A stretch of 64,000 bases of DNA from Dehalococcoidia bacterium. Its GTDB lineage: Bacteria > Chloroflexota > Dehalococcoidia > Bin125. This document shows positions 1 to 64,000 of this stretch, piece after piece. Numbering within the stretch: position 1 is the first letter of the stretch; each line of letters begins with the position of its first letter. The translations under genes and the position numbers were made by a program. Below the pieces are notes generated by a model. It was not told the origin of the DNA and made no database searches. It saw nothing but the letters and a program-made list of their open reading frames with translations. The stretch spans positions 416,001 to 480,000 of the forward strand of contig CAXXRD010000001.1 in the NCBI GenBank assembly GCA_963663895.2, in the 5' to 3' direction.

Positions 1-1239
1 GACCTCCAAAGCGTGCCGGCGGAACACCTCCAGAGCCGCAGCCATGTCGGCGACCTCGTCGCGGCCTTTGATCTCGACCCTGGACTCCAGGTCACCGCCG
101 GCCATGCGAAGCATCCAACCCGACAGCAGCTCCAGACGGCGTAACAGCACCCGGCCCACGTAGAGCCAAGCGATAAGGAAGGCGCCGCCGATGCTGATCG
201 CGCTGATCGCGAGGAGCAAGGTGCGACCGGTCAGGATGGCCTGCGAGGAAGCCCGGGTCGCTTCCTGCACGGCGACGTTGGCCGTGCCCACCAAGCCGTC
301 GACTTCGGCGACGAGGTCGACGGCGAGGTCCCGGTTGCGCGCGAGCAGCTCCACCTGCTGAGCGCCGAGCCGGAGCTCCCGGTCGAACAGATTGAAGCCG
401 CTCTGCTCCCCGGTTCCCAACTCAAACAGCTGCGCGAAAATCGAAGCGACCTCGGCGCGGAAGGGAGATTCTTCGAGAGCCGCCAAACTCCCTTCGATGC
501 GGCCGGCGGCGGCCTCGAAGCGCTCCCGCAGCGGCTCAATAAACGAGGCGTCCGACAAGCTGAACGCACTCGCCAACAGCTGTGTGGCGATGTTGGCGTC
601 CGCCTGCAACGCCGCTAAGGAGTTATAGCGGCCGAACTCGAACGCCGTGAAATGCTCTAGGCGATCCGCAGGAGGGTCGCCAAGCTCACGATAGCCCGTG
701 ATCGTGTAGAAAAGCTGGTCATCGATCTCGGGGAGCAGGATCTCGTCGAGACGAACGCGCAACTCCGTCAGCTCCACCTGCAACACTTCTCGGCGGTCAG
801 TCAATGCAAAGACCTCGGACATCTCGCCCTTGATCGCCTCAATGTTGAGGAGCAGTGTGTCGGCACGGCTGCGGATGCGCTCGAAGCGCTCGTCGTCTGC
901 ATCTCGCTGCTCCAAGACCGCCAACTCTTCTTCGAAGGCCGCATGCGCGTCGGCGATCTCGTCGGAGGCGAAGGTAAAGTCCTCAGGCGTTGTCGCAGCC
1001 GTAAGACGCGGAGCAGCCGCGACCAAGGCGCTGCTATACCGTGCTACCCCGAACGCGGCCACCACCTCGGGGACGCGACCTTCATTGACATCACTTTGGG
1101 CATTGGCCACGCGATCGAACGAGAACCAGCCGACGAGACTCGCCGCCACGGTGAGCATGACGGCTCCCCCGATTCCGATGTAGAGCTGGGTGGAGATACG
1201 GGAACGGCGGGCAAGTAAGCGCTGCAGTCGCTCAATCAC
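1..1239 (-). CDS. TorS-like membrane sensor with periplasmic domain and HAMP, probably a histidine kinase (partial, runs off window start)
   Basis: Not in the ORF track. Read manually from GTG 1239, which overlaps the upstream TGA (GTGA coupling): MIERLQRLLARRSRISTQLYIGIGGAVMLTVAASLVGWFSF (TM1) ... second TM, then HAMP MLRMAGGDLESRVEIKGRDEVADMAAALEVFRRHALEV. Confidence 0.8.
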   Translation of the reverse strand, partial: MIERLQRLLARRSRISTQLYIGIGGAVMLTVAASLVGWFSFDRVANAQSDVNEGRVPEVVAAFGVARYSSALVAAAPRLTAATTPEDFTFASDEIADAHAAFEEELAVLEQRDADDERFERIRSRADTLLLNIEAIKGEMSEVFALTDRREVLQVELTELRVRLDEILLPEIDDQLFYTITGYRELGDPPADRLEHFTAFEFGRYNSLAALQADANIATQLLASAFSLSDASFIEPLRERFEAAAGRIEGSLAALEESPFRAEVASIFAQLFELGTGEQSGFNLFDRELRLGAQQVELLARNRDLAVDLVAEVDGLVGTANVAVQEATRASSQAILTGRTLLLAISAISIGGAFLIAWLYVGRVLLRRLELLSGWMLRMAGGDLESRVEIKGRDEVADMAAALEVFRRHALEV

Positions 1240-2549
1240 GGCTGCGCTTCCTGCAGTGTGTCAATAGGACGGTACCGGCCGTCTTGTCCGATCACCGTCA
1301 GAAAGACCGCGTCCGACCCTTGGTTGTCATCTTCCCCGTAGCGGAGTTCGAACCCGTCGATATCGACCGCGTCCGCACGGCGCAGGCTGTCGAGAAAGCA
1401 GGTCCGGTCGACCTCCGGACCGCAGCCCTCAATGCCGGCGATCGCCAGGCGACCAGCCAGGTAGCCCTCAAGAGAGACAAAACCAGGAGTGACATCGGGA
1501 GCGTAAGCAGCCAAAGCGCGAAGGTAAGCGGCGACGGCGGGAATAGAGTCGTCACTGGGGAAGGGCACCACTTGCGTGACGAAGACCCCAGCCCCGGCTG
1601 GGCCGAGCTCGTCCGCCAAGGCATTGCTGCCCACGAAGGAAACGGTCATGAAGATGGGATCCAGGCCTATGTGTCGCGACCAAGCGATCAGCGCGGCGAC
1701 CGGTTGATAGGCCCCGATCAGGATCACTGCCTGGGGCGCCCCCCGGCGTAGATCGAGCAATCCCCGCTTCACAACCGTCGTATTGCGCGGGTACACCCCG
1801 ATCGCCACCGGCTCCATATCGCGCCGATCGAGCGCGCTCCGAACGCCGCGATAGCCGGCACGCCCGAAGGAATCGTCCTGGTACATCACAGCGATGCGAT
1901 CAAACCCCAGATCCTCGGTCAAGCGAGCGACCATCTCCTCGGTCTCTTGGTAGTAGGAAGCGCGGAGGTTGATCACGTTTCGCAACGTCGCAGCGCGCAG
2001 GAATTCCGCCCCGGTGAACGGAGCGACGTAGGGAATACCTACCTCTGCCGCCACGGGAACCGCGGATCGCGATGTCGGCGTGCCAACGGCGCCGATCAGC
2101 GCGAAGGCCTCTTCCTCCCCAGCCAGCGCGAGCGTGTTGGCGACGGCGGCTTCGGGTTCGTAGGAGTCATCGAAAGACAACAGATCCAGCTGCCGACCGT
2201 GCACGCCACCTTGTTGGTTTACCTCGTGGAAGGCAGCCTCGATCCCGAGTCGCATGTTCCTGCCGAGCTCTTGGGCGGGGCCGCTGAAGGCAGCAGACTG
2301 GCCGAAGAGAACACGGTCATCCGAGACGCCGGGCGCCTGCGTAGAGGTCCCTGGCTCAGGACTCGAGGCATCCAGCTGCTCCTCCTCAGAAGAGGACGTA
2401 GCCGCAGCTTCGCTTACGAGACTCGGAACATCACCGACATCGGTAGACCAAAACCAGCCAGACAGCCCCCCCACGATGGCGAGGACAACGGCTCCCACGA
2501 CCCCCAACACCAACAGAAAATCCGTCAAACGGTAGGGGAGATGCTTCAT
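1236..2549 (-). CDS. Type I periplasmic-binding-fold (LivK-like) substrate-binding protein
   Basis: N-terminal TM/signal; GQSAAFSGPAQELG, GGVHGRQL, DDSYEP, GAVGTPTS, NLRASY motifs. Confidence 0.9.
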   Translation of the reverse strand: MKHLPYRLTDFLLVLGVVGAVVLAIVGGLSGWFWSTDVGDVPSLVSEAAATSSSEEEQLDASSPEPGTSTQAPGVSDDRVLFGQSAAFSGPAQELGRNMRLGIEAAFHEVNQQGGVHGRQLDLLSFDDSYEPEAAVANTLALAGEEEAFALIGAVGTPTSRSAVPVAAEVGIPYVAPFTGAEFLRAATLRNVINLRASYYQETEEMVARLTEDLGFDRIAVMYQDDSFGRAGYRGVRSALDRRDMEPVAIGVYPRNTTVVKRGLLDLRRGAPQAVILIGAYQPVAALIAWSRHIGLDPIFMTVSFVGSNALADELGPAGAGVFVTQVVPFPSDDSIPAVAAYLRALAAYAPDVTPGFVSLEGYLAGRLAIAGIEGCGPEVDRTCFLDSLRRADAVDIDGFELRYGEDDNQGSDAVFLTVIGQDGRYRPIDTLQEAQP

Positions 2550-2965
2550 TCCATCTTACGTGTGGCCAGGGTCAGATGGTTTCTGCCCTGCTCCCGACGA
2601 TAATGCAACTCGTCCATCAGCTCGCGCACCAAATGGACGCCAAGCCCGCCTATGGGGCGATCTTCGATCGACCCTTCCAGAACAGGCGGAGGGGTGTCAC
2701 TCAGCGGGTCAAAAGGGCGACCGTCGTCGATGATCTCGATGGTGAGGGTATCCGGCTCCGAGGTCAGGACGATCTCGAACTCATGGATTCCGTCATCGTA
2801 GCCGTAGTCCATGACGTTGAGCCCCAATTCCTCAAGGACCAAGTTCACCCGGAAGATGAGCGCCGGAGACCAACTCTCCTGCTCCCCGAAGTCTTCGACG
2901 GCGGCGGTGATGCGATCCAACTCGTCGTGGCGGGTTTCGACCTTTAGAGACAGCGTCGCGCTCAA
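2546..2965 (-). CDS. Anti-sigma factor Ser/Thr kinase (RsbW/SpoIIAB-like)
   Basis: LVLEELGLNVMDY, DDGRPFDP and RPIGGLGVHLV HATPase_c_2 motifs. Confidence 0.9.
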   Translation of the reverse strand: MSATLSLKVETRHDELDRITAAVEDFGEQESWSPALIFRVNLVLEELGLNVMDYGYDDGIHEFEIVLTSEPDTLTIEIIDDGRPFDPLSDTPPPVLEGSIEDRPIGGLGVHLVRELMDELHYRREQGRNHLTLATRKME

Positions 2966-4128
2966 GGTTCGGACTCACGGCGCCAGAGCGTCACGCAGGT
3001 AATGTCATCGGACTGCGGCATGTCACCCGCGAAGGCGTGCACAGCCTCGAAAATCGCCGAGTTCGCTTCTTCCCAATTCGAAGGGGGAGATACCGCGAAG
3101 ATCGCGCGCAGACCTTCCGTCCCAAACTCGTCGTTCTCAATATTCATGGCTTCGGTGACGCCGTCGGTGTAGAAGACGACGGCGTCCCCCGGTGCCAGGG
3201 TCACGCTATCTTGCCCGTATTTGAGGTCGGGTACCAGCCCGAGGGCGATCCCATCGGTCAGAGGGAGCAGCGTCGAGCTTCCGTCGGCGTGGACGAGGAG
3301 TGGAGGATTGTGCCCACCGTTCGCGTAGTGGAGCTCGCCGCTCGCCGGATCGTATTCCGCGTAGAGAACGGTCACGAACATGGAGGCCTCGTTGTCCTCG
3401 TGCAGCAGGTCGTTGACTTCACGAAGCACCGCGCCGGGATCACTGTTTCCGATGGCCGCGCCTTTCAGCAGGGTGCGGGTAGACATCATGAAGAGAGCAG
3501 CGGGCACGCCCTTGTCCGAGACATCCGCGACGGCGAGGCCGATGCGCCCGTTCTCCAAACTCATGACGTCAAAGAAATCGCCTCCCACGCTGCGAGCGGG
3601 CTCCATGCTGCCAACGATCTGGTAGCTGGGACCCTTGGGAAACTCCGCGGGGAGAATGGACTGCTGCATCTTGCTTGCGACATCGAGTTCGTTCTGCAAG
3701 GCGACGAGCTTGTCACGCGATGCGAGCGCCTCGCGCCACTCGGCCAGGTGGCGCAGCGTCCGGTCGATCGTGACTTTCAGGTCCTCGAAGTCGACCGGCT
3801 TGGTGACAAAATCGAATGCGCCCCGATTCATCGCCGTGCGGATGTTCTTCATATCGCCGTAGGCCGAAATGATCACGGATCGGATATCGGGATCGACTTG
3901 GGGAATCTGCTCGAGCAGCGTCAGCCCATCCATCTGCGGCATGTTGATGTCCGAGAGGACCATGTCGATGCCCGGGTCCTCCCGCAGCCGCTCCAGTGCT
4001 TCTACCCCGTTATGGGCAAAGAGGAACTCATAGCGGCCAGCCCGAATGTGGCGTCGCATCCGCTGCAACATGAGCGGCTCAAGGTCCGGCTCGTCGTCAA
4101 CTACGAGGATCTTGGCTGGCCTCGGCAT
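2962..4128 (-). CDS. Response regulator receiver + PP2C/SpoIIE phosphatase (RsbU-like)
   Basis: REC: ILVVDDE, SDINMPQMDG, FVTKP. SpoIIE: VGGDFFD, ADVSDKG, YTDGVTEA, SDDIT. Confidence 0.93.
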   Translation of the reverse strand: MPRPAKILVVDDEPDLEPLMLQRMRRHIRAGRYEFLFAHNGVEALERLREDPGIDMVLSDINMPQMDGLTLLEQIPQVDPDIRSVIISAYGDMKNIRTAMNRGAFDFVTKPVDFEDLKVTIDRTLRHLAEWREALASRDKLVALQNELDVASKMQQSILPAEFPKGPSYQIVGSMEPARSVGGDFFDVMSLENGRIGLAVADVSDKGVPAALFMMSTRTLLKGAAIGNSDPGAVLREVNDLLHEDNEASMFVTVLYAEYDPASGELHYANGGHNPPLLVHADGSSTLLPLTDGIALGLVPDLKYGQDSVTLAPGDAVVFYTDGVTEAMNIENDEFGTEGLRAIFAVSPPSNWEEANSAIFEAVHAFAGDMPQSDDITCVTLWRRESEP

Positions 4129-4215
4129 GGCTCCTCATTCCCGACACTTCCGCACTAGCCCGCATCTCGCTCCAACGAAGCGACCCCGGCCCTGCATCTT
4201 TGCGCATCGGATCGA

Positions 4216-4554
4216 TCAGCTTTTGAGTGCGGTCAGTGCCTCGGTTTGTGAAGGGTGAATCGGGATAATCTTGTCAAAGCCACTGACTTCGAAGATCTCC
4301 CGTATCGGATCCGAGAGAGAGCAAACCGCAAGCTTCGCGTCCTGTTTTCCGAGCGTCTTCGCGGTGAGCAGAATGACGCGAAGGCCCGCGCTGCTGATGT
4401 AGGAGAGTTGCTCGAGATCGAGAAGGAGAGCACGATCGCCCGCATCGATCGCAGCCTCCAAGGCATCCTGAAATTCACGGGCGTTAGCACCGTCGACGCG
4501 GCTCTGAGCCTTTGCGATAAGGGTTCCCTCTTCCCGCCTGGTCTCAAGCTCCAT
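4216..4554 (-). CDS. STAS anti-sigma factor antagonist (RsbV/SpoIIAA-like)
   Basis: LLDLEQLSYISSAGLRVIL with the phosphoacceptor Ser; EIFEVSGF. Confidence 0.92.
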   Translation of the reverse strand: MELETRREEGTLIAKAQSRVDGANAREFQDALEAAIDAGDRALLLDLEQLSYISSAGLRVILLTAKTLGKQDAKLAVCSLSDPIREIFEVSGFDKIIPIHPSQTEALTALKS

Positions 4555-4743
4555 TATGTCATTCTCCTCAACATCGCAGCATCACGCGCAGCTGGCCGTG
4601 TTACCTGAATCGTGACCGTTCCTCTCCATCGCGATACCGCCGCCTTGTTCAGCACGAGCCAACTCTTGTGGCCGACAGTCCGCTCTAGAAGCACTACTCA
4701 AGCCTGCCCCATGATAGGCCGAGCAAATTCGGAAAAGCTACGG

Positions 4744-5058
4744 CTAGGCCTCTCCAGTCTCCTCGGACAGTACACCAGAAACCCAGCTATGGGGGCGATC
4801 GGCTTGACCGGTGGTGCTCACCTCACGGATCGTCGCGACGACTTGCGCGACCAGATCGTCTGTAACGACCGACTCGATCTTCACCATGGGCATGAACGCC
4901 ACCTGATATTGGGCGCCCCGGTGGATCTCAGCATGATCCCCCTCCGGACCGAACCCTTTCACTTCGGTGGCGGTCAGATCGCTGATCCCGATCTCCATCA
5001 AGGCAGCATGCACCGGCTCGAGCCGGTCCGGTCGAATCCTTGCCGTGACTAGTTTCAT
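4744..5058 (-). CDS. glnK: Degenerate PII nitrogen regulator (GlnK-like)
   Basis: MKLVTARIRP...EVKGFG...RGAQY...KIE, adjacent to amtB. The T-loop RQK, the B-loop GDGKIF and the C-loop RIR motifs are lost. Confidence 0.75.
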   Translation of the reverse strand: MKLVTARIRPDRLEPVHAALMEIGISDLTATEVKGFGPEGDHAEIHRGAQYQVAFMPMVKIESVVTDDLVAQVVATIREVSTTGQADRPHSWVSGVLSEETGEA

Positions 5059-5079
5059 CGCGTCCGATCTCTTCGTTCC

Positions 5080-6302
5080 CTACAGGTCATAACCCCGCTC
5101 TCCGTGCGTGGTGAGATCCAAGCCTACCAACTCCGCTTCCTCGTCAACGCGCAAACCGCCGGTGAGAACGGCTGTGACCTTTAGGATCAGGAAGGTGAAT
5201 CCGGCCGACCAAGCCACGGCCGCGACCACGCCGATCGCCTGCACGCCTAGCTGCGATCTAACCGTGCCGCTCTCGACCAGCACCCCTCCGCCATCAAGGG
5301 CGTGTATCGCCAAAACGGCGACCAGCAGCGTGCCGAAGATCCCGCCGACCCCATGCACGGCGAACACGTCGAGCGAGTCGTCGATCTTCAACTTCTTCTT
5401 CACCACATCAACAGCGAAGAAACAGACCGCGCCTGCCGCCGCGCCGAGGATCAAGCCACCCACCGGACCGACGAAGCCGGAAGTGGGGGTCACCGTGGCG
5501 AGGCCGGCGATCACGCCGGTCACGGCGCCCACCAGCGAGGGCTTGCCGAACTTGATCCACTCGATCGCCGACCAGACCACGGCGGCGCTGGCAGCGGCGA
5601 TGTGCGTCACGGCGATGGCCATGCCGGCCCCACCGTCGGCCGCCAACTGACCGCCCCCATTGAAACCGAACCAGCCAAGAGCATCCCCGCGCCCATCGCC
5701 GTCAGGCCGGGATTATGCGGCGGCTGGATCTGGTCGGGAAAGCCGCTCCGTCTCCCCAGAAAAGCGGCGGTGACCAGAGCCGCCACACCAGCGCTCGTGT
5801 GGACGACGATGCCGCCCGCGAAGTCCATCACGCCGAGGTCGCCCAGCCAGCCGCCGCCCCAGACCCAATGTGCTATCGGTGCGTAGACGAGCAGTACTCA
5901 GGCGCTGCTCAGAATCACCACGCCCGAGAACTTGATGCGCTCCACATAGGCGCCCACGATCAGCGCCGGGGTAATGATGACAAACGTCATCTGGAAGATG
6001 GCGAAGACGATCTCCGGAATGGAGCCGCTCATTTTGTCCGCCGTGATGCCGGAGAAGAAGACTTTCCCTACCCCGCCGATCATGCCGCCCACGCTATCGT
6101 CGAAAGCCAGGCTGTAGCCCACGAACAACCACAGGAGACTTGCCAGCGCGGCAATGGAAACGCAGTGCATCACCACGGACAGCACCGAGTTGGATCGCAC
6201 GAGCCCGGCATAGAACATCGCCAAGCCCGGCAAGGTCATAAAGAAGACCAACGCCGTCGCAACAAGAATCCAGGCAGTATCGCCAGAATTCACCAGCGGC
6301 AC
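5080..6302 (-). pseudogene. amtB: Ammonium transporter AmtB, disrupted
   Basis: SGDTAW...FQMTF...VERIKF. In-frame TGA at 5898-5900 replaces the Trp in LSSA*VLLVYAPIAHWVW. Then DFAGGIVVH, a frameshift near 5677 in GAGML|GWFGFNGG, then DDSLDVFAVHGVGG and GLDLTTHGERGY. Confidence 0.9.
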
Positions 6303-6857
6303 CCCTCCGCATCTCTAGAGCCAGCCTGCGCGCCTTGCGCGGCACGCCCCCAGCCCCCTCCCCCACTCCAACTGGATTAGGGAGAGGGGAGAGGATACAG
6401 CAGCGGAAAGCAGTTTCGAAAAGCGGTTACCTCATATTGGATATTGGCGGCGAAGACCCCGGCGCAGATCACCCAAGCCCCGCTCGACAGCGCGGCCGCT
6501 CCGATCAAAGTCGAGCCGGTGCGAGTCGGCAGCCCGACCCCAATGCTGCGCTAGCGCTCCCGTCGTGAGCACCGGTGTCCGCTGTGCCTATCGCAGCGGC
6601 CAACGCAGAGATCCGATCCGGAGATCTCCCGCCCGGGACCTCGGCAGACTCTTCAGAGAGGGATCGAGATCGGCGTGGTACCTTCCTCGCGCGCGATCAC
6701 AGTCATAGGAAGTCCGCCAGTGGATGCGACCGGTTCGGTCGAGAGGGCCTTCGGTCCAGCGGCGAAGCGTTCAGGCGGCCGTGTCCGTACCACCGATTCC
6801 GGCCTGTGCGATGAACCGCAAGCCATCCTGAAAGCGAGCGTACAGATGCAAGCGAAA

Positions 6858-7976
6858 ATGCGGTCCCGTCCCCGCGTAGTTGTGGCGCTGCTCGCCGGAG
6901 TACTGCTGCTGTTCGCACTGGGCACGGCAGTGGGTCACGCGCACACAGATCGCTCGGAGAGCACGCGAGCGAGCTTCAGCGGCAACGTGCCTGCGGAAGG
7001 GGGGCTCGCCCTCCTCGTTACAACGGAGAGATCGACACCGACGGCACTAGTCAACGTGCTCGCCGACGCCGGGTGCACGGCGAACGTGATCGCGGTTTTC
7101 CAAAACGGATACCTTCTGTTCGTGCCCGGCGCGCCGGAGCGTCTCAACCAAGCTTTCCCAGCGGCACTACCGGCAGATACACCGTTCTTCGTGCGCTGCG
7201 AGCCGACTGCGCCTGCGGTCGATCCCAAGCAGGCGGCCTATCGGATCGACGATGAGGAAGTCACGCTGACCGACGGCCGCAGCGCCACGCCGGTGGTGCC
7301 CGGATCAGCCAGCATGGCTGTCACGACCTTGCTCCAGCAGTCATACGGGCAGTTGGACGGCGCAGGCGCCACGGACGCCGCCGTGATCCTGGCACACAAC
7401 TCCGGTGGCAGCGGCACGTTCTACTACCTCGCCGTGGTTGGGACCGACGATCCCGCCCCGACGCTGTGGCTTGGCGACCGCTTGATCGTCCAGCGCCTCT
7501 CGGCCGCGAACGGGCAGATCGTGGTCACCTATCTCGATCGAGCGCTCGATACTCCGTTCGCCGCTCCGCCGACGGTACCGGTGACGCGCATCTTCGCCGC
7601 CGAGCGCGGCGGGCTGGTGGAGATCGGCGCGGGTGCCTGCGAGGCCCAAAACCTCGACCAGCTCGGCTCGTTTGTGTTCGTCACGGCGCCGGCGCCGGGC
7701 GCCCAACTCTTCAGTGGCTTCACCGTCGAAGGCTGCTCGCGCACCTTCGAATCCACGGTGAATTGGTCCCTGCACGATCGCGCAGGCACCGAGCTCGTTT
7801 CCGGCCACACGAATGGCGGCGGCTTCGATGGCCCCGCGCGTTTCTCGTTCACGGTCGAATACGACAGCCCGGCTGGCGGGCCGCAGGTCGGCTCCTTGCG
7901 CGTATTCGAGGTAGATGTCTCGGAAGGCGAAGGGTACCCGCCTCCCGAGGTCGTGATCCCCATCGCGCTGCCCTGA
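6858..7976 (+). CDS. Secreted multidomain protein with C-terminal Gmad2-like Ig domain
   Basis: Signal peptide (RPRVVVALLAGVLLLFALG); middle GGSGTFYYLAV...LGDR domain; C-terminal P.PG...TVEGCSRTFESTVNWSL. The start is probably ATG 6858 or 6846. Confidence 0.65.
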   Translation: MRSRPRVVVALLAGVLLLFALGTAVGHAHTDRSESTRASFSGNVPAEGGLALLVTTERSTPTALVNVLADAGCTANVIAVFQNGYLLFVPGAPERLNQAFPAALPADTPFFVRCEPTAPAVDPKQAAYRIDDEEVTLTDGRSATPVVPGSASMAVTTLLQQSYGQLDGAGATDAAVILAHNSGGSGTFYYLAVVGTDDPAPTLWLGDRLIVQRLSAANGQIVVTYLDRALDTPFAAPPTVPVTRIFAAERGGLVEIGAGACEAQNLDQLGSFVFVTAPAPGAQLFSGFTVEGCSRTFESTVNWSLHDRAGTELVSGHTNGGGFDGPARFSFTVEYDSPAGGPQVGSLRVFEVDVSEGEGYPPPEVVIPIALP

Positions 7977-8112
7977 GCGCCGCACTCCCGGCAGGGGTGA
8001 GGTGGTCAGATGTCCTAGGTATCGTAAAGCGCCGAGGCGCTTGCTTTCGCGCCAGCACCGCCGGGCCGGAGCCCCGGAAACCTCGGCGAAGGACCTCTGT
8101 GAAGCGGAGCGT

Positions 8113-8895
8113 CTAGCGCTGCTGGGACATCAGTCCGCCGTCGACGGTGTAGACGCTGCCGGTGATATAGGAAGCGTCGTCACTCGCCAGGAAGGCGATC
8201 GCAGCAGCCATCTCGGACGGCTCGGCGTAGCGCTGGAGGGGGACGCTCTGCCGCCAGGCCTCGTGTGCCTGCTCAGGATCATCCGGGTTGTAGCCACGCT
8301 CGGCACCGCGCATCATCGCCGTGTCGGTGGGGCCCGGACAGATGCAGTTGACGCGGATGCCATGGGGGGCAAGCTCCACCGCCGCGGTCTGAGTCATCCC
8401 CAAGACGGCGTGCTTGCTGGCGCCGTAGGCGATAATGAACGGCGAAGCGGCGAGGGCTGCGGTCGAAGCGGTGTTGATGATGGAACCGCCACCGCTGCGC
8501 TTCATGGCGGGGACAACCGCCTTCATGCCGAGCCAGACGCCCCGTGCGTTAATCGCCATCACCTTGTCAAAGGCCTGCTCTGGATAGTCTTCCAGGGGAT
8601 GGTTGGGACCCAGAATCGCGGCGTTCTGGACCAGCACATCGATCCTGCCGAATGTGCCGGTCGCTTCGCGGGCGTAACGCTGGACATCGGTGGCGTCGGT
8701 GACATCCGCCCCGACGGCGAGCGCCTCCCGCCCAAGCCGGCGCACGGCCTCCACCGTGCCGTCCAAGGAACTGTCGGAGACATCGACCGCGACGATGTTA
8801 GCTCCTTCCGAAGCGAATCGCTCGGCCGTGGCGCGCCCGATGCCGCCAGCCGCCCCCGTGACGACAACCACCTTGTCCGGGAATCGCTCTGCCAT
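8113..8895 (-). CDS. Short-chain dehydrogenase/reductase (SDR)
   Basis: TGAAGGIG, QNAA, YGASK, IRVNCICPG, VDGG. Confidence 0.93.
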   Translation of the reverse strand: MAERFPDKVVVVTGAAGGIGRATAERFASEGANIVAVDVSDSSLDGTVEAVRRLGREALAVGADVTDATDVQRYAREATGTFGRIDVLVQNAAILGPNHPLEDYPEQAFDKVMAINARGVWLGMKAVVPAMKRSGGGSIINTASTAALAASPFIIAYGASKHAVLGMTQTAAVELAPHGIRVNCICPGPTDTAMMRGAERGYNPDDPEQAHEAWRQSVPLQRYAEPSEMAAAIAFLASDDASYITGSVYTVDGGLMSQQR

Positions 8896-9209
8896 CGCTC
8901 CGCCTCCGCGCTCCCTGCCTTGGAGCCCTTAGCCGTGGCACCGATTCTAACGGCTAGACTCGTCACCGCGAGAGGGGGCGGGGACGATGAACCCTCCCGC
9001 GCCGACGGCGGGTCCCGGTTCCTCGCACCGGGTAAGTTCGCTGGGCGAGGCGATGAGAGCCCCGAGCGGAACGGGCGCTCAAAAGGACAAGCGGCTGTGG
9101 AAAAGGGCAGCGGGGATGGCGTCGAGCGGCAAACGTGCTGAGCGCGCCGTGGACGTAGCGGGCCGTGCCGTGCGCTGCGGCCAATCCCTGCGATAGGAAG
9201 GGATCCGTC

Positions 9210-10289
9210 ATGCGCGTCGGGGTCAGCTTTCTCTTCAACAACGCGGGCGATCGGATCACCGATCAGGAGCTCTACCGGGAGAACCTGCGGATTGTGGATC
9301 TGATCGAGCCACTGGGCTTCGACTCCGCTTGGACGGTCGAGCATCACTTCACGAACTACACGATCTGCCCGGACACGATTCAGTTCCTCACCTGGGTTGC
9401 CGCGCGGACGGAAGCGATCCAGCTCGGAACACAGGTGGTCGTGCTGCCCTGGCACGATCCGCTGCGCGTGGCCGAGCAGGTGTCGCTGCTGGACACGATG
9501 TCGCAGGGACGGTTCCTCTTCGGCTTCGGGCGGGGAGCGGCGCGCGTCGAGTTCCAGGGCTTCCGGGTGCCGATGGAGGAGTCGCGGCAGCGTTTCGTCG
9601 AAAGCGCGGACATGATCTTGACGGGGCTCGAGAGCGGCTATTGCGAGTACGACGGCGCGTTCATCAAGCAGCCACGCGTGCCGGTCCGGCCGGCGCCGTT
9701 CAAGTCATTCCAGGGACGGGCTTACTGCGCGGCGGTTTCGCCCGAGACGATGGAGATCGCCGCGCGCCTCGGGGCGGGCGTGCTGATCAATCCGCAAAAG
9801 CCTTGGGAGAAGATCAGCGAGGAACTCGCAACTTACCGCAGGCGCTACCGGGCACTGCATGGGAAGCCACCGCCGGCTCCTGTGTCCACCACCTACCCGT
9901 TCGTCCATCCGGACCCGGAGTACGCGCGCGAGACGGTGCACCGCTACATGGTCCCGTACTACGCGGCGGTGCTAGAGCACTACGAATTCTCAGGGACGCA
10001 TTTCGAAGAGATCCAAGGCTACGAGTTCTACCGGAAGATGTCGCGCGTCATGCGCAAGGCGGGCGACGAAGGCGCGGCCCAGTTCTTCATCGATCTGCAA
10101 CCGTGGGGAACGCCCGATCAGGTGATCGCCAAGATGCTCGACGTGCACAAGCGCGTTCGCTACGAGCACTGCAACGTCAACTTCGCCTTCGGGCACCTGC
10201 CCGCCGCCGAAGCGGAACAGAGCATGCGGCTTTTCGCTACCGAGGTGCTGCCGGTGCTCAAGCAGATCCCCGCCGCGACCCCCGCTTAG
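9210..10289 (+). CDS. Luciferase-like (LLM) flavin-dependent oxidoreductase, paralog 1
   Basis: GFDSAWTVEHHF, LPWHDPLRVAEQ, GFGRG, GTPDQV. ATG 9210 follows AGGAAGGGA. Confidence 0.9.
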   Translation: MRVGVSFLFNNAGDRITDQELYRENLRIVDLIEPLGFDSAWTVEHHFTNYTICPDTIQFLTWVAARTEAIQLGTQVVVLPWHDPLRVAEQVSLLDTMSQGRFLFGFGRGAARVEFQGFRVPMEESRQRFVESADMILTGLESGYCEYDGAFIKQPRVPVRPAPFKSFQGRAYCAAVSPETMEIAARLGAGVLINPQKPWEKISEELATYRRRYRALHGKPPPAPVSTTYPFVHPDPEYARETVHRYMVPYYAAVLEHYEFSGTHFEEIQGYEFYRKMSRVMRKAGDEGAAQFFIDLQPWGTPDQVIAKMLDVHKRVRYEHCNVNFAFGHLPAAEAEQSMRLFATEVLPVLKQIPAATPA

Positions 10290-10382
10290 CGGCGGCCCTT
10301 CCGCCAGTTCACGATCGCGCTAGACTCGACCGCTGACCACGAGGCCGCACCGGGCGCGGAGCGGCGAGAAGGAGCGAGCCGC

Positions 10383-12185
10383 ATGGCGGCAACCGGCGAA
10401 ACCGCAACCGGCGTCGACCCGATCACCATCGAAGTGCTGCGCAGCGCCTTCACGGCGATCTGCAACGAGATGGCGCTGACGGTCGCGAAGACAGCCTATT
10501 CGACCCCGGTCAACGAGGGGCACGACTTCGCCACGGGCCTCTACGACCGCCACGGCAATCTGGTGGCTCAGGGAGAGTTCGACTTGCCGGCGTTCGTCGG
10601 CCTGACGCTCTTGACGGTGCCGGAGGTCATGCGGGCGATCGGGCCGGAGAACATCCAGCCCGAAGATATCTACATGATCAACGACCCCTACGTCGCGACG
10701 ACGCACTGCAACGACATCCACTTCATCAAGCCGATCTTCCACGACGGCGCCCTGGTGGGGTTCAGCTCCTCCACCGCGCACTGGTCGGACGTGGGCGGGG
10801 TGGCGCCGGGATCGCTTAACACGGCGGCGCGCAGTCACTACGAAGAGGGCATGCGTATCCCCGGTATCACGCTCTACAAGCGCGGGCAGCTCAATCAGGA
10901 TGTCGTGTCCCTGCTGTTGGTGAACATGCGGCAGTCATGGGAGCGGCTGGGCGACCTCAACGCGCAGGTGGCGGCGATCAAAGTGGGCGACCAGCGGATC
11001 CAAGGACTCATCGGGAAGCACGGCCGAGCCGCCGTGCTGGCGACCATGAGCGAAGTGCAGGATCACTCGGAGCGCCTAGCCCGCGCGTCCTTCCGCAGCT
11101 TGCCGGACGGCGTCTACGAAGCGGAGGACAAGGTCGATCAGGACCAATACACCGGCGAACCCAAGACGATCCGCCTGAAGCTCACGATCGAAGACGACCA
11201 TGCCGTTTTCGATTACACCGGGAGCGACGGCCCGGCGGAGTCCGGGATTAACGGCACCATCGCCGGCACGACGTCCGGAGTATTCATCGCAATGGCATCG
11301 ATATTGCCGCCGATGCCGATGAACGCCGGTGTGATGCGCGCCATCGAGATCAAGGCCCGGCAGGGATCGATCGTCTGGGCGAAGCCCCCGGTCGCGGTCT
11401 CCGTCATGACGATCACCGTGATGGACTGTGTGATCGGCTCGGCCACGCTGGCGCTGGGCCACGCCTTACCGGCGCGGGCGGTGGGGATGGCCGGATCGAT
11501 CCTCAATTCCACCTACGCGGGGGACGACAACCGCCCCACGTTCGATGCGCCCTTCATCAACTACACGTGGGCGTTCGGAGGGATGGGGGGAGCGCAAACG
11601 CACGACGGTCCCAACTGCACGGCCCCACCCTTCGGCGCCAGCGGCTCCACCATTCCCAGTGAGCTGCAGGAACGCCGTTATCCAGTGCTCTACAACCGCT
11701 GCAACCTGCTGCCCGATTCGGGCGGGCCCGGGGCGTTCCGTGGCGGACTGGCGCTGAACACGATCATGGAGTTCCCCTTCGAGCAGGTGGGCGGCACCGG
11801 CCTCTCCACCTTGGGCAACCGCGAGAAGTTCGGGCCACCGGGGATCTTCGGCGGCCTCGCAGGGCAGGTGGCGCGCCTCAGCCTCAACGACGGGACGGAG
11901 AGTGAGCGCCACCTCGGGACGACATCGACGAACGCGCCGGTGCAGCGGGGCGAGGTGCTCACCTTCCGGACCAACGGCGGCGGCGGCTACGGCGACCCCT
12001 TGGAACGCGATCCCCAACTCGTGCTAGAAGATCTTAAAGACGGCTACGCGACCATCGCCGGGTCCCGCGAGCAGTACGGGGTGGTGGTGAAGACGATCGA
12101 TCCGCGCACGCTCCAGTACGAAATCGACGAGGGCGCGACGGAGGTGCTGCGCGCCGCGCTGCGTACGGCGCGTTCCCCAGCGTGA
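10383..12185 (+). CDS. Hydantoinase B/oxoprolinase family subunit, copy 1
   Basis: DPITIEVL, NDPY...HCND, AHWSDVGG..PGS, EEG, DSGGPGAFRGG, GGGGYGDP. Confidence 0.92.
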   Translation: MAATGETATGVDPITIEVLRSAFTAICNEMALTVAKTAYSTPVNEGHDFATGLYDRHGNLVAQGEFDLPAFVGLTLLTVPEVMRAIGPENIQPEDIYMINDPYVATTHCNDIHFIKPIFHDGALVGFSSSTAHWSDVGGVAPGSLNTAARSHYEEGMRIPGITLYKRGQLNQDVVSLLLVNMRQSWERLGDLNAQVAAIKVGDQRIQGLIGKHGRAAVLATMSEVQDHSERLARASFRSLPDGVYEAEDKVDQDQYTGEPKTIRLKLTIEDDHAVFDYTGSDGPAESGINGTIAGTTSGVFIAMASILPPMPMNAGVMRAIEIKARQGSIVWAKPPVAVSVMTITVMDCVIGSATLALGHALPARAVGMAGSILNSTYAGDDNRPTFDAPFINYTWAFGGMGGAQTHDGPNCTAPPFGASGSTIPSELQERRYPVLYNRCNLLPDSGGPGAFRGGLALNTIMEFPFEQVGGTGLSTLGNREKFGPPGIFGGLAGQVARLSLNDGTESERHLGTTSTNAPVQRGEVLTFRTNGGGGYGDPLERDPQLVLEDLKDGYATIAGSREQYGVVVKTIDPRTLQYEIDEGATEVLRAALRTARSPA

Positions 12186-13958
12186 TGGTAGCGACCGGCC
12201 CCAACATCGATCCGATCACGCTGGAGGTACTGCGCAGCGCCTTTGCCGCCACCTGCAATGAGATGGCCCTGGTGGTCGGGAAGACCGCCTACTCGCCGCC
12301 GATCAACGAAGGGCGCGATCTGGCCACCGGCATCTACGACCGGCACGGCGCATTGGTGTCCCAGGGGGAGTTCGACCTCCCCGCGTTCGTGGGGCTCACC
12401 CACCTGACGGTACCGGAGGTGATTCGGTCGATCGGGCTCGAAAATATGAAGCCCGCCGACATCTACATGATCAACGACCCCTACGTCGCGAGCACGCACA
12501 ACAACGATATCCACTTCATCAAGCCGATCTTCCACGACGGATCGCTCATCGCGTTCACGTCCTCGACGGCGCACTGGTCGGACGTGGGCGGCGTCTCGCC
12601 GGGGTCGCTCAATCCGCGGGCGCGCAGCCACTTCGAGGAGGGAATGCGCATCCCCCGCGCTCACGATCTATAAGCAGAACGTATTGGACAAGGACATCGT
12701 CGGGATCCTGCTGGCGAACATGCGCCAGGGCTGGGAGCGGCTCGGCGATCTGCAAGCGCAGGTTGCGGCCGTGCGGGGCGGGGAGCGCCGGATTCTGGCG
12801 CTGGTCGCGAAGCACGGAAGCGCCACCGTGCTGGCGGCGATGGAAGAGATCCAGAATTACTCGGAGCGGCTGGCACGCGCGGCGTTTCGGGCGCTCCCAG
12901 ACGGCGTGTACTACGCCGAGGACAGCGTCGATCAGGACCTCTGGACCGGTGAACCAAAGACCGTGCGCCTGACCCTGACGATCGAGGACGACCACGCCGT
13001 CTTCGATTTCCTGGAGGCGGACGGCGCTGTGGAATCGGGGATCAACTGCACGATCGCCGGGACAACATCCGGGGTGTTCATCGCGATGGGCTCGATTCTG
13101 CCGCCGATGCCAATGAACGCGGGCGTCATGCGGGCGATCGCGATCAAGGCAAAGCGGGGATCGATCGTCTGGGCGCAGCCCCCCTCCGGTATCTCGGCGA
13201 TGGCGATCACGACGATGGAATGCGTCATGGGGTCCGTGACCTTGGCACTGGGACAGGCATCTCCCAAGCGCGGGGTGGGACTGGCGGGGGCGCTGCTCAA
13301 CATCACCTATGCCGGTAGCGACGAACGGCCGGAGTTCGACGCGCCCTTCATCAACTACACCTGGGGGTTCGGGGGCATGGGCGGCGCCCACGATCACGAC
13401 GGCGCGAACTATTCCGCAGCGCCGTACGCATCGAGCGCCATGAACATCCCCTGCGAACTGCAGGAGCGCCGCTACCCGGTGCTCTACCGCCGCTGCGATC
13501 TGACTCAGAACTCCGAGGGGCCCGGAACGTTCCGAGGCGGCCTCGGGCTCAGCCAGCAGATCGCGTTCCCCTTCCAAGGCGGGACGCTGTCCAACATCGG
13601 CAATCGCGAGCGCTTCGGACCGTCGGGGATCTTTGGGGGCAGGACGGGCGGCTTCGCCCGGCTGATCCTGGCAGAGGGGACGGAGAACGAGCAGAACCTC
13701 GGCACTTTCGCGGTGAACGCTCCGGTGCAGCGCGGCGACGTGATGACATTCGTCTCCAACGGCGGCGGCGGCTACAGCGACCCTTTGGAACGCGATCCGG
13801 CGCGGGTGCTAGCCGACGTTATGGACGAGTACGCGACGATCGCACACGCGCGCGCAACGTATGGCGTGGTGATCAACGAGATCGACCGCAGGCGCCTGCT
13901 GTTCGAGGTGGACGAAGCCGCCACGGCCGAGCTGCGCGCCGCAATGCGCGCTTCCTAG
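12182..13958 (+). pseudogene. Hydantoinase B/oxoprolinase family subunit, copy 2, with a +1 frameshift in a C5 run (possibly a sequencing error)
   Basis: ORFs 12182-12673 and 12684-13958 join into a full-length paralog of copy 1 if one C of CCCCC (12652-12656) is removed (MRIP-ALTIYKQNVL). Confidence 0.85.
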
Positions 13959-13960
13959 CG

Positions 13961-14953
13961 TCAGCCGATCAGCTGGACCGCGTCCAGGAAGGCTTGTTTG
14001 GTCTCCCGCTCCGTCATCGGCATCGGGTAGATGATCGGATGCTCCAAGCCAGCATCCCGATACTCCTGAATCCGGCCGCGGCAGTCATCGATATCGCCGA
14101 TGATGGCGACGCTATCGGCGAGCTCGTCGGAGAGAAAACGCGCGGCGCGCGCTTGATCGCCGGCACGCCAAGCACGCGCGGCGGCGCCGGCCTCCTCAAA
14201 ACCGGACTCCGCCATGAGGTGCTCGTAGCGGGTGAAGGTTCCGACGTACCAGGCCATGTGGCGCTTGACCATCGCCCGTCCCGCCTGCTTGTCATTGGTG
14301 ACGACGGTGAGCAGGTAGCTCCCTACCTCCACCTCGGCCGGATCGCGGCCAGCTTCGGCGGCGCCCTGCTTGACCCACTGGACCAGTTGACCGGCGCGTG
14401 CGGCGGTCAACTGAGTGCCGACGGCTCCGTCTGCGAGCGCGCCGGTGCGGGCTGCGCTCGCCGGAAACATCGGTGGGTACCAGATCGGGATGGAGTCCCG
14501 GTACATCTTCACCCAAGGCTTGTATCCCAGCGTGTAGTACCGGCCGCGGTGCTTCACCTCGCCGTCACGGATGAGGGCGCGAATGATGGCCGTGTACTCG
14601 ACCATGCGCGCGGTCGCGTTGTCGAAGGTCAGACCGTTCTCGTCCTCGACGATGGCGCGGTGACCCTGGCCGATGCCGAGGACGAAGCGGCCCTTCGAGA
14701 TCGTATCCACGGAAGCGGCGGCCATGGCGAGCGTGGTGGGCGCCCGATTAAAGATCACCGCGACACCGGGAGCGAGCAGGATGCGCTCGGTCACGACGGC
14801 GCAGGCGGCAAGGACCGCGAAAGGATCGCCCGATTTGTAGTCGGACATCCAGAGCGAGTCGAAGCCGGCCGCGTCCGCGAGGCGGGCCATCTCAAGCGTG
14901 TCTTCGATGGGAAGGGAGTCGGTATCCGGGAACTTGATGCCGAGCTTGGCCAT
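13961..14953 (-). CDS. LLM class oxidoreductase, Mer-like / F420-dependent type
   Basis: AGFDSLWMSD, DPFAVLAA, RAPTTLAMAAASVDTISKGRFVLGIG. AGGAGA RBS before ATG 14953. Confidence 0.85.
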   Translation of the reverse strand: MAKLGIKFPDTDSLPIEDTLEMARLADAAGFDSLWMSDYKSGDPFAVLAACAVVTERILLAPGVAVIFNRAPTTLAMAAASVDTISKGRFVLGIGQGHRAIVEDENGLTFDNATARMVEYTAIIRALIRDGEVKHRGRYYTLGYKPWVKMYRDSIPIWYPPMFPASAARTGALADGAVGTQLTAARAGQLVQWVKQGAAEAGRDPAEVEVGSYLLTVVTNDKQAGRAMVKRHMAWYVGTFTRYEHLMAESGFEEAGAAARAWRAGDQARAARFLSDELADSVAIIGDIDDCRGRIQEYRDAGLEHPIIYPMPMTERETKQAFLDAVQLIG

Positions 14954-15073
14954 GATCATCTCTCCTCGCTCCGTAGGGGTATCGCGCGCGAGGCTAGCGC
15001 CTCGCGTTGACACCGCTTTTTTCCGATCACTAGCCTCCAGCAATCGAGCGTTCGATCAAAAGCGAGGGACCGC

Positions 15074-15286
15074 ATGGACTCGAGAGAGATGGTCATCGCC
15101 AAGCTGGCCGAGTGGGACATCGTGCCCAGCGAAGAGGACTTGGCGGAGCTGGTGCCAGCCTACGAGGCGCTGCTGAAGTCACAGAAAGTGCTGGAGAGCA
15201 TGCTCCGCACCCGGTCGATGGGGAACGCAATGGAGTTCCCCCTGAGCGAGCCAGCCGTCATCCACGACATGGGAAGGTATCGCTAG
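15074..15286 (+). CDS. Small amidase partner protein, AtzG/GatC-like (putative)
   Basis: 70 aa, helical and acidic, ending in EPAVI. RBS GAGGGA; stop lies 2 nt before the amidase ATG. Confidence 0.55.
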   Translation: MDSREMVIAKLAEWDIVPSEEDLAELVPAYEALLKSQKVLESMLRTRSMGNAMEFPLSEPAVIHDMGRYR

Positions 15287-15288
15287 CC

Positions 15289-16695
15289 ATGGCAAGCACC
15301 GCACAAGAGCTGGCTTTTTCATCGATCGAAGCGCTGTCGGCGCGGATTCAAAGGAAGGAGATCTCTCCCGTCGAAGTGACGCAAACGATGCTGTCGCGCA
15401 TCGACGAGCTCAACCCGAAGATCCACGCCTACTACACCGTCTTCCACGACGAAGTGCTGGAAGATGCGCGCCGGGCCGAGCAAGAGATCGCGCGGGGCAA
15501 CTATCGCGGCCCGCTGCACGGGATCCCGATGGGGATCAAAGACATCTACGAGATGAAACGAACAACCTGCGGCTCCCAAGCGCTGCAGGAGTACGCGGCG
15601 GAAGAGGACTGCGTCGCGATCAAGAAGCTCAAGGACGCCGGCTCACTCATTTTGGGGAAGACCGCGACCTACGAGTTCGCCTACGGCATCCAGAGCCTCA
15701 AGTCGCCGGTGGAGCCGGTACGCAGCGCCTGGGACCTCAGCAGAGAAGCGGGGGGGTCGAGTAGCGGCTCCGGCGGAGCGATCGCGGCCGGAATGGCCTA
15801 CTCGGCGATGGGTTCCTGCACGGGCGGCTCGATCCGCTGGCCGGCGCAATGCCTGCTGCACGTGGGGCTCAAGGCGACCTACGGTCGCGTAAGCCGACGC
15901 GGCATCTATCCGCTCGCTTGGACTCTCGACCATCCCGGGCCTCTCGCCCGCACCGTGAAGGACTCCGCGCTCGTCCTGCAGGCGCTCGCCGGTTACGACG
16001 AACTGGATCCCGCCTCGGCGAACGTGCCGGTGCCGGACTTCACGGCCAAGCTGGACCGGGATATCCGCGGGATGCGGATTGGCTTGCTCGCCGACCTCTA
16101 CGAGAAGAGCTGCGACCCGAAGGTGCTGGAAGTCTATGACAAGGCGGTCGACAAGTACCGCAGCCTCGGCGCCGAGATCGTCAAGGTGCCGAGCATCGGC
16201 ATTTCCGAGCTGGAAGCGATCGAGTGGCCGACCCTCTGGTCGGAGGCCGCGGCGATCCATGTGCGTAACATTCGCAATCGCGGGGATCAGTACAACCCCA
16301 ACACGCGCCAGTTCATCCAGTGGGGCCTGCTGGTGAGCAACGCGTACTACATGCTGGCAAGTCGCTGCCGGGCGCAGGTGCGGGACGACCTGAACGCGGC
16401 TCTCACGCGGGATTGCGACGTGCTGATGCTGCCGACCGCAGGCTTCCAAGGACCGCCACCCGTAGCCGAGGAATCGCCGGGGTTGAACTTCATCGGCTCC
16501 GCCTTCGAGATCTACACGCCGATCTTCAACTTCACAGGTCACCCGGCGATCCAGGTGCCGTGCGGGTTCGACAGTGATGGGCTGGCGGTTGGGTTCCAAA
16601 TCGCGGCCAAGCCGTTCGACGAGGCAACGATGTTCCAGGTGGCCCGTGCCTACGAGCAATCGGAGCCATGGCACACGATGCATGCGGATATCTAG
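15289..16695 (+). CDS. Amidase signature family enzyme (AtzE/GatA-like), copy 1
   Basis: GPLHGIPMGIKD, GGSSSGS, GSCTGGSIR, GLKATYGRVS. The start is ATG 15289. Confidence 0.92.
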   Translation: MASTAQELAFSSIEALSARIQRKEISPVEVTQTMLSRIDELNPKIHAYYTVFHDEVLEDARRAEQEIARGNYRGPLHGIPMGIKDIYEMKRTTCGSQALQEYAAEEDCVAIKKLKDAGSLILGKTATYEFAYGIQSLKSPVEPVRSAWDLSREAGGSSSGSGGAIAAGMAYSAMGSCTGGSIRWPAQCLLHVGLKATYGRVSRRGIYPLAWTLDHPGPLARTVKDSALVLQALAGYDELDPASANVPVPDFTAKLDRDIRGMRIGLLADLYEKSCDPKVLEVYDKAVDKYRSLGAEIVKVPSIGISELEAIEWPTLWSEAAAIHVRNIRNRGDQYNPNTRQFIQWGLLVSNAYYMLASRCRAQVRDDLNAALTRDCDVLMLPTAGFQGPPPVAEESPGLNFIGSAFEIYTPIFNFTGHPAIQVPCGFDSDGLAVGFQIAAKPFDEATMFQVARAYEQSEPWHTMHADI

Positions 16696-16720
16696 GAGCA
16701 GCGCGGGGCGCTAGCACCCC

Positions 16721-18121
16721 ATGGCCGCTGACGGCGCCGACCTGGCTTTCGCGCCGATCGAGGAACTCGCACCGCGGCTGCATACGCGCGAAGTGTCGCC
16801 AATCGAGCTCGCCGACCTCACGCTGCGCCGGATCGAGGCGATCAACCCCCGGATCAACGCCTACTACACCGTGCTTGCAGACGAGCTGCGCACGGACGCC
16901 GAGCGCGCGGAGCGAGAGATCGCCCGGGGTCAGTATCGCGGCCCGCTCCATGGAGTGCCCATCTGCATCAAGGACATCTACGAAAGCGGCCGCACGACCT
17001 GCGGGTCGCAAACGCTGCAGCACTACAAAGCCGCCAACGAGAGCGTGGCGGTGCGAAAGCTACGCAATGCGGGGGCGCTGATCGCCGGCAAAGCAGCGAC
17101 CTTCGAGTTCGCATACGGCATGCCGAGCCGGCAGTCGCCGGTGGCGCCGGTGCGCAACCCCTGGAACGAAGAGCGACAGGCCGGGGGATCGAGCAGCGGC
17201 TCCGCGGCAGCGGTCGCTGCGGGCTTGGCCTATGCGGGGATGGGATCCTGCACAGGCGGATCCATTCGCTGGCCGGCGCAGTGCTGCCACTTGGTCGGGC
17301 TGAAACCGACGTACGGGCGAGTGAGCCGGCGCGGCATCTACCCGCTCGCATGGAGTTTGGACCACGCCGGTCCGATCACGCGCACCGTGCGCGATGCCGC
17401 GCTGATGCTTCAGGGTTGCGCCGGCTTCGACGAGGGAGACCCTGCCGCCGCGCGTGTGCCGGTGCCGGACTTCACGGCCAAGCTGGAACGCGAGATCCGC
17501 GGCATGAAGATCGGGCTGCCGGTCCGTCTGTACGAGGATTGCCAGCCGGTCGTGCGAGAGGTCTTCGAGGAAGCGCTGCGCGTGTTCGAGCGCCTCGGAG
17601 CGGAGCTGGTGACTGTGCCGAGCATCAGCGCGGAGGAGATGGACTGGATCGAGTACCCGGCGCTTTGGTCGGACGCCGCCACGATCCATTTCCGACAACT
17701 GCGTGCCCGCAGCGGCGAGTACAACCCCAACACGCGCCAGTATCTGCAGTGGGGGCTGCTCGTGAGCAGCGGCTACTACCTCACAGCTCAGCGCTGCCGG
17801 GCGCAGGTGCGGGACGACCTAATCGAGCTGCTGACCAAACAGGTCGACGTCCTCGTCCTGCCCACCAACGGCTTTCAGAGTCCACCGCTCATCCCCGAGC
17901 AGTCACCCGGTTTGAGTTTTTTGAGCGGGTTCCACCTATATACGGCGATCTTCAACTTCACGGGACTCCCGGCAGTGCAAGTGCCCTGTGGCGTCGACCG
18001 CGACGGCCTGCCGGTGGGTCTCCAAGTGGCGGCGAAGCCGTTCGACGAGCCGACGCTGCTCCAAGTCGCGCACGCCTACGAGCAGGCAACGGAGTGGCAC
18101 CACAGGCACGCCGATCTCTGA
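16721..18121 (+). CDS. Amidase signature family enzyme, copy 2
   Basis: GPLHGVPICIKD, RNPWN...GGSSSGS, GSCTGGSIR, GLKPTYGRVS. Confidence 0.92.
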   Translation: MAADGADLAFAPIEELAPRLHTREVSPIELADLTLRRIEAINPRINAYYTVLADELRTDAERAEREIARGQYRGPLHGVPICIKDIYESGRTTCGSQTLQHYKAANESVAVRKLRNAGALIAGKAATFEFAYGMPSRQSPVAPVRNPWNEERQAGGSSSGSAAAVAAGLAYAGMGSCTGGSIRWPAQCCHLVGLKPTYGRVSRRGIYPLAWSLDHAGPITRTVRDAALMLQGCAGFDEGDPAAARVPVPDFTAKLEREIRGMKIGLPVRLYEDCQPVVREVFEEALRVFERLGAELVTVPSISAEEMDWIEYPALWSDAATIHFRQLRARSGEYNPNTRQYLQWGLLVSSGYYLTAQRCRAQVRDDLIELLTKQVDVLVLPTNGFQSPPLIPEQSPGLSFLSGFHLYTAIFNFTGLPAVQVPCGVDRDGLPVGLQVAAKPFDEPTLLQVAHAYEQATEWHHRHADL

Positions 18122-18190
18122 GGCCGGCGGGATGTCACCGCGCGCGGGCAACCTGATAGCATGCCCTCATTCCTAAGTGGAGGTTCCCTC

Positions 18191-19264
18191 ATGCACGTTG
18201 GCTCCGGCCATATCTTCCAGAATCCCTACAACAAGCGGACCGATCTCGACCTGTACCAGAATGAGATGCGGCTGGCCGACCTCTCCGAAGGGCTCGGGTT
18301 CGATTCGATCTGGGGCGTCGAGCACCACTTCACCGACTACACGCTCTGTCCGGACGTGCTGCAGTGGTTGACCTGGGTCGCAGCACGCACCGAGCGCGTC
18401 CAGATCGGATCCATGGTGGTCGTGCTGCCCTGGCACGATCCGCTCCGAGTGGCCGAAGAGGTCGCGATGCTCGACGCGCTCTCCAACGGCCGCCTGATTC
18501 TGGGAGTCGGACGTGGGCTGGGACGCGTGGAGTTCGACGGCTTTCGCGTGTCGATGGACGAGACGCGGGCGCGCTTCATCGAAAGCGCCCGCATGGTCCT
18601 CACCGGGCTGGAGAACGGCTATGTGGAAGGCGACGGGGAATTCTATCCGCAGCCGCGCCGCGACCTGCGGCCCGCCCCGTTCAAGACATTCCGCGGACGC
18701 TCGTACGCTGCCGCGATCTCCCCGGAAACGATGAGGATCCTGGCCGAGCTCGGCGTGGGGATGTTGATTCTGCCGCAGAAGCCCTGGGATCAGATCGCCG
18801 AAGACTTGGAGAGCTACCGCAGCACCTACCGCGAGATCCAGGGCGAAGAGGCCCCCCCGCCAATCGTTGCCTCGTTCACCTACTGCGATGCGGACGCGAG
18901 CCGGGCGGAGGAGATCATGCGGCGGCACATGGACAGCTACTACGACTCCATGTTGCGCCACTACGAGTTGCAAGCGGAGCACTTCGGCAAGGCCAAGGGA
19001 TACGAGTACTACAAGGACATGAGCAAGGCGCTGAACAAATACGGCACCGGCGCCGCGGGGGAGTTCTTCCTCAACCTGCAGGTCTTCGGCACGCCCGAGC
19101 AGTGCTTGGAGAAGATCCGCGACACGATGGACAAGACGGGCGGCCAGCACTTCATCGCGACGTTCGCCTTCGGAGGAATTCCCTACGAGGACGCGGAGCG
19201 GAGCATGCGGCTCTTCGCCAAAGAGGTCCTGCCGGAGCTCCAGCGAGCGGCAGTGACCGCCTAG
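18191..19264 (+). CDS. LLM flavin-dependent oxidoreductase, paralog 2
   Basis: GFDSIWGVEHHF, LPWHDPLRVAEE. GGAGG RBS before ATG 18191. Confidence 0.9.
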   Translation: MHVGSGHIFQNPYNKRTDLDLYQNEMRLADLSEGLGFDSIWGVEHHFTDYTLCPDVLQWLTWVAARTERVQIGSMVVVLPWHDPLRVAEEVAMLDALSNGRLILGVGRGLGRVEFDGFRVSMDETRARFIESARMVLTGLENGYVEGDGEFYPQPRRDLRPAPFKTFRGRSYAAAISPETMRILAELGVGMLILPQKPWDQIAEDLESYRSTYREIQGEEAPPPIVASFTYCDADASRAEEIMRRHMDSYYDSMLRHYELQAEHFGKAKGYEYYKDMSKALNKYGTGAAGEFFLNLQVFGTPEQCLEKIRDTMDKTGGQHFIATFAFGGIPYEDAERSMRLFAKEVLPELQRAAVTA

Positions 19265-19323
19265 CCAGCCAGCGATCGGACACCTAGCATGCCGACCAGT
19301 ACACGCGAGCTTGGAGGAACACG

Positions 19324-20403
19324 ATGAAGGTTGGAGTTAACCTCCTCCTGTCCAACATGAACGATACGCAGTCGGACTACGAGCTATGGCGGGAGCACAT
19401 GCGGCTCGCCGATATGGTGGAACCGCTGGGGTTCGACTCGCTCTGGGGCGTGGAGCACCACTTCACCGACTACATCATCTCCCCGGACATTCTGCAGATG
19501 CTGAGCTGGGCGGCGGGGCGGACGGAGCAGATCGAGCTGGGCACCCAAGTGGTGGTCATGCCCTGGCACGATCCGCTGCGGGTGGCCGAGCAGATCGCCT
19601 TGCTCGATAACCTGTCGGACGGGCGCTACATCTTCGGCTTCGGACGCGGCGCGGCGCGGGTCGAGTTCGACGGCTTCCGCGTGCCGATGAACGAGGCGCG
19701 CGGCCGCTTCATCGAGGGCGCGGAGATGGTGCTGCAAGCGTTCGACAGCGGCTACGCCGAGTTCGAGGGCGAGTACATCAAGCAGCCGCGCGTGCCTCTG
19801 CGGCCAGCCCCGATCAAGCCGCTGCGGGACCGCGCCTACGCCGCCGCCATCTCACCGGAGACGATGGGAATCATCGCCCGGATGGGCGTGGGGATGTTGA
19901 TCAACCCGCAAAAGCCGTGGGATACGATCTTGAGCGAGCTTGAGGACTATCGCTCGACCTTCCGGAGCGAACACGACCGGGAAGCGCCGCCGCCGGTCGC
20001 CGCCGTCTTCGGCTACTGCGATGCGGACGCGGAGCGCGCAGAGGCGATCGCCACGCAGTACATGGGCGAGTACTACACCTCAGCCCTGCGGCACTATGAG
20101 TTCACGGGCGATCACTTCAGCTCGATCAAGGGATACGAGTTCTACGACAAGATGTCCCGGATCATGAACAAGGTCGGGAAAGAGGGCGCGGGGAACTTCT
20201 TCCGCGACCTGCAGCCTTGGGGCACGCCCGACCAGTGCATCGAGAAGATCATGGACCAGCAGAAGAAGATCGGCTTCGACCATCTGACGCTGAACTTCGT
20301 CTTCGCGCATCTGCCGATGAAGGACGTGGAGAACAGCATGAAGCTGTTCGCGCAGGAAGTGCTGCCGGTGATCAAGCAGATCGGGGTGGGGGCGCCGGCC
20401 TAG
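19324..20403 (+). CDS. LLM flavin-dependent oxidoreductase, paralog 3
   Basis: GFDSLWGVEHHF, PWHDPLRVAEQ; GGAGG RBS. Confidence 0.9.
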   Translation: MKVGVNLLLSNMNDTQSDYELWREHMRLADMVEPLGFDSLWGVEHHFTDYIISPDILQMLSWAAGRTEQIELGTQVVVMPWHDPLRVAEQIALLDNLSDGRYIFGFGRGAARVEFDGFRVPMNEARGRFIEGAEMVLQAFDSGYAEFEGEYIKQPRVPLRPAPIKPLRDRAYAAAISPETMGIIARMGVGMLINPQKPWDTILSELEDYRSTFRSEHDREAPPPVAAVFGYCDADAERAEAIATQYMGEYYTSALRHYEFTGDHFSSIKGYEFYDKMSRIMNKVGKEGAGNFFRDLQPWGTPDQCIEKIMDQQKKIGFDHLTLNFVFAHLPMKDVENSMKLFAQEVLPVIKQIGVGAPA

Positions 20404-20602
20404 CCACCACACGAAAGCGGGCTCTCCTGAGCGCGCGGGCTTTTCGCGTGATGGCTTCCCGGCGCGCCCAGGGAGCGACGGCGTCTCAGCCGCCGCATCC
20501 GCTGTCCTCACCGCGCGGACGGGCGCACGCTCCGCTCGGATCCGTACGCTACTATGCGGCTACCGGGCAAACCGATAATCCCAGGTGGCAGGAGGCTACT
20601 CG

Positions 20603-21679
20603 ATGAAGGTCGGACTGAACCTTGTCTTCTCGAATCCGGGGCACGTAACGGACCAAGAGCTCTGGCGGGAGCAGCTGGCGCAGGCCGACCAAGCCGAGCC
20701 GCTCGGCTTCGACTCGGTCTGGGGCGTGGAGCACCACTTCACCGACTACATCATCTGTCCGGACGTGCTGCAGTACCTCACGTGGATCGCCGCCCGCACC
20801 GAGGAGATCGAGCTCGGCTCGCAAGTGGTCGTGCTGCCCTGGCATGACCCGCTCCGGGTGGCCGAGCAGATCTCCCTGCTCGACACGATGTCGAACGGCC
20901 GCTACGTCTTCGGATTCGGCCGCGGGGCGGCGCGCGTCGAATTCAACGGCTTCCGCGTGCCGATGGAAGAGTCGCGCGGTCGCTTCGTGGAAAGCGCGGA
21001 GATGATTCTGGCGGGGCTGGAGAGCGGCTACTGCGAGTACGACGGCGAGTACATCAAGCAGCCGCGGGTCCCTATCCGGCCGACGCCGTTCAAGTCGTTC
21101 AAGGGACGGACCTATTCGGCGGCGATCTCCCCTGAGTCGATGGGGATCGTGGCGCGACTGGGAGTGGGGATGCTGATCAACCCCTCGAAGCCGTGGGACT
21201 TAGTCGATCGGGAGCTGGCCGAGTACCGCTCGGTATACCGCGAGACGCACGGTCGGGAGGCGCCGCCGCCGGTCGTCGAGATTTTCACGGTCTGCCATTC
21301 GAACCCCGAGCGCGCGGAGGAGTTGGCCCGCACGTACCTCGGGCGCTTTTACAACACGATCCTCCAGCACTACGAGTTCGCCGGGGACCACTTCGACGCG
21401 ATCAAGGGCTACGAGTTCTACGGAAAGATGTCCAAGATCCTGCAGAAGTCGGGTGAGCAAGGCGCGACCGACTTCTTCCTCGAACTACAGCCCTGGGGCA
21501 CGCCCGACCAGTGCATCGAACAGATCGAAGAGATCCATAAGAAGATCAACTTCGGGCACCTCAACGTCACCTTCGGATTCGCGGACATGCCGGCGGCGGA
21601 GGCCACGGCAGGCATGCAACTCTTCGCGCAGGAAGTCCTGCCGGCCGTGAAGAAGATCGAAGCGGGGGCGTTGGTCTAG
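20603..21679 (+). CDS. LLM flavin-dependent oxidoreductase, paralog 4
   Basis: GFDSVWGVEHHF, LPWHDPLRVAEQ. AGGAGG RBS before ATG 20603. Confidence 0.9.
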   Translation: MKVGLNLVFSNPGHVTDQELWREQLAQADQAEPLGFDSVWGVEHHFTDYIICPDVLQYLTWIAARTEEIELGSQVVVLPWHDPLRVAEQISLLDTMSNGRYVFGFGRGAARVEFNGFRVPMEESRGRFVESAEMILAGLESGYCEYDGEYIKQPRVPIRPTPFKSFKGRTYSAAISPESMGIVARLGVGMLINPSKPWDLVDRELAEYRSVYRETHGREAPPPVVEIFTVCHSNPERAEELARTYLGRFYNTILQHYEFAGDHFDAIKGYEFYGKMSKILQKSGEQGATDFFLELQPWGTPDQCIEQIEEIHKKINFGHLNVTFGFADMPAAEATAGMQLFAQEVLPAVKKIEAGALV

Positions 21680-21770
21680 CCCTTCACGACCGAGAGGCGC
21701 CCCGGCGCGCTAGTCACGGCGCGCCGCACCGCAAAGCGCCTGGGAGGATGTGTGAATCGCCTCGCGCAGG

Positions 21771-22565
21771 TTATTCCTGTGGGGCGGCGCCGTTGGTGAT
21801 GAAGTCCGTGAGAAGGGCGGCCAACTCGCGCGGGACTTCCCAGGGGATGAAGTGCCCGACTCGATAGAAAACGTGCAGCGCCGCGTTGGGGATGCGGGCA
21901 TGGTCGGCAAGGTTGGAATCGCGAAGGAAGTCGCGGTCCCCTGCGACAACAAGCGTGGGCGCCTGGATGGTGGCGAGCTGGTCGCCGATGTGGAGTCGTC
22001 CCATCTCCTCCCAGGACTCGTCGAAGTGGCCGTTTGAACAGGCGAGCGCGTCCTCCACGTAGCTTTCGAAGAGTTCAGGCCGGGGGGCACGCGTCCACAT
22101 CCCTCTGCTGACCTCCGGGTACCGTGACGGATCCTCTCGGGCGGAGCGCAAGGCCGCGAGAAACTCGGCGGCCCACGGCTCACCCACCCAACCGTCCGAA
22201 GGCGCCGGCGCGATCAGCGTGAGACTGCGTAGTCGGTCGCCATGACGGAGGCCCATATGCATGCCGGTGACCGCGCCCATGGAAGTACCCGCGTAGTGAA
22301 AAGTCGCAACGCCAAGGGCGGTCATCGCTGCCGCCACATCGTCCGCGTACTGCGCGGGAGAGTAGCCGGTGGGAGGAGCGTCGCTCTTGCCGGCACCGCG
22401 AAGATCGAAGGCGAAGACGCGGAGCGCATCCAGGGGAAGATGATCGATGACGTCGCCCCAGACGCGCAGCGAACTCTGGAACCCGTGGATCAGCACGAGC
22501 GGCTCGGGTCCCGTGCCCGTCTCGCGGTAGTTGAGCTCGATCTGGCCAGCTTGGACGCGCGGCAC
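21771..22565 (-). CDS. Alpha/beta fold hydrolase
   Basis: LIHGF, DLRGAGKS, nucleophile elbow GTSMG, GDRD, GHF. Confidence 0.9.
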   Translation of the reverse strand: MPRVQAGQIELNYRETGTGPEPLVLIHGFQSSLRVWGDVIDHLPLDALRVFAFDLRGAGKSDAPPTGYSPAQYADDVAAAMTALGVATFHYAGTSMGAVTGMHMGLRHGDRLRSLTLIAPAPSDGWVGEPWAAEFLAALRSAREDPSRYPEVSRGMWTRAPRPELFESYVEDALACSNGHFDESWEEMGRLHIGDQLATIQAPTLVVAGDRDFLRDSNLADHARIPNAALHVFYRVGHFIPWEVPRELAALLTDFITNGAAPQE

Positions 22566-22775
22566 GCCTCACCTCGCTCGGCTGCTTAGCCTAACGTGTC
22601 TCGACGAATGCCATCCACGCGACCGGCGCCACTGCGCCGCGCCGTCGGCGGGGCGCGGCGCTTATGGAACACGAGAAGCCGCCCCCGCCGCGCGATCCGC
22701 TGCCCAGCCGCCAGACGAATCTACGGCCGGTAGGAACAACAAGAAGACGAGCGCGCGGACCGGTAGACTAGCGTC

Positions 22776-23096
22776 GTGGAAGAGATCCGCGATTACGCTC
22801 TGATCGCCGGCTTCATCGCGCTGACGGTGCTCACACTGCTTGCGCTGGTGATAGTAGGCGCGATCGGGTATCTATCACTGCGAATCCTCGGCGCGCTCAC
22901 CCGCTTCATGGAAGGACGCGTTGCCCCGGGACTCGCCGGAGCGAATGCGCGGCTGGAGGAAACGAGCAAAGGCGGGCCTGCTGTGATTGTCGACCTTGCA
23001 TTGCTCGGTTTTGGCGCTCTCCAGCGGGCCCGCGCCGCGTGGCAACCCAAGCCGAAGCCGAGAGAGCGTTCCGGCTTCCCCTTCTTCTCCCGCTGA
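22776..23096 (+). CDS. Small membrane protein, hypothetical
   Basis: Long N-terminal hydrophobic helix; fills the gap directly upstream of the ADH gene. Confidence 0.55.
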   Translation: MEEIRDYALIAGFIALTVLTLLALVIVGAIGYLSLRILGALTRFMEGRVAPGLAGANARLEETSKGGPAVIVDLALLGFGALQRARAAWQPKPKPRERSGFPFFSR

Positions 23097-23106
23097 TGCA
23101 GCTCCC

Positions 23107-24189
23107 ATGAAGGCGGCAATCCTACACGCGGCGAAAGCGCCCCTCACGATCGAAGAGGTAACGCTGCGCGCACCCCGCGCCGGCGAGGTGCTGGTGCGCA
23201 CGGCGGTGAGCGGCGTCTGCCACACCGATCTGCACATGGCCAACGGCCACTGGGAGGTCGAAACCCCAGCGGTCCTCGGCCACGAGGCCACCGGCACAGT
23301 CGAAGCGGTAGGAGAGAACGTGCGCTACGTGCGTCCGGGGGACCGCGTGTTGCTGTCCGGGATGCCGCTCTGCGGTCGCTGCAACTTCTGCCTGTCGGGG
23401 CGGCCCTACCTCTGTCGCGATGAAGGCTTGCGTGAGCTTACGACGGACCGGTTGAACTGGAACGAGCGGCCGGTCACGCAATACTCGTTCGTATCGTCAT
23501 TCGCCGAATACATGCTGACCGTCGAGACCGGCGTGGTGAAGCTTCCGCAGGCCATGCCGTTCGCAGAGGCAACGCTCATCGGCTGCGGCGTGATGACCGG
23601 CGTGGGCGCAGCGTTGTACACCGCGCGGGTCCCGGGCGCCGCCGTAACGGCGGTGATCGGCTGTGGCGGGGTAGGGCTGAGCATCGTGCAAGGCTGCCGG
23701 ATCGCGGGAGCGAGCCGGATCTTGGCGATCGACCTGCTAGACCATCGGCTGGAGCTGGCACGCGCGATGGGCGCAACTGACGTGATCAACGCAGCGAAAG
23801 TCAACCCCGTCGAGGCAGCGAAGGAGCTTACCGCGGACGGAGTGGAGTTCGCATTCGAGGCGATCGGCAACGTCGACGTGGCCCGGCAGGCATTCGACAT
23901 GGTGCAACGCGGCGGCACCGCGGTCATCGTGGGCGGAATGCCCGCCGGGGCCGAGATCCGGCTGCCTGGACTCGATTTCCTCTGGGAGTCGAAGAACGTG
24001 ATCGGCTGCCTGTACGGCAGCACGCGTTTCCGGGAGCACATGCCGAAGCTGATGTCGCTCTACCAGCAGGGCCACCTCAAGCTGAGCGAGATGATCGGCA
24101 AACGCTACCGCCTCGACGAGATCAATGAGAGCTTCCAGGCAATGGCGCGCGGCGAGGTGCTGCGCCCCATGATCGACTTCCCCGCCTGA
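23107..24189 (+). CDS. Zn-dependent alcohol dehydrogenase (class III-like)
   Basis: GVCHTD, GHE, CGRCNFC...C, GCGVMTG, GCGGVG. The start is ATG 23107 (MKAAIL). Confidence 0.92.
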   Translation: MKAAILHAAKAPLTIEEVTLRAPRAGEVLVRTAVSGVCHTDLHMANGHWEVETPAVLGHEATGTVEAVGENVRYVRPGDRVLLSGMPLCGRCNFCLSGRPYLCRDEGLRELTTDRLNWNERPVTQYSFVSSFAEYMLTVETGVVKLPQAMPFAEATLIGCGVMTGVGAALYTARVPGAAVTAVIGCGGVGLSIVQGCRIAGASRILAIDLLDHRLELARAMGATDVINAAKVNPVEAAKELTADGVEFAFEAIGNVDVARQAFDMVQRGGTAVIVGGMPAGAEIRLPGLDFLWESKNVIGCLYGSTRFREHMPKLMSLYQQGHLKLSEMIGKRYRLDEINESFQAMARGEVLRPMIDFPA

Positions 24190-24199
24190 CGGTACCGGC

Positions 24200-25072
24200 A
24201 TGCCCAAAATCTTGATCCCGCTGGATGAAGGGCCCGCCTCCGCAACGACGCTGGCGGGCGCGCGCGCGATCATGGGGAACATGCCGTGGACAGTACGGCT
24301 GATCTACAGCGGCCATGACCCCGAGGGAACGATGCGCACCCACATGGATACCGTCGCCGCGGATCTCAAGGAGGAGGGGCATTTCGTCACCGTCGTGATG
24401 ACGGCCGGAGCATCCGACGCGGTCAGCATGCTGCAGCGTGCGATCATCTCGCCTCGCATGGACATCGTTGTACTGACGCGACAGGAAAGCGGGGAGGGGT
24501 GGCTCGATGCCGAAGTACCTGTTGCTATGGCGCACCGCTCCCAGTTCTGTCCGGTTCTGATCATGCCGGCCCCGCCGACGCTGGAAGCAGCCGCGTCGTA
24601 CCAAGTCGGACATCTGCTGGTCGCGTTGGACGGATCCGCGACGGCGGAGCTTGGAATCGATGTAAGCCTGACCTTGGCAGAGCGGCTGGGCGCGCGCGTC
24701 ACCGTCATGACGGTGGCAGAAGCGGGAAAGGCGCCAGTGAGTCAGGCAGAGTCGCCGGCGATCGCGACAGCTGCGGACGCGGAAGGCTACCTGGACGGAG
24801 TCGGGCAGCGATACGCGGATCGCGTGCAGTTCGCGCGCGTGGCCCGCCAGACGAGCCAGCCGATCAGCGACGCGCTCGCCCAGGAAGCACGTCAACGAGG
24901 CGCGCACTTGATCGTCATCACCAGCCACGGCGCCAGCGGCGTCCGCAAGAGCGGCTTGGGGCAGGTCGCCGAAGCGCTGGCGCGGACGGCACCCGTCCCG
25001 GTGTTGATCGCCCGGCCGATTCCGACATCGCAGGTGCGCTTCGGGCGCGGGGCTCTGCTGAAGAGCCGCTAG
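24200..25072 (+). CDS. Tandem universal stress protein (USP)
   Basis: KILIPLD..., LLVALDGS, LIVITSHGASG..KSGLGQVAEAL...PVPVL. Confidence 0.85.
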   Translation: MPKILIPLDEGPASATTLAGARAIMGNMPWTVRLIYSGHDPEGTMRTHMDTVAADLKEEGHFVTVVMTAGASDAVSMLQRAIISPRMDIVVLTRQESGEGWLDAEVPVAMAHRSQFCPVLIMPAPPTLEAAASYQVGHLLVALDGSATAELGIDVSLTLAERLGARVTVMTVAEAGKAPVSQAESPAIATAADAEGYLDGVGQRYADRVQFARVARQTSQPISDALAQEARQRGAHLIVITSHGASGVRKSGLGQVAEALARTAPVPVLIARPIPTSQVRFGRGALLKSR

Positions 25073-26013
25073 CCACCGCGTCGCACCTCCACGCCGGCCA
25101 TCGCCTCGAGTGCTCGTACGAGAGCCTGCGTTCCCTCGTCCTGGGCGTCGTCAGCCTCAAGAGCGTGGAACAGCTGGTGTACGAGCGCGGTACCGGGGAG
25201 AGCAAGCTCGAGCTCCTGAGCCGCGGCCAAGGCAAGGCGCAAGTCCTTCTGTTGCAGTCTGATCATGAAGCCGGGAGCGAAGTCACGGTCGAGGACGCGG
25301 GGCGCGAGATTGCTGAGCATCCACGAGGCAGCAGCGCCCGACGACACGGCCTCCAGCATCTTGGCCGGATCGACGCCAGCCTTTTGCGCGAGCACCAGAC
25401 ACTCGCTCATCGCTAACAGATGGATCGCGCCCGCCACTTGGTTGCAGAGCTTGACGGTCTGGCCCGCTCCCACCGGGCCAACGTGCACGATCGTCTTGCC
25501 CAGCGCCTCGAAGAGAGGACGAGCACGTTCGACGACTTCGCGCTCGCCACCGACCATGATCGCGAGGGTGCCCGATTTGGCGCCGCCCTCTCCTCCTGAG
25601 ACGGGCGCGTCCAACATCGCGACCCCACGTTGGGCGAGCCGGACGGCCAGATCGCGAGTGACCGCGGGGCTAATGGTGCTCATGTCGATGAAGACCGCAC
25701 CGGGCCGGAGCCCGTCGGCAGCACCGTCCGGACCAAAGAGGACCGCCTCGACATCGGGGGAGTCGGTGACCATCGTGATCAAGACGTCGCTGCTTCGTGC
25801 GACGGCGCGCGGGCTCGCGGCCTCCGCGGCGCCATTCGCAAGCGCGGCCTCAATACCAGGACGACTGCGATTCCAGGCGGTAACCGGGAATCCACTCCGC
25901 AAAAGGTTGGCGGCCATGGGGAGGCCCATAATCCCTAAGCCAATGAAACCGACGCGAACCTGGCTGGCAGTCAAGAGCTTCCTCACTGATGGCTCGCCCA
26001 CGAACGGGATCAT
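25069..26013 (-). CDS. NAD(P)-dependent 3-hydroxyisobutyrate dehydrogenase / tartronate semialdehyde reductase family
   Basis: VGFIGLGIMG, DMSTISP, LDAPVSGG, KLCNQ, KDL. The start is uncertain (26013 or 25986). Confidence 0.9.
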   Translation of the reverse strand: MIPFVGEPSVRKLLTASQVRVGFIGLGIMGLPMAANLLRSGFPVTAWNRSRPGIEAALANGAAEAASPRAVARSSDVLITMVTDSPDVEAVLFGPDGAADGLRPGAVFIDMSTISPAVTRDLAVRLAQRGVAMLDAPVSGGEGGAKSGTLAIMVGGEREVVERARPLFEALGKTIVHVGPVGAGQTVKLCNQVAGAIHLLAMSECLVLAQKAGVDPAKMLEAVSSGAAASWMLSNLAPRVLDRDFAPGFMIRLQQKDLRLALAAAQELELALPGTALVHQLFHALEADDAQDEGTQALVRALEAMAGVEVRRGG

Positions 26014-26129
26014 CGCGGGATGAGGCAGTGTTACCACCGAGTAAAATCGGCCACAAGCCACAGGCCGGCAGCATGCACTCATCCACAATAGACCGTGAAT
26101 CGGTTATGCTTGGTTTGTTCGAAAACTGA

Positions 26130-26265
26130 ATAGTTGAGTGGGCCGAATCCCTTTTACCAGGGAGCGGGGGACCCGACTTCTTTGGGGTGAATGGGGCGGA
26201 AACGTCCCTAGGCGTAAACCCTTCGCGCCGAACCCGTCAGCTAACCTCGCAGGCGATCGAGGTGG
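26130..26265 (+). ncRNA. c-di-AMP (ydaO/yuaA) riboswitch aptamer
   Basis: Conserved elements in the expected order: GCCGAATCC (26142), GGGGGACCC, TTTGGGGTGAAT, GGGC-GGAAAC-GTCC hairpin, TAGG...CCTTC, CCGAACCCGTCAGCTAACCTCGCAGGC (ends 26254). A TATGCT -10-like hexamer lies at 26105. Confidence 0.88.
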
Positions 26266-26281
26266 TACCGCGTGTCTCCAG

Positions 26282-26314
26282 ATGCCGACTCGGCCGAGCC
26301 AGTCGGCGTTTTTT
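26282..26314 (+). terminator. Intrinsic terminator (riboswitch expression platform)
   Basis: ATGCCGACT (26282-90) pairs with AGTCGGCGT (26301-09), followed by a T6 tract. Confidence 0.8.
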
Positions 26315-26315
26315 G

Positions 26316-26720
26316 CGCCCGGTTTCGGTTTGGCTCGCTCTCTAGCGTGTGGGTATCAGCGGCATCTTGCTGGATGCCGCCGACCATGAAAGGGACAGGG
26401 TTCTCGCTCTCCCTGTCCGCCTCCTGGCCAACCCGGGTCTTGTGCCCGGGTTGGTTACGTTAAGAGAGAGTTCGGCCGGGGCTTATGCAGGCAAGCACCG
26501 CGGACGCGCTTAGCAACCGCAAAGCCCCTCCGTAAGGCCCAAGGACGCGTCCGCTGCGTCTACAGCAGGCCGCACGGAAGAACGTACGTATAGCCGTCAG
26601 GCCGGTGTGCAGTTCCCACCGCACAGTACCTGGCGGCTCAAGGACGCGCCGCCAGGGCCCTTCATAGAGGCCGCAACCGGTCCGGGGGTCGGCGTTGCAG
26701 TAGACCGGGAGGGGCTGCGC
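26316..26720 (+). ncRNA. Candidate structured non-coding RNA of unknown class
   Basis: At least five perfect 8-10 bp stems, a closing stem and a potential pseudoknot; no convincing ORF. Strand is assumed from the upstream riboswitch. Confidence 0.45.
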
Positions 26721-26737
26721 ACGCATACTCCGCCATT

Positions 26738-27568
26738 ATGCGGACCGATCCGCTCGCCTCCTTTCCGAAGCGCTCAGTTCGTTCCGTGCCGGCGATTTCG
26801 AGCGAGCAGATGCGCAAGGTCGATCGGCTCGCGCTTCGCGATGCCGGCCTCTCGCTGCCGCAGTTGATGGAGAACGCCGGGCGTTCACTGGCACGGGTCG
26901 TCGACGCCTACCTACAACGAGGCAGTCCGGCGGAAAGCGGGGCAGCGCCGCAGAACTCCGAAGCGGCGCGGCACAAGCCGATTCTCGTGCTGGCCGGCAA
27001 CGGCGGCAACGGGGGCGGGGCACTCGCCGCCGCACGTCATCTCCGCAACTGGGGACAGCCGGTCCAAGTGGTGCTGAGCGCGCCGCCCGGCAATCTCAGC
27101 GAAGCGACGGCACAACAGTTGCGAGCGCTGCACAAAGATGGCCTGCGGGCACTCTGGCCGGCCGCTCCCGAGTTCGACGCGCGCTTTCCAGAGTGGCTGC
27201 AGGAAGCAAGCCTCGTCGTGGACGGCTTGATCGGGTACGGCCTGCGCGGGCCGCTACAGGGAGATCCAGCCGTGTTGGTGGAGGCAGTGCTGGATCGAGC
27301 GCCGCCAGTAGTCGTGTCGCTAGACGTGCCCAGTGGTTTCGATGCCAGCAGCGGGGCGGGCGCGGCGAGTGGCGTGGTTGCGACCGCGACAGTCACACTG
27401 GCGCTGCCGAAGACCGGCCTCTTGCAAGGCGATGGAGCCGCCGCGGTCGGCGAACTCCTGCTCGCCGATCTCGGGATTCCCGCCTACATCTACGAACGGC
27501 TCGACATCGACGGTGTCCGGGGATTGTTCGCATCGGGGCCGATCCAGCACCTGGTCGAGGAGGAATAA
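26738..27568 (+). CDS. nnrE: NAD(P)H-hydrate epimerase (stand-alone YjeF-N)
   Basis: QMRKVD, LMENAG, GNGGNGG, VVDGLIGYG, SLDVPSG, TVTLALPK, LADLGIP. Confidence 0.9.
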   Translation: MRTDPLASFPKRSVRSVPAISSEQMRKVDRLALRDAGLSLPQLMENAGRSLARVVDAYLQRGSPAESGAAPQNSEAARHKPILVLAGNGGNGGGALAAARHLRNWGQPVQVVLSAPPGNLSEATAQQLRALHKDGLRALWPAAPEFDARFPEWLQEASLVVDGLIGYGLRGPLQGDPAVLVEAVLDRAPPVVVSLDVPSGFDASSGAGAASGVVATATVTLALPKTGLLQGDGAAAVGELLLADLGIPAYIYERLDIDGVRGLFASGPIQHLVEEE

Positions 27569-27569
27569 G

Positions 27570-28304
27570 CTATCGCCCGGCCCGTGCTCGGCGAGCCTCG
27601 CTCCACTCGACTGCGAATCTCTCGGCGCGGCCTCCGTCGCTTCGCGCGTAGCGACAGCGACGGCGCATGGGGCAGCGATCGCAAGCCGGCCGGCGGGCCG
27701 TGCAGAGCTGCGCGCCGAGATCCATCAGGCCTTGATTGAAAGCCCACCCGTCGCGGCGGGGGAGCAGGGCGCTGGCGAGAGCCCAGAGTCGATGCTGCCG
27801 ATCGGCAGGCGAGTCGTGTTTGGGCAGAGTCCCGGCGAACCAACGGGAGAGGACACGAGAGACGTTCGTATCCACGATCGGCTGGGGCCGGTCATAAGCG
27901 AAGGTCATGATGGCGCCAGCGGTGTACCGCCCGACGCCCGGCAGATCCATGAGTTCCGCGCTCGTCTCGGGGAGACGACCGGCACGATATTCGACGGCGT
28001 CATCGGCAATGCGCTTAATCCAGCCGCCTCGCACCTTGTAGCCGAGGGGATCTGTCACCGCCTTGACCTCCTGCAGCGAAGCGTGGGCAACGTGCTCGAT
28101 CGTGGGGAAGCGATCGAGGAATTCCTCGTACACCTGAGCGACACGCGGAACCTGTGTCTGGTGCAACATGATCTCCGAAACGAGGATGCGATAGGGGTCG
28201 CGCGTCCGGCGCCAAGGCAAGTCGCGCCCGTGCGCGCGAAACCAGCGCAGGAGGTTGCGGCGGTAGTAGCGCAGGCGCGTCGGATCGATGTGAGCCTCTA
28301 GCAC
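27570..28304 (-). CDS. mutY: HhH-GPD A/G-specific adenine glycosylase, short form with 4Fe-4S cluster
   Basis: RDLPWR, VSEIMLHQTQV, LPGVGRYTA, VDTNV, CTARRPACDRCPMRRRC. There is no C-terminal NUDIX-like domain. Confidence 0.85.
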   Translation of the reverse strand: MLEAHIDPTRLRYYRRNLLRWFRAHGRDLPWRRTRDPYRILVSEIMLHQTQVPRVAQVYEEFLDRFPTIEHVAHASLQEVKAVTDPLGYKVRGGWIKRIADDAVEYRAGRLPETSAELMDLPGVGRYTAGAIMTFAYDRPQPIVDTNVSRVLSRWFAGTLPKHDSPADRQHRLWALASALLPRRDGWAFNQGLMDLGAQLCTARRPACDRCPMRRRCRYARSDGGRAERFAVEWSEARRARAGR

Positions 28305-28422
28305 AGGTCTAGCGGAATCCTAAAAGGCCACACATGCCGCGGCCAGGACCGTCCACGCATCCCCTAGACTCGCGTCTAATGTCCCGCGTACCCGTTCTCG
28401 CCCGCCCGCTGCGACAGCTTTC

Positions 28423-29470
28423 GTGATCCTCGGGATCGGCCTTGCCATCGCCTCCGCGGCGATCTGGGCACTCTCCAGCACACTGCTGGCAAGTCAGACC
28501 AAGCGCGTCGACACGATCACGATCAGCGCGCTGCGTGCCTTCTGGGCGGTGCCGTTTTTCGCCGTGGCGCTCGTAGCGAGCGGCGCGACGGACAAGGTGA
28601 CGGAGATCACGGCCAGCGACTTCGTGCAGATCCTCGGGCAAGGACTGGTTGGTCCGACGATCGGAGACACGCTCTATGTCGCCGCGATCGCGATGCTGGG
28701 GATGACGCGCGCCTTCACCTTGACGACGGCACTGTTCACGCTGCTGGCGTATGTGTGGTCCGCGATCTTCCTCGGCGAATCGGTCTCCTGGCAGGTCGGG
28801 CTCGGGTCGGTGCTCGTGATCGCGGGCGTCTACCTGGTCGCCGTCTACGGCCGCCCCAGCAAGACGCAGACCCACGAACCTAGCACCGCCGGCCGGCGGT
28901 GGGGCCTGCCCATGCTGCGGCGTCCGCCCAGCGCGGGCGGGAGCAGCCAACGGTCAGACCCGCCGGAGAGCGGCGCGACGCCGGAGCCGGGACTCCACAG
29001 CGTCCACGCCGTGCGGCTGCCGCTCTACGGATCGCTTCCCGCCAGCTTCCGGATGGGGCTCATGTTGGCACTCGTGGTGGGAGTGATGTGGTCGGCGTCG
29101 TCGGTGTGGCTGCGGGGACATATCTGCGGATTACGACGCGTCGGCCGTTGGGATGGTGCGCGTACCGATGATCGCGGCGATCCTGCTGCTCGCCGCGTGG
29201 ATCGTCCGCGACTCGGGAGTGCGCCGATGGAGTGTGTCCCTGCGCAGCCATGTCGCGCTGGCCCTGTCGGGGATCTTCGGGACGGGACTGACAACCCTGT
29301 TCTTCATCATCGCCCTGCAACGTATCGGCGCGGGCCAGACGGCGGTGCTGTTCGCGACTTCGCCGCTCTTCGCGTTGCCGATGGGATACCTGTTTCTGCA
29401 CGAGCAGATCACTATTTGGGTAGCGGTCGGAACGGGGATCGCAGTCGTGGGGATCGTACTGCTGGCATAG
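28423..29470 (+). pseudogene. EamA/DMT transporter with a +1 frameshift in a G4 run (possibly a sequencing error)
   Basis: Two EamA halves. Removing one G at 29114-29117 gives WLRDISADYDASAVGMVRVP, which joins ORF 29153-29470. Confidence 0.8.
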
Positions 29471-29705
29471 GATTCGATTGAGATCCGGTCAGCAGGCGCG
29501 CAAGTTTCAGGTCGCGACCAGCGCTAGCCGCGCTGTCAATCGATCGGCGGCGCTCCGCTCCACGGAGCGTGCGCAGGCTGATCGGACGGCGCCGGCGAAG
29601 CACCGCGAGCGCTTCGGAGCCGCAAGGTCCAGCGGCATCGGAGCTTGCCACCACCCAGCGGTCGGGCGATTCATCACCCCGATCGCACCAGCTACCATCA
29701 ACGCG

Positions 29706-30734
29706 ATGACGCCCGCGTTGCTCCTGTGTGGCGGCCGCGCCACGCGCTTGCGTCCGCTGAGCGACGATCTGCCCAAGGCGCTGATGCCGCTGGGCCCCAC
29801 CTGCGTCTTCGAGCTACAGCTCCTCTGGCTCCGGCAACACGGCGTCTCGGAGATCGCGGTGGCGGCGGGCGGGGCGACGGACGCCATCCAGGAGCGGTTC
29901 GGCCGGGGCGATGGCTTCGCGGTAAACCTCGCCTACGTTCCCGAGCAGGAGCCGCTCGGATCGGGCGGCGTCCTGCGCACGGCCGCTGCCAACTGGCGAG
30001 AGCCGTTCTGGGTGATCAACGGCGACGTGCTAACCGCGCTGGACCTCCCGCTCATGGCGGAGCAGCACACCGCAACGGGAGCGACAGCGTCGATCGCGCT
30101 CGCCGCAGTCGACGACGTGAGCGGGTTCGGCGCGGTCGAACTGGGACCGCGCACAGAGATCTTGCGCTTCGTGGAGAAGCCGCATCCGCAAGAGGCGCCA
30201 TCCCACTTCGTCAACGCGGGCGTGTGGCGGGTCGAGCCCGACGCCCTCGCGTTGCTCCCGCCGAGCGGCTTTGCCTCGGTCGAGTACGACCTATTCCCCG
30301 CGATCCGAGCGCAGGGAAGGCGGCTGCAGGGTTTCCTCATCGACGGGTACTGGCTCGATCTGGGAACGCCGGAACGCTACCGGCACGCGGCCATGGACTT
30401 CGTGGCCGATCGCGTGCCCACGCCGGGACGCTGGCCGGAAATCAGGGACGGGCGATTCATCGGCAGGGGATCCACAGTCGGAGACGCCGCGACGGTTACC
30501 TCTTCGCTCGTCGGCGCGCGCTGCGACGTGCGCGCGGGGGCGCGGATCGAACGCTCCGTGCTGTGGGACGAGGCCGACATCGGCGCGGGAGCAACGGTGC
30601 GCGATTCGATCATCGGCAGCGGCGCGCGCATCGCCTCGGGCGTCACGATCGATGGGGCGGTCGTGGGCCAGCGGTCGCTGGTCACGCGGGACCTGGCACC
30701 GGGTGAACAGGTCGCCACGAGAAAGCGCGCCTAG
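29706..30734 (+). CDS. NDP-sugar synthase (mannose-1-phosphate guanylyltransferase-like) with left-handed beta-helix tail
   Basis: LLCGGRATRLRPL...PKAL, EPLGSGG, NGDV, FVEKP, WLDLGTP, hexapeptide repeats. Confidence 0.88.
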   Translation: MTPALLLCGGRATRLRPLSDDLPKALMPLGPTCVFELQLLWLRQHGVSEIAVAAGGATDAIQERFGRGDGFAVNLAYVPEQEPLGSGGVLRTAAANWREPFWVINGDVLTALDLPLMAEQHTATGATASIALAAVDDVSGFGAVELGPRTEILRFVEKPHPQEAPSHFVNAGVWRVEPDALALLPPSGFASVEYDLFPAIRAQGRRLQGFLIDGYWLDLGTPERYRHAAMDFVADRVPTPGRWPEIRDGRFIGRGSTVGDAATVTSSLVGARCDVRAGARIERSVLWDEADIGAGATVRDSIIGSGARIASGVTIDGAVVGQRSLVTRDLAPGEQVATRKRA

Positions 30735-30955
30735 CCCAAGCGAAGCTGCCGCCTCCAGCAGCAGGCTAATCCGGCAAGCGGCATCTAAAACCAGCGGTCG
30801 CGACCCAGAGCGCCCTCGTCACTCGCGCAGAGAGGTTTTCCTCGTACCGTCCGCGGTGGAAGCCGTAAGCGACTTTGCCCACCCCCGATCAGCCGATAGG
30901 CTGGTAGGGGTGCTGCAAGCAGCACGGGCGGGCGAACGGACTGAGACCAAATCCC

Positions 30956-32218
30956 ATGGCGGATTGGCGCGCGACCTTCAGCCGCTGGGTCGCAGGACAA
31001 CTTCGACTACTCGCGCAGTGCCGCAAGCGGCCCGTGTGGACGAGCGGACTCCGGCTGACTCCTCCAGCGGACTGGCGGGCGACCTGCAACCGCTTGGTCG
31101 CAGGACGGCTGTGGATACTCGTGACCATCGGCGGCGCCGTGGCCGTCTTCCTGATCACGTTCACGATCGTCGGCGCCCTGCGAGGCGGCGACGACGCGCC
31201 CGCGCCTGCCGCCGCCACTGCCACATCGGTCGAAGCGGACCCGTCCCCGCCAGCGCCTTCAGTCCCCGGCACGGTCGCGCCTGCCGATCCCGTCGCGGTC
31301 CCGGTCGTCGCGAGCGACTCCGAAGAGGAATCAGCGCCGGAGCAAACGCCGACGCCGGCGCCAGCGTCCGGGACGGCGCCGGAGCCGCCAGGCGAAGAAC
31401 GAAGCGAGCCCCCGCGCCGCAACGTCCCGCTGCCCGCCTTCGACGAGTCGTCGCTGATCATGGGGAATGCCGGCAACCACGGGGCGATTCTGGTCGGCCC
31501 CGGGATCGTCGAGAGCAGCTCCCCCGACCACAAGACGGACTGGGTCATGCTGATTCCGTCGGCGCGGATCAAGGCGGCCCTCGTGCGGGTCGGGTTAACG
31601 CCTTCCCGAGCGCTCGGCGCTCCCGACAACCCCTACGTGATCGGTTGGTGGGAAAACGGCCCGGCGCCGGGCCAGCCCGGCAACGTGTTGCTGGACGGGC
31701 ACCGCGACTTCACCGACAAGGACGGGAACCAAGGGCTGGGCGTATGTTGGTTCCTGGCGGAAACGCAAGAGGACGACTTCGTGCTCATCCGCGACAACGC
31801 CCAAGAGGTCCACCACCTCTATACGGTGACCGAGGTCGTGTCCTTGCCGTGGAACTCCGAAGACGGCATCGCCTATCTCGCCTCTTCGCCGGACCCGATC
31901 CTCACGCTCGTGACTTGTGAAGGGTCCTTCGACGAGAACACGCACAACTACTCCAACCGCCGCATCTTGGTCGCCGCGCTCACGGACTCGATCACGTTCG
32001 AGGAGTCAGGCTTCGAAGGCGACAACGGGATCTACCCCGGCGCCGGCGGCTCCCGCATCACCCAGCGCCCCAGCGACGCAGAGGATGACGGGGAGCGCGC
32101 GGAGCAAGAAGACGAGGCGGCGAACGGCGGCGCAAGGGACGGCCGCGCGCCGGCGGAGGGCTCGGCCGATCCCGCATCCGGCGAAGCGGGCGGCGCAAGC
32201 GGCGAAGGATCAGAGTGA
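30956..32218 (+). CDS. Class F sortase, copy 1
   Basis: TM anchor, Pro-rich linker, GWW..GPAPGQPGNVLLDGH, LTLVTC, catalytic Arg in SNRR. The start is uncertain. Confidence 0.85.
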   Translation: MADWRATFSRWVAGQLRLLAQCRKRPVWTSGLRLTPPADWRATCNRLVAGRLWILVTIGGAVAVFLITFTIVGALRGGDDAPAPAAATATSVEADPSPPAPSVPGTVAPADPVAVPVVASDSEEESAPEQTPTPAPASGTAPEPPGEERSEPPRRNVPLPAFDESSLIMGNAGNHGAILVGPGIVESSSPDHKTDWVMLIPSARIKAALVRVGLTPSRALGAPDNPYVIGWWENGPAPGQPGNVLLDGHRDFTDKDGNQGLGVCWFLAETQEDDFVLIRDNAQEVHHLYTVTEVVSLPWNSEDGIAYLASSPDPILTLVTCEGSFDENTHNYSNRRILVAALTDSITFEESGFEGDNGIYPGAGGSRITQRPSDAEDDGERAEQEDEAANGGARDGRAPAEGSADPASGEAGGASGEGSE

Positions 32219-33090
32219 GCGACGCCCCATCCCGCGCCTCGCCTCCCAATCGAGACGTTGCCGCAGAGAAACGACGAGGAAGCCGGCTCGCATACGCCCT
32301 AGCGGCGGCCGGCGCGGTCGCGATCTTCCTCGGCGCCTTCTTCGCCACGAATTCGCTCACCGGTGATTCGGAGCCGCCGGCAGGGAGCGCCGCGCCCGCG
32401 CCGTACGCTGCCGTCACCGGTAGCGCCGAGGCGGAAACGCCGAGGGACGCCGCTCCCGCGCCTCCCGCCCCCGTGCAAGATTCTCCGGTCTTGCCGGAGA
32501 TCGACCCGGCCGATCTCCGGCACGGCGGCGACGGGTCCGCCGGGGCGATCCTGGCCGGACCGGGCATCGTGCCGAGCGTGGGCAACCGCACGCCATACGA
32601 GATCCTGATCCCGCGGGCCAAGGTGCGGGCGAGCGTGGTGGGGCTGGGGCTCGCGCCCAACGGGGCCATGGGCGCACCCGACAACCCCGACGTCGTGGGC
32701 TGGTGGGCGGACGGCGTTCGGCCGGGCCAAGCGGGCAACCTGCTGCTCGACGGGCACGTGGACTACACGGACATCTACGGACAGAAGGGACCGGGGGTCG
32801 CCTGGCTGGTTCGTGAGATCGCGGCGGGCGACGTGATCGTGATCCAGGATGCGGAGGCGCGCGCCGCCTACATCTACCGCGTCACGGAGTCGCTGGCGGT
32901 GCCGGTCCACGATCCCACCGCGCTCCGCTTCCTGCACCCGACCGAGGCGGCGACGCTGACCTTCGTCACCTGCGAGGGGTCGTTCGACCGCGCCTCGCTC
33001 AGCTACGCGGACCGGCGCATCGTGCGGGCCGCGCTGGAGGCGACGGTCCCGCTCGGCGACGCGTCCCTGCCGCAGGCAGCGGACCTCTAG
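32215..33090 (+). CDS. Class F sortase, copy 2
   Basis: GWWADGVRPGQAGNLLLDGHVD, LTFVTCEG, ADRR; GTGA-coupled to copy 1. Confidence 0.87.
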   Translation: MSDAPSRASPPNRDVAAEKRRGSRLAYALAAAGAVAIFLGAFFATNSLTGDSEPPAGSAAPAPYAAVTGSAEAETPRDAAPAPPAPVQDSPVLPEIDPADLRHGGDGSAGAILAGPGIVPSVGNRTPYEILIPRAKVRASVVGLGLAPNGAMGAPDNPDVVGWWADGVRPGQAGNLLLDGHVDYTDIYGQKGPGVAWLVREIAAGDVIVIQDAEARAAYIYRVTESLAVPVHDPTALRFLHPTEAATLTFVTCEGSFDRASLSYADRRIVRAALEATVPLGDASLPQAADL

Positions 33091-33133
33091 CGCACCGCCA
33101 GCTGACCCGGCGCCCGCCGCCATCCCGCGAGCG

Positions 33134-33376
33134 CTAGCCCTCGACGATGTCTCCCGCGAGCGGGTCGATGCGGACGCCGAGGCTCTCGACCCAATCGAGG
33201 CAGCGTTGCGTCTCCTCCGCCTCGCCCTCGACCTCCAGGATGACCCAGCCGAAGTCGTGCTCCACGTCGGCCATGCGGATGTTCGTCACCACCTGGAACG
33301 CATGCCCCATCTTGTAGATCACGGGCTCCTTGACCGCCTCGCCCTCGAACGTCAGCCGGACGCGCTTCGTAACCAT
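33134..33376 (-). CDS. NIL domain protein
   Basis: MVTKRVRLTF...EPVIY...TNIRMADV...GWVILEVEG...DIVEG. GGGAGGAG RBS before ATG 33376. Confidence 0.85.
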   Translation of the reverse strand: MVTKRVRLTFEGEAVKEPVIYKMGHAFQVVTNIRMADVEHDFGWVILEVEGEAEETQRCLDWVESLGVRIDPLAGDIVEG

Positions 33377-33402
33377 GGCGGCTCCTCCCGAACGCGCGCA
33401 GC

Positions 33403-34638
33403 CTAGCGGGCGCCGGCTGCGGCGTACGCATCCTCGAACGAACTGACGCTGGCAGCGACCGCGATCGGCGGCGCCAGCGCCCCCTCGACGGCCTCGACCG
33501 TCTTGAGGCCGCCGCCGGTGATGAAGGCCACCGTGGAGCGCTCGGGGTCCAGGAGCCCCTGGCCGAGCGCGTTGCGCAGCCCGGCGATCGTCACGCCGCC
33601 CGCGGTCTCGGCGAAGATCCCCTCGCACTCGGCGAGCAGGCCGATCGCCTCCACGATCTCCGCGTCCGTGGCGGTAACGCCGGCGCCGCCGCTCTGCTCC
33701 ATGGTCTTGAGCGCATAGAAGCCGTCGGCCGGGTTGCCGATGGCCAAGCTCTTGGCGATGGTGGCGGGCTTGACCGGCCGGATGTTGGTGGTGCCGGCGG
33801 CCCAGGCGGTCGAGATGGGCGCGCAGCCGGCCGCTTGCGCGCCGATCATCTTGACCGGCGTCTCCTCGATCAGCCCCAGCTGGGCCAGATCGCTGATGCC
33901 CTTGTGGATCTTGACGAAGAGGGCGCCGCTGGCCATCGGCACCAGGCACTGCTCGGGCGCCCGCCAGCCCAGCTGCTCCACGACCTCGAAGCCGAGGGTG
34001 CGGCTGCCCTCGGCGTAGTAGGGCCGCACGTTGATGTTGACGAAGGCCCACCAGCGGTTGTCCGCCAGCTCGGAGCAGAGGCGGTTGACGTCGTCGTAGG
34101 AGCCGTCGACCGCGATGATCGTGGGGCGGTAGACGGCCGAGCCCACGATCTTGCCGACCTCCAGGTCGTGGGGGATGAAGACGACGGCGCGCAGGCCGGC
34201 GCGGGCCGCGTGGGCGGCCACGGAGTTGGCCAAGTTGCCGGTGGAGGCGCAGGCCAGGGTGTCGAACTCGAACTGGCGGGCGCGGCTGCTGGCGACGGCG
34301 ACCACGCGATCCTTGAAGGACCAGGTGGGGTTATGGGTGTCGTTCTTGATCCACAGCTCGCGCATCCCCAGCCGGCAGGCGAGGTTGTCCGCCCGCACGA
34401 GCGGCGTGAAGCCGACGCCCAGGTCGACGACGAACTCGCCGTCGACCGGCAGCAGGTCGATGTAGCGCCAGATCGACTTGGGGCCGCCCTCGATCCGCTC
34501 GCGGGTCACCCGTCCGCGCAGGGCGGCGTAGTCGTAGGTGACCTCCATGGGGCCGAAACAGAAGTCGCAGGCGTTGACGGGGGCGAGCTCGGTTTCTTTC
34601 CCGCACTCGCGGCACAGCAGGGACGTGGCGAAGGACAT
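33403..34638 (-). CDS. thrC: Threonine synthase (PLP-dependent)
   Basis: CRECG...[32 protein letters not shown]. The start is ATG 34638. Confidence 0.9.
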
Positions 34639-34692
34639 CGGCGGACTCTCTCTGGCAAAGGGGTGGCGGGCGGCCGGGTGGCGGCCGGGAGG

Positions 34693-34795
34693 AAAGGGCC
34701 CTTCAGACGAGGGCCCGGCGCATCGCCATGCCGAGGGTCTCGTTGCGCGTACGCATCTCGCGGAAAAGCGTCCCACGGGGCCGGGGTCCTGTCAA
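34693..34795 (-). promoter_or_regulatory. Candidate promoter, 17-codon leader ORF and hairpin upstream of thrC
   Basis: TTGACA at 34795-34790; leader ORF 34756-34703 ([17 protein letters not shown]); 7-bp stem GGGCCCT/AGGGCCC covering its stop codon, followed by TTTCCT. Confidence 0.35.
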
Positions 34796-34895
34796 TCGAG
34801 GGAGTCGCTCGCGTGCCGCCGCTAACCTATCGGCCGGCAACCCGGTACGGTATCGGGACGGCCGGCAGCGGACTCCGGCGCGGGAGCGCGGCACG

Positions 34896-36521
<1,626 letters not shown>

Positions 36522-36538
36522 GCGAAAGGAACGAGGCG

Positions 36539-36961
36539 ATGCCGCTCGAACTGACTAACCTGCGGAACTCCCTCCAGTCGCTTACCGACCTGCTGGCCGT
36601 CGCCGAGAACGATGAGCGCATGGAACGCTTGAGCGAGATTGAGCGGAACGGCATTCGCGCCGGCGTCATCCAGAACTTCGAGACTACCTACGAAATCGCC
36701 TGGAAGTTGATCCGGCGCTGGCTGAACACCCACGTTGGCCCCGGCATCGCGGATGGCGTCACGAGGCGTGATCTGTTTCGCCTCGCCGCCGAGAACCGCC
36801 TCATCCTTGATGTCGATCTATGGATGGACCACCACAACGCACGCAACGCCACCTCCCATATCTACGACCAGGAGGAGGCCGAGCAGGTCTACAAGGCGAC
36901 GCTCAATTTCGCGCACGATGCGCAGCGACTGCTGGAGACATTAGAAGCGCGCAATGATTGA
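36539..36961 (+). CDS. HEPN-domain (HI0074/HepT-like) toxin
   Basis: [15 protein letters not shown] and the RX4H motif [11 protein letters not shown] 36539 follows GAGG; this is the tail of the 655-aa track ORF. Confidence 0.88.
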
Positions 36962-38546
36962 CCTCGCCCCGCGCCACTTGGAAACGGTCAAGGGCATCCT
37001 GGCGGCGCACGTGCCGGGATGCGAGGTGCGGGCCTTTGGCTCCCGCGCGAGTTGGACCGCCAAGGACTATTCCGACCTGGACCTGGCGATCGTCGGTGAA
37101 GAGCCGCTGGACCGGGAAACCCTCAGCCAGTTGCAGGAAGCCTTCGAGGAGTCCGACCTGCCCATGCGGGTAGACGTGCTCGACTGGCACGCCATCTCCG
37201 AAGGCTTTCGGAAGTCGATCACATCGGACTGCGTGGTGGTGCAGGAACCAGCGTCGAGCGTCAACTGGCGCGACGTGATGTTGGGCGATTACGCCAACCT
37301 GACGAAGGGCCTCTCCTACAAGAGTGTGTACTTGAACCAAGACGGTCCCGAACTCTTGGGGCTCGGCCAGTTCGTCCCTGGCGGTGGGGCGAAGCTCGAT
37401 GGCGGGCGGACGTACTCCGGCGAGTATCGAGATAAGGACGTGGCTCGGCCGGGCGATGTCTTGATTGCTATGACCGATCTCACTCAGCGGGGCGACGTTC
37501 TCGGCAGTCCGCTGATAGTGCCTCGGTCGGTTGGCGAATTCTGCCTGTTTACGCTCGATGCTGGAAAGATCGAGCCTTCCGACGGCCTCGATCCCCAGTT
37601 TCTCTACTACGCGCTGCGGAACAAGGACTTCCGGGGATTCGCGGCGGCCCATGCGACCGGGACCACGATTCGGCGGGTCTGGCCCGCCGACGTGCTGTCG
37701 TACGAGTTCCCCCTCCCGCCTCTCGAAGAACAGCGGGCCATCGCCCACGTCCTGGGGACGCTGGACGACAAGATCGAACTGAACCGGCGCATGAACGCAA
37801 CGCTGGAGACGATGGCGCGGGCCGTCTTCAAGGACTGGTTCGTGGACTTCGGCCCGGTCCGCGCCAAGCTGGAGGGACGCGAGCCCTACCTGCCGCCGGA
37901 GGTGTGGTCGCTTTTCCCGGACCGGCTGGTGGATTCGGATCTGGGGGAGATCCCGGAGGGGTGGGAGGTGAAGGCACTCGGAACGTTCGGAGAAATCATA
38001 ACCGGCAAGACCCCAAGCACCAAACGACCAGAGTACTACGGAGAAGATATTCCTTTTCTGCGTATCCCAGATATGCATCGCAAGATGTATGCACTCAAGA
38101 CCGAATTAATGCTTTCAGATCGAGGGGCTGAGTCACAACCCAAAAAGACACTGCCCCCCGGTAGCGTATCAGTAAGCTGTATAGCGACGCCGGGCTTGGT
38201 AGTGCTGAATCATCGTAATACGCAGACTAACCAGCAAATAAACAGCATCGTTCCCTACGACCAATCAGTAAGTAGGTACCTCTATTGGATATGCTGCTAT
38301 TTGTCATCTGATATTGCCACAGGGGGATCGGGCGGTTCGGTGTTCGGAAATATGAACAAGTCAACTTTTAGTGCTCTGCACGCTATTCATCCTGAACGGA
38401 TCGTACTACGTACATTTGATGCCTTAGTATCACCGATTCACACAGCTATACTGGCGAACGAGGAGCAGGTTCATACTCTTGCGGCTCATCGGTCCGCACT
38501 GCTGCCTAAGCTGGTGTCGGGAGAGATGCGAGTTAGGGGTTTCTGA
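36954..38546 (+). CDS. hsdS: Fusion of an MNT (MntA-like) nucleotidyltransferase with the type I R-M specificity subunit HsdS
   Basis: First ~97 aa: [16 protein letters not shown] (GSX10DXD) and VDVLDW. Then TRD1, [35 protein letters not shown]2, LLPKLVSGE, all in one ORF. Confidence 0.9.
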
Positions 38547-39560
38547 GTGGTAGAGATCACCGTACGCGTACCAGCGATCGAGAAGCTCCTGGACTACTCA
38601 GCGAGCGGCATCGGGAGTATCGCTGGCCCGATGCTTGCGACTTGGCGGGCTAGTAGGGAAGCCGGAGCCAAGAGAATCACTGCAGTAGGCGACGCGGACG
38701 TGCTTGCCATCCTCGCCGGTGGGCAGGCAAGAGCGCTGTCCACCATTGCGGAGGCGCAAGAGAGCGCCCGGAAACATTGGAATGCACCTGATATCGCAGT
38801 CGAGGGCAAGCTCACAATCACTAATGCGGTTGAGCAGCACATGCGCTTTCAGCAAGAGAGGCAGCTGGGGAATATTTCGAATACAGTCGGGCAGGCGGCT
38901 GCGATCCTGACAGATGTCGAAGTCGAGGATCACGAGCCGGATCACGACTGGGCAGCGAGCTTTTTCAATTACGTGCAAGATGTCTCGTCAGAAGAAATGC
39001 AAATCCTCTGGGCAAGGGTGCTCGCCGGAGAGGTGAAGAGGCCGGGCAGCACGTCCATCAAAACCCTTGGCCTATTGCGAGACCTTGATCAAGGCACAGC
39101 CAAATTGTTTCGCAATTTATGTTCCATAGCCATTTTCTATAACGGGCTTCACTATCTGGAAGGCCGGGTGCTCAACTTAGGCCGTCGGGCCAACTGGAAT
39201 GATCTTTCGGAGTATGGGCTACCCTTTGACAGTCTTAATATATTGAATGAGTATGCGCTCATCACCCCTCATTACGATTCGTATCCAGATTACCTCGAAG
39301 GAGCGCCGACTCGCAGTGGTAACGATCTATTCCATGAAATATCAATATACTACCAAGGCCAGCCTTGGATTTTGCAGCACTCATCTCAAGATCCCAGAAA
39401 GGAATTCCCAATGAGTGCAGTGGCAGAACTATTGGCGGGTGTTCTTCTTACGCGATCAGGGGTTGAACTATCTTCCGTGGTCACTATTGAGGAAGCGGCT
39501 GAGTACAACGCTGCGCTGATGGATTTTCTCGATTCAGAACATCTGCAAATGATTAAATGA
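38547..39560 (+). CDS. DUF2806-like protein
   Basis: DWAASFFNYVQDVSSEEMQILWARVLAGEVKRPGSTSIKTL; visibly more AT-rich than the backbone. Confidence 0.7.
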   Translation: MVEITVRVPAIEKLLDYSASGIGSIAGPMLATWRASREAGAKRITAVGDADVLAILAGGQARALSTIAEAQESARKHWNAPDIAVEGKLTITNAVEQHMRFQQERQLGNISNTVGQAAAILTDVEVEDHEPDHDWAASFFNYVQDVSSEEMQILWARVLAGEVKRPGSTSIKTLGLLRDLDQGTAKLFRNLCSIAIFYNGLHYLEGRVLNLGRRANWNDLSEYGLPFDSLNILNEYALITPHYDSYPDYLEGAPTRSGNDLFHEISIYYQGQPWILQHSSQDPRKEFPMSAVAELLAGVLLTRSGVELSSVVTIEEAAEYNAALMDFLDSEHLQMIK

Positions 39561-39670
39561 TCGTCATAAGGGTGATTCGGTACCGTCTGCTGTAGCCACT
39601 GCGCAAGGCTGAGGCAACGCCGAGTCCATTGCCTAAGCCATTGCTGAGAATCGGCCAATGAGGTGAATCC

Positions 39671-40057
39671 GTGAAGAAGTGTTGTAAGAACTGCCATTTT
39701 TTGGCGAAACATCACCGAGCTCATGATGGTCAAGTATTCAAGAGCTCATGGAGCGTCGAGGAGCGCTCAGAATTTAGAATAGAAGACCATTACGCTGCGG
39801 AATGCTACAAGGGTGTGTGGAGTACCGGTGTGGACCCCGGCTTGAACTCGCGGCTTGCAGAGATACTATCAAAAGATAGATCGGATGAATGCTTCTTCAT
39901 CGAGACCCGTGATGGAATGCTATTCAAAACGGCTGAGGAGATCTTCAAGATAAGATGCGATAATCGTCAATTACGAACCAGATATCGCTACACTCAAATC
40001 GCTCTCGGAGTCGCTGCTGTTGGTATAGTCGCGAACTTCATATATCAGGTGCTGTAG
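39671..40057 (+). CDS. Hypothetical protein with CxxC(H) and further Cys residues plus a C-terminal TM helix
   Basis: MKKCCKNCHF...C...CFF...IALGVAAVGIVANFIYQVL; GAGGTGA RBS; AT-rich. Confidence 0.65.
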   Translation: MKKCCKNCHFLAKHHRAHDGQVFKSSWSVEERSEFRIEDHYAAECYKGVWSTGVDPGLNSRLAEILSKDRSDECFFIETRDGMLFKTAEEIFKIRCDNRQLRTRYRYTQIALGVAAVGIVANFIYQVL

Positions 40058-40070
40058 ATAGTAAAGCGCC

Positions 40071-40217
40071 ATGACTGCTCTCACCGAAGCCGAAATCGAA
40101 GGGGCTGGCCTGGCTGCGGGGCCTGGGTCGGCGGACCGTCCACGGCCCTTCCGCTCGCGCCGGGCGTGTCGGGCGCGAGCGGAAGGGCTACGAGCCGTGG
40201 TCCTGGTGCAGAAGCCT
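40071..40217 (+). pseudogene. hsdR 5' relic 1 (decayed)
   Basis: MTALTEAEIEGA, a frameshift, then AWLRGLGRRTVHGP, then decayed similarity to [12 protein letters not shown]. Confidence 0.75.
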
Positions 40218-40246
40218 TGAATACAGAACATGCGTTCTTTTACGAT
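40217..40246 (+). promoter_or_regulatory. sigma70-type promoter overlapped by a LexA (SOS) box
   Basis: TTGAAT (40217-22), 18-nt spacer, TACGAT (40241-46). AGAACATGCGTTCT at 40225-40238 matches AGAAC-N4-GTTCT. Confidence 0.7.
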
Positions 40247-40369
40247 AGCAGGACAGAAGACAAAAGTTCGTACTCTCGCCACTGCATGTGAAACACTGCT
40301 GCCGCACAGCCGGCGTCAAGGAGGTGCGCGGACCGCAGAGCGCAAGTTAGACAGCGCGGGGCACGGCGT

Positions 40370-41062
40370 ATGACGACGACTCTGATAGACCCCTTGGCAT
40401 CCCCCGTCTTTGAGGGCGTCTACGACGTGCCAGAAGTCGCCCGCTATCTCAAAGCCGCGATCAACGGCGAACGGGCCTACCCGGTCAGTTCGGCCAAGCT
40501 GATCCGGTGGATTCGCCGCGGCGTCGCGTCGCCCGATCTCGCCGACGCCCACGGCCAGGACCTGCTGATCGCGTTCGAGGATGTCGTATCGATGCGGGTG
40601 ATCGCCGCCTTGCGCGCGGTAGGCGTCAAGTGGTCGGAGATCGACCGAACGGAGCGGTGGCTACGACAGGAGACGGGAGCCGAGCGCCCCTTCGCCACCG
40701 AGTCCCTTTGGGCCGGACAGGGACAGCTCTTCGTCGACTGGAAGCAGCGCCTGCTGTCGGCCAGCCGCCACGGTCAGCTGGCGCTCGGCTTGCTCCAGGA
40801 CTACCTCATCCCAATACACGGCCTCATGTTCAGCGAAACCACGCATATGGCGACCTCCTGGGAGCCGTTGGACCACGTTCTGCTAAAGCCGACGGTGCAG
40901 TTTGGGGCGCCCTGTATCAAGGGGACGCGCATACCGACGCGGACGATCGCGGGGATGATCGACGCCGGCGACCCCGTGGAGTGGGTGGCTGGCGTATATA
41001 AACTCTCGCCGGCCGAGGTGAAGGCAGCCCGTGACTGGGAATCCGCTCTCCGAGCCGCCTAA
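40370..41062 (+). CDS. HTH + DUF433 antitoxin (VapB45-like)
   Basis: YDVPEVARYL...LIRWIR, FEDVV, and C-terminal PTVQFGAPCIKGTRIPT DUF433 motif. Confidence 0.82.
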   Translation: MTTTLIDPLASPVFEGVYDVPEVARYLKAAINGERAYPVSSAKLIRWIRRGVASPDLADAHGQDLLIAFEDVVSMRVIAALRAVGVKWSEIDRTERWLRQETGAERPFATESLWAGQGQLFVDWKQRLLSASRHGQLALGLLQDYLIPIHGLMFSETTHMATSWEPLDHVLLKPTVQFGAPCIKGTRIPTRTIAGMIDAGDPVEWVAGVYKLSPAEVKAARDWESALRAA

Positions 41063-41459
41063 CCGACGGTTTCTGCTCGACGAATCGCTGGCGCCATCCG
41101 TTGCTCAGGCCCTGAAACTCGTCGGCTACGATTTCGTCGGCATTGAGGCCGTTCCCAGTGGCAAGGGCGCCCAAGATCCCGAGATCATCGATTGGTGCCG
41201 TGCGAACGGCGCGGTATGGGTCCACGCCGATGACCGAGCCAAAAGGCAGCACAAAGTTCAATTGCAAACGAGCGGAATCCGGACGTTGCGCATCCATCGT
41301 CCGCAAGGCCGCATGACGGCAAAAGAACAGCTTCGGATTCTCGCCTTCGTGCTGCCGCTGTTTCTCGAAAGGATCACCGAATCCCCAAGAGTGCGGAACT
41401 ATCGGGCAAGCGCCGCCAACCCAAGCGCGAAGCCTTCCCTGAGGGAAGAGAAGATATGA
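41031..41459 (+). CDS. PIN-like toxin (VapC45/DUF5615-like)
   Basis: FLLDESLA, GAQDPEIIDWC, WVHADD; overlaps the antitoxin stop. Confidence 0.78.
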   Translation: MTGNPLSEPPNRRFLLDESLAPSVAQALKLVGYDFVGIEAVPSGKGAQDPEIIDWCRANGAVWVHADDRAKRQHKVQLQTSGIRTLRIHRPQGRMTAKEQLRILAFVLPLFLERITESPRVRNYRASAANPSAKPSLREEKI

Positions 41460-41475
41460 TCCTCAGCAGGACGCC

Positions 41476-41667
41476 GTGACCAGTTTCACCGAGTCCGAAG
41501 TCGAAGAGGCCGCCCTGGCCTGGCTGCGGGGCCTGGGCTGGCGGGCCGTCCACGGCCCGGCGATCGCGCCCGACAGCCCCGGCGCGGAGCGGGACGGCTA
41601 CGACGAGGTCGTGCTGGCGCGGCGGCTGCGCGACGCCCTGGCCGCGCTGAACCCCGACCTGCCCGCC
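41476..41667 (+). pseudogene. hsdR 5' relic 2 (near-identical direct repeat of the hsdR start)
   Basis: [22 protein letters not shown]...LNPDLPA. 41500-41667 matches 44202-44369 with 7 mismatches in 168 nt (manual count). Confidence 0.92.
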
Positions 41668-41816
41668 AGCGCCCAGCGACAGCGCCCCGACTCCAGAGCG
41701 TTTATCCTGGATAGCGGAGGCGAGAAGACCCATAACGTACCCCTCGATCCGCTGTGAAACACCAGCGCCTGGGAGGTACGGATAGAACATATGGAGATGC
41801 TTGCGGGGAGGGCCGC

Positions 41817-42971
41817 ATGATGCGCGTCGCCGTCAACCCCGAGCTACTCCGGTGGGCGCGTGAGCGTGCGGGCCTTGCCCAGGACGACTTGGCCGGCCGG
41901 TTCGGCAAGCTGCCGGAATGGGAGACCGGCGGGGTGCAGCCTACTCTGAAGCAGGTGGAGGCGTTCGCGCACGCCGTCCATGTCCCAGCGGGTTACCTTT
42001 TTCTCAGTGCGCCGCCGGAGGAGTCGATCCCGATTCCCGACTTCCGCACGGTCGCCGGACAGACGGTGACGCGCCCGAGTCCTAACCTGCTGGACACGAT
42101 CTACGCTTGCCAGGAGCGGCAAAGCTGGTATCGGGAATTCGCCCGGCTCTCGCGGCAACCCGAACTGCGATTCGTCAACAGCGCCACCCTTGCGATGCCG
42201 TCCGAGACCGTAGCGGCCCGGATGCGCGAGACGCTGGACTTCCAAGTCTCTGCGCGTCGGGAGTGCCCGACATGGACGGATGCCTTGCGGCTGTTCACTC
42301 GGCAGGCCGACGAAGCCGGGGTGCTGGTGATGGTGAGCGGGGTTGTGATGAGCAACAACCGCCGCCGTCTCGATCCCGCCGAATTTCGCGGCTTCGCGCT
42401 CTCCGATCCGCTGGCACCGCTGGTCTTCGTCAACGGCTCGGACACGAAGGCGGCGCAGATGTTCACGCTTGCCCATGAGCTTGCGCATCTGTGGCTCGGT
42501 TCGTCGGCTCTGTCGGACATGGGAGCGAAACCCGAGCACGGCTCTCGCCACGAGGAGGTCTGGTGCAACGCCGTGGCCGCCGAATTCCTGATGCCGCGAG
42601 AAGCGCTGCGCGCCGAATTACGCCCCGGCGAGCAGCTGCCCGCGGCCATGCCCCGGCTCGCCCGGATCTTCAAGGTCAGCACGCTGGTCGTCCTCCGGCG
42701 GCTCCTGGATGCCGAATGGATTGACCGTGAGACCTTCGATCTGCACTGGGCGAAGGAGATCGGACGCCTACAGACATTCACCCGTAGCAGTAGCGGCGGC
42801 GGAGATTTCTACCGAACGACTCTCACGCGCGTAAGTCGCCGATTCGCTCGGGCGCTCGTGGCCAGCACGCTTGAAGGGCAAACGCTCTACCGAGACGCCT
42901 TCCGAATGATCGGCGTCTCCAAGGTCGAGACGTTCAACAATCTCGGGCGGGAAGCCGGGGTGTTGGATTGA
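41817..42971 (+). CDS. XRE-HTH + ImmA/IrrE family metallopeptidase
   Basis: VNPELLRWARERAG, PTLKQ, EFRGFAL, FTLAHELAH (HExxH), CNAVAAEFL. Confidence 0.9.
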   Translation: MMRVAVNPELLRWARERAGLAQDDLAGRFGKLPEWETGGVQPTLKQVEAFAHAVHVPAGYLFLSAPPEESIPIPDFRTVAGQTVTRPSPNLLDTIYACQERQSWYREFARLSRQPELRFVNSATLAMPSETVAARMRETLDFQVSARRECPTWTDALRLFTRQADEAGVLVMVSGVVMSNNRRRLDPAEFRGFALSDPLAPLVFVNGSDTKAAQMFTLAHELAHLWLGSSALSDMGAKPEHGSRHEEVWCNAVAAEFLMPREALRAELRPGEQLPAAMPRLARIFKVSTLVVLRRLLDAEWIDRETFDLHWAKEIGRLQTFTRSSSGGGDFYRTTLTRVSRRFARALVASTLEGQTLYRDAFRMIGVSKVETFNNLGREAGVLD

Positions 42972-43498
42972 CCGTTTACCTGCTCGACTCAAACGTCTTC
43001 ATCCAAGCCAAGAATTTGCACTACGGTTTCGATTTTGTTCCGGCGTTCTGGGACTGGCTAATCCGAGAGAACCAGGAAGGGACTGTGGCGAGCGTCGAGA
43101 AAGTCGCGGATGAGCTGCGCGCTGGCAGAGACGAGCTTTCGGACTGGGCCGAGGAGCGCGGCGACGGGTTTTTCCTCGTGCCGGATTCCGCCGTACTGCC
43201 TGCTCTCCGCCAAGTCGGCGATTGGGCAAGCGGGCAGAGCTACGATCCGGCGGCCGTTGCCACGTTTCTTCAGGTAGCCGACTACTGGCTCGTCGCTCAT
43301 GCGCTAGCGCACAGCTATGTCGTCGTCACCCATGAGGTTCCCGCCGATACTCCCAAGAAAATCAAGATTCCGAGCGCGTGCATCGGCCTCAACCTTCACT
43401 GCATAAGCCCATACCAGATGTTGCGGCAAGAAGGGGCCCGGTTCGTCGCTCGGTTGAGCGAGACACTATCCACCTTACCGACGAAGCCTGCGGTGTGA
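42968..43498 (+). CDS. DUF4411 family PIN-like protein
   Basis: YLLDSNVFIQAK...FWDWL...ADYWLVAHA...VVTHE...KIKIP; coupled to the ImmA gene. Confidence 0.85.
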   Translation: MTVYLLDSNVFIQAKNLHYGFDFVPAFWDWLIRENQEGTVASVEKVADELRAGRDELSDWAEERGDGFFLVPDSAVLPALRQVGDWASGQSYDPAAVATFLQVADYWLVAHALAHSYVVVTHEVPADTPKKIKIPSACIGLNLHCISPYQMLRQEGARFVARLSETLSTLPTKPAV

Positions 43499-43536
43499 AC
43501 GGACTGTCCGAAGCCGAAGTTGAAGAGGCCTCCTAG
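43495..43536 (+). pseudogene. hsdR 5' relic 3 (13 codons)
   Basis: GTG AAC GGA CTG TCC GAA GCC GAA GTT GAA GAG GCC TCC TAG = MNGLSEAEVEEAS; GTGA-coupled to the DUF4411 stop. Confidence 0.6.
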
Positions 43537-43853
43537 TCGCAGCCGGTGGCGACGGCGAGGGCGCGGCAGACCTCGCGCAGCTTCTCCTCGCCGAGCTCCC
43601 CCACGTAGCCGCGCAGCTGGCGCTGGTCGACCGTCTGCACGTTGTCGAGGCTGACGGCGGAGATCCCCTTCAACCCCTCGTCGGGGCCCACGACGACCTC
43701 GCTGGGAATGCCCCGAATGGTCGATGTCAGCGGGGCGACCATCGCCGTGCGCAGGAAGGGCAGCGCCTCCGAGCGCGTCAACACCAGGACGGGCCGCCGC
43801 TTGTCGGGCGGCGCGAACCGGCAGCGCCAGATCTCTCCCCGCAGCGGGGGCAT
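43533..43853 (-). CDS. mazF: MazF/PemK family toxin
   Basis: RGEIW...DKRRPVLVL...VAPLTS...DNVQTV. Confidence 0.9.
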   Translation of the reverse strand: MPPLRGEIWRCRFAPPDKRRPVLVLTRSEALPFLRTAMVAPLTSTIRGIPSEVVVGPDEGLKGISAVSLDNVQTVDQRQLRGYVGELGEEKLREVCRALAVATGCD

Positions 43854-43857
43854 GCGG

Positions 43858-44088
43858 CTACTCCCCGGGCCAGGCGCCCCGGCCGGCCCACTCGATCTCC
43901 TCGGTGGTCTGGGGGAACTTCGTGTAGCCCTCCCGGTACCGGCGGGCGATCTCCTGGGCCCGCTTCTCCGCGAGATAGGCGGCGGCGGCCTCGCGCAGCA
44001 CCGCCGAGCGGCCGCGCTCGCGCACCTCGGGCCGCTGGTCGAGCTGCTCCAGCAGATCCTCGTCGAACGTCACCTGTATCGCTTTCAT
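43858..44088 (-). CDS. Ribbon-helix-helix (CopG) antitoxin
   Basis: MKAIQVTFDEDLLEQLD...RSAVLREA...Y.EGY..P; directly upstream of mazF. Confidence 0.85.
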   Translation of the reverse strand: MKAIQVTFDEDLLEQLDQRPEVRERGRSAVLREAAAAYLAEKRAQEIARRYREGYTKFPQTTEEIEWAGRGAWPGE

Positions 44089-44171
44089 GGATATGAAGAT
44101 ACCACATGTAGAATAGACGCATCATGCGGTACCGGCGGGGCGGGCGGGACGCCGCTCCCTAGAATGCGCCC

Positions 44172-47342
<3,171 letters not shown>

Positions 47343-47622
47343 GGACGGCTCCACGCCGATCGGCCCGCCTCCAACTCGAAGACCGCGCGATCTCCCGGCT
47401 CTCTCGCAAGAAACGGGCGGGCCACTGCCATCCACCGCGATGTTGGCGACTACGGCCCGGCGGCACGCCCTGCGTGAAGCGCCATGCGAAAGGCGGCGCG
47501 CCCTTGCCGGGAGGCCGGTGCGACCGCGGACACCCAGTCGCTCATCTCCAGACGGCTGCCGTCCTCGCTTTCCCAGTCCAGCAGAATGAGCGAGCGACAC
47601 TGCTAGCAAGTTACACTTTGCG

Positions 47623-47641
47623 AATGATGGGTACTATCATT
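47623..47641. promoter_or_regulatory. Fur/Zur-family-like 9-1-9 inverted repeat upstream of sodC
   Basis: AATGATGGG-T-ACTATCATT, AT-rich within a GC-rich context; it overlaps a TACTAT -10-like hexamer. Confidence 0.4.
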
Positions 47642-47754
47642 TCACTCTCGCACACGTCTGTTCAGAAGGTGGCTCGCACTAGCGTCCCAACTCCCAGCCG
47701 GAAAGCAGAAGACTCCGCCGTCATCGGCACGGCGGAATCGACGAGGCGACCCTC

Positions 47755-48336
47755 GTGAAGAGAAGACTGCCGCTGGTTGTTTGTCTGTCGCCCGTCGTGA
47801 TCGTGCTGGTGGTCGGCTTGGTTCTGTTGATCGTCCGGTGCAGCGAGGCGGCTGCACCTACCGTGGGCCTGACGGCCGAGGCCGTGCTTGTATCGGAGGA
47901 CGGTGGCGCCATCGGCACCGTTGCGTTCCGGCAAACGGCCACCGGGGTTCTGATCATGGCCGACATACGTGAACTAGCCCCGGGCGGCCACGCTTTCATT
48001 GTTCACGAGGTCGGTGCGTGTACGCCCGACTTCCGCGCCGCCGGTGACCACTTCAACCCGACTGGGGCGGGACACGGCTTTATCCATTCGACCTGGAAGC
48101 GCGGCGAATCGGGTGGAACACACGGCGGCGACCTGCCCAATCTCTACGCCGGCTCTGACGGCGCTGCCCGGGCCGACTTCTTTACCGATGGCATCACCCT
48201 GGACACGGGACCGCGCCATTCCATATTCGACGCCGACGGCTCCGCCATCATTGTGCACGAACGGCCCGATTCTTATGGAGCAGAGGAATCGGACACTGGC
48301 GAACGCGTAGCCTGCGGGGTCATTAGGCGCACCTAG
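47755..48336 (+). CDS. sodC: Cu/Zn superoxide dismutase family protein (secreted)
   Basis: N-terminal TM/signal; HAFIVHEVGAC, AGDHFNP, HGGDLPN, IIVHERPD, GERVACG. Confidence 0.88.
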   Translation: MKRRLPLVVCLSPVVIVLVVGLVLLIVRCSEAAAPTVGLTAEAVLVSEDGGAIGTVAFRQTATGVLIMADIRELAPGGHAFIVHEVGACTPDFRAAGDHFNPTGAGHGFIHSTWKRGESGGTHGGDLPNLYAGSDGAARADFFTDGITLDTGPRHSIFDADGSAIIVHERPDSYGAEESDTGERVACGVIRRT

Positions 48337-48659
48337 CGGGATAAACTAAATTCCCAAACCTTTCCGTAGCGGGTCCCCGGCTCGAGATCGGCGAAGACGT
48401 GGCGGTTGGACTCTTGCGCTCGCACCCAGATCGTCCTGACTTGCCCTTCGGTGCGCTGCCCGACCCAGTGCGCGAGATGAAATTCGGCCGCCTCCTCCCA
48501 TGACACGACGAGAAAGCCGCCGGAGAAGGCCGGCCGCACGGTCACCGTGAAGGGATTGCCCTCGGCGGGATCCTGCGCTGCGACGTTGTCCGTCGAGAGA
48601 ACGGCCGCGGCGGCGAGAAGCGCCAGCGCCGTTCCCACTAATCCCAAACGCTGAAGCAT
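48333..48659 (-). CDS. Small secreted protein with an Fn3-like segment (possibly truncated)
   Basis: AGGAGG RBS, signal peptide, ..VSW..., FADLEPGTRY. Confidence 0.5.
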   Translation of the reverse strand: MLQRLGLVGTALALLAAAAVLSTDNVAAQDPAEGNPFTVTVRPAFSGGFLVVSWEEAAEFHLAHWVGQRTEGQVRTIWVRAQESNRHVFADLEPGTRYGKVWEFSLSR

Positions 48660-48818
48660 GTTCGATTCCTCCTGCGGAACTCTGCTCTAGGCGGCGCGCG
48701 CGCCCGAAGCAAACGCCAGCCGGGCCGCCGCTTGACTTGGAGGGCCGCATGTCCAATACATACAGTGCAGGCCCGCAGCGGTTCGTCCAGGAGCATCCTG
48801 GAAGCCGGAGGAACGGCG

Positions 48819-50222
48819 ATGGCGCGCTACGACTACGACATCGTGATCATCGGGTCGGGCCCGGCCGGCCAGAAAGCCGCGATGCAGGCTGCGAAGCTCG
48901 GCAAGCGCGTGGCCGTGATCGAGCGGCTCCCGGAGATCGGCGGCGTCAGCATCAGTACCGCAACCGCAAGCAAGACCTTGCGCGAGGCCGTGCTGCACCT
49001 GACGGGCTACAGGGAACGCAAGGTTTACGGCGAGTCGTACGCCGTGAAGCAAGACATCACGATGAGCGATCTCATGCTGCGAACGCGCTACGTGATGCAT
49101 CAGGAAGGGGAGATCCTGCGCAGTCAGCTCGCCAGGAACCGCGTGGAGACGATCGCCGGCGAGGCATCATTCATCGACCGGCATACGATCAATCTCGTTA
49201 CCGAGAACGGCAAACCCGATCGCACGATCACGGCGGAGAAGGTGATTATCGCGGTGGGGACGTACTCCACGATGCCGCCCGTGGTCTTCGTGGACGGCCG
49301 ACTGATCTTCGTCAGCGACGATGTTCTCAACCTCACCGATCTGCCCCGGACGCTGACGATCGTCGGCGCCGGCGCGATCGGGCTGGAGTATTGCGGCACG
49401 TTCGCGGCGGTGGGCGTCCGGGTCACGCTCGTGGACAGGAATCCGCGATTGCTGCCGTTCGCGGACGACGAGCTGACGGACACCCTGGTGTACCACCTGC
49501 GGCAGAGGGACGTGACGTTCATCATGAACGGCAACGTCTTCGATATCGAGTACCTGAGGGACGGCTACGGAGATCGGGTCCGCGTCATGCTTGAGGGCGG
49601 GAAGCAGATCGTGAGCGATGCCGTGATGTACTGCGTCGGGCGCACGGGCGCCACGCAATCGCTCAATCTGGAGGCCGTGGGCGTCGAGGTCGACGAGCGC
49701 GGGCGCCTCAGCGTGGACGAGAACTACCAGACGAACGTGGAAGGCATCTACGCCGTGGGCGGCGTCATCGGCTTCCCCGACCTCTCCTCCACATCACAGA
49801 TGCAGGGGCGGCTGGCGGTGCGGCATGCGGCCGGCATCGCCGCGAACCGATTCCCCGATCTGGTTCCCTACGCCGTGAAGACGATTCCCGAAGTGGCGAT
49901 GGTGGGGATAACGGAGGCGCAGCTCATGGCCGAGGGGATCCCCTACGAGGTGGGCAAAGCGGAGTATCACGAAAATGTGAACAGCATCATCAAAGGAGAC
50001 GACGCCGGTTTCCTCAAGCTGCTGTTCCATATCGAGACGCGGAAGCTGCTGGGGGTGCACATCATCGGCGAGGGCGCCGCCGAGCTGATCCACATCGGCC
50101 AGGCGGTGATCGCGCACGAGGGCACGATCGACTATTTCGTCGACAGCGTGACCAGCAACCCGACGCTGGCCGAATGCTATCCGGCGGCTGCCTTGAACGG
50201 GATCAATCGCCTCGGACTGTAG
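48819..50222 (+). CDS. sthA: Soluble pyridine nucleotide transhydrogenase-like flavoprotein (divergent)
   Basis: YDIVIIGSGPAGQKAA, SKTLREAVL, GAGAIGLEY, TIPEV, GEGAAELIHIGQ, PTLAECY. The start is ATG 48819. Confidence 0.8.
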   Translation: MARYDYDIVIIGSGPAGQKAAMQAAKLGKRVAVIERLPEIGGVSISTATASKTLREAVLHLTGYRERKVYGESYAVKQDITMSDLMLRTRYVMHQEGEILRSQLARNRVETIAGEASFIDRHTINLVTENGKPDRTITAEKVIIAVGTYSTMPPVVFVDGRLIFVSDDVLNLTDLPRTLTIVGAGAIGLEYCGTFAAVGVRVTLVDRNPRLLPFADDELTDTLVYHLRQRDVTFIMNGNVFDIEYLRDGYGDRVRVMLEGGKQIVSDAVMYCVGRTGATQSLNLEAVGVEVDERGRLSVDENYQTNVEGIYAVGGVIGFPDLSSTSQMQGRLAVRHAAGIAANRFPDLVPYAVKTIPEVAMVGITEAQLMAEGIPYEVGKAEYHENVNSIIKGDDAGFLKLLFHIETRKLLGVHIIGEGAAELIHIGQAVIAHEGTIDYFVDSVTSNPTLAECYPAAALNGINRLGL

Positions 50223-50229
50223 ATCACCG

Positions 50230-50697
50230 CTATCCGTTCTGGGCCGACGCCTCCCTCAGCAGCCGGATGCCGGTTGAAGCCATCAGCAGCGGGAACGTGA
50301 CGTCGATCAGGATCCACACCAGCCCCTCGGCGTTGCTGGGCTCGACGAACTCCACGCCGAACCAGTTCCAGAGAAGGGCGAGGAAGAGCGCCGCCGTGAA
50401 GTAGAGGGTGCCGTTCGCCTCCAGATACTCCCGGCTTACCGATCGGTCGCCTCCACCAGCATCCAGGCGGCGCTTTCGGTCGAAGGCAACCACGAGCGCC
50501 ATCACCGCGCCGGCCACCATCAGCGGGTCGAAGACGAGCCAGGCGTCGAGTGCCGTGCCCTCCAACCTCGGATCGTAAAACTGCGTAGCTAGGAAATGCC
50601 CGGCCACCCCCAGCGCCAGCAAGAGCATGTACACCGCCGCCGCACGCTTGAGAACAGGCATGAGAACCATCACTCGGGACCCCCGATCTCCGTTCAC
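50230..50697 (-). CDS. Four-TM membrane protein, hypothetical
   Basis: Four hydrophobic segments; fills the gap between known genes. Confidence 0.65.
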   Translation of the reverse strand: MNGDRGSRVMVLMPVLKRAAAVYMLLLALGVAGHFLATQFYDPRLEGTALDAWLVFDPLMVAGAVMALVVAFDRKRRLDAGGGDRSVSREYLEANGTLYFTAALFLALLWNWFGVEFVEPSNAEGLVWILIDVTFPLLMASTGIRLLREASAQNG

Positions 50698-51064
50698 TCG
50701 CTTAGGGATGCCGGTTCCCTCGCCCCCTGCCTACCTCCCCGCAGGCGGGGCGCGCGATACGATCCGGCCGCAGAAGGCGAGAGCCCCAACACCGGATTGA
50801 CTCGCCGGCTTTCGGGATTCCCGCCTCCAAACGGTCCCTAGATAACCCTTCCAGGGATCGATGGCAAGGCGCGGGTTTCGATCCGCGTTGGACGCTCCCG
50901 GAATCCGGACGGGAACGGCGCGGCCCCAAGGGAGAGCGCGGCGATGAATCACCGGGCCGGGCCGAACGAGCGAGTCGGGGACCAGCGGAGCCGGCCCCTT
51001 GGGGGCGAGCCCGAGCAGAGCGATATCATCCGGTGGGCGCCGCAATTCCTGGAGGTAGGAGAGA

Positions 51065-52306
51065 GTGCGAAGAACGATATCCGGCAGAGGGCGGGCAGTG
51101 CTCGCACTCGGCGCAGCCTGTTTGCTCCTGGCCGGCCTCGCCGCTTGTGACGGCGAGGCGGAGGCACCCGACCCGCTGAGGATCGGCGTGCTGCACACGT
51201 CGTTCAACGACGAGATCGAGCGGGAGATGCTGCGCTCCTTCGATCTGGCGGTCAAACACCTCAACGAGGCGGGCGGGGTCTTCGGCCAGCCGGTGCAGGT
51301 CGAGATCGTCGATGCCACCACCGACCCCGAGGTGGCGGTGCAGCGGGCGCGGCAGATGGTGGAAGAGAACCCGCCGCATGCCATCGTAGGGGGCTGGACC
51401 AGCGCAACCGCGCTGGCGCTGGTGGAGCAGGTGATCGCGCCGGCGGGCATTCCCATGATCAGCCCCTCGGCCACCTCTCCCCTTCTGTCCACCGCCAACG
51501 ACCAAGACTTCCTTTTCCGCACGATCCCGGTGGACAGCTCGGGGGCGCCGGTCCTGGCGCAGCTGGTCCGCGACCAAGGGTTCACCAACATCGGCGTGAT
51601 CTACCGCCAAGACCCCTGGGGATCGAAGTACGCCGAAGCCTTCGAGGCCGCCTGGGACGGTCCCATCCGGGTGGTCGGGATCGATCCCGACCAGGACAGC
51701 TATCTCGACGAGCTACGGGAGTCGGCCGCAGGGGGAGCGGAAGCTCTGGTCCCCATGACCTTCAACGCGGAGGCGATCGTCATTCTCGGAGAGGCCCTGG
51801 ACAACGGCGTCTACGACCAGTTCGTGCTCACCGGCCCCATGAAGGACCCGCGAACCATCGAGGCGATCGGCAGCGCCGGCCTGGGCGGCATGCACGGCAT
51901 CGCGGCGGTCGCGGACCGGACGTCCGCCTCCTCGGTCGCGTGGGAGGAGGCGTACATCGCCGAGTACGGCGGCCTGCCCGTGCTGGCCTACGTGAAGGAG
52001 ACGTACGACGCCGCCATCGTCCTGGCGCTCGCGGCCCAGGCCGCCGGCAGCACGGACGGCGCCGCGATCCGCGACCGCCTGCGCGCGGTGGCTGGCGGAT
52101 CGGGCGAGGCGGTGAGCGCCGGAGCGGAGGGCATCAGGCACGCGCTCGAAATCCTGGCCAGCGGAGGCGCGATCAACTACGAAGGCGCCTCGACGACCCT
52201 GGACTGGGACGGGAACGGCGACCTGCGAAGAGGGCAGTTCGGCGTCTGGCGTTTCAGGGAAGACGGCCAGATCGAGGAGGTCCGGGTGATCCCCTTCGGC
52301 GGCTAG
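51065..52306 (+). CDS. LivK-like ABC substrate-binding lipoprotein
   Basis: Lipobox LAAC, NEAGGVFG, ISPSATSP, FLFRT, YDAA, YEGAS. Confidence 0.9.
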   Translation: MRRTISGRGRAVLALGAACLLLAGLAACDGEAEAPDPLRIGVLHTSFNDEIEREMLRSFDLAVKHLNEAGGVFGQPVQVEIVDATTDPEVAVQRARQMVEENPPHAIVGGWTSATALALVEQVIAPAGIPMISPSATSPLLSTANDQDFLFRTIPVDSSGAPVLAQLVRDQGFTNIGVIYRQDPWGSKYAEAFEAAWDGPIRVVGIDPDQDSYLDELRESAAGGAEALVPMTFNAEAIVILGEALDNGVYDQFVLTGPMKDPRTIEAIGSAGLGGMHGIAAVADRTSASSVAWEEAYIAEYGGLPVLAYVKETYDAAIVLALAAQAAGSTDGAAIRDRLRAVAGGSGEAVSAGAEGIRHALEILASGGAINYEGASTTLDWDGNGDLRRGQFGVWRFREDGQIEEVRVIPFGG

Positions 52307-52495
52307 ACCGGAGCCGGCCACGAATCAGTAGGGCCTGCTCCGAGGGCACGAGCGACGGCCGGGGTACGCGGCTCTCTGCCGGCTACCGTCGCAAGAGCGT
52401 CGGGACGGAGTGCTCCCGGCGCCGACGCCGCCCGTCTCCTTCATGAGAGCCAATGCGACTTGCGCGGCGCTCCAGCCAGGCCAGATGAGTGGGCT

Positions 52496-52846
52496 TCATG
52501 AACCCACGAGGCGAGCGATTCGGAGTCGCTCAAACAGCGCCACCGCCTTCGCATCGCGACGGTGCGGCGAGAGCATGTACCGCGCACAGCCCCTTCCAGA
52601 GAAGGAAAGGGCAAAAAGACCATTGGCGTTCCTCCCGATGGCGATGACGCCGGTCGCATTCAGGCCGCCGAGCGCGATGAAGCCGACTGAGTTAAACGGG
52701 CTGATCGCGATCAGGCCAACCGCATTGCCGCCGCTGACGGCAATCAAGCCGACCGCGTTAATGGCGCTGAGGGCAACCAGGCCGATCGCGTTAATGGCGC
52801 TGAGGGCAACCAGACCGATCGCATTCTGGGTATCTGCCGTGACCAT
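52496..52846 (-). CDS. Small protein built from 11-aa hydrophobic repeats (NAxGLxAxxxx)
   Basis: About seven repeats; AGGAGGAG RBS; 33-nt tandem duplication at 52754-52819. Confidence 0.65.
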   Translation of the reverse strand: MVTADTQNAIGLVALSAINAIGLVALSAINAVGLIAVSGGNAVGLIAISPFNSVGFIALGGLNATGVIAIGRNANGLFALSFSGRGCARYMLSPHRRDAKAVALFERLRIARLVGS

Positions 52847-52966
52847 CTCCCGCTCCTCCTAAAACCCGTATTCCCCGCCCGAGGCTGGTTCAGGCGGGAA
52901 TGGATTTCAAGCCAATACCCAACATGCCCTAGGCTTGTCGCGAGCGCCAGCCCTCCATGCAAGGTG

Positions 52967-53698
52967 TCAGGGGGCTCCGGATGCCTCAGCGTCCAAGCAG
53001 GCGCTTACCTCTGGGGAAGATCTGATCTCCGCTACCGACTCCTCAACGGCTCCGGACCTGAGAGCGATCAGGTCCGGGTTCTCTTTCGCCGCGTCAAGCA
53101 CGCAGCGGTACGTCTCTTCGCCCAGCCCGCCGGCTTGCTGAGAGATCACCGCGACGCCGAGGAAGGCGAAATTCTCCGGCGTCAGGCAGGCGAACACGGG
53201 GCCCGAAGTAGGGTTGGCCAAGACATCCAGGACTGGAGCACCGGCCATTAGGTCGTAGAGGCCGCCGACCGTCGCGCGGATGCAGGATGCTTCTGGCTCG
53301 GAGAGCCGGGCGACCATCTCGGCTGTAGTGGTGCTCACGGTTACCACGAGCTCTTCCATGGAGCCCACAGGCTGAGGTGCCTCAGCCGGCTCAGGAGTGG
53401 CAGGCTCGGCCGGTTCCGGTGTCGCGGCTGCCACGGGCTCCGGAGCAGGCTCCGGTTCGGGAGCCGGCGCCGGTTCAGGTTCCGGTGCAGGCTCCGGGGT
53501 GGGCGGCTCGGCGGGCTCCGGCGTCGCAGCTGCCGCTGGCTCAGGAGCCGGTTCCGCGACCGGATCCGGAGCGGGAGCCTCGGGCGTCTCCGAGTCGGAA
53601 CCACAGGCGGCAAGCGCCACGATCGCGACAAGCGCAAGCGCCGTGACGAGGACGCTGCGCCAACCAATACGACAACGAAGCCTATCCAGTGCAAGCAT
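52967..53698 (-). CDS. Lipoprotein with a Pro/Glu/Ala linker and a Cys-containing helical module
   Basis: Lipobox LAAC-GSD, PEPA repeats, LSEPEASCIR; paralog of 54431-55624. Confidence 0.75.
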   Translation of the reverse strand: MLALDRLRCRIGWRSVLVTALALVAIVALAACGSDSETPEAPAPDPVAEPAPEPAAAATPEPAEPPTPEPAPEPEPAPAPEPEPAPEPVAAATPEPAEPATPEPAEAPQPVGSMEELVVTVSTTTAEMVARLSEPEASCIRATVGGLYDLMAGAPVLDVLANPTSGPVFACLTPENFAFLGVAVISQQAGGLGEETYRCVLDAAKENPDLIALRSGAVEESVAEIRSSPEVSACLDAEASGAP

Positions 53699-53978
53699 GG
53701 TTCCACCCCTCAATGCAGAAGCGATCGTAGACGGATACGGCTTCGAGAGCGCTCGCTTATGTCATATCAAAGGACCGCTTGCGTTCATCGTGAAAACCCC
53801 GACCGGCCTGCTTCCCATGGCTTCGCAGCTCGGGCAACCACTATCGGTAGCATCCTGAGCCCTCCGAAACGGCCGGGTGAACGCAGTGGGGTCTGTCCCT
53901 TGGGTATTTTTCTGGTGGGGCCAGCTAACCCGCCCGATCCGTCGAGGACCCAATCCGCCTCGTCAGAGGCGGGTGTTC

Positions 53979-54357
53979 CTATCGCCCCAGTGCGCTCACA
54001 CCCACCCCCTGCGTTCGTGCGATCTCCTCGTCGGTCAGGCAGTCCCAGGTTCTGAGGCCGTCACCGGCGATCTCAGCGATCTCGGCCGCACTCATCGCCG
54101 CCAAGTCATAGGAGTCGGGATCGATCAGCGCCACGTAGTGCGGGTGCTCCCTGGCGAAGTCCGTGAGGCAGCTGATGGACTCCTCGCTCAAGCCGCCGGC
54201 TTGCGACACGGACATGGCGACGAAGATCTGAACGTACCCCTCCGGCGTGATGCAGTCACGCATCGACTCCACCAACCGGAAGCCTCCGTGGGCTGTTGAA
54301 TCGAAGAGCACGGCGAACTGGTCCTCGGAGAGACCCTCGCGTATGCAAGCGACTTCG
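53979..54357 (-). pseudogene. 5'-truncated paralog of the lipoprotein Cys module
   Basis: The reading frame extends upstream to EVACIREGLSEDQFAVL, matching EAACVREGLSAEQF in 54431-55624; there is no signal peptide. Confidence 0.6.
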
Positions 54358-54430
54358 GGCGGGGCCGGACCGCCTGTCCGGATTCACCCGGCCCCGGTAT
54401 ACGCCTTTCCCGCTCAGTGGCAGGAAGCCA

Positions 54431-55624
54431 CTATGATCCCGCCAGCGCAGCCGTCACGTTTTGTTGGACCCGCCACAATTCTTCGTCCGTCAGGCAGTCG
54501 TATGCCCCGAGGCTGGAGTCGGCGATTGCAAGGAACTCGGTCGGATCCATCGTCGAGACATCCTTCAATCCGGAACTGAGCAGGTCCACGAACGCCGGGT
54601 TGTCCCTCGCGAAGTCCGCGAAACAGCTCGTGGATTCGTCGCTGACATCGCCCAGCGCCCATTCGAGGCCGGAGACGAAGATCGCGATGTTGGTCTCCGG
54701 CATGATGCAGTGGGAGACGGCACTCCCGATCGCCACCGCCTCCAGCACACTGGCGTCGAGCACCGTGGCGAATTGCTCCGCGGAAAGCCCCTCGCGGACG
54801 CAGGCCGCCTCGGACTCGGAGAGCAGGGCGACGATGTCAGTCCCGGTGGCCGAGGCGTTTCGATCTATGCCTCTCCAGATGTTCAAGGTGAAGTCCATCT
54901 TCTCTTGGTCGGACATGCACTCGTAGATCTGCACGTTGTAGTCGAGCGTCTCGGCCGGGTTGCTCGTCTCCGGCCCCTGCCATTCCAGTCCGATTCGGAC
55001 GTAGATCGCTTCCGGATGCTCCATGCCGATCTCGATCATGCACCGGCGAGTTTCCGCGGACCACCCGCCCGCCTGTACGTCGGTGAAGGCGACGCCCAGG
55101 ATCACGACGCTCTCCACCGTGAGGCAGTTGAAGAGGGGGGCCGCGCTGGCGACATTTGAGCCCGCCAACAGGAGCGGCGTGGCGCGGATGATCTGGTACA
55201 CGCCCTCGCCCATGCTTTCGCGGATACAGGAGATCTCGGCCTCGGAGAGGCGGTCCAGCAGATCCTGGCCGGTGGTCGCCGGGGTGATAACGAAGTCCTC
55301 CAGCGAACCCACGGGTTGCGGGTCTTTGGCGGGCTCTGGGGCGGGAGGCTCGGTCGGCTCCGGCTCCGTGATCGCCGGTTCGGGAGCCGGCTCCGGTTCG
55401 GGTTCGGGTTCCGCCGCCGGCTCCGGGGCGGGAGGCTCGGTCGGCTCCGGCTCCGTGATCGCCGGTTCGGGAGCCGGCTCCGCCACGGGCTCTGGAGCAG
55501 GAGCCTCGGCGGGCTCCTCGTCGGACCCGCAGGCGGCGAGCGCCACGAGTGCGATCAGTGCGAGCGCCATGACGAGGGCACCGCGCCAGACGGCACGGCC
55601 ATCAAGCCCACCTGGTGCACGCAT
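54431..55624 (-). CDS. Lipoprotein with a PEP linker and two Cys-containing helical modules
   Basis: Lipobox LAAC-GSD; TGQDLLDRLSEAEISCIRE and TGTDIVALLSESEAACVRE repeats. Confidence 0.8.
   Translation of the reverse strand: MRAPGGLDGRAVWRGALVMALALIALVALAACGSDEEPAEAPAPEPVAEPAPEPAITEPEPTEPPAPEPAAEPEPEPEPAPEPAITEPEPTEPPAPEPAKDPQPVGSLEDFVITPATTGQDLLDRLSEAEISCIRESMGEGVYQIIRATPLLLAGSNVASAAPLFNCLTVESVVILGVAFTDVQAGGWSAETRRCMIEIGMEHPEAIYVRIGLEWQGPETSNPAETLDYNVQIYECMSDQEKMDFTLNIWRGIDRNASATGTDIVALLSESEAACVREGLSAEQFATVLDASVLEAVAIGSAVSHCIMPETNIAIFVSGLEWALGDVSDESTSCFADFARDNPAFVDLLSSGLKDVSTMDPTEFLAIADSSLGAYDCLTDEELWRVQQNVTAALAGS
55338..55482. repeat. 58-nt direct repeat, 87-nt period (intragenic PEP linker)
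   Basis: 55338-55395 = 55425-55482, encoding EPAPEPAITEPEPTEPPAP. Confidence 0.85.
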
Positions 55625-55883
55625 GGTCTCCCACCATTCAACACGGAATCGAATGCGAGTAAGTGTAGTATGAATTAGATCGAATTCTGATTATTACTAT
55701 CTTTCAAGCCACTTACCGCTTCCAGCGCTGGCCCACCTGCCCCACTTCTCATGACTCATCGGCCTGCGATTCAAGACACGGCGAGAGCTGAGCCTGGGGG
55801 AACCAGTCCGTCAACCGTATTGGGTCCCTCCGCGGAGAACCGTGGCGAGGGGCGGATGCACCCGCGGTGCGATGCTCGCCGCC

Positions 55884-57923
55884 TCAGCGGGGAAAGGCAC
55901 CAGGAATGCCGCCATCGACGGGGATGGAGGCGCCGGTGATCTTGGCCGCTCCGTCGGAAGCGAGGTAGGCGACGACATCCGCCACGTCCTCCGGGTAGAT
56001 CGGCTTGCCGAGCAGGTTGCGCCGCGCGTAGAAGGTCTCCAGCTCATCCGGGGCGACGCCGTGGGCAGCGGCGCGCCCGGCGCGCACATCGGGCGACCAC
56101 AGCTTCGAGCCGCGGAAAACCGCGTCGGGGTTGACGGCGTTCACGCGGATGCCGGCGTCCCCGTTCTCCAAGGCCAGGACACGCGCGAGCTGGGTCTCGG
56201 CCGCCTTGGCCGCGCTGTAGGCGCCGAACTCCGCTCCCGGGGCGAAGGCGTTCTTAGAGGAAACGAAGATCAGGCTGCCGCCGCGGCCCTGGCGTCGCAG
56301 GAGACGGACGGCTTCGCGCGCCACGAGGAAGTGCCCGGTGGCGTTGACCGCGATGCTCCGCTCCCAATCCGAGGTCGCCAGCTCGTCCAAGCGGGAGACG
56401 ACCGCGATGCCCGCGTTGGAAACGAGGATATCCAACCCTCCGTAGGCGGCCGCGAGCGTGACGAAGCCGTTACGCACCGCCCCTTCGTCGCCGACATCCA
56501 TGGGCAGCGACAGGGCGGTGCGCGGCTGTGGCGATCGCTCCTGGATGGCGGCGGCGACCGCGTCGGCGCCGTCCCGGTCGATGTCCGCGATCGCGACGAC
56601 TGCCCCCTCCAGCGCGAGCCGCTCCGCGATCGCCCGCCCGATACCGCTCGCGGCCCCCGTCACCAGCGCGATCCGGCCCTGCAACGGCAACGGTCGAGGC
56701 GCCAGGCCAAGCTTGTAGAGCTCAAGCGGCCAGTATTCGACCTCGAACAGGGCCTCTTCGGAGACGGGTCGGTACTCACCGACCACGGTGGCGTCCTGCT
56801 GGACGGCGAGGGAGCGGCGGGCGATGTCGAGCGCGATCCGTGCCGCCCCGCTCGACCGGGCGGCGGCGAAGACACCCAGGCCCGGAATCAGGATGAGCCG
56901 CGGATAGGGGTCGAGGCGAGGCGTTTCCGGACGGGCGTGGCGTTGGACATATTCCTCGTATTCCCGAACGTAGGCGCCGATCGCCGCGCGCACGGCGCGA
57001 TCGAGCGCCTCCGGACCGGCGTCCGCAGGCGAGTGAACGAAAGCCGGCCAGCCTTTGGTGCGGAGGGCATGGTCCGGCGTCGCCGGACCGCGACGGGCGA
57101 TCGCGGCAGCGCCGGGATCCGCCAAAAAGCTGAGAAGCGCCGGAGCGGCGGCGTGCTCGACCACGACGGGCTGCGCGATGGCGCCGCGAATCGCGGTGGC
57201 GGCGCATCCGACAAGCTCCGCGGGCGGGCGCGGTACGGAGCCACCGAAGCGGCGGGCCGCGCGCGCGGATTCGGCGATGAACGCCTCGGCCTCGCTCACA
57301 AGGGCGATGGTGCGCTCATACGATGCGCGTGCATCGTCGTCGAACGTAAGCAGTCCATGGTTGACGAAGGCCACGCCCTCGGCCGATCGATCCGCCTCCC
57401 AGGCCTCCACAACGGCGCGCGACAGGGCGAAGCCGGGACGGACCCAGGGCACGACCGCAAGGCGCCGCCCGAAGACCCGGCGGATGGCCGCCGCGCCGTC
57501 CGGCTGGTTGGTCAGCGCCACGATGGCGTCCGCGTGGGTGTGGTCGACGTACCGATGGGGCAGGAATCCGTGCAGCAGCGTCTCGATCGATGGCCGCGGG
57601 TCGTCCGGATCCAGGAGCGCGCGCCGGAGGCGATCGATCATCGCCTCGTCGCTCAGCGTCTCAACCTGACGCAGCGCCCGCACATCATCGAGGCGGACGC
57701 CGGCGAAGTGCTTGCGCTCGATCGTCTTGAGATCCGAGCCGCTGCCCTTCACGCGCAGCACCTCAATGGCGTCGCGGCGGAAATCGCTCTCGGATCGCTT
57801 CACGGAGGTGTTGCCGCCGCCCCAAAGCACAAGGGACGGCTCCGCGCCCAGCAAGCGTGAGCTGTAGACGCGCAGGTCCAGCGGGTCAGGGGGGGCGTCG
57901 GCATCGGACCAGCGGCTCCGCAT
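55884..57923 (-). CDS. Bifunctional class II aldolase / SDR (rhamnulose-1-phosphate aldolase/dehydrogenase family)
   Basis: [68 protein letters not shown]. Confidence 0.9.
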
Positions 57924-57989
57924 ACGGGCATGGTAGCGACGGGCCGCTTACCAATCCGGTTGAGAGATCTATGTCGCTGTAGAAGCTCT

Positions 57990-59159
57990 CTATGCCCCGG
58001 TAGGACGCAGCGTGTGGTGGAGGTGGCCTACGTGGTGGCTCTCGGTACAGGCGGCCGCCGATTGCTCCATCTGGATCGTGACGTGCCCGATGCCGTATTC
58101 CTTGTGCACGATCTCTTGCATCTGGTTGAGAAGCAGACCGGCATCTCCCTCATAAGAAGGATCCAGGAGCACGTGTGCCGTAAAGGCCTCGCTTCCCGAC
58201 GTGATGGTCCAGACGTGAACATCATGGATGAGGGTCACGCCTTCCATATCCTCAATCTGACTGCAGAGCTTATACACGTCGATATGCTCGGGAGTCCCTT
58301 CCAACAGCACATGGAAGACCTTCATCACGAGATGCCAGGTGCTGAACATGATCAGCAACGCGATCACGACGCTCAGGATCGGGTCGATGAGCGTCCAGCC
58401 CGTGCTCAACACCACGATGCCGGAGAGCACCACGCCGACGGACCCCAGCAGGTCGGCCATGACGTGCTTGAAAGCGCCTTCGACGTTGAGGCTGTGCTCC
58501 GAAGAGCGGTGAAGTATCCAAGCGGCGCCCAAGTTCACCAGGAGCCCGCCGATACCCACGCCCATCATCAGCCATCCATCGATGTGCAGCTCACTGGCGC
58601 CGTGCCTGTGGAATTCCTCAAACCGATGGTATGCCTCAAATAGGATCCAGCCCACGATCAGCCAGAGCGCCAGGGCGTTGAGCAGAGCGGCCAGGATCTC
58701 GGTGCGGTAGTAGCCGTAGGTTCGTTCGATGGACGCTTCCCGATCCGCGATCCACATGGCGAAGAGGGCGAGGCCAATGGCTGCGGCATCGGTGGCCATG
58801 TGCCCGGCGTCGGCGAGAAGAGCCAGGCTGCCTGAAGCGATACCGCCGATCACTTCAGCGACCATGTAGCTCGAAATCAGTACCAGAGCAAAGATCAGAC
58901 TGCGGCGGCTGCTTCCCCGCAAGTCGTGCGCGTGGTCGTGGCCACCGTGGCCGTGATCATCGTGGTCGTCGTGCCCCGCGTGGTCATGGCCTTCGTGATC
59001 GTCGTGCCCCGCGTGGTCATCGTGGCTATCGTGATGGCGACGATCGTCCTCGGCACCACCACCGGCACTCGCCGAGTAGTACTCGTCCCCCACAGCCACG
59101 GTACTCGGCTTCAACCACCCGAGTACCGCCCTGCATATCGACGTGACCGCTTGGCGCAC
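57990..59159 (-). CDS. czcD: Cation diffusion facilitator (CzcD/ZitB-like) with a His-rich N-terminus
   Basis: SLALLADAGHMATD, TYGYYRTEIL, HVMADLLGS, HDVHVW, HVTIQ. Confidence 0.92.
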   Translation of the reverse strand: MRQAVTSICRAVLGWLKPSTVAVGDEYYSASAGGGAEDDRRHHDSHDDHAGHDDHEGHDHAGHDDHDDHGHGGHDHAHDLRGSSRRSLIFALVLISSYMVAEVIGGIASGSLALLADAGHMATDAAAIGLALFAMWIADREASIERTYGYYRTEILAALLNALALWLIVGWILFEAYHRFEEFHRHGASELHIDGWLMMGVGIGGLLVNLGAAWILHRSSEHSLNVEGAFKHVMADLLGSVGVVLSGIVVLSTGWTLIDPILSVVIALLIMFSTWHLVMKVFHVLLEGTPEHIDVYKLCSQIEDMEGVTLIHDVHVWTITSGSEAFTAHVLLDPSYEGDAGLLLNQMQEIVHKEYGIGHVTIQMEQSAAACTESHHVGHLHHTLRPTGA

Positions 59160-59280
59160 TACTTCGAAACCCTTAGCAGATACCGGTCTTGCACAACTGA
59201 AAGATCGTTGAGGAGAAGGCTCGATCTGTGACGGTTCCGGCGGCTCCCTTAATCCCTAGATCCGACGAGAGGACACGCTA

Positions 59281-59340
59281 ACACATATAGAAGACACATA
59301 TAGAAGAGTCCTGCCGCCCCTAACGAAACCGGCAGGACTC
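59281..59340. promoter_or_regulatory. 13-nt tandem direct repeat plus 11-bp hairpin between the His-rich gene and czcD
   Basis: ACACATATAGAAG x2 (59281-59306). GAGTCCTGCCG/CGGCAGGACTC stem (59306-59340) is followed on the minus strand by TTCTAT, terminator-like. Confidence 0.5.
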
Positions 59341-59466
59341 AATGAATTGGAGATCCCAGCAGCGGAACAATTCCACCCGCCAGAGTACGAACCGGATCTC
59401 GTGCCCTAGTCCGGCTCCGCAAACGGCGCGCCCCACCGGAATTTCCCTTGGCGAAACCGAGCGCGA

Positions 59467-59664
59467 CTAGTGGTCGTGGTGCTCGTGGTCGTCGCACTCG
59501 TGCGGATCGTGCACGTGGGCGTGGTGCTCATGATCGTCGCACTCGTGCTGGTCGTGCACGTGTCCCGGCTCATCGCTGTGGTGCTCATGATCGTCGCACT
59601 CGTGCTGGTCATGCTCGTGAGCGTGGTGCTCGTGGTCGTCACATTCGTGCTGGTCGTGAGGCAT
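59467..59664 (-). CDS. His/Cys/acidic repeat metal-binding mini-protein (Hpn/metallothionein-like)
   Basis: 65 aa, four HD(Q/P)HECDDHEHH units; GGGAG RBS; co-oriented upstream of czcD. Confidence 0.7.
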   Translation of the reverse strand: MPHDQHECDDHEHHAHEHDQHECDDHEHHSDEPGHVHDQHECDDHEHHAHVHDPHECDDHEHHDH

Positions 59665-59947
59665 GGAAACTCCCGTATACCCTTTCACCGTCAGACAGTA
59701 TTTGCGCGGGCATCTTCACGCATGTTGACGGCACTGACAAGAGGAATCCTTAAATAATTTATAACAAGAATGGTTACTATATCTGATACTAGTAAGCCCA
59801 AATCATAACAAGAGGAAATCACAGCCCTGCGGCCTTTCCCGATGCCATCCATCGCCACCCTCTGTAGGATTCATCGCTCAACCCTGATCCCGCGGAGTGG
59901 CCCGCCTTCGGCGACCGCCCGTCCGTGGGCCGTATGATGCCTCCGCG

Positions 59948-62900
59948 ATGCCGTTCACGATCCAGACCGTCCCCACCCTGAAGGCTGCGGAGGAGCGGCT
60001 CGCTGCGTTCCTGGGCTCCGTCCGCACCGAGCCCACCCGGCGGATCAACATCCTGACGGGCTCGAACGCGCAGCGCATCTACTTTCGCCGGTTGCTGGGC
60101 AGGCATTTCGGCGCCACGGCCAACGTGCGCTTCGCCACGCCGGTGGATCTGGCGGAGGAGATCCGGCGCGCGGCCGCCGCGCCGCGCCGCCCGCGTCTGC
60201 CCGACGGCGGCGACGTCCTGCTCGTCGCGGAGCTCCTGCGCCGCCTGCGCAGGAACGGCCAGCTCGATCAGCTGGATCCCGATCTGCAAGGTATCGCCGA
60301 GGCGGCCCGTGGAGCACTCAACGACCTGCGTGAGGGCGGTATCAGCAGCGGGGAGTTTCGGCGCGCGCTGCGCCGGAGCGACGCCCGCAAGCTGCACGAC
60401 CTCGCCGCCCTGTACGCCGCTTACGAATCGATCGAGGACACGTCGGCCTTCCTAGACCGGCCGGCGCTCTACCGGGAGGCGCTCGACGATCGCGTCTCGG
60501 ATGAAGCCGTGCAGCGCGCGTTGGGCGGTGCTCCGACCGCCGTGATCGGGCTGTACGACGCCCCTCCCGTACAAGTCGCCCTCATCCGGCGGTGCGCGGA
60601 GGTCGTCGACCTAGAGATCATCCTAGTTGCGACGGCGGAGCCGGAATTCGCATTCGCGGACAACTTCAAGGACGCGCTCATCAAGGCCGGCGCAACGGTC
60701 CAAGACGATCCCGACCACCTGACGGACGCGTCCAAGATCCGAGCGGCGACGGCGCACTTCAGCGCGCCCACTAGACAGGCCGAGGCGGAGGAGGTCGCCC
60801 GCCAGATGCTGGCGTTGGCGCGCGACCACGGCGTGCCGTTTAACGAGATGGCCGTCCTGCACCGTTTAGACCACGGCTATGACGACCTCATGGCCGCCGT
60901 GCTGAGCCGCGCCGGCATCCCGGTCTACCGCGGCGCTGGCCACCCCGTGCGGCACACCGCAGCCGGCCGTGCAGTGCTGGTGCTGCTGAATCTGCTGCTT
61001 GAGTCGCCAACGCGACACCGGCTGCTGGAGTTCCTCGGGAATCCCGCGTTGCGCCCCGATATTCCCACGCTGGGATCGGCGGTGCCGCCACAAGTGCGTC
61101 CGCAGCCGGTCCGCTGGGAGCGCATCTCGAAAAGCGCGGGGATGGTCGCCGGGTGGGAGCGCTTCCAAACCCAACTGGATGCGCACGTCAAGATGCTGCG
61201 CGATCGGGAAGACCAGGAGCGGAGGGGAGGAGCCTTGCAAGCGGCGGCGGAGCTGCGGGGCGTTGTCGCACGCCTCGCAGCGGCGGCGGAGGCCGGGAAA
61301 ACGCTCCCAAGCTGGTCTGACTACGGCGACTGGCTTTGGGGCGTTCTCGACGCCTATCTCGCACCCGAAGAAGAGGAGGGGCCGCTGTCGACGATCCGCT
61401 CGCAGATCGAGGCGCTGCGGCAGCTTGACCGGGCAGACCTCCCCGTCGACGCCGCGCGCTTTCACCATGCGGCAGCGCACGCCGTGCGCCGGGCCGTCGA
61501 GTCCGGCGGCTTCCTGGAGCGGGACGGCGCCTTCCTAGGAAACGTGAACGCCGCACGCTGGCTGCGCTTCCAGGCCGTGTTCCTCACGGAGTGCGCCGAA
61601 CGCATCTTCCCTTCCCTGATCCAACTCGATCCGATCCTGCTGGACGACGAGCGAGAGATGCTGAACCGGCGCTTGCGGCGCAAGGCGTTGCCGATCAAGC
61701 GTGAGCGCGCGCAGGAGGAGCAGCTGCTCTTCGCCTTGGTCGAACAGTCCGCCAGGCGCTTCCTCACGATCTCGTGGGCGCGGCGCACGACGACATCGGG
61801 CGCTCCCCGGCTCTCGTCGACGTTCTTGCGGAAGTCGGTCCGGAGTGGTCGCGAGGAGGGGGTGACCGAGCGGGAGCTAGTCGAGCAAGGCCTGATCAGA
61901 CGGTTGCCGGCACGGCTGGCAGGGGCCGCGCCTTCGCCCGAGCAGCTGGCCGCGCGCGACTGGCACGCCACGGAAACCGCGCTCGACGCAACGGACTTCG
62001 CGCTTGCGCTGCTCGAAGCGGCCCCCGCCGGGGCGCCGACCGTCCTGCGCGCGCTGTGGCCCGACCATGAGCGCTACCAAGCCGCGCGCGCGGAGCGGAA
62101 CGCGTCGTACTTCAGCGCGTACGACGGCCTCATCCCGCCGGGCGCGTTGCAACGCGATCCACTGTCGCCCTCCACAAGCGCCACAGGCCTTGAGGAGTAC
62201 GCCACCTGTCCTTACCGCTACTTCCTGCGGCGCGTGCTGCGCGTAGCCGCCGTCGCAGAGCCCGGCGAGGCGCTGGAGATGACGCCGCTCGACCGGGGCG
62301 ATCTGGTCCATACGATTCTCGAGCGTTGGATCAGGCGCTGGATCGAGGCCGGGCGCGAAGGACAAGCCGATTGGCCAACGTACCTGCGCGACGAGGCGCC
62401 CCTCATGCAGATCGCGCAAGAGGAGTTCACGGCCGCAGACCTGAGCGGCTTGGCCGGCCTCCCGGCGACCTGGGATGTCGTGCGCGAGGAGGTCCTGTCC
62501 GACCTGCGCCGCGTGCTGGAGCTGGAGCGGGCACGCGGCGCAGAGGGCCATCGCCCCATCGGCGTGGAGATCGACTTCGGCGACCTTGCGGTCCCGCTGC
62601 CCGACGGCACCGAACTCCGATTCCGCGGTCGCATCGATCGCGTGGACCGGGGACCGGAGGGCATCGTCGCGATCGACTACAAGACGGGAGCCTCCCGCAA
62701 GCGCGCGGAAGACTACCGCGACGGATCGGCGCTACAGCTGCCGATCTACTTACTGGCGGCGGCGCGGGAGTTCGGGGACGAGCCCGGCGCCGCGCGCGCC
62801 GAGTACTGGTACGCGACGCGCAAGGGCAACTTCGCGCGCAGTAGCTTGGACGGCGCAACGGTCTTGGCCGATGCGGCCTGGGCCGACGCACTCGCCAGCA

Positions 62901-63097
62901 TCAGCGCCGGGGTGCGGGCGGGTCGCTTTTTCCCCTATCCAGGGAAAGCCGATGGCGGCCGGCGGCGCCCCAATTGCACGTTCTGCGACTTCGCCAGCGT
63001 CTGTGCGACCGATGTGGACCAGCGCTTCGAGGCCAAGGAGAAGCAGGATCAGGACACGATTCGAGCGTTCCGTACGCTGCAGGCGCAACGAGCATGA
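59948..63097 (+). CDS. addB: AddB/RexB-like PD-(D/E)XK nuclease subunit
   Basis: Degenerate helicase N-terminus; YATCPYRY, RGRIDRVD, IDYKTG, LQLPIY, CTFCDFASVC (Fe-S staple). Confidence 0.85.
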   Translation: MPFTIQTVPTLKAAEERLAAFLGSVRTEPTRRINILTGSNAQRIYFRRLLGRHFGATANVRFATPVDLAEEIRRAAAAPRRPRLPDGGDVLLVAELLRRLRRNGQLDQLDPDLQGIAEAARGALNDLREGGISSGEFRRALRRSDARKLHDLAALYAAYESIEDTSAFLDRPALYREALDDRVSDEAVQRALGGAPTAVIGLYDAPPVQVALIRRCAEVVDLEIILVATAEPEFAFADNFKDALIKAGATVQDDPDHLTDASKIRAATAHFSAPTRQAEAEEVARQMLALARDHGVPFNEMAVLHRLDHGYDDLMAAVLSRAGIPVYRGAGHPVRHTAAGRAVLVLLNLLLESPTRHRLLEFLGNPALRPDIPTLGSAVPPQVRPQPVRWERISKSAGMVAGWERFQTQLDAHVKMLRDREDQERRGGALQAAAELRGVVARLAAAAEAGKTLPSWSDYGDWLWGVLDAYLAPEEEEGPLSTIRSQIEALRQLDRADLPVDAARFHHAAAHAVRRAVESGGFLERDGAFLGNVNAARWLRFQAVFLTECAERIFPSLIQLDPILLDDEREMLNRRLRRKALPIKRERAQEEQLLFALVEQSARRFLTISWARRTTTSGAPRLSSTFLRKSVRSGREEGVTERELVEQGLIRRLPARLAGAAPSPEQLAARDWHATETALDATDFALALLEAAPAGAPTVLRALWPDHERYQAARAERNASYFSAYDGLIPPGALQRDPLSPSTSATGLEEYATCPYRYFLRRVLRVAAVAEPGEALEMTPLDRGDLVHTILERWIRRWIEAGREGQADWPTYLRDEAPLMQIAQEEFTAADLSGLAGLPATWDVVREEVLSDLRRVLELERARGAEGHRPIGVEIDFGDLAVPLPDGTELRFRGRIDRVDRGPEGIVAIDYKTGASRKRAEDYRDGSALQLPIYLLAAAREFGDEPGAARAEYWYATRKGNFARSSLDGATVLADAAWADALASISAGVRAGRFFPYPGKADGGRRRPNCTFCDFASVCATDVDQRFEAKEKQDQDTIRAFRTLQAQRA

Positions 63098-64000
63098 GTA
63101 AGCGGCTTCCCGCAGATCAAGCGGTGCGCGACAGCGCCATCCGCGATCTCGACAGGTCGATCTTCCTGCGGGCGGGAGCCGGTAGCGGGAAGACGAGCGT
63201 GCTCGTCGGACGTCTGATCGAGGCGGTGCGGACGGGGCGGGCGGAACTGCGTCAGATCGTGGCGATCACCTTCACGGAGAAGGCGGCTGGGGAGCTACGG
63301 GACCGTGTCCGGCGCGAGCTGTACAGGACGTTGCGTGCGGTTGAGGGCGAGGAGGCGGAATGCCTGCGCCGCGCGCTTGGTCAAGTCGACGCGGCGCACA
63401 TCGAGACGATTCACGCCTTCGCATCGAGCCTGTTGCGCGAGCGCCCGCTGGAGGCGCGCTTGGATCCGCACTTCCGGGTGCTGGATGCCGTGGGGGAGCA
63501 GCTGGCGTTCGAGCAGGCCTGGCAGGACTGGCTCTGGTCCGAGCGGGATCCCGAGGCACGTCCTCGGGTGGAACGTTGCCTGCGACTGGGCATGTCGCTC
63601 GACACGCTGCGCGATCTCACGCACCGGATCACCGAGACGCGCGACCTCGACCCACGCCAATCGATCGCGGCGCCCCCCGCCGCCACCACGGTGTACGACG
63701 CGTTGCGGAGCAAGCTGGAGGATTTGATTGCCGCGTCGCGCGAAGAGGGAGAAAGTCCGCAGGCCCGGAAGCTCCTCGACCAACTGCACGGCTTCGAAGG
63801 GCTGGCACCGCCCGCGCTTGAAGCGGCGCTCACGCAGCTCCAGATCACGCCACCCCGCTCGGGCCGACGCGGCGGCGAGGCACGCCTGCGCCAGGATGAA
63901 GCGTGGCGCGCCCTCAAGGAGCAGCATCAGCAGTACGCCGAGGCGGTGCGAACCCAGGCGCTGACAGAGCTGATCGCGGTCGCCTATCGTTTCGTCGTCG
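63094..64000 (+). CDS. addA: AddA/UvrD-like helicase (partial, runs off window end)
   Basis: Not in the ORF track. ATG 63094 is ATGA-coupled to addB: MSKRLPADQAVR...AGAGSGKT...AITFTEKAAGEL...IETIHAF. Confidence 0.88.
   Translation, partial: MSKRLPADQAVRDSAIRDLDRSIFLRAGAGSGKTSVLVGRLIEAVRTGRAELRQIVAITFTEKAAGELRDRVRRELYRTLRAVEGEEAECLRRALGQVDAAHIETIHAFASSLLRERPLEARLDPHFRVLDAVGEQLAFEQAWQDWLWSERDPEARPRVERCLRLGMSLDTLRDLTHRITETRDLDPRQSIAAPPAATTVYDALRSKLEDLIAASREEGESPQARKLLDQLHGFEGLAPPALEAALTQLQITPPRSGRRGGEARLRQDEAWRALKEQHQQYAEAVRTQALTELIAVAYRFVV

What the first reader, a model, noticed from the sequence alone, without database searches (positions are those of the whole stretch)
26130..26737. c-di-AMP riboswitch whose apparent output is an orphan ~400-nt structured RNA rather than a protein gene
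Seen: a canonical ydaO aptamer and terminator are followed by dense structure. Domain 1 has stems 26359-66/26373-80, 26393-400/26411-18 and 26428-37/26445-54, closed by 26318-48 pairing with 26457-80. Domain 2 has stems 26500-08/26546-54, 26606-10/26621-25, 26629-37/26648-56 and 26677-82/26703-08, plus a 9-nt loop segment AGCCCCTCC (26523-31) complementary to GGAGGGGCT (26708-16), a possible pseudoknot. CAAGGACGCG occurs twice (26540, 26639). The next gene, nnrE, has its own CATACT hexamer 8 nt before its ATG (leaderless-type). Established: c-di-AMP riboswitches are OFF switches for cell-wall, osmolyte and K+ genes, and nnrE is not a typical target. Inference: this is a second-messenger-controlled ncRNA (protein sponge, scaffold or ribozyme) of a class I do not recognise.
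Basis: partly seen in the sequence, partly recalled or inferred. Interest (0 to 1): 0.8.

Follow-up and report, generated by a model that had tools for sequence, protein, structure and literature searches.

The report
c-di-AMP riboswitch driving a small RNA
In one order of uncultured Chloroflexota, a c-di-AMP-sensing riboswitch is followed not by a protein gene but by a conserved, roughly 120-base three-hairpin RNA with its own terminator, so the second messenger probably switches a regulatory RNA on and off.

Summary
The c-di-AMP riboswitch (26131-26270, 92.7 bits) and its terminator are real. The conserved RNA behind them is about 120 nt (26344-26464), not about 400 nt. It has three hairpins: P1, P2 with an invariant loop UUCUCGCUC, a single-stranded linker GCCUCCUGG, and P3 as its own terminator.

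A covariance model finds it in 64 of 65 genomes of the order. All 67 copies lie 67-135 nt behind a c-di-AMP riboswitch on the same strand. In 48 of 64 genomes that riboswitch is the only one detected. The stems covary while the loop and linker do not change. The distance between those two invariant blocks varies by one base, so no shared reading frame exists.

The gene downstream varies and in several genera is convergent. nnrE has its own conserved leaderless-type promoter in 15 of 15 loci.

"Domain 2" (26465-26737) is confined to the genus. It folds no better than shuffled sequence (z -1.6), and its proposed stems and pseudoknot break in relatives.

No Rfam family and no paper found describes this RNA. 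My best reading is a riboswitch-gated small RNA that acts in trans. Targets are unknown: trkH, cdaA and ino1 were tested, and only cdaA gave a partial lead.

The parts
26082..26110 (+). Promoter of the riboswitch transcript: -35-like TCCACA (26082-26087), 17-nt spacer, -10 TATGCT (26105-26110)
   Evidence: Read from the sequence. A TAnnnT hexamer lies 14-27 nt upstream of the Rfam aptamer start in 29 of 30 related loci. The consensus scan found no sigma-70-type site, so this rests on conservation only.
26131..26270 (+). c-di-AMP riboswitch aptamer (ydaO/yuaA, RF00379)
   Evidence: cmscan gives 92.7 bits, E 1.6e-20, model positions 1-134 of 134. It is the only RF00379 match in the 2.37-Mb genome.
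26284..26314 (+). Expression-platform intrinsic terminator (stem GCCGACU/AGUCGGC, then U6)
   Evidence: Terminator scan and the sequence. Similar hairpin plus U-tract elements follow the aptamer in most genera.
26315..26343 (+). Variable linker between the riboswitch terminator and the small-RNA module, with no conserved -10 box
   Evidence: TAnnnT is present in the linker in only 2 of 30 loci. The gap from riboswitch to module is 67-135 nt, median 99, in 67 of 67 cases.
26344..26464 (+). Conserved small-RNA module (match to covariance models R1 and R2)
   Evidence: R1 gives 109.4 bits and R2 97.7 bits at G000:C1:442344-442464, which is window 26344-26464. The module is found in 64 of 65 genomes of the order. 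The fold has z -5.30.
26349..26386 (+). P1 hairpin: upper stem 26359-66/26373-80, short basal helix about 26349-52/26383-86, internal loop
   Evidence: The upper stem is 90.1% paired, and all 5 pairs show changes on both sides. The basal helix is only 60.7% paired and is weakly supported.
26393..26418 (+). P2 hairpin: stem GGACAGGG/CCCUGUCC, loop UUCUCGCUCU (26401-26410) with invariant core UCGCUC
   Evidence: The stem is 99.1% paired, and 3 pairs change on both sides in the divergent genera. The loop core is invariant in all full-length rows of A2.
26419..26427 (+). Single-stranded linker GCCUCCUGG, which contains CCUCC (recalled to match the anti-Shine-Dalgarno core of 16S rRNA)
   Evidence: Nearly invariant in the alignment and unpaired in the consensus structure.
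26428..26464 (+). P3: the small RNA's own terminator hairpin (26428-37/26445-54) and U-containing tail
   Evidence: 97.7% paired, with 8 of 11 pairs changing on both sides. At least 4 U occur in the 9 nt after the stem in 27 of 29 distinct sequences. This genome has 4, a weak tract.
26465..26723 (+). 'Domain 2': genus-specific intergenic spacer, not part of the conserved RNA
   Evidence: BLASTN similarity is limited to the two same-genus genomes. The fold has z -1.60. The helices lack covariation support. One genome has a roughly 225-nt insertion at its 5' edge.
26724..26729 (+). -10 box CATACT of nnrE, 8 nt before the ATG (leaderless-type promoter)
   Evidence: [C/G]ATACT ends 6-8 nt before the ATG in 15 of 15 nnrE loci.
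26738..27568 (+). nnrE (YjeF_N, NAD(P)H-hydrate epimerase family), a neighbour and not the riboswitch's conserved target
   Evidence: Pfam PF03853, 126.6 bits. It lies downstream of the RNA in only 15 of 35 loci examined.
25069..26013 (-). Divergent upstream gene, 3-hydroxyisobutyrate-dehydrogenase-like (the ORF is open to 26088; the start at 26013 is assumed)
   Evidence: Pfam NAD_binding_2 at 185.9 bits and NAD_binding_11 at 137.8 bits. A homologue lies upstream of the riboswitch in 22 of 35 loci, which extend only about 1.5 kb to each side.

Best explanation
This is a riboswitch-gated small RNA. One promoter (-10 at 26105-26110) drives a transcript that begins with the c-di-AMP aptamer and its intrinsic terminator. 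When c-di-AMP is bound, transcription is expected to stop at about 26314 and give a short riboswitch-only RNA. This step is inferred from recall that characterised c-di-AMP riboswitches are OFF switches. When c-di-AMP is low, the polymerase reads through and makes the roughly 120-nt three-hairpin module (26344-26464), which ends at its own terminator P3. The module then acts away from its own locus. The most likely mode is base-pairing of its two invariant, unpaired, pyrimidine-rich elements to purine-rich sites such as Shine-Dalgarno regions or the 5' ends of mRNAs. Those elements are the P2 loop UUCUCGCUC and the linker GCCUCCUGG. What is shown: the RNA is real, structured, non-coding and physically coupled to the riboswitch across a whole order. 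What is inferred: the OFF logic, co-transcription, and the trans base-pairing mode. The targets are unknown.
For: 1. Riboswitch and terminator.

2. Conservation: R1 matches full length in 64 of 65 genomes of the order, 67 copies in all. There were 0 matches in 144 other genomes of the class and 0 in 150 of the phylum sample. Nothing significant was found in 33 riboswitch loci without this RNA, 29 of them from other families and 4 from within this family (best 13.6 bits, E 0.12).

3. Coupling: 67 of 67 copies have an RF00379 riboswitch 67-135 nt upstream on the same strand. 67 of 84 riboswitches in the order are followed by the RNA. 48 of 64 genomes have no other c-di-AMP riboswitch. Duplicated copies in G005 and G012 each carry their own riboswitch, and G073 lacks both elements.

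4. Structure: 91.8% of cells are paired against 76.8% in shuffles. 19 pairs change on both sides, 0 of 500 shuffles reach the observed values, and slid controls give 35-60%. On the independent MAFFT alignment the figure is 90.6% with 13 such pairs. The fold has z -5.30.

5. Not coding: the two invariant blocks are 16 nt apart in 16 of 29 distinct sequences, 17 nt in 12 and 14 nt in 1. No frame has an ORF of at least 20 aa in more than 17 of 29.

6. No separate promoter: a TAnnnT box lies upstream of the aptamer in 29 of 30 loci, but in the linker before P1 in only 2 of 30.

7. No conserved cis target: nnrE is downstream in only 15 of 35 loci. In 6 of 12 loci inspected, a gene-like ORF on the opposite strand ends 6-44 nt after the RNA. 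nnrE has its own leaderless-type -10 in 15 of 15 loci.

8. The genome encodes a diadenylate cyclase.

9. Weak expression hints: contigs from RNA libraries cover 26063-26358 and 26308-26536 but not the flanking genes.
Against: No transcript ends or strand were observed. The RNA-library data are assembled contigs and may contain DNA. One of those contigs runs through P3 into Domain 2 (26308-26536 plus 18 nt). Together with the weak U-tract here, this suggests P3 may terminate poorly in this genus.

No conserved target was found. The best start-region duplex in this genome is trkH at -33.1 kcal/mol, first of 22,255 windows, but it is kept only within the genus. The ino1 site is also genus-only. 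The cdaA 5'-UTR site is present in only 11 of 30 loci.

The basal helix of P1 is poorly supported at 60.7% paired. In the largest genus (g6) the sequence after the aptamer lacks an obvious U-tract terminator, so the gating mechanism may differ there. Hfq was not found in a genome that is 91% complete. Ligand binding and the OFF logic were not tested.
Confidence: 0.6

Rival explanations
1. The riboswitch-gated RNA works by binding and sequestering a protein, in the manner of EutX/Rli55 or CsrB-type RNAs, rather than by pairing with mRNAs. The invariant P2 hairpin and linker would be the protein's binding site.
For: The sequence is invariant in the loop and linker while the stems covary, which fits a protein site as well as a seed. 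No conserved mRNA target was found among the three candidates tested. Known riboswitch-containing sRNAs EutX and Rli55 act by protein sequestration (passage read in PMC8237595).
Against: The RNA has only one copy of each motif, whereas sponges usually repeat their site. There is no dual-hexaloop ANTAR-type motif, going by the alignment and my recall of that motif. No candidate binding protein is encoded next to the locus in a conserved way.
Confidence: 0.17
2. The small RNA is an independent gene with its own promoter that merely sits behind the riboswitch. The riboswitch is then an orphan or decoy element, or only modulates read-through into the small RNA.
For: An A/T-richer patch precedes P1 in some genera, for example AACTGT or AACTAT. 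The RNA-library contig X1 begins at 26308, after the riboswitch.
Against: TAnnnT is found in the linker in only 2 of 30 loci, against 29 of 30 upstream of the aptamer. The adjacency is 67 of 67 with a narrow 67-135 nt gap, and the two elements are duplicated together and missing together. This is hard to explain without a functional link. Contig ends are not transcript ends.
Confidence: 0.1
3. The whole 26131-26737 stretch is a long cis-acting leader of nnrE. The hairpins would be tandem attenuators, or the first reader's roughly 400-nt two-domain structured RNA.
For: In this genome and genus nothing else lies between the riboswitch and nnrE. A contig from an RNA library crosses P3 into Domain 2. 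nnrE follows the RNA in 15 of 35 loci.
Against: nnrE is absent downstream in 20 of 35 loci, and several genera have a convergent gene instead. nnrE has a conserved -10 box 6-8 nt from its ATG in 15 of 15 loci. Domain 2 is confined to the genus, is interrupted by a 225-nt insertion in G002, folds with z -1.6 and has no covariation support.
Confidence: 0.06
4. The conserved block encodes a small peptide, for example the 25-codon ATG ORF starting at 26386.
For: An ATG at 26386 opens a 25-codon frame through the conserved block. High G+C content keeps many frames open.
Against: That ATG is ATA or AAA in relatives. One-base length differences lie between the two invariant blocks (16 nt in 16 sequences, 17 nt in 12). 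No frame is shared by more than 17 of 29 sequences. The variation follows base-pairing, not codon positions.
Confidence: 0.02

Closest known systems
EutX (Enterococcus faecalis) and Rli55 (Listeria monocytogenes): AdoCbl-riboswitch-containing small RNAs
   Same: A riboswitch in the 5' part of a non-coding transcript decides by premature termination whether the functional 3' part is made. No ORF is involved. This description comes from a passage read in PMC8237595. DebRoy et al. 2014 was seen only as an entry in the reference list of PMC7266159.
   Different: The ligand is a second messenger, c-di-AMP, not a cofactor. The 3' module here has no resemblance to the dual-hairpin ANTAR-binding platform. 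No partner protein or operon is linked. The host is Chloroflexota, not Firmicutes.
Ordinary c-di-AMP (ydaO/yuaA) riboswitches, RF00379
   Same: The aptamer is a full-length, high-scoring member followed by an intrinsic terminator.
   Different: Described members sit upstream of protein genes such as K+ and amino-acid transporters and cell-wall genes (passage in PMC7266159). Here the conserved downstream element is an RNA with its own terminator, and in 48 of 64 genomes it follows the only such riboswitch.
SAM-riboswitch RNAs that also act in trans (SreA/SreB of Listeria, recalled; a SAM-I riboswitch/sRNA in Desulfovibrio vulgaris, preprint 10.1101/803072, abstract seen in the listing)
   Same: The product of a riboswitch locus acts as a trans regulator.
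   Different: In those cases the riboswitch RNA itself is the trans-acting part and still controls a downstream gene. Here a separate, dedicated module lies behind the terminator.
C-rich-seed small RNAs of Gram-positive bacteria (RsaE/RoxS, 6C RNA), named from recall
   Same: They work in a similar way: unpaired pyrimidine-rich motifs in loops and linkers of a short multi-hairpin RNA ending in a terminator, expected to pair with G-rich ribosome-binding sites without a need for Hfq.
   Different: There is no sequence or model similarity, since no Rfam hit appears even at E up to 10. The motifs here are UCUCGCUC and CCUCCU rather than CCCC runs. None of those RNAs is known to me to be riboswitch-gated.

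Membership tests
c-di-AMP riboswitch (Rfam RF00379) | Match to the covariance model above the curated gathering score, over the full length | tested here: met
   92.7 bits against 38, model positions 1-134 of 134
c-di-AMP riboswitch (Rfam RF00379) | Expression platform (intrinsic terminator) directly after the aptamer | tested here: met
   Hairpin at 26284-26307 plus T6. Not obvious in genus g6.
c-di-AMP riboswitch (Rfam RF00379) | Binds c-di-AMP and switches transcription | not testable with these tools
   Needs in-line probing or in vitro transcription
c-di-AMP riboswitch (Rfam RF00379) | Sits in the 5' leader of the protein-coding gene it controls | tested here: not met
   No conserved ORF follows. 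The next conserved element is an RNA with its own terminator.
Riboswitch-gated small RNA (EutX/Rli55 kind) | Riboswitch and a conserved non-coding 3' module on one strand with no ORF between them | tested here: met
   67 of 67 copies, gap 67-135 nt. No shared reading frame.
Riboswitch-gated small RNA (EutX/Rli55 kind) | Single promoter upstream of the riboswitch, so the module is made only by read-through | tested here: inconclusive
   A -10 box lies upstream of the aptamer in 29 of 30 loci and in the linker in 2 of 30. This is motif evidence only, with no transcript ends.
Riboswitch-gated small RNA (EutX/Rli55 kind) | Module acts in trans on a protein or on mRNAs | not testable with these tools
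   Target predictions were inconclusive
Any described RNA family (6S, RNase P, tmRNA, known sRNAs, ribozymes) | Match to an Rfam 15 model | tested here: not met
   No hit above gathering in the window other than RF00379. With E up to 10 on 25900-27000, only chance-level hits of 18 bits or less.
Protein-coding small ORF | A start codon and a frame conserved across relatives | tested here: not met
   The ATG at 26386 is not conserved. A frame-shifting spacing difference exists, and the best frame is shared by 17 of 29.

The most novel reading that the evidence does not exclude
In a whole order of Chloroflexota, the RNA arm of c-di-AMP signalling has been handed to one trans-acting small RNA. The only c-di-AMP riboswitch in most genomes gates an RNA whose invariant pyrimidine-rich loop and anti-Shine-Dalgarno-like linker control a regulon post-transcriptionally. 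This regulon may include feedback on the cyclase gene cdaA, whose 5' UTR carries the exact complement of the loop in several genera. It would be the first case of a second-messenger riboswitch whose dedicated output is a regulatory RNA hub.
Probability: 0.35. Interest if true: 0.8.

Novelty: new variant of a known kind. Interest (0 to 1): 0.62.

Why it matters
Riboswitches are almost always read as cis regulators of the next gene. The few known exceptions, EutX/Rli55 and some SAM riboswitch RNAs, involve cofactor or metabolite ligands.

Here a second-messenger riboswitch is coupled in 67 of 67 cases to a dedicated, structurally conserved non-coding RNA. In most genomes of the order it is the only such riboswitch. 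If the RNA acts in trans, one riboswitch can control many genes. c-di-AMP regulons predicted from riboswitch neighbours would then miss all of them.

The case also adds a new RNA family with strong covariation from a poorly studied, uncultured lineage. Its prediction is simple to test: c-di-AMP-dependent termination before a roughly 120-nt module. Because the organisms are uncultured, in vivo tests will be difficult.

Tried and rejected
Rfam at permissive thresholds on 25900-27000 gave only chance-level hits.

BLASTN of 26280-26740 in 41 relatives matched in 13 genomes. This understated the distribution, and the covariance model was needed to see it.

An exact-pattern scan of 185,579 species genomes gave 10 stretches. 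Eight carry the RNA, six of which duplicate loci already held. Two (L018, L023) look like chance matches inside other sequence.

Target prediction gave no firm result.
- RNAduplex of two seeds was run against 22,255 candidate start windows of a crude ORF call. The distributions were only slightly better than for shuffled seeds.
- trkH (first by energy), ino1 and a P-II-like gene have SD-region complementarity in this genome. The trkH and ino1 sites are not kept outside the genus. The P-II-like gene was not followed up.
- The cdaA 5' UTR holds the 9-mer complement of the P2 loop at -94. A 7-mer complement is present in 11 of 30 cdaA loci against a 5-6% background. It is absent from g9, g5, g4 and most of g6, so it remains a lead only.
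- Longer perfect complements elsewhere in the genome lie in uninformative contexts.

I considered a pseudoknot between the GYGRG motif upstream of P1 and the P2 loop. That motif pairs instead with CUCR after P1, forming the P1 base, so I dropped the idea. I also considered pairing of the P2 loop with the aptamer's GAGCGGGGG. The aptamer reads GAACG in many loci with no compensating change, so I dropped that too (inspection).

Sequencing runs: three RNA-library runs hold small shares of the stretch (0.19, 0.07, 0.06). Only assembled contigs could be laid, so they give no ends, strand or levels. Uncovered parts mean nothing.

Four literature searches found no report of a c-di-AMP riboswitch controlling a small RNA (with passages).
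Full report
THE OBSERVATION

The window holds one Rfam match above gathering score: the c-di-AMP riboswitch aptamer at 26131-26270 on the + strand (92.7 bits, gathering 38, full model). A hairpin at 26284-26307 followed by six T is picked up by the terminator scan.

They form the minimum-energy fold of 26344-26464, at -63 kcal/mol against -43.7 +/- 3.6 for shuffles (z -5.30, 0 of 200 as good). The repeated 10-mer and the CATACT hexamer 8 nt before the nnrE ATG are also there. nnrE is a YjeF_N protein.

No other Rfam family matches the region, even at E up to 10.

WHAT IS CONSERVED

BLASTN of 26280-26740 against 41 relatives matched the whole stretch only in the two genomes of the same genus (88% identity, and 89%/71% in two pieces). 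A core of 50-70 nt (26388-26456) matched at 83-93% identity in other genera. In all 13 loci fetched, an RF00379 riboswitch lay just upstream on the same strand.

A MAFFT alignment of 16 distinct copies gave a three-hairpin consensus. Each sequence folds that way on its own. The parts are:
- P1, a hairpin with an internal loop.
- P2, whose loop is UUCUCGCUC.
- A single-stranded linker, GCCUCCUG(G/A).
- P3, a G+C-rich hairpin followed by a U-containing tail, which looks like an intrinsic terminator.

On this alignment 90.6% of cells are paired (shuffles 82.9%, slid controls 34-55%). Thirteen pairs change on both sides.

DISTRIBUTION

A covariance model built from that alignment (R1) matches full length in 64 of 65 genomes of the family, 67 copies in all. 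The family turns out to be the whole order. Record titles from a pattern scan name the group as uncultured Chloroflexota/Dehalococcoidia MAGs.

Outside the order nothing was found:
- 0 of 144 other genomes in a class-wide sample spanning 62 other families.
- 0 of 150 in a phylum-wide sample with a broader model, R2.
- Nothing significant with filters off in 33 riboswitch loci that lack this RNA, 29 from other families of the class and 4 from this family (best 13.6 bits).

These are samples, so the correct statement is "not found in those searched".

With the divergent genera added (alignment A2, fitted to the model), P2 also covaries, for example GGACAGGG/CCCUGUCC against GGGGCACGGG/CCCGUCCCC. 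The loop core and the linker stay the same. Overall, 91.8% of cells are paired against 76.8% in shuffles. Nineteen pairs have double changes, and 0 of 500 shuffles reach any of the five measures. Only the 4-bp base of P1 is weak, at 60.7% paired.

COUPLING TO THE RIBOSWITCH

RF00379 matches 84 times in the same 64 of 65 genomes. Comparing coordinates gives the following:
- 67 of 67 RNA copies have a riboswitch 67-135 nt upstream (median 99) on the same strand.
- 67 of 84 riboswitches are followed by the RNA.
- 48 of 64 genomes have no other c-di-AMP riboswitch. The window's own genome is one of these.

Genomes with two or three copies of the RNA (G005, G012) have a riboswitch before each copy. 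The single genome without the RNA (G073, 94% complete) also lacks the riboswitch.

Four of the 17 other riboswitches in the order were inspected. They precede radical-SAM-like ORFs of about 470 aa and zinc-ribbon ORFs of 69-76 aa.

NOT A GENE LEADER AND NOT A PEPTIDE

The gene upstream, a divergent 3-hydroxyisobutyrate-dehydrogenase-like gene, is found in 22 of 35 loci. nnrE is downstream in only 15 of 35. In 6 of 12 loci inspected (genera g6, g7, g8), a gene-like ORF on the opposite strand ends 6-44 nt after the RNA. In those loci there is no same-strand gene for the riboswitch to control.

Where nnrE is present, [C/G]ATACT ends 6-8 nt before its ATG in 15 of 15 loci.

The ATG at 26386 is not conserved. 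The two invariant blocks are 16 nt apart in 16 of 29 distinct sequences, 17 nt in 12 and 14 nt in 1. They therefore cannot share a reading frame, and no frame carries an ORF of at least 20 aa in more than 17 of 29 sequences.

PROMOTERS

A TAnnnT hexamer lies 14-27 nt upstream of the Rfam aptamer start in 29 of 30 loci, often with a TTGACA-like hexamer 17-18 nt further up. In the window these are TATGCT at 26105-26110 and TCCACA at 26082-26087.

Between the riboswitch terminator and P1, a TAnnnT occurs in only 2 of 30 loci. This is motif evidence only, but it points to one transcription unit.

DOMAIN 2

Domain 2 (26465-26737) is similar only within the genus. In G002 it is separated from the small RNA by a roughly 225-nt insertion. 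It folds no better than shuffled sequence (z -1.60, 11 of 200 as good).

They show one compensatory change, and 13 of 37 pairs are broken in at least one genome. Three sequences give little power. Still, the substitutions disrupt far more often than they compensate. I read Domain 2 as a spacer plus the nnrE promoter.

One caveat applies. A 239-nt contig from an RNA library covers 26308-26536 and continues for 18 nt, crossing P3. P3 has a weak U-tract in this genus. Read-through into Domain 2 in this genus cannot be excluded.

HOW IT MOST LIKELY WORKS

Shown: a conserved, structured, non-coding RNA is physically tied to the riboswitch across the order, and the genome has a diadenylate cyclase gene.

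Inferred:
- c-di-AMP binding favours the first terminator. This is the OFF logic, recalled from characterised members.
- Low c-di-AMP allows read-through, producing the module, which stops at P3.
- The module acts in trans.

The stems covary while two unpaired pyrimidine-rich elements never change. This is the pattern expected of seed regions or of a protein-binding site. The linker contains CCUCC, recalled to be the core of the anti-Shine-Dalgarno sequence, so pairing with ribosome-binding sites is the simplest mode. Hfq was not found in a genome that is 91% complete.

TARGET SEARCH

I could not establish any target.
- trkH. The best duplex among 22,255 candidate start windows in this genome is at the start of a TrkH-family K+ transporter gene: -33.1 kcal/mol, 14 bp with one bulge, abutting the AUG. 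This is suggestive for c-di-AMP biology. However, the site is kept only in the three near-identical genomes of the genus.
- ino1. An SD-region site at the inositol-1-phosphate synthase gene is likewise confined to the genus.
- cdaA. The 5' UTR carries the exact 9-mer complement of the P2 loop at -94. A complement of at least 7 nt occurs within 120 nt upstream of cdaA in 11 of 30 loci, against a 5-6% background. In G008 it occurs twice. It is missing in several genera, and related genomes are not independent observations. This is a lead for a feedback loop, not a finding.

COMPARISON WITH KNOWN SYSTEMS

In mechanism the closest systems are EutX and Rli55. There an AdoCbl riboswitch in the 5' part of a small RNA allows the full-length RNA only without ligand, and the 3' part binds a regulator (passage in PMC8237595). 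The differences here are the ligand class, the unrelated 3' module, the absence of a linked operon, and the lineage.

The aptamer is an ordinary RF00379 member. The locus fails the usual riboswitch criterion of sitting in the leader of the gene it controls.

Four full-text searches found no report of a c-di-AMP riboswitch gating a small RNA (passages). Subscription journals and supplementary files were not visible.

VERDICT

I rate it a new variant of a known kind, with interest 0.62. Confidence is high that the RNA is real and riboswitch-coupled. It is moderate for the trans-acting base-pairing mode, and the targets are unknown.

Noticed in passing
window 26724-26740; loci L026-L041: nnrE appears to be leaderless across genera. 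[C/G]ATACT ends 6-8 nt before the ATG in 15 of 15 loci.
   Followed up: yes
L132-L161 (cdaA loci); own genome G000:C5 about 164798: The 5' UTR of the diadenylate cyclase gene cdaA carries GAGCGAGA(A), the exact complement of the small RNA's invariant loop, shortly after a TAGNNT box in several genera. G008 has two copies. It is present in 11 of 30 loci against a 5-6% background.
   Followed up: partly
L101-L103 (G000:C5:29853-31262, minus strand): The start region of a TrkH-family K+ transporter gene pairs over 14 bp with the small RNA's linker. It was the top hit of 22,255 windows, but the site is conserved only within the genus.
   Followed up: yes
L167, L168, L169, L170: Other c-di-AMP riboswitches in this order precede radical-SAM-like ORFs of about 470 aa (weak Pfam hits of 22.6-29.3 bits) and zinc-ribbon ORFs of 69-76 aa. 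These are unusual riboswitch neighbours.
   Followed up: partly
L045, L049, L050, L052-L054 (genus g6), region between aptamer and small RNA: In the largest genus the sequence after the aptamer has conserved hairpins but no clear U-tract terminator. The expression platform may therefore work differently there.
   Followed up: no
L003 1691-1915 (G002): A roughly 225-nt insertion, lower in G+C, lies directly after the small RNA's terminator in one genome of the genus. Its origin was not examined.
   Followed up: no
3' tails of the RNA in A2 (window 26455-26464): The tail after P3 very often reads U-rich followed by UAAG, for example UUUUAAG or CUUUAAGG. No explanation was sought.
   Followed up: no
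window 26063-26536: Contigs from coral, marine and sponge metatranscriptome libraries (coded X1-X3) cover parts of the riboswitch and small-RNA region at 90-99% identity. They do not cover the flanking genes, apart from one short piece at 26700-26763. They are contigs only and the shares are small.
   Followed up: partly
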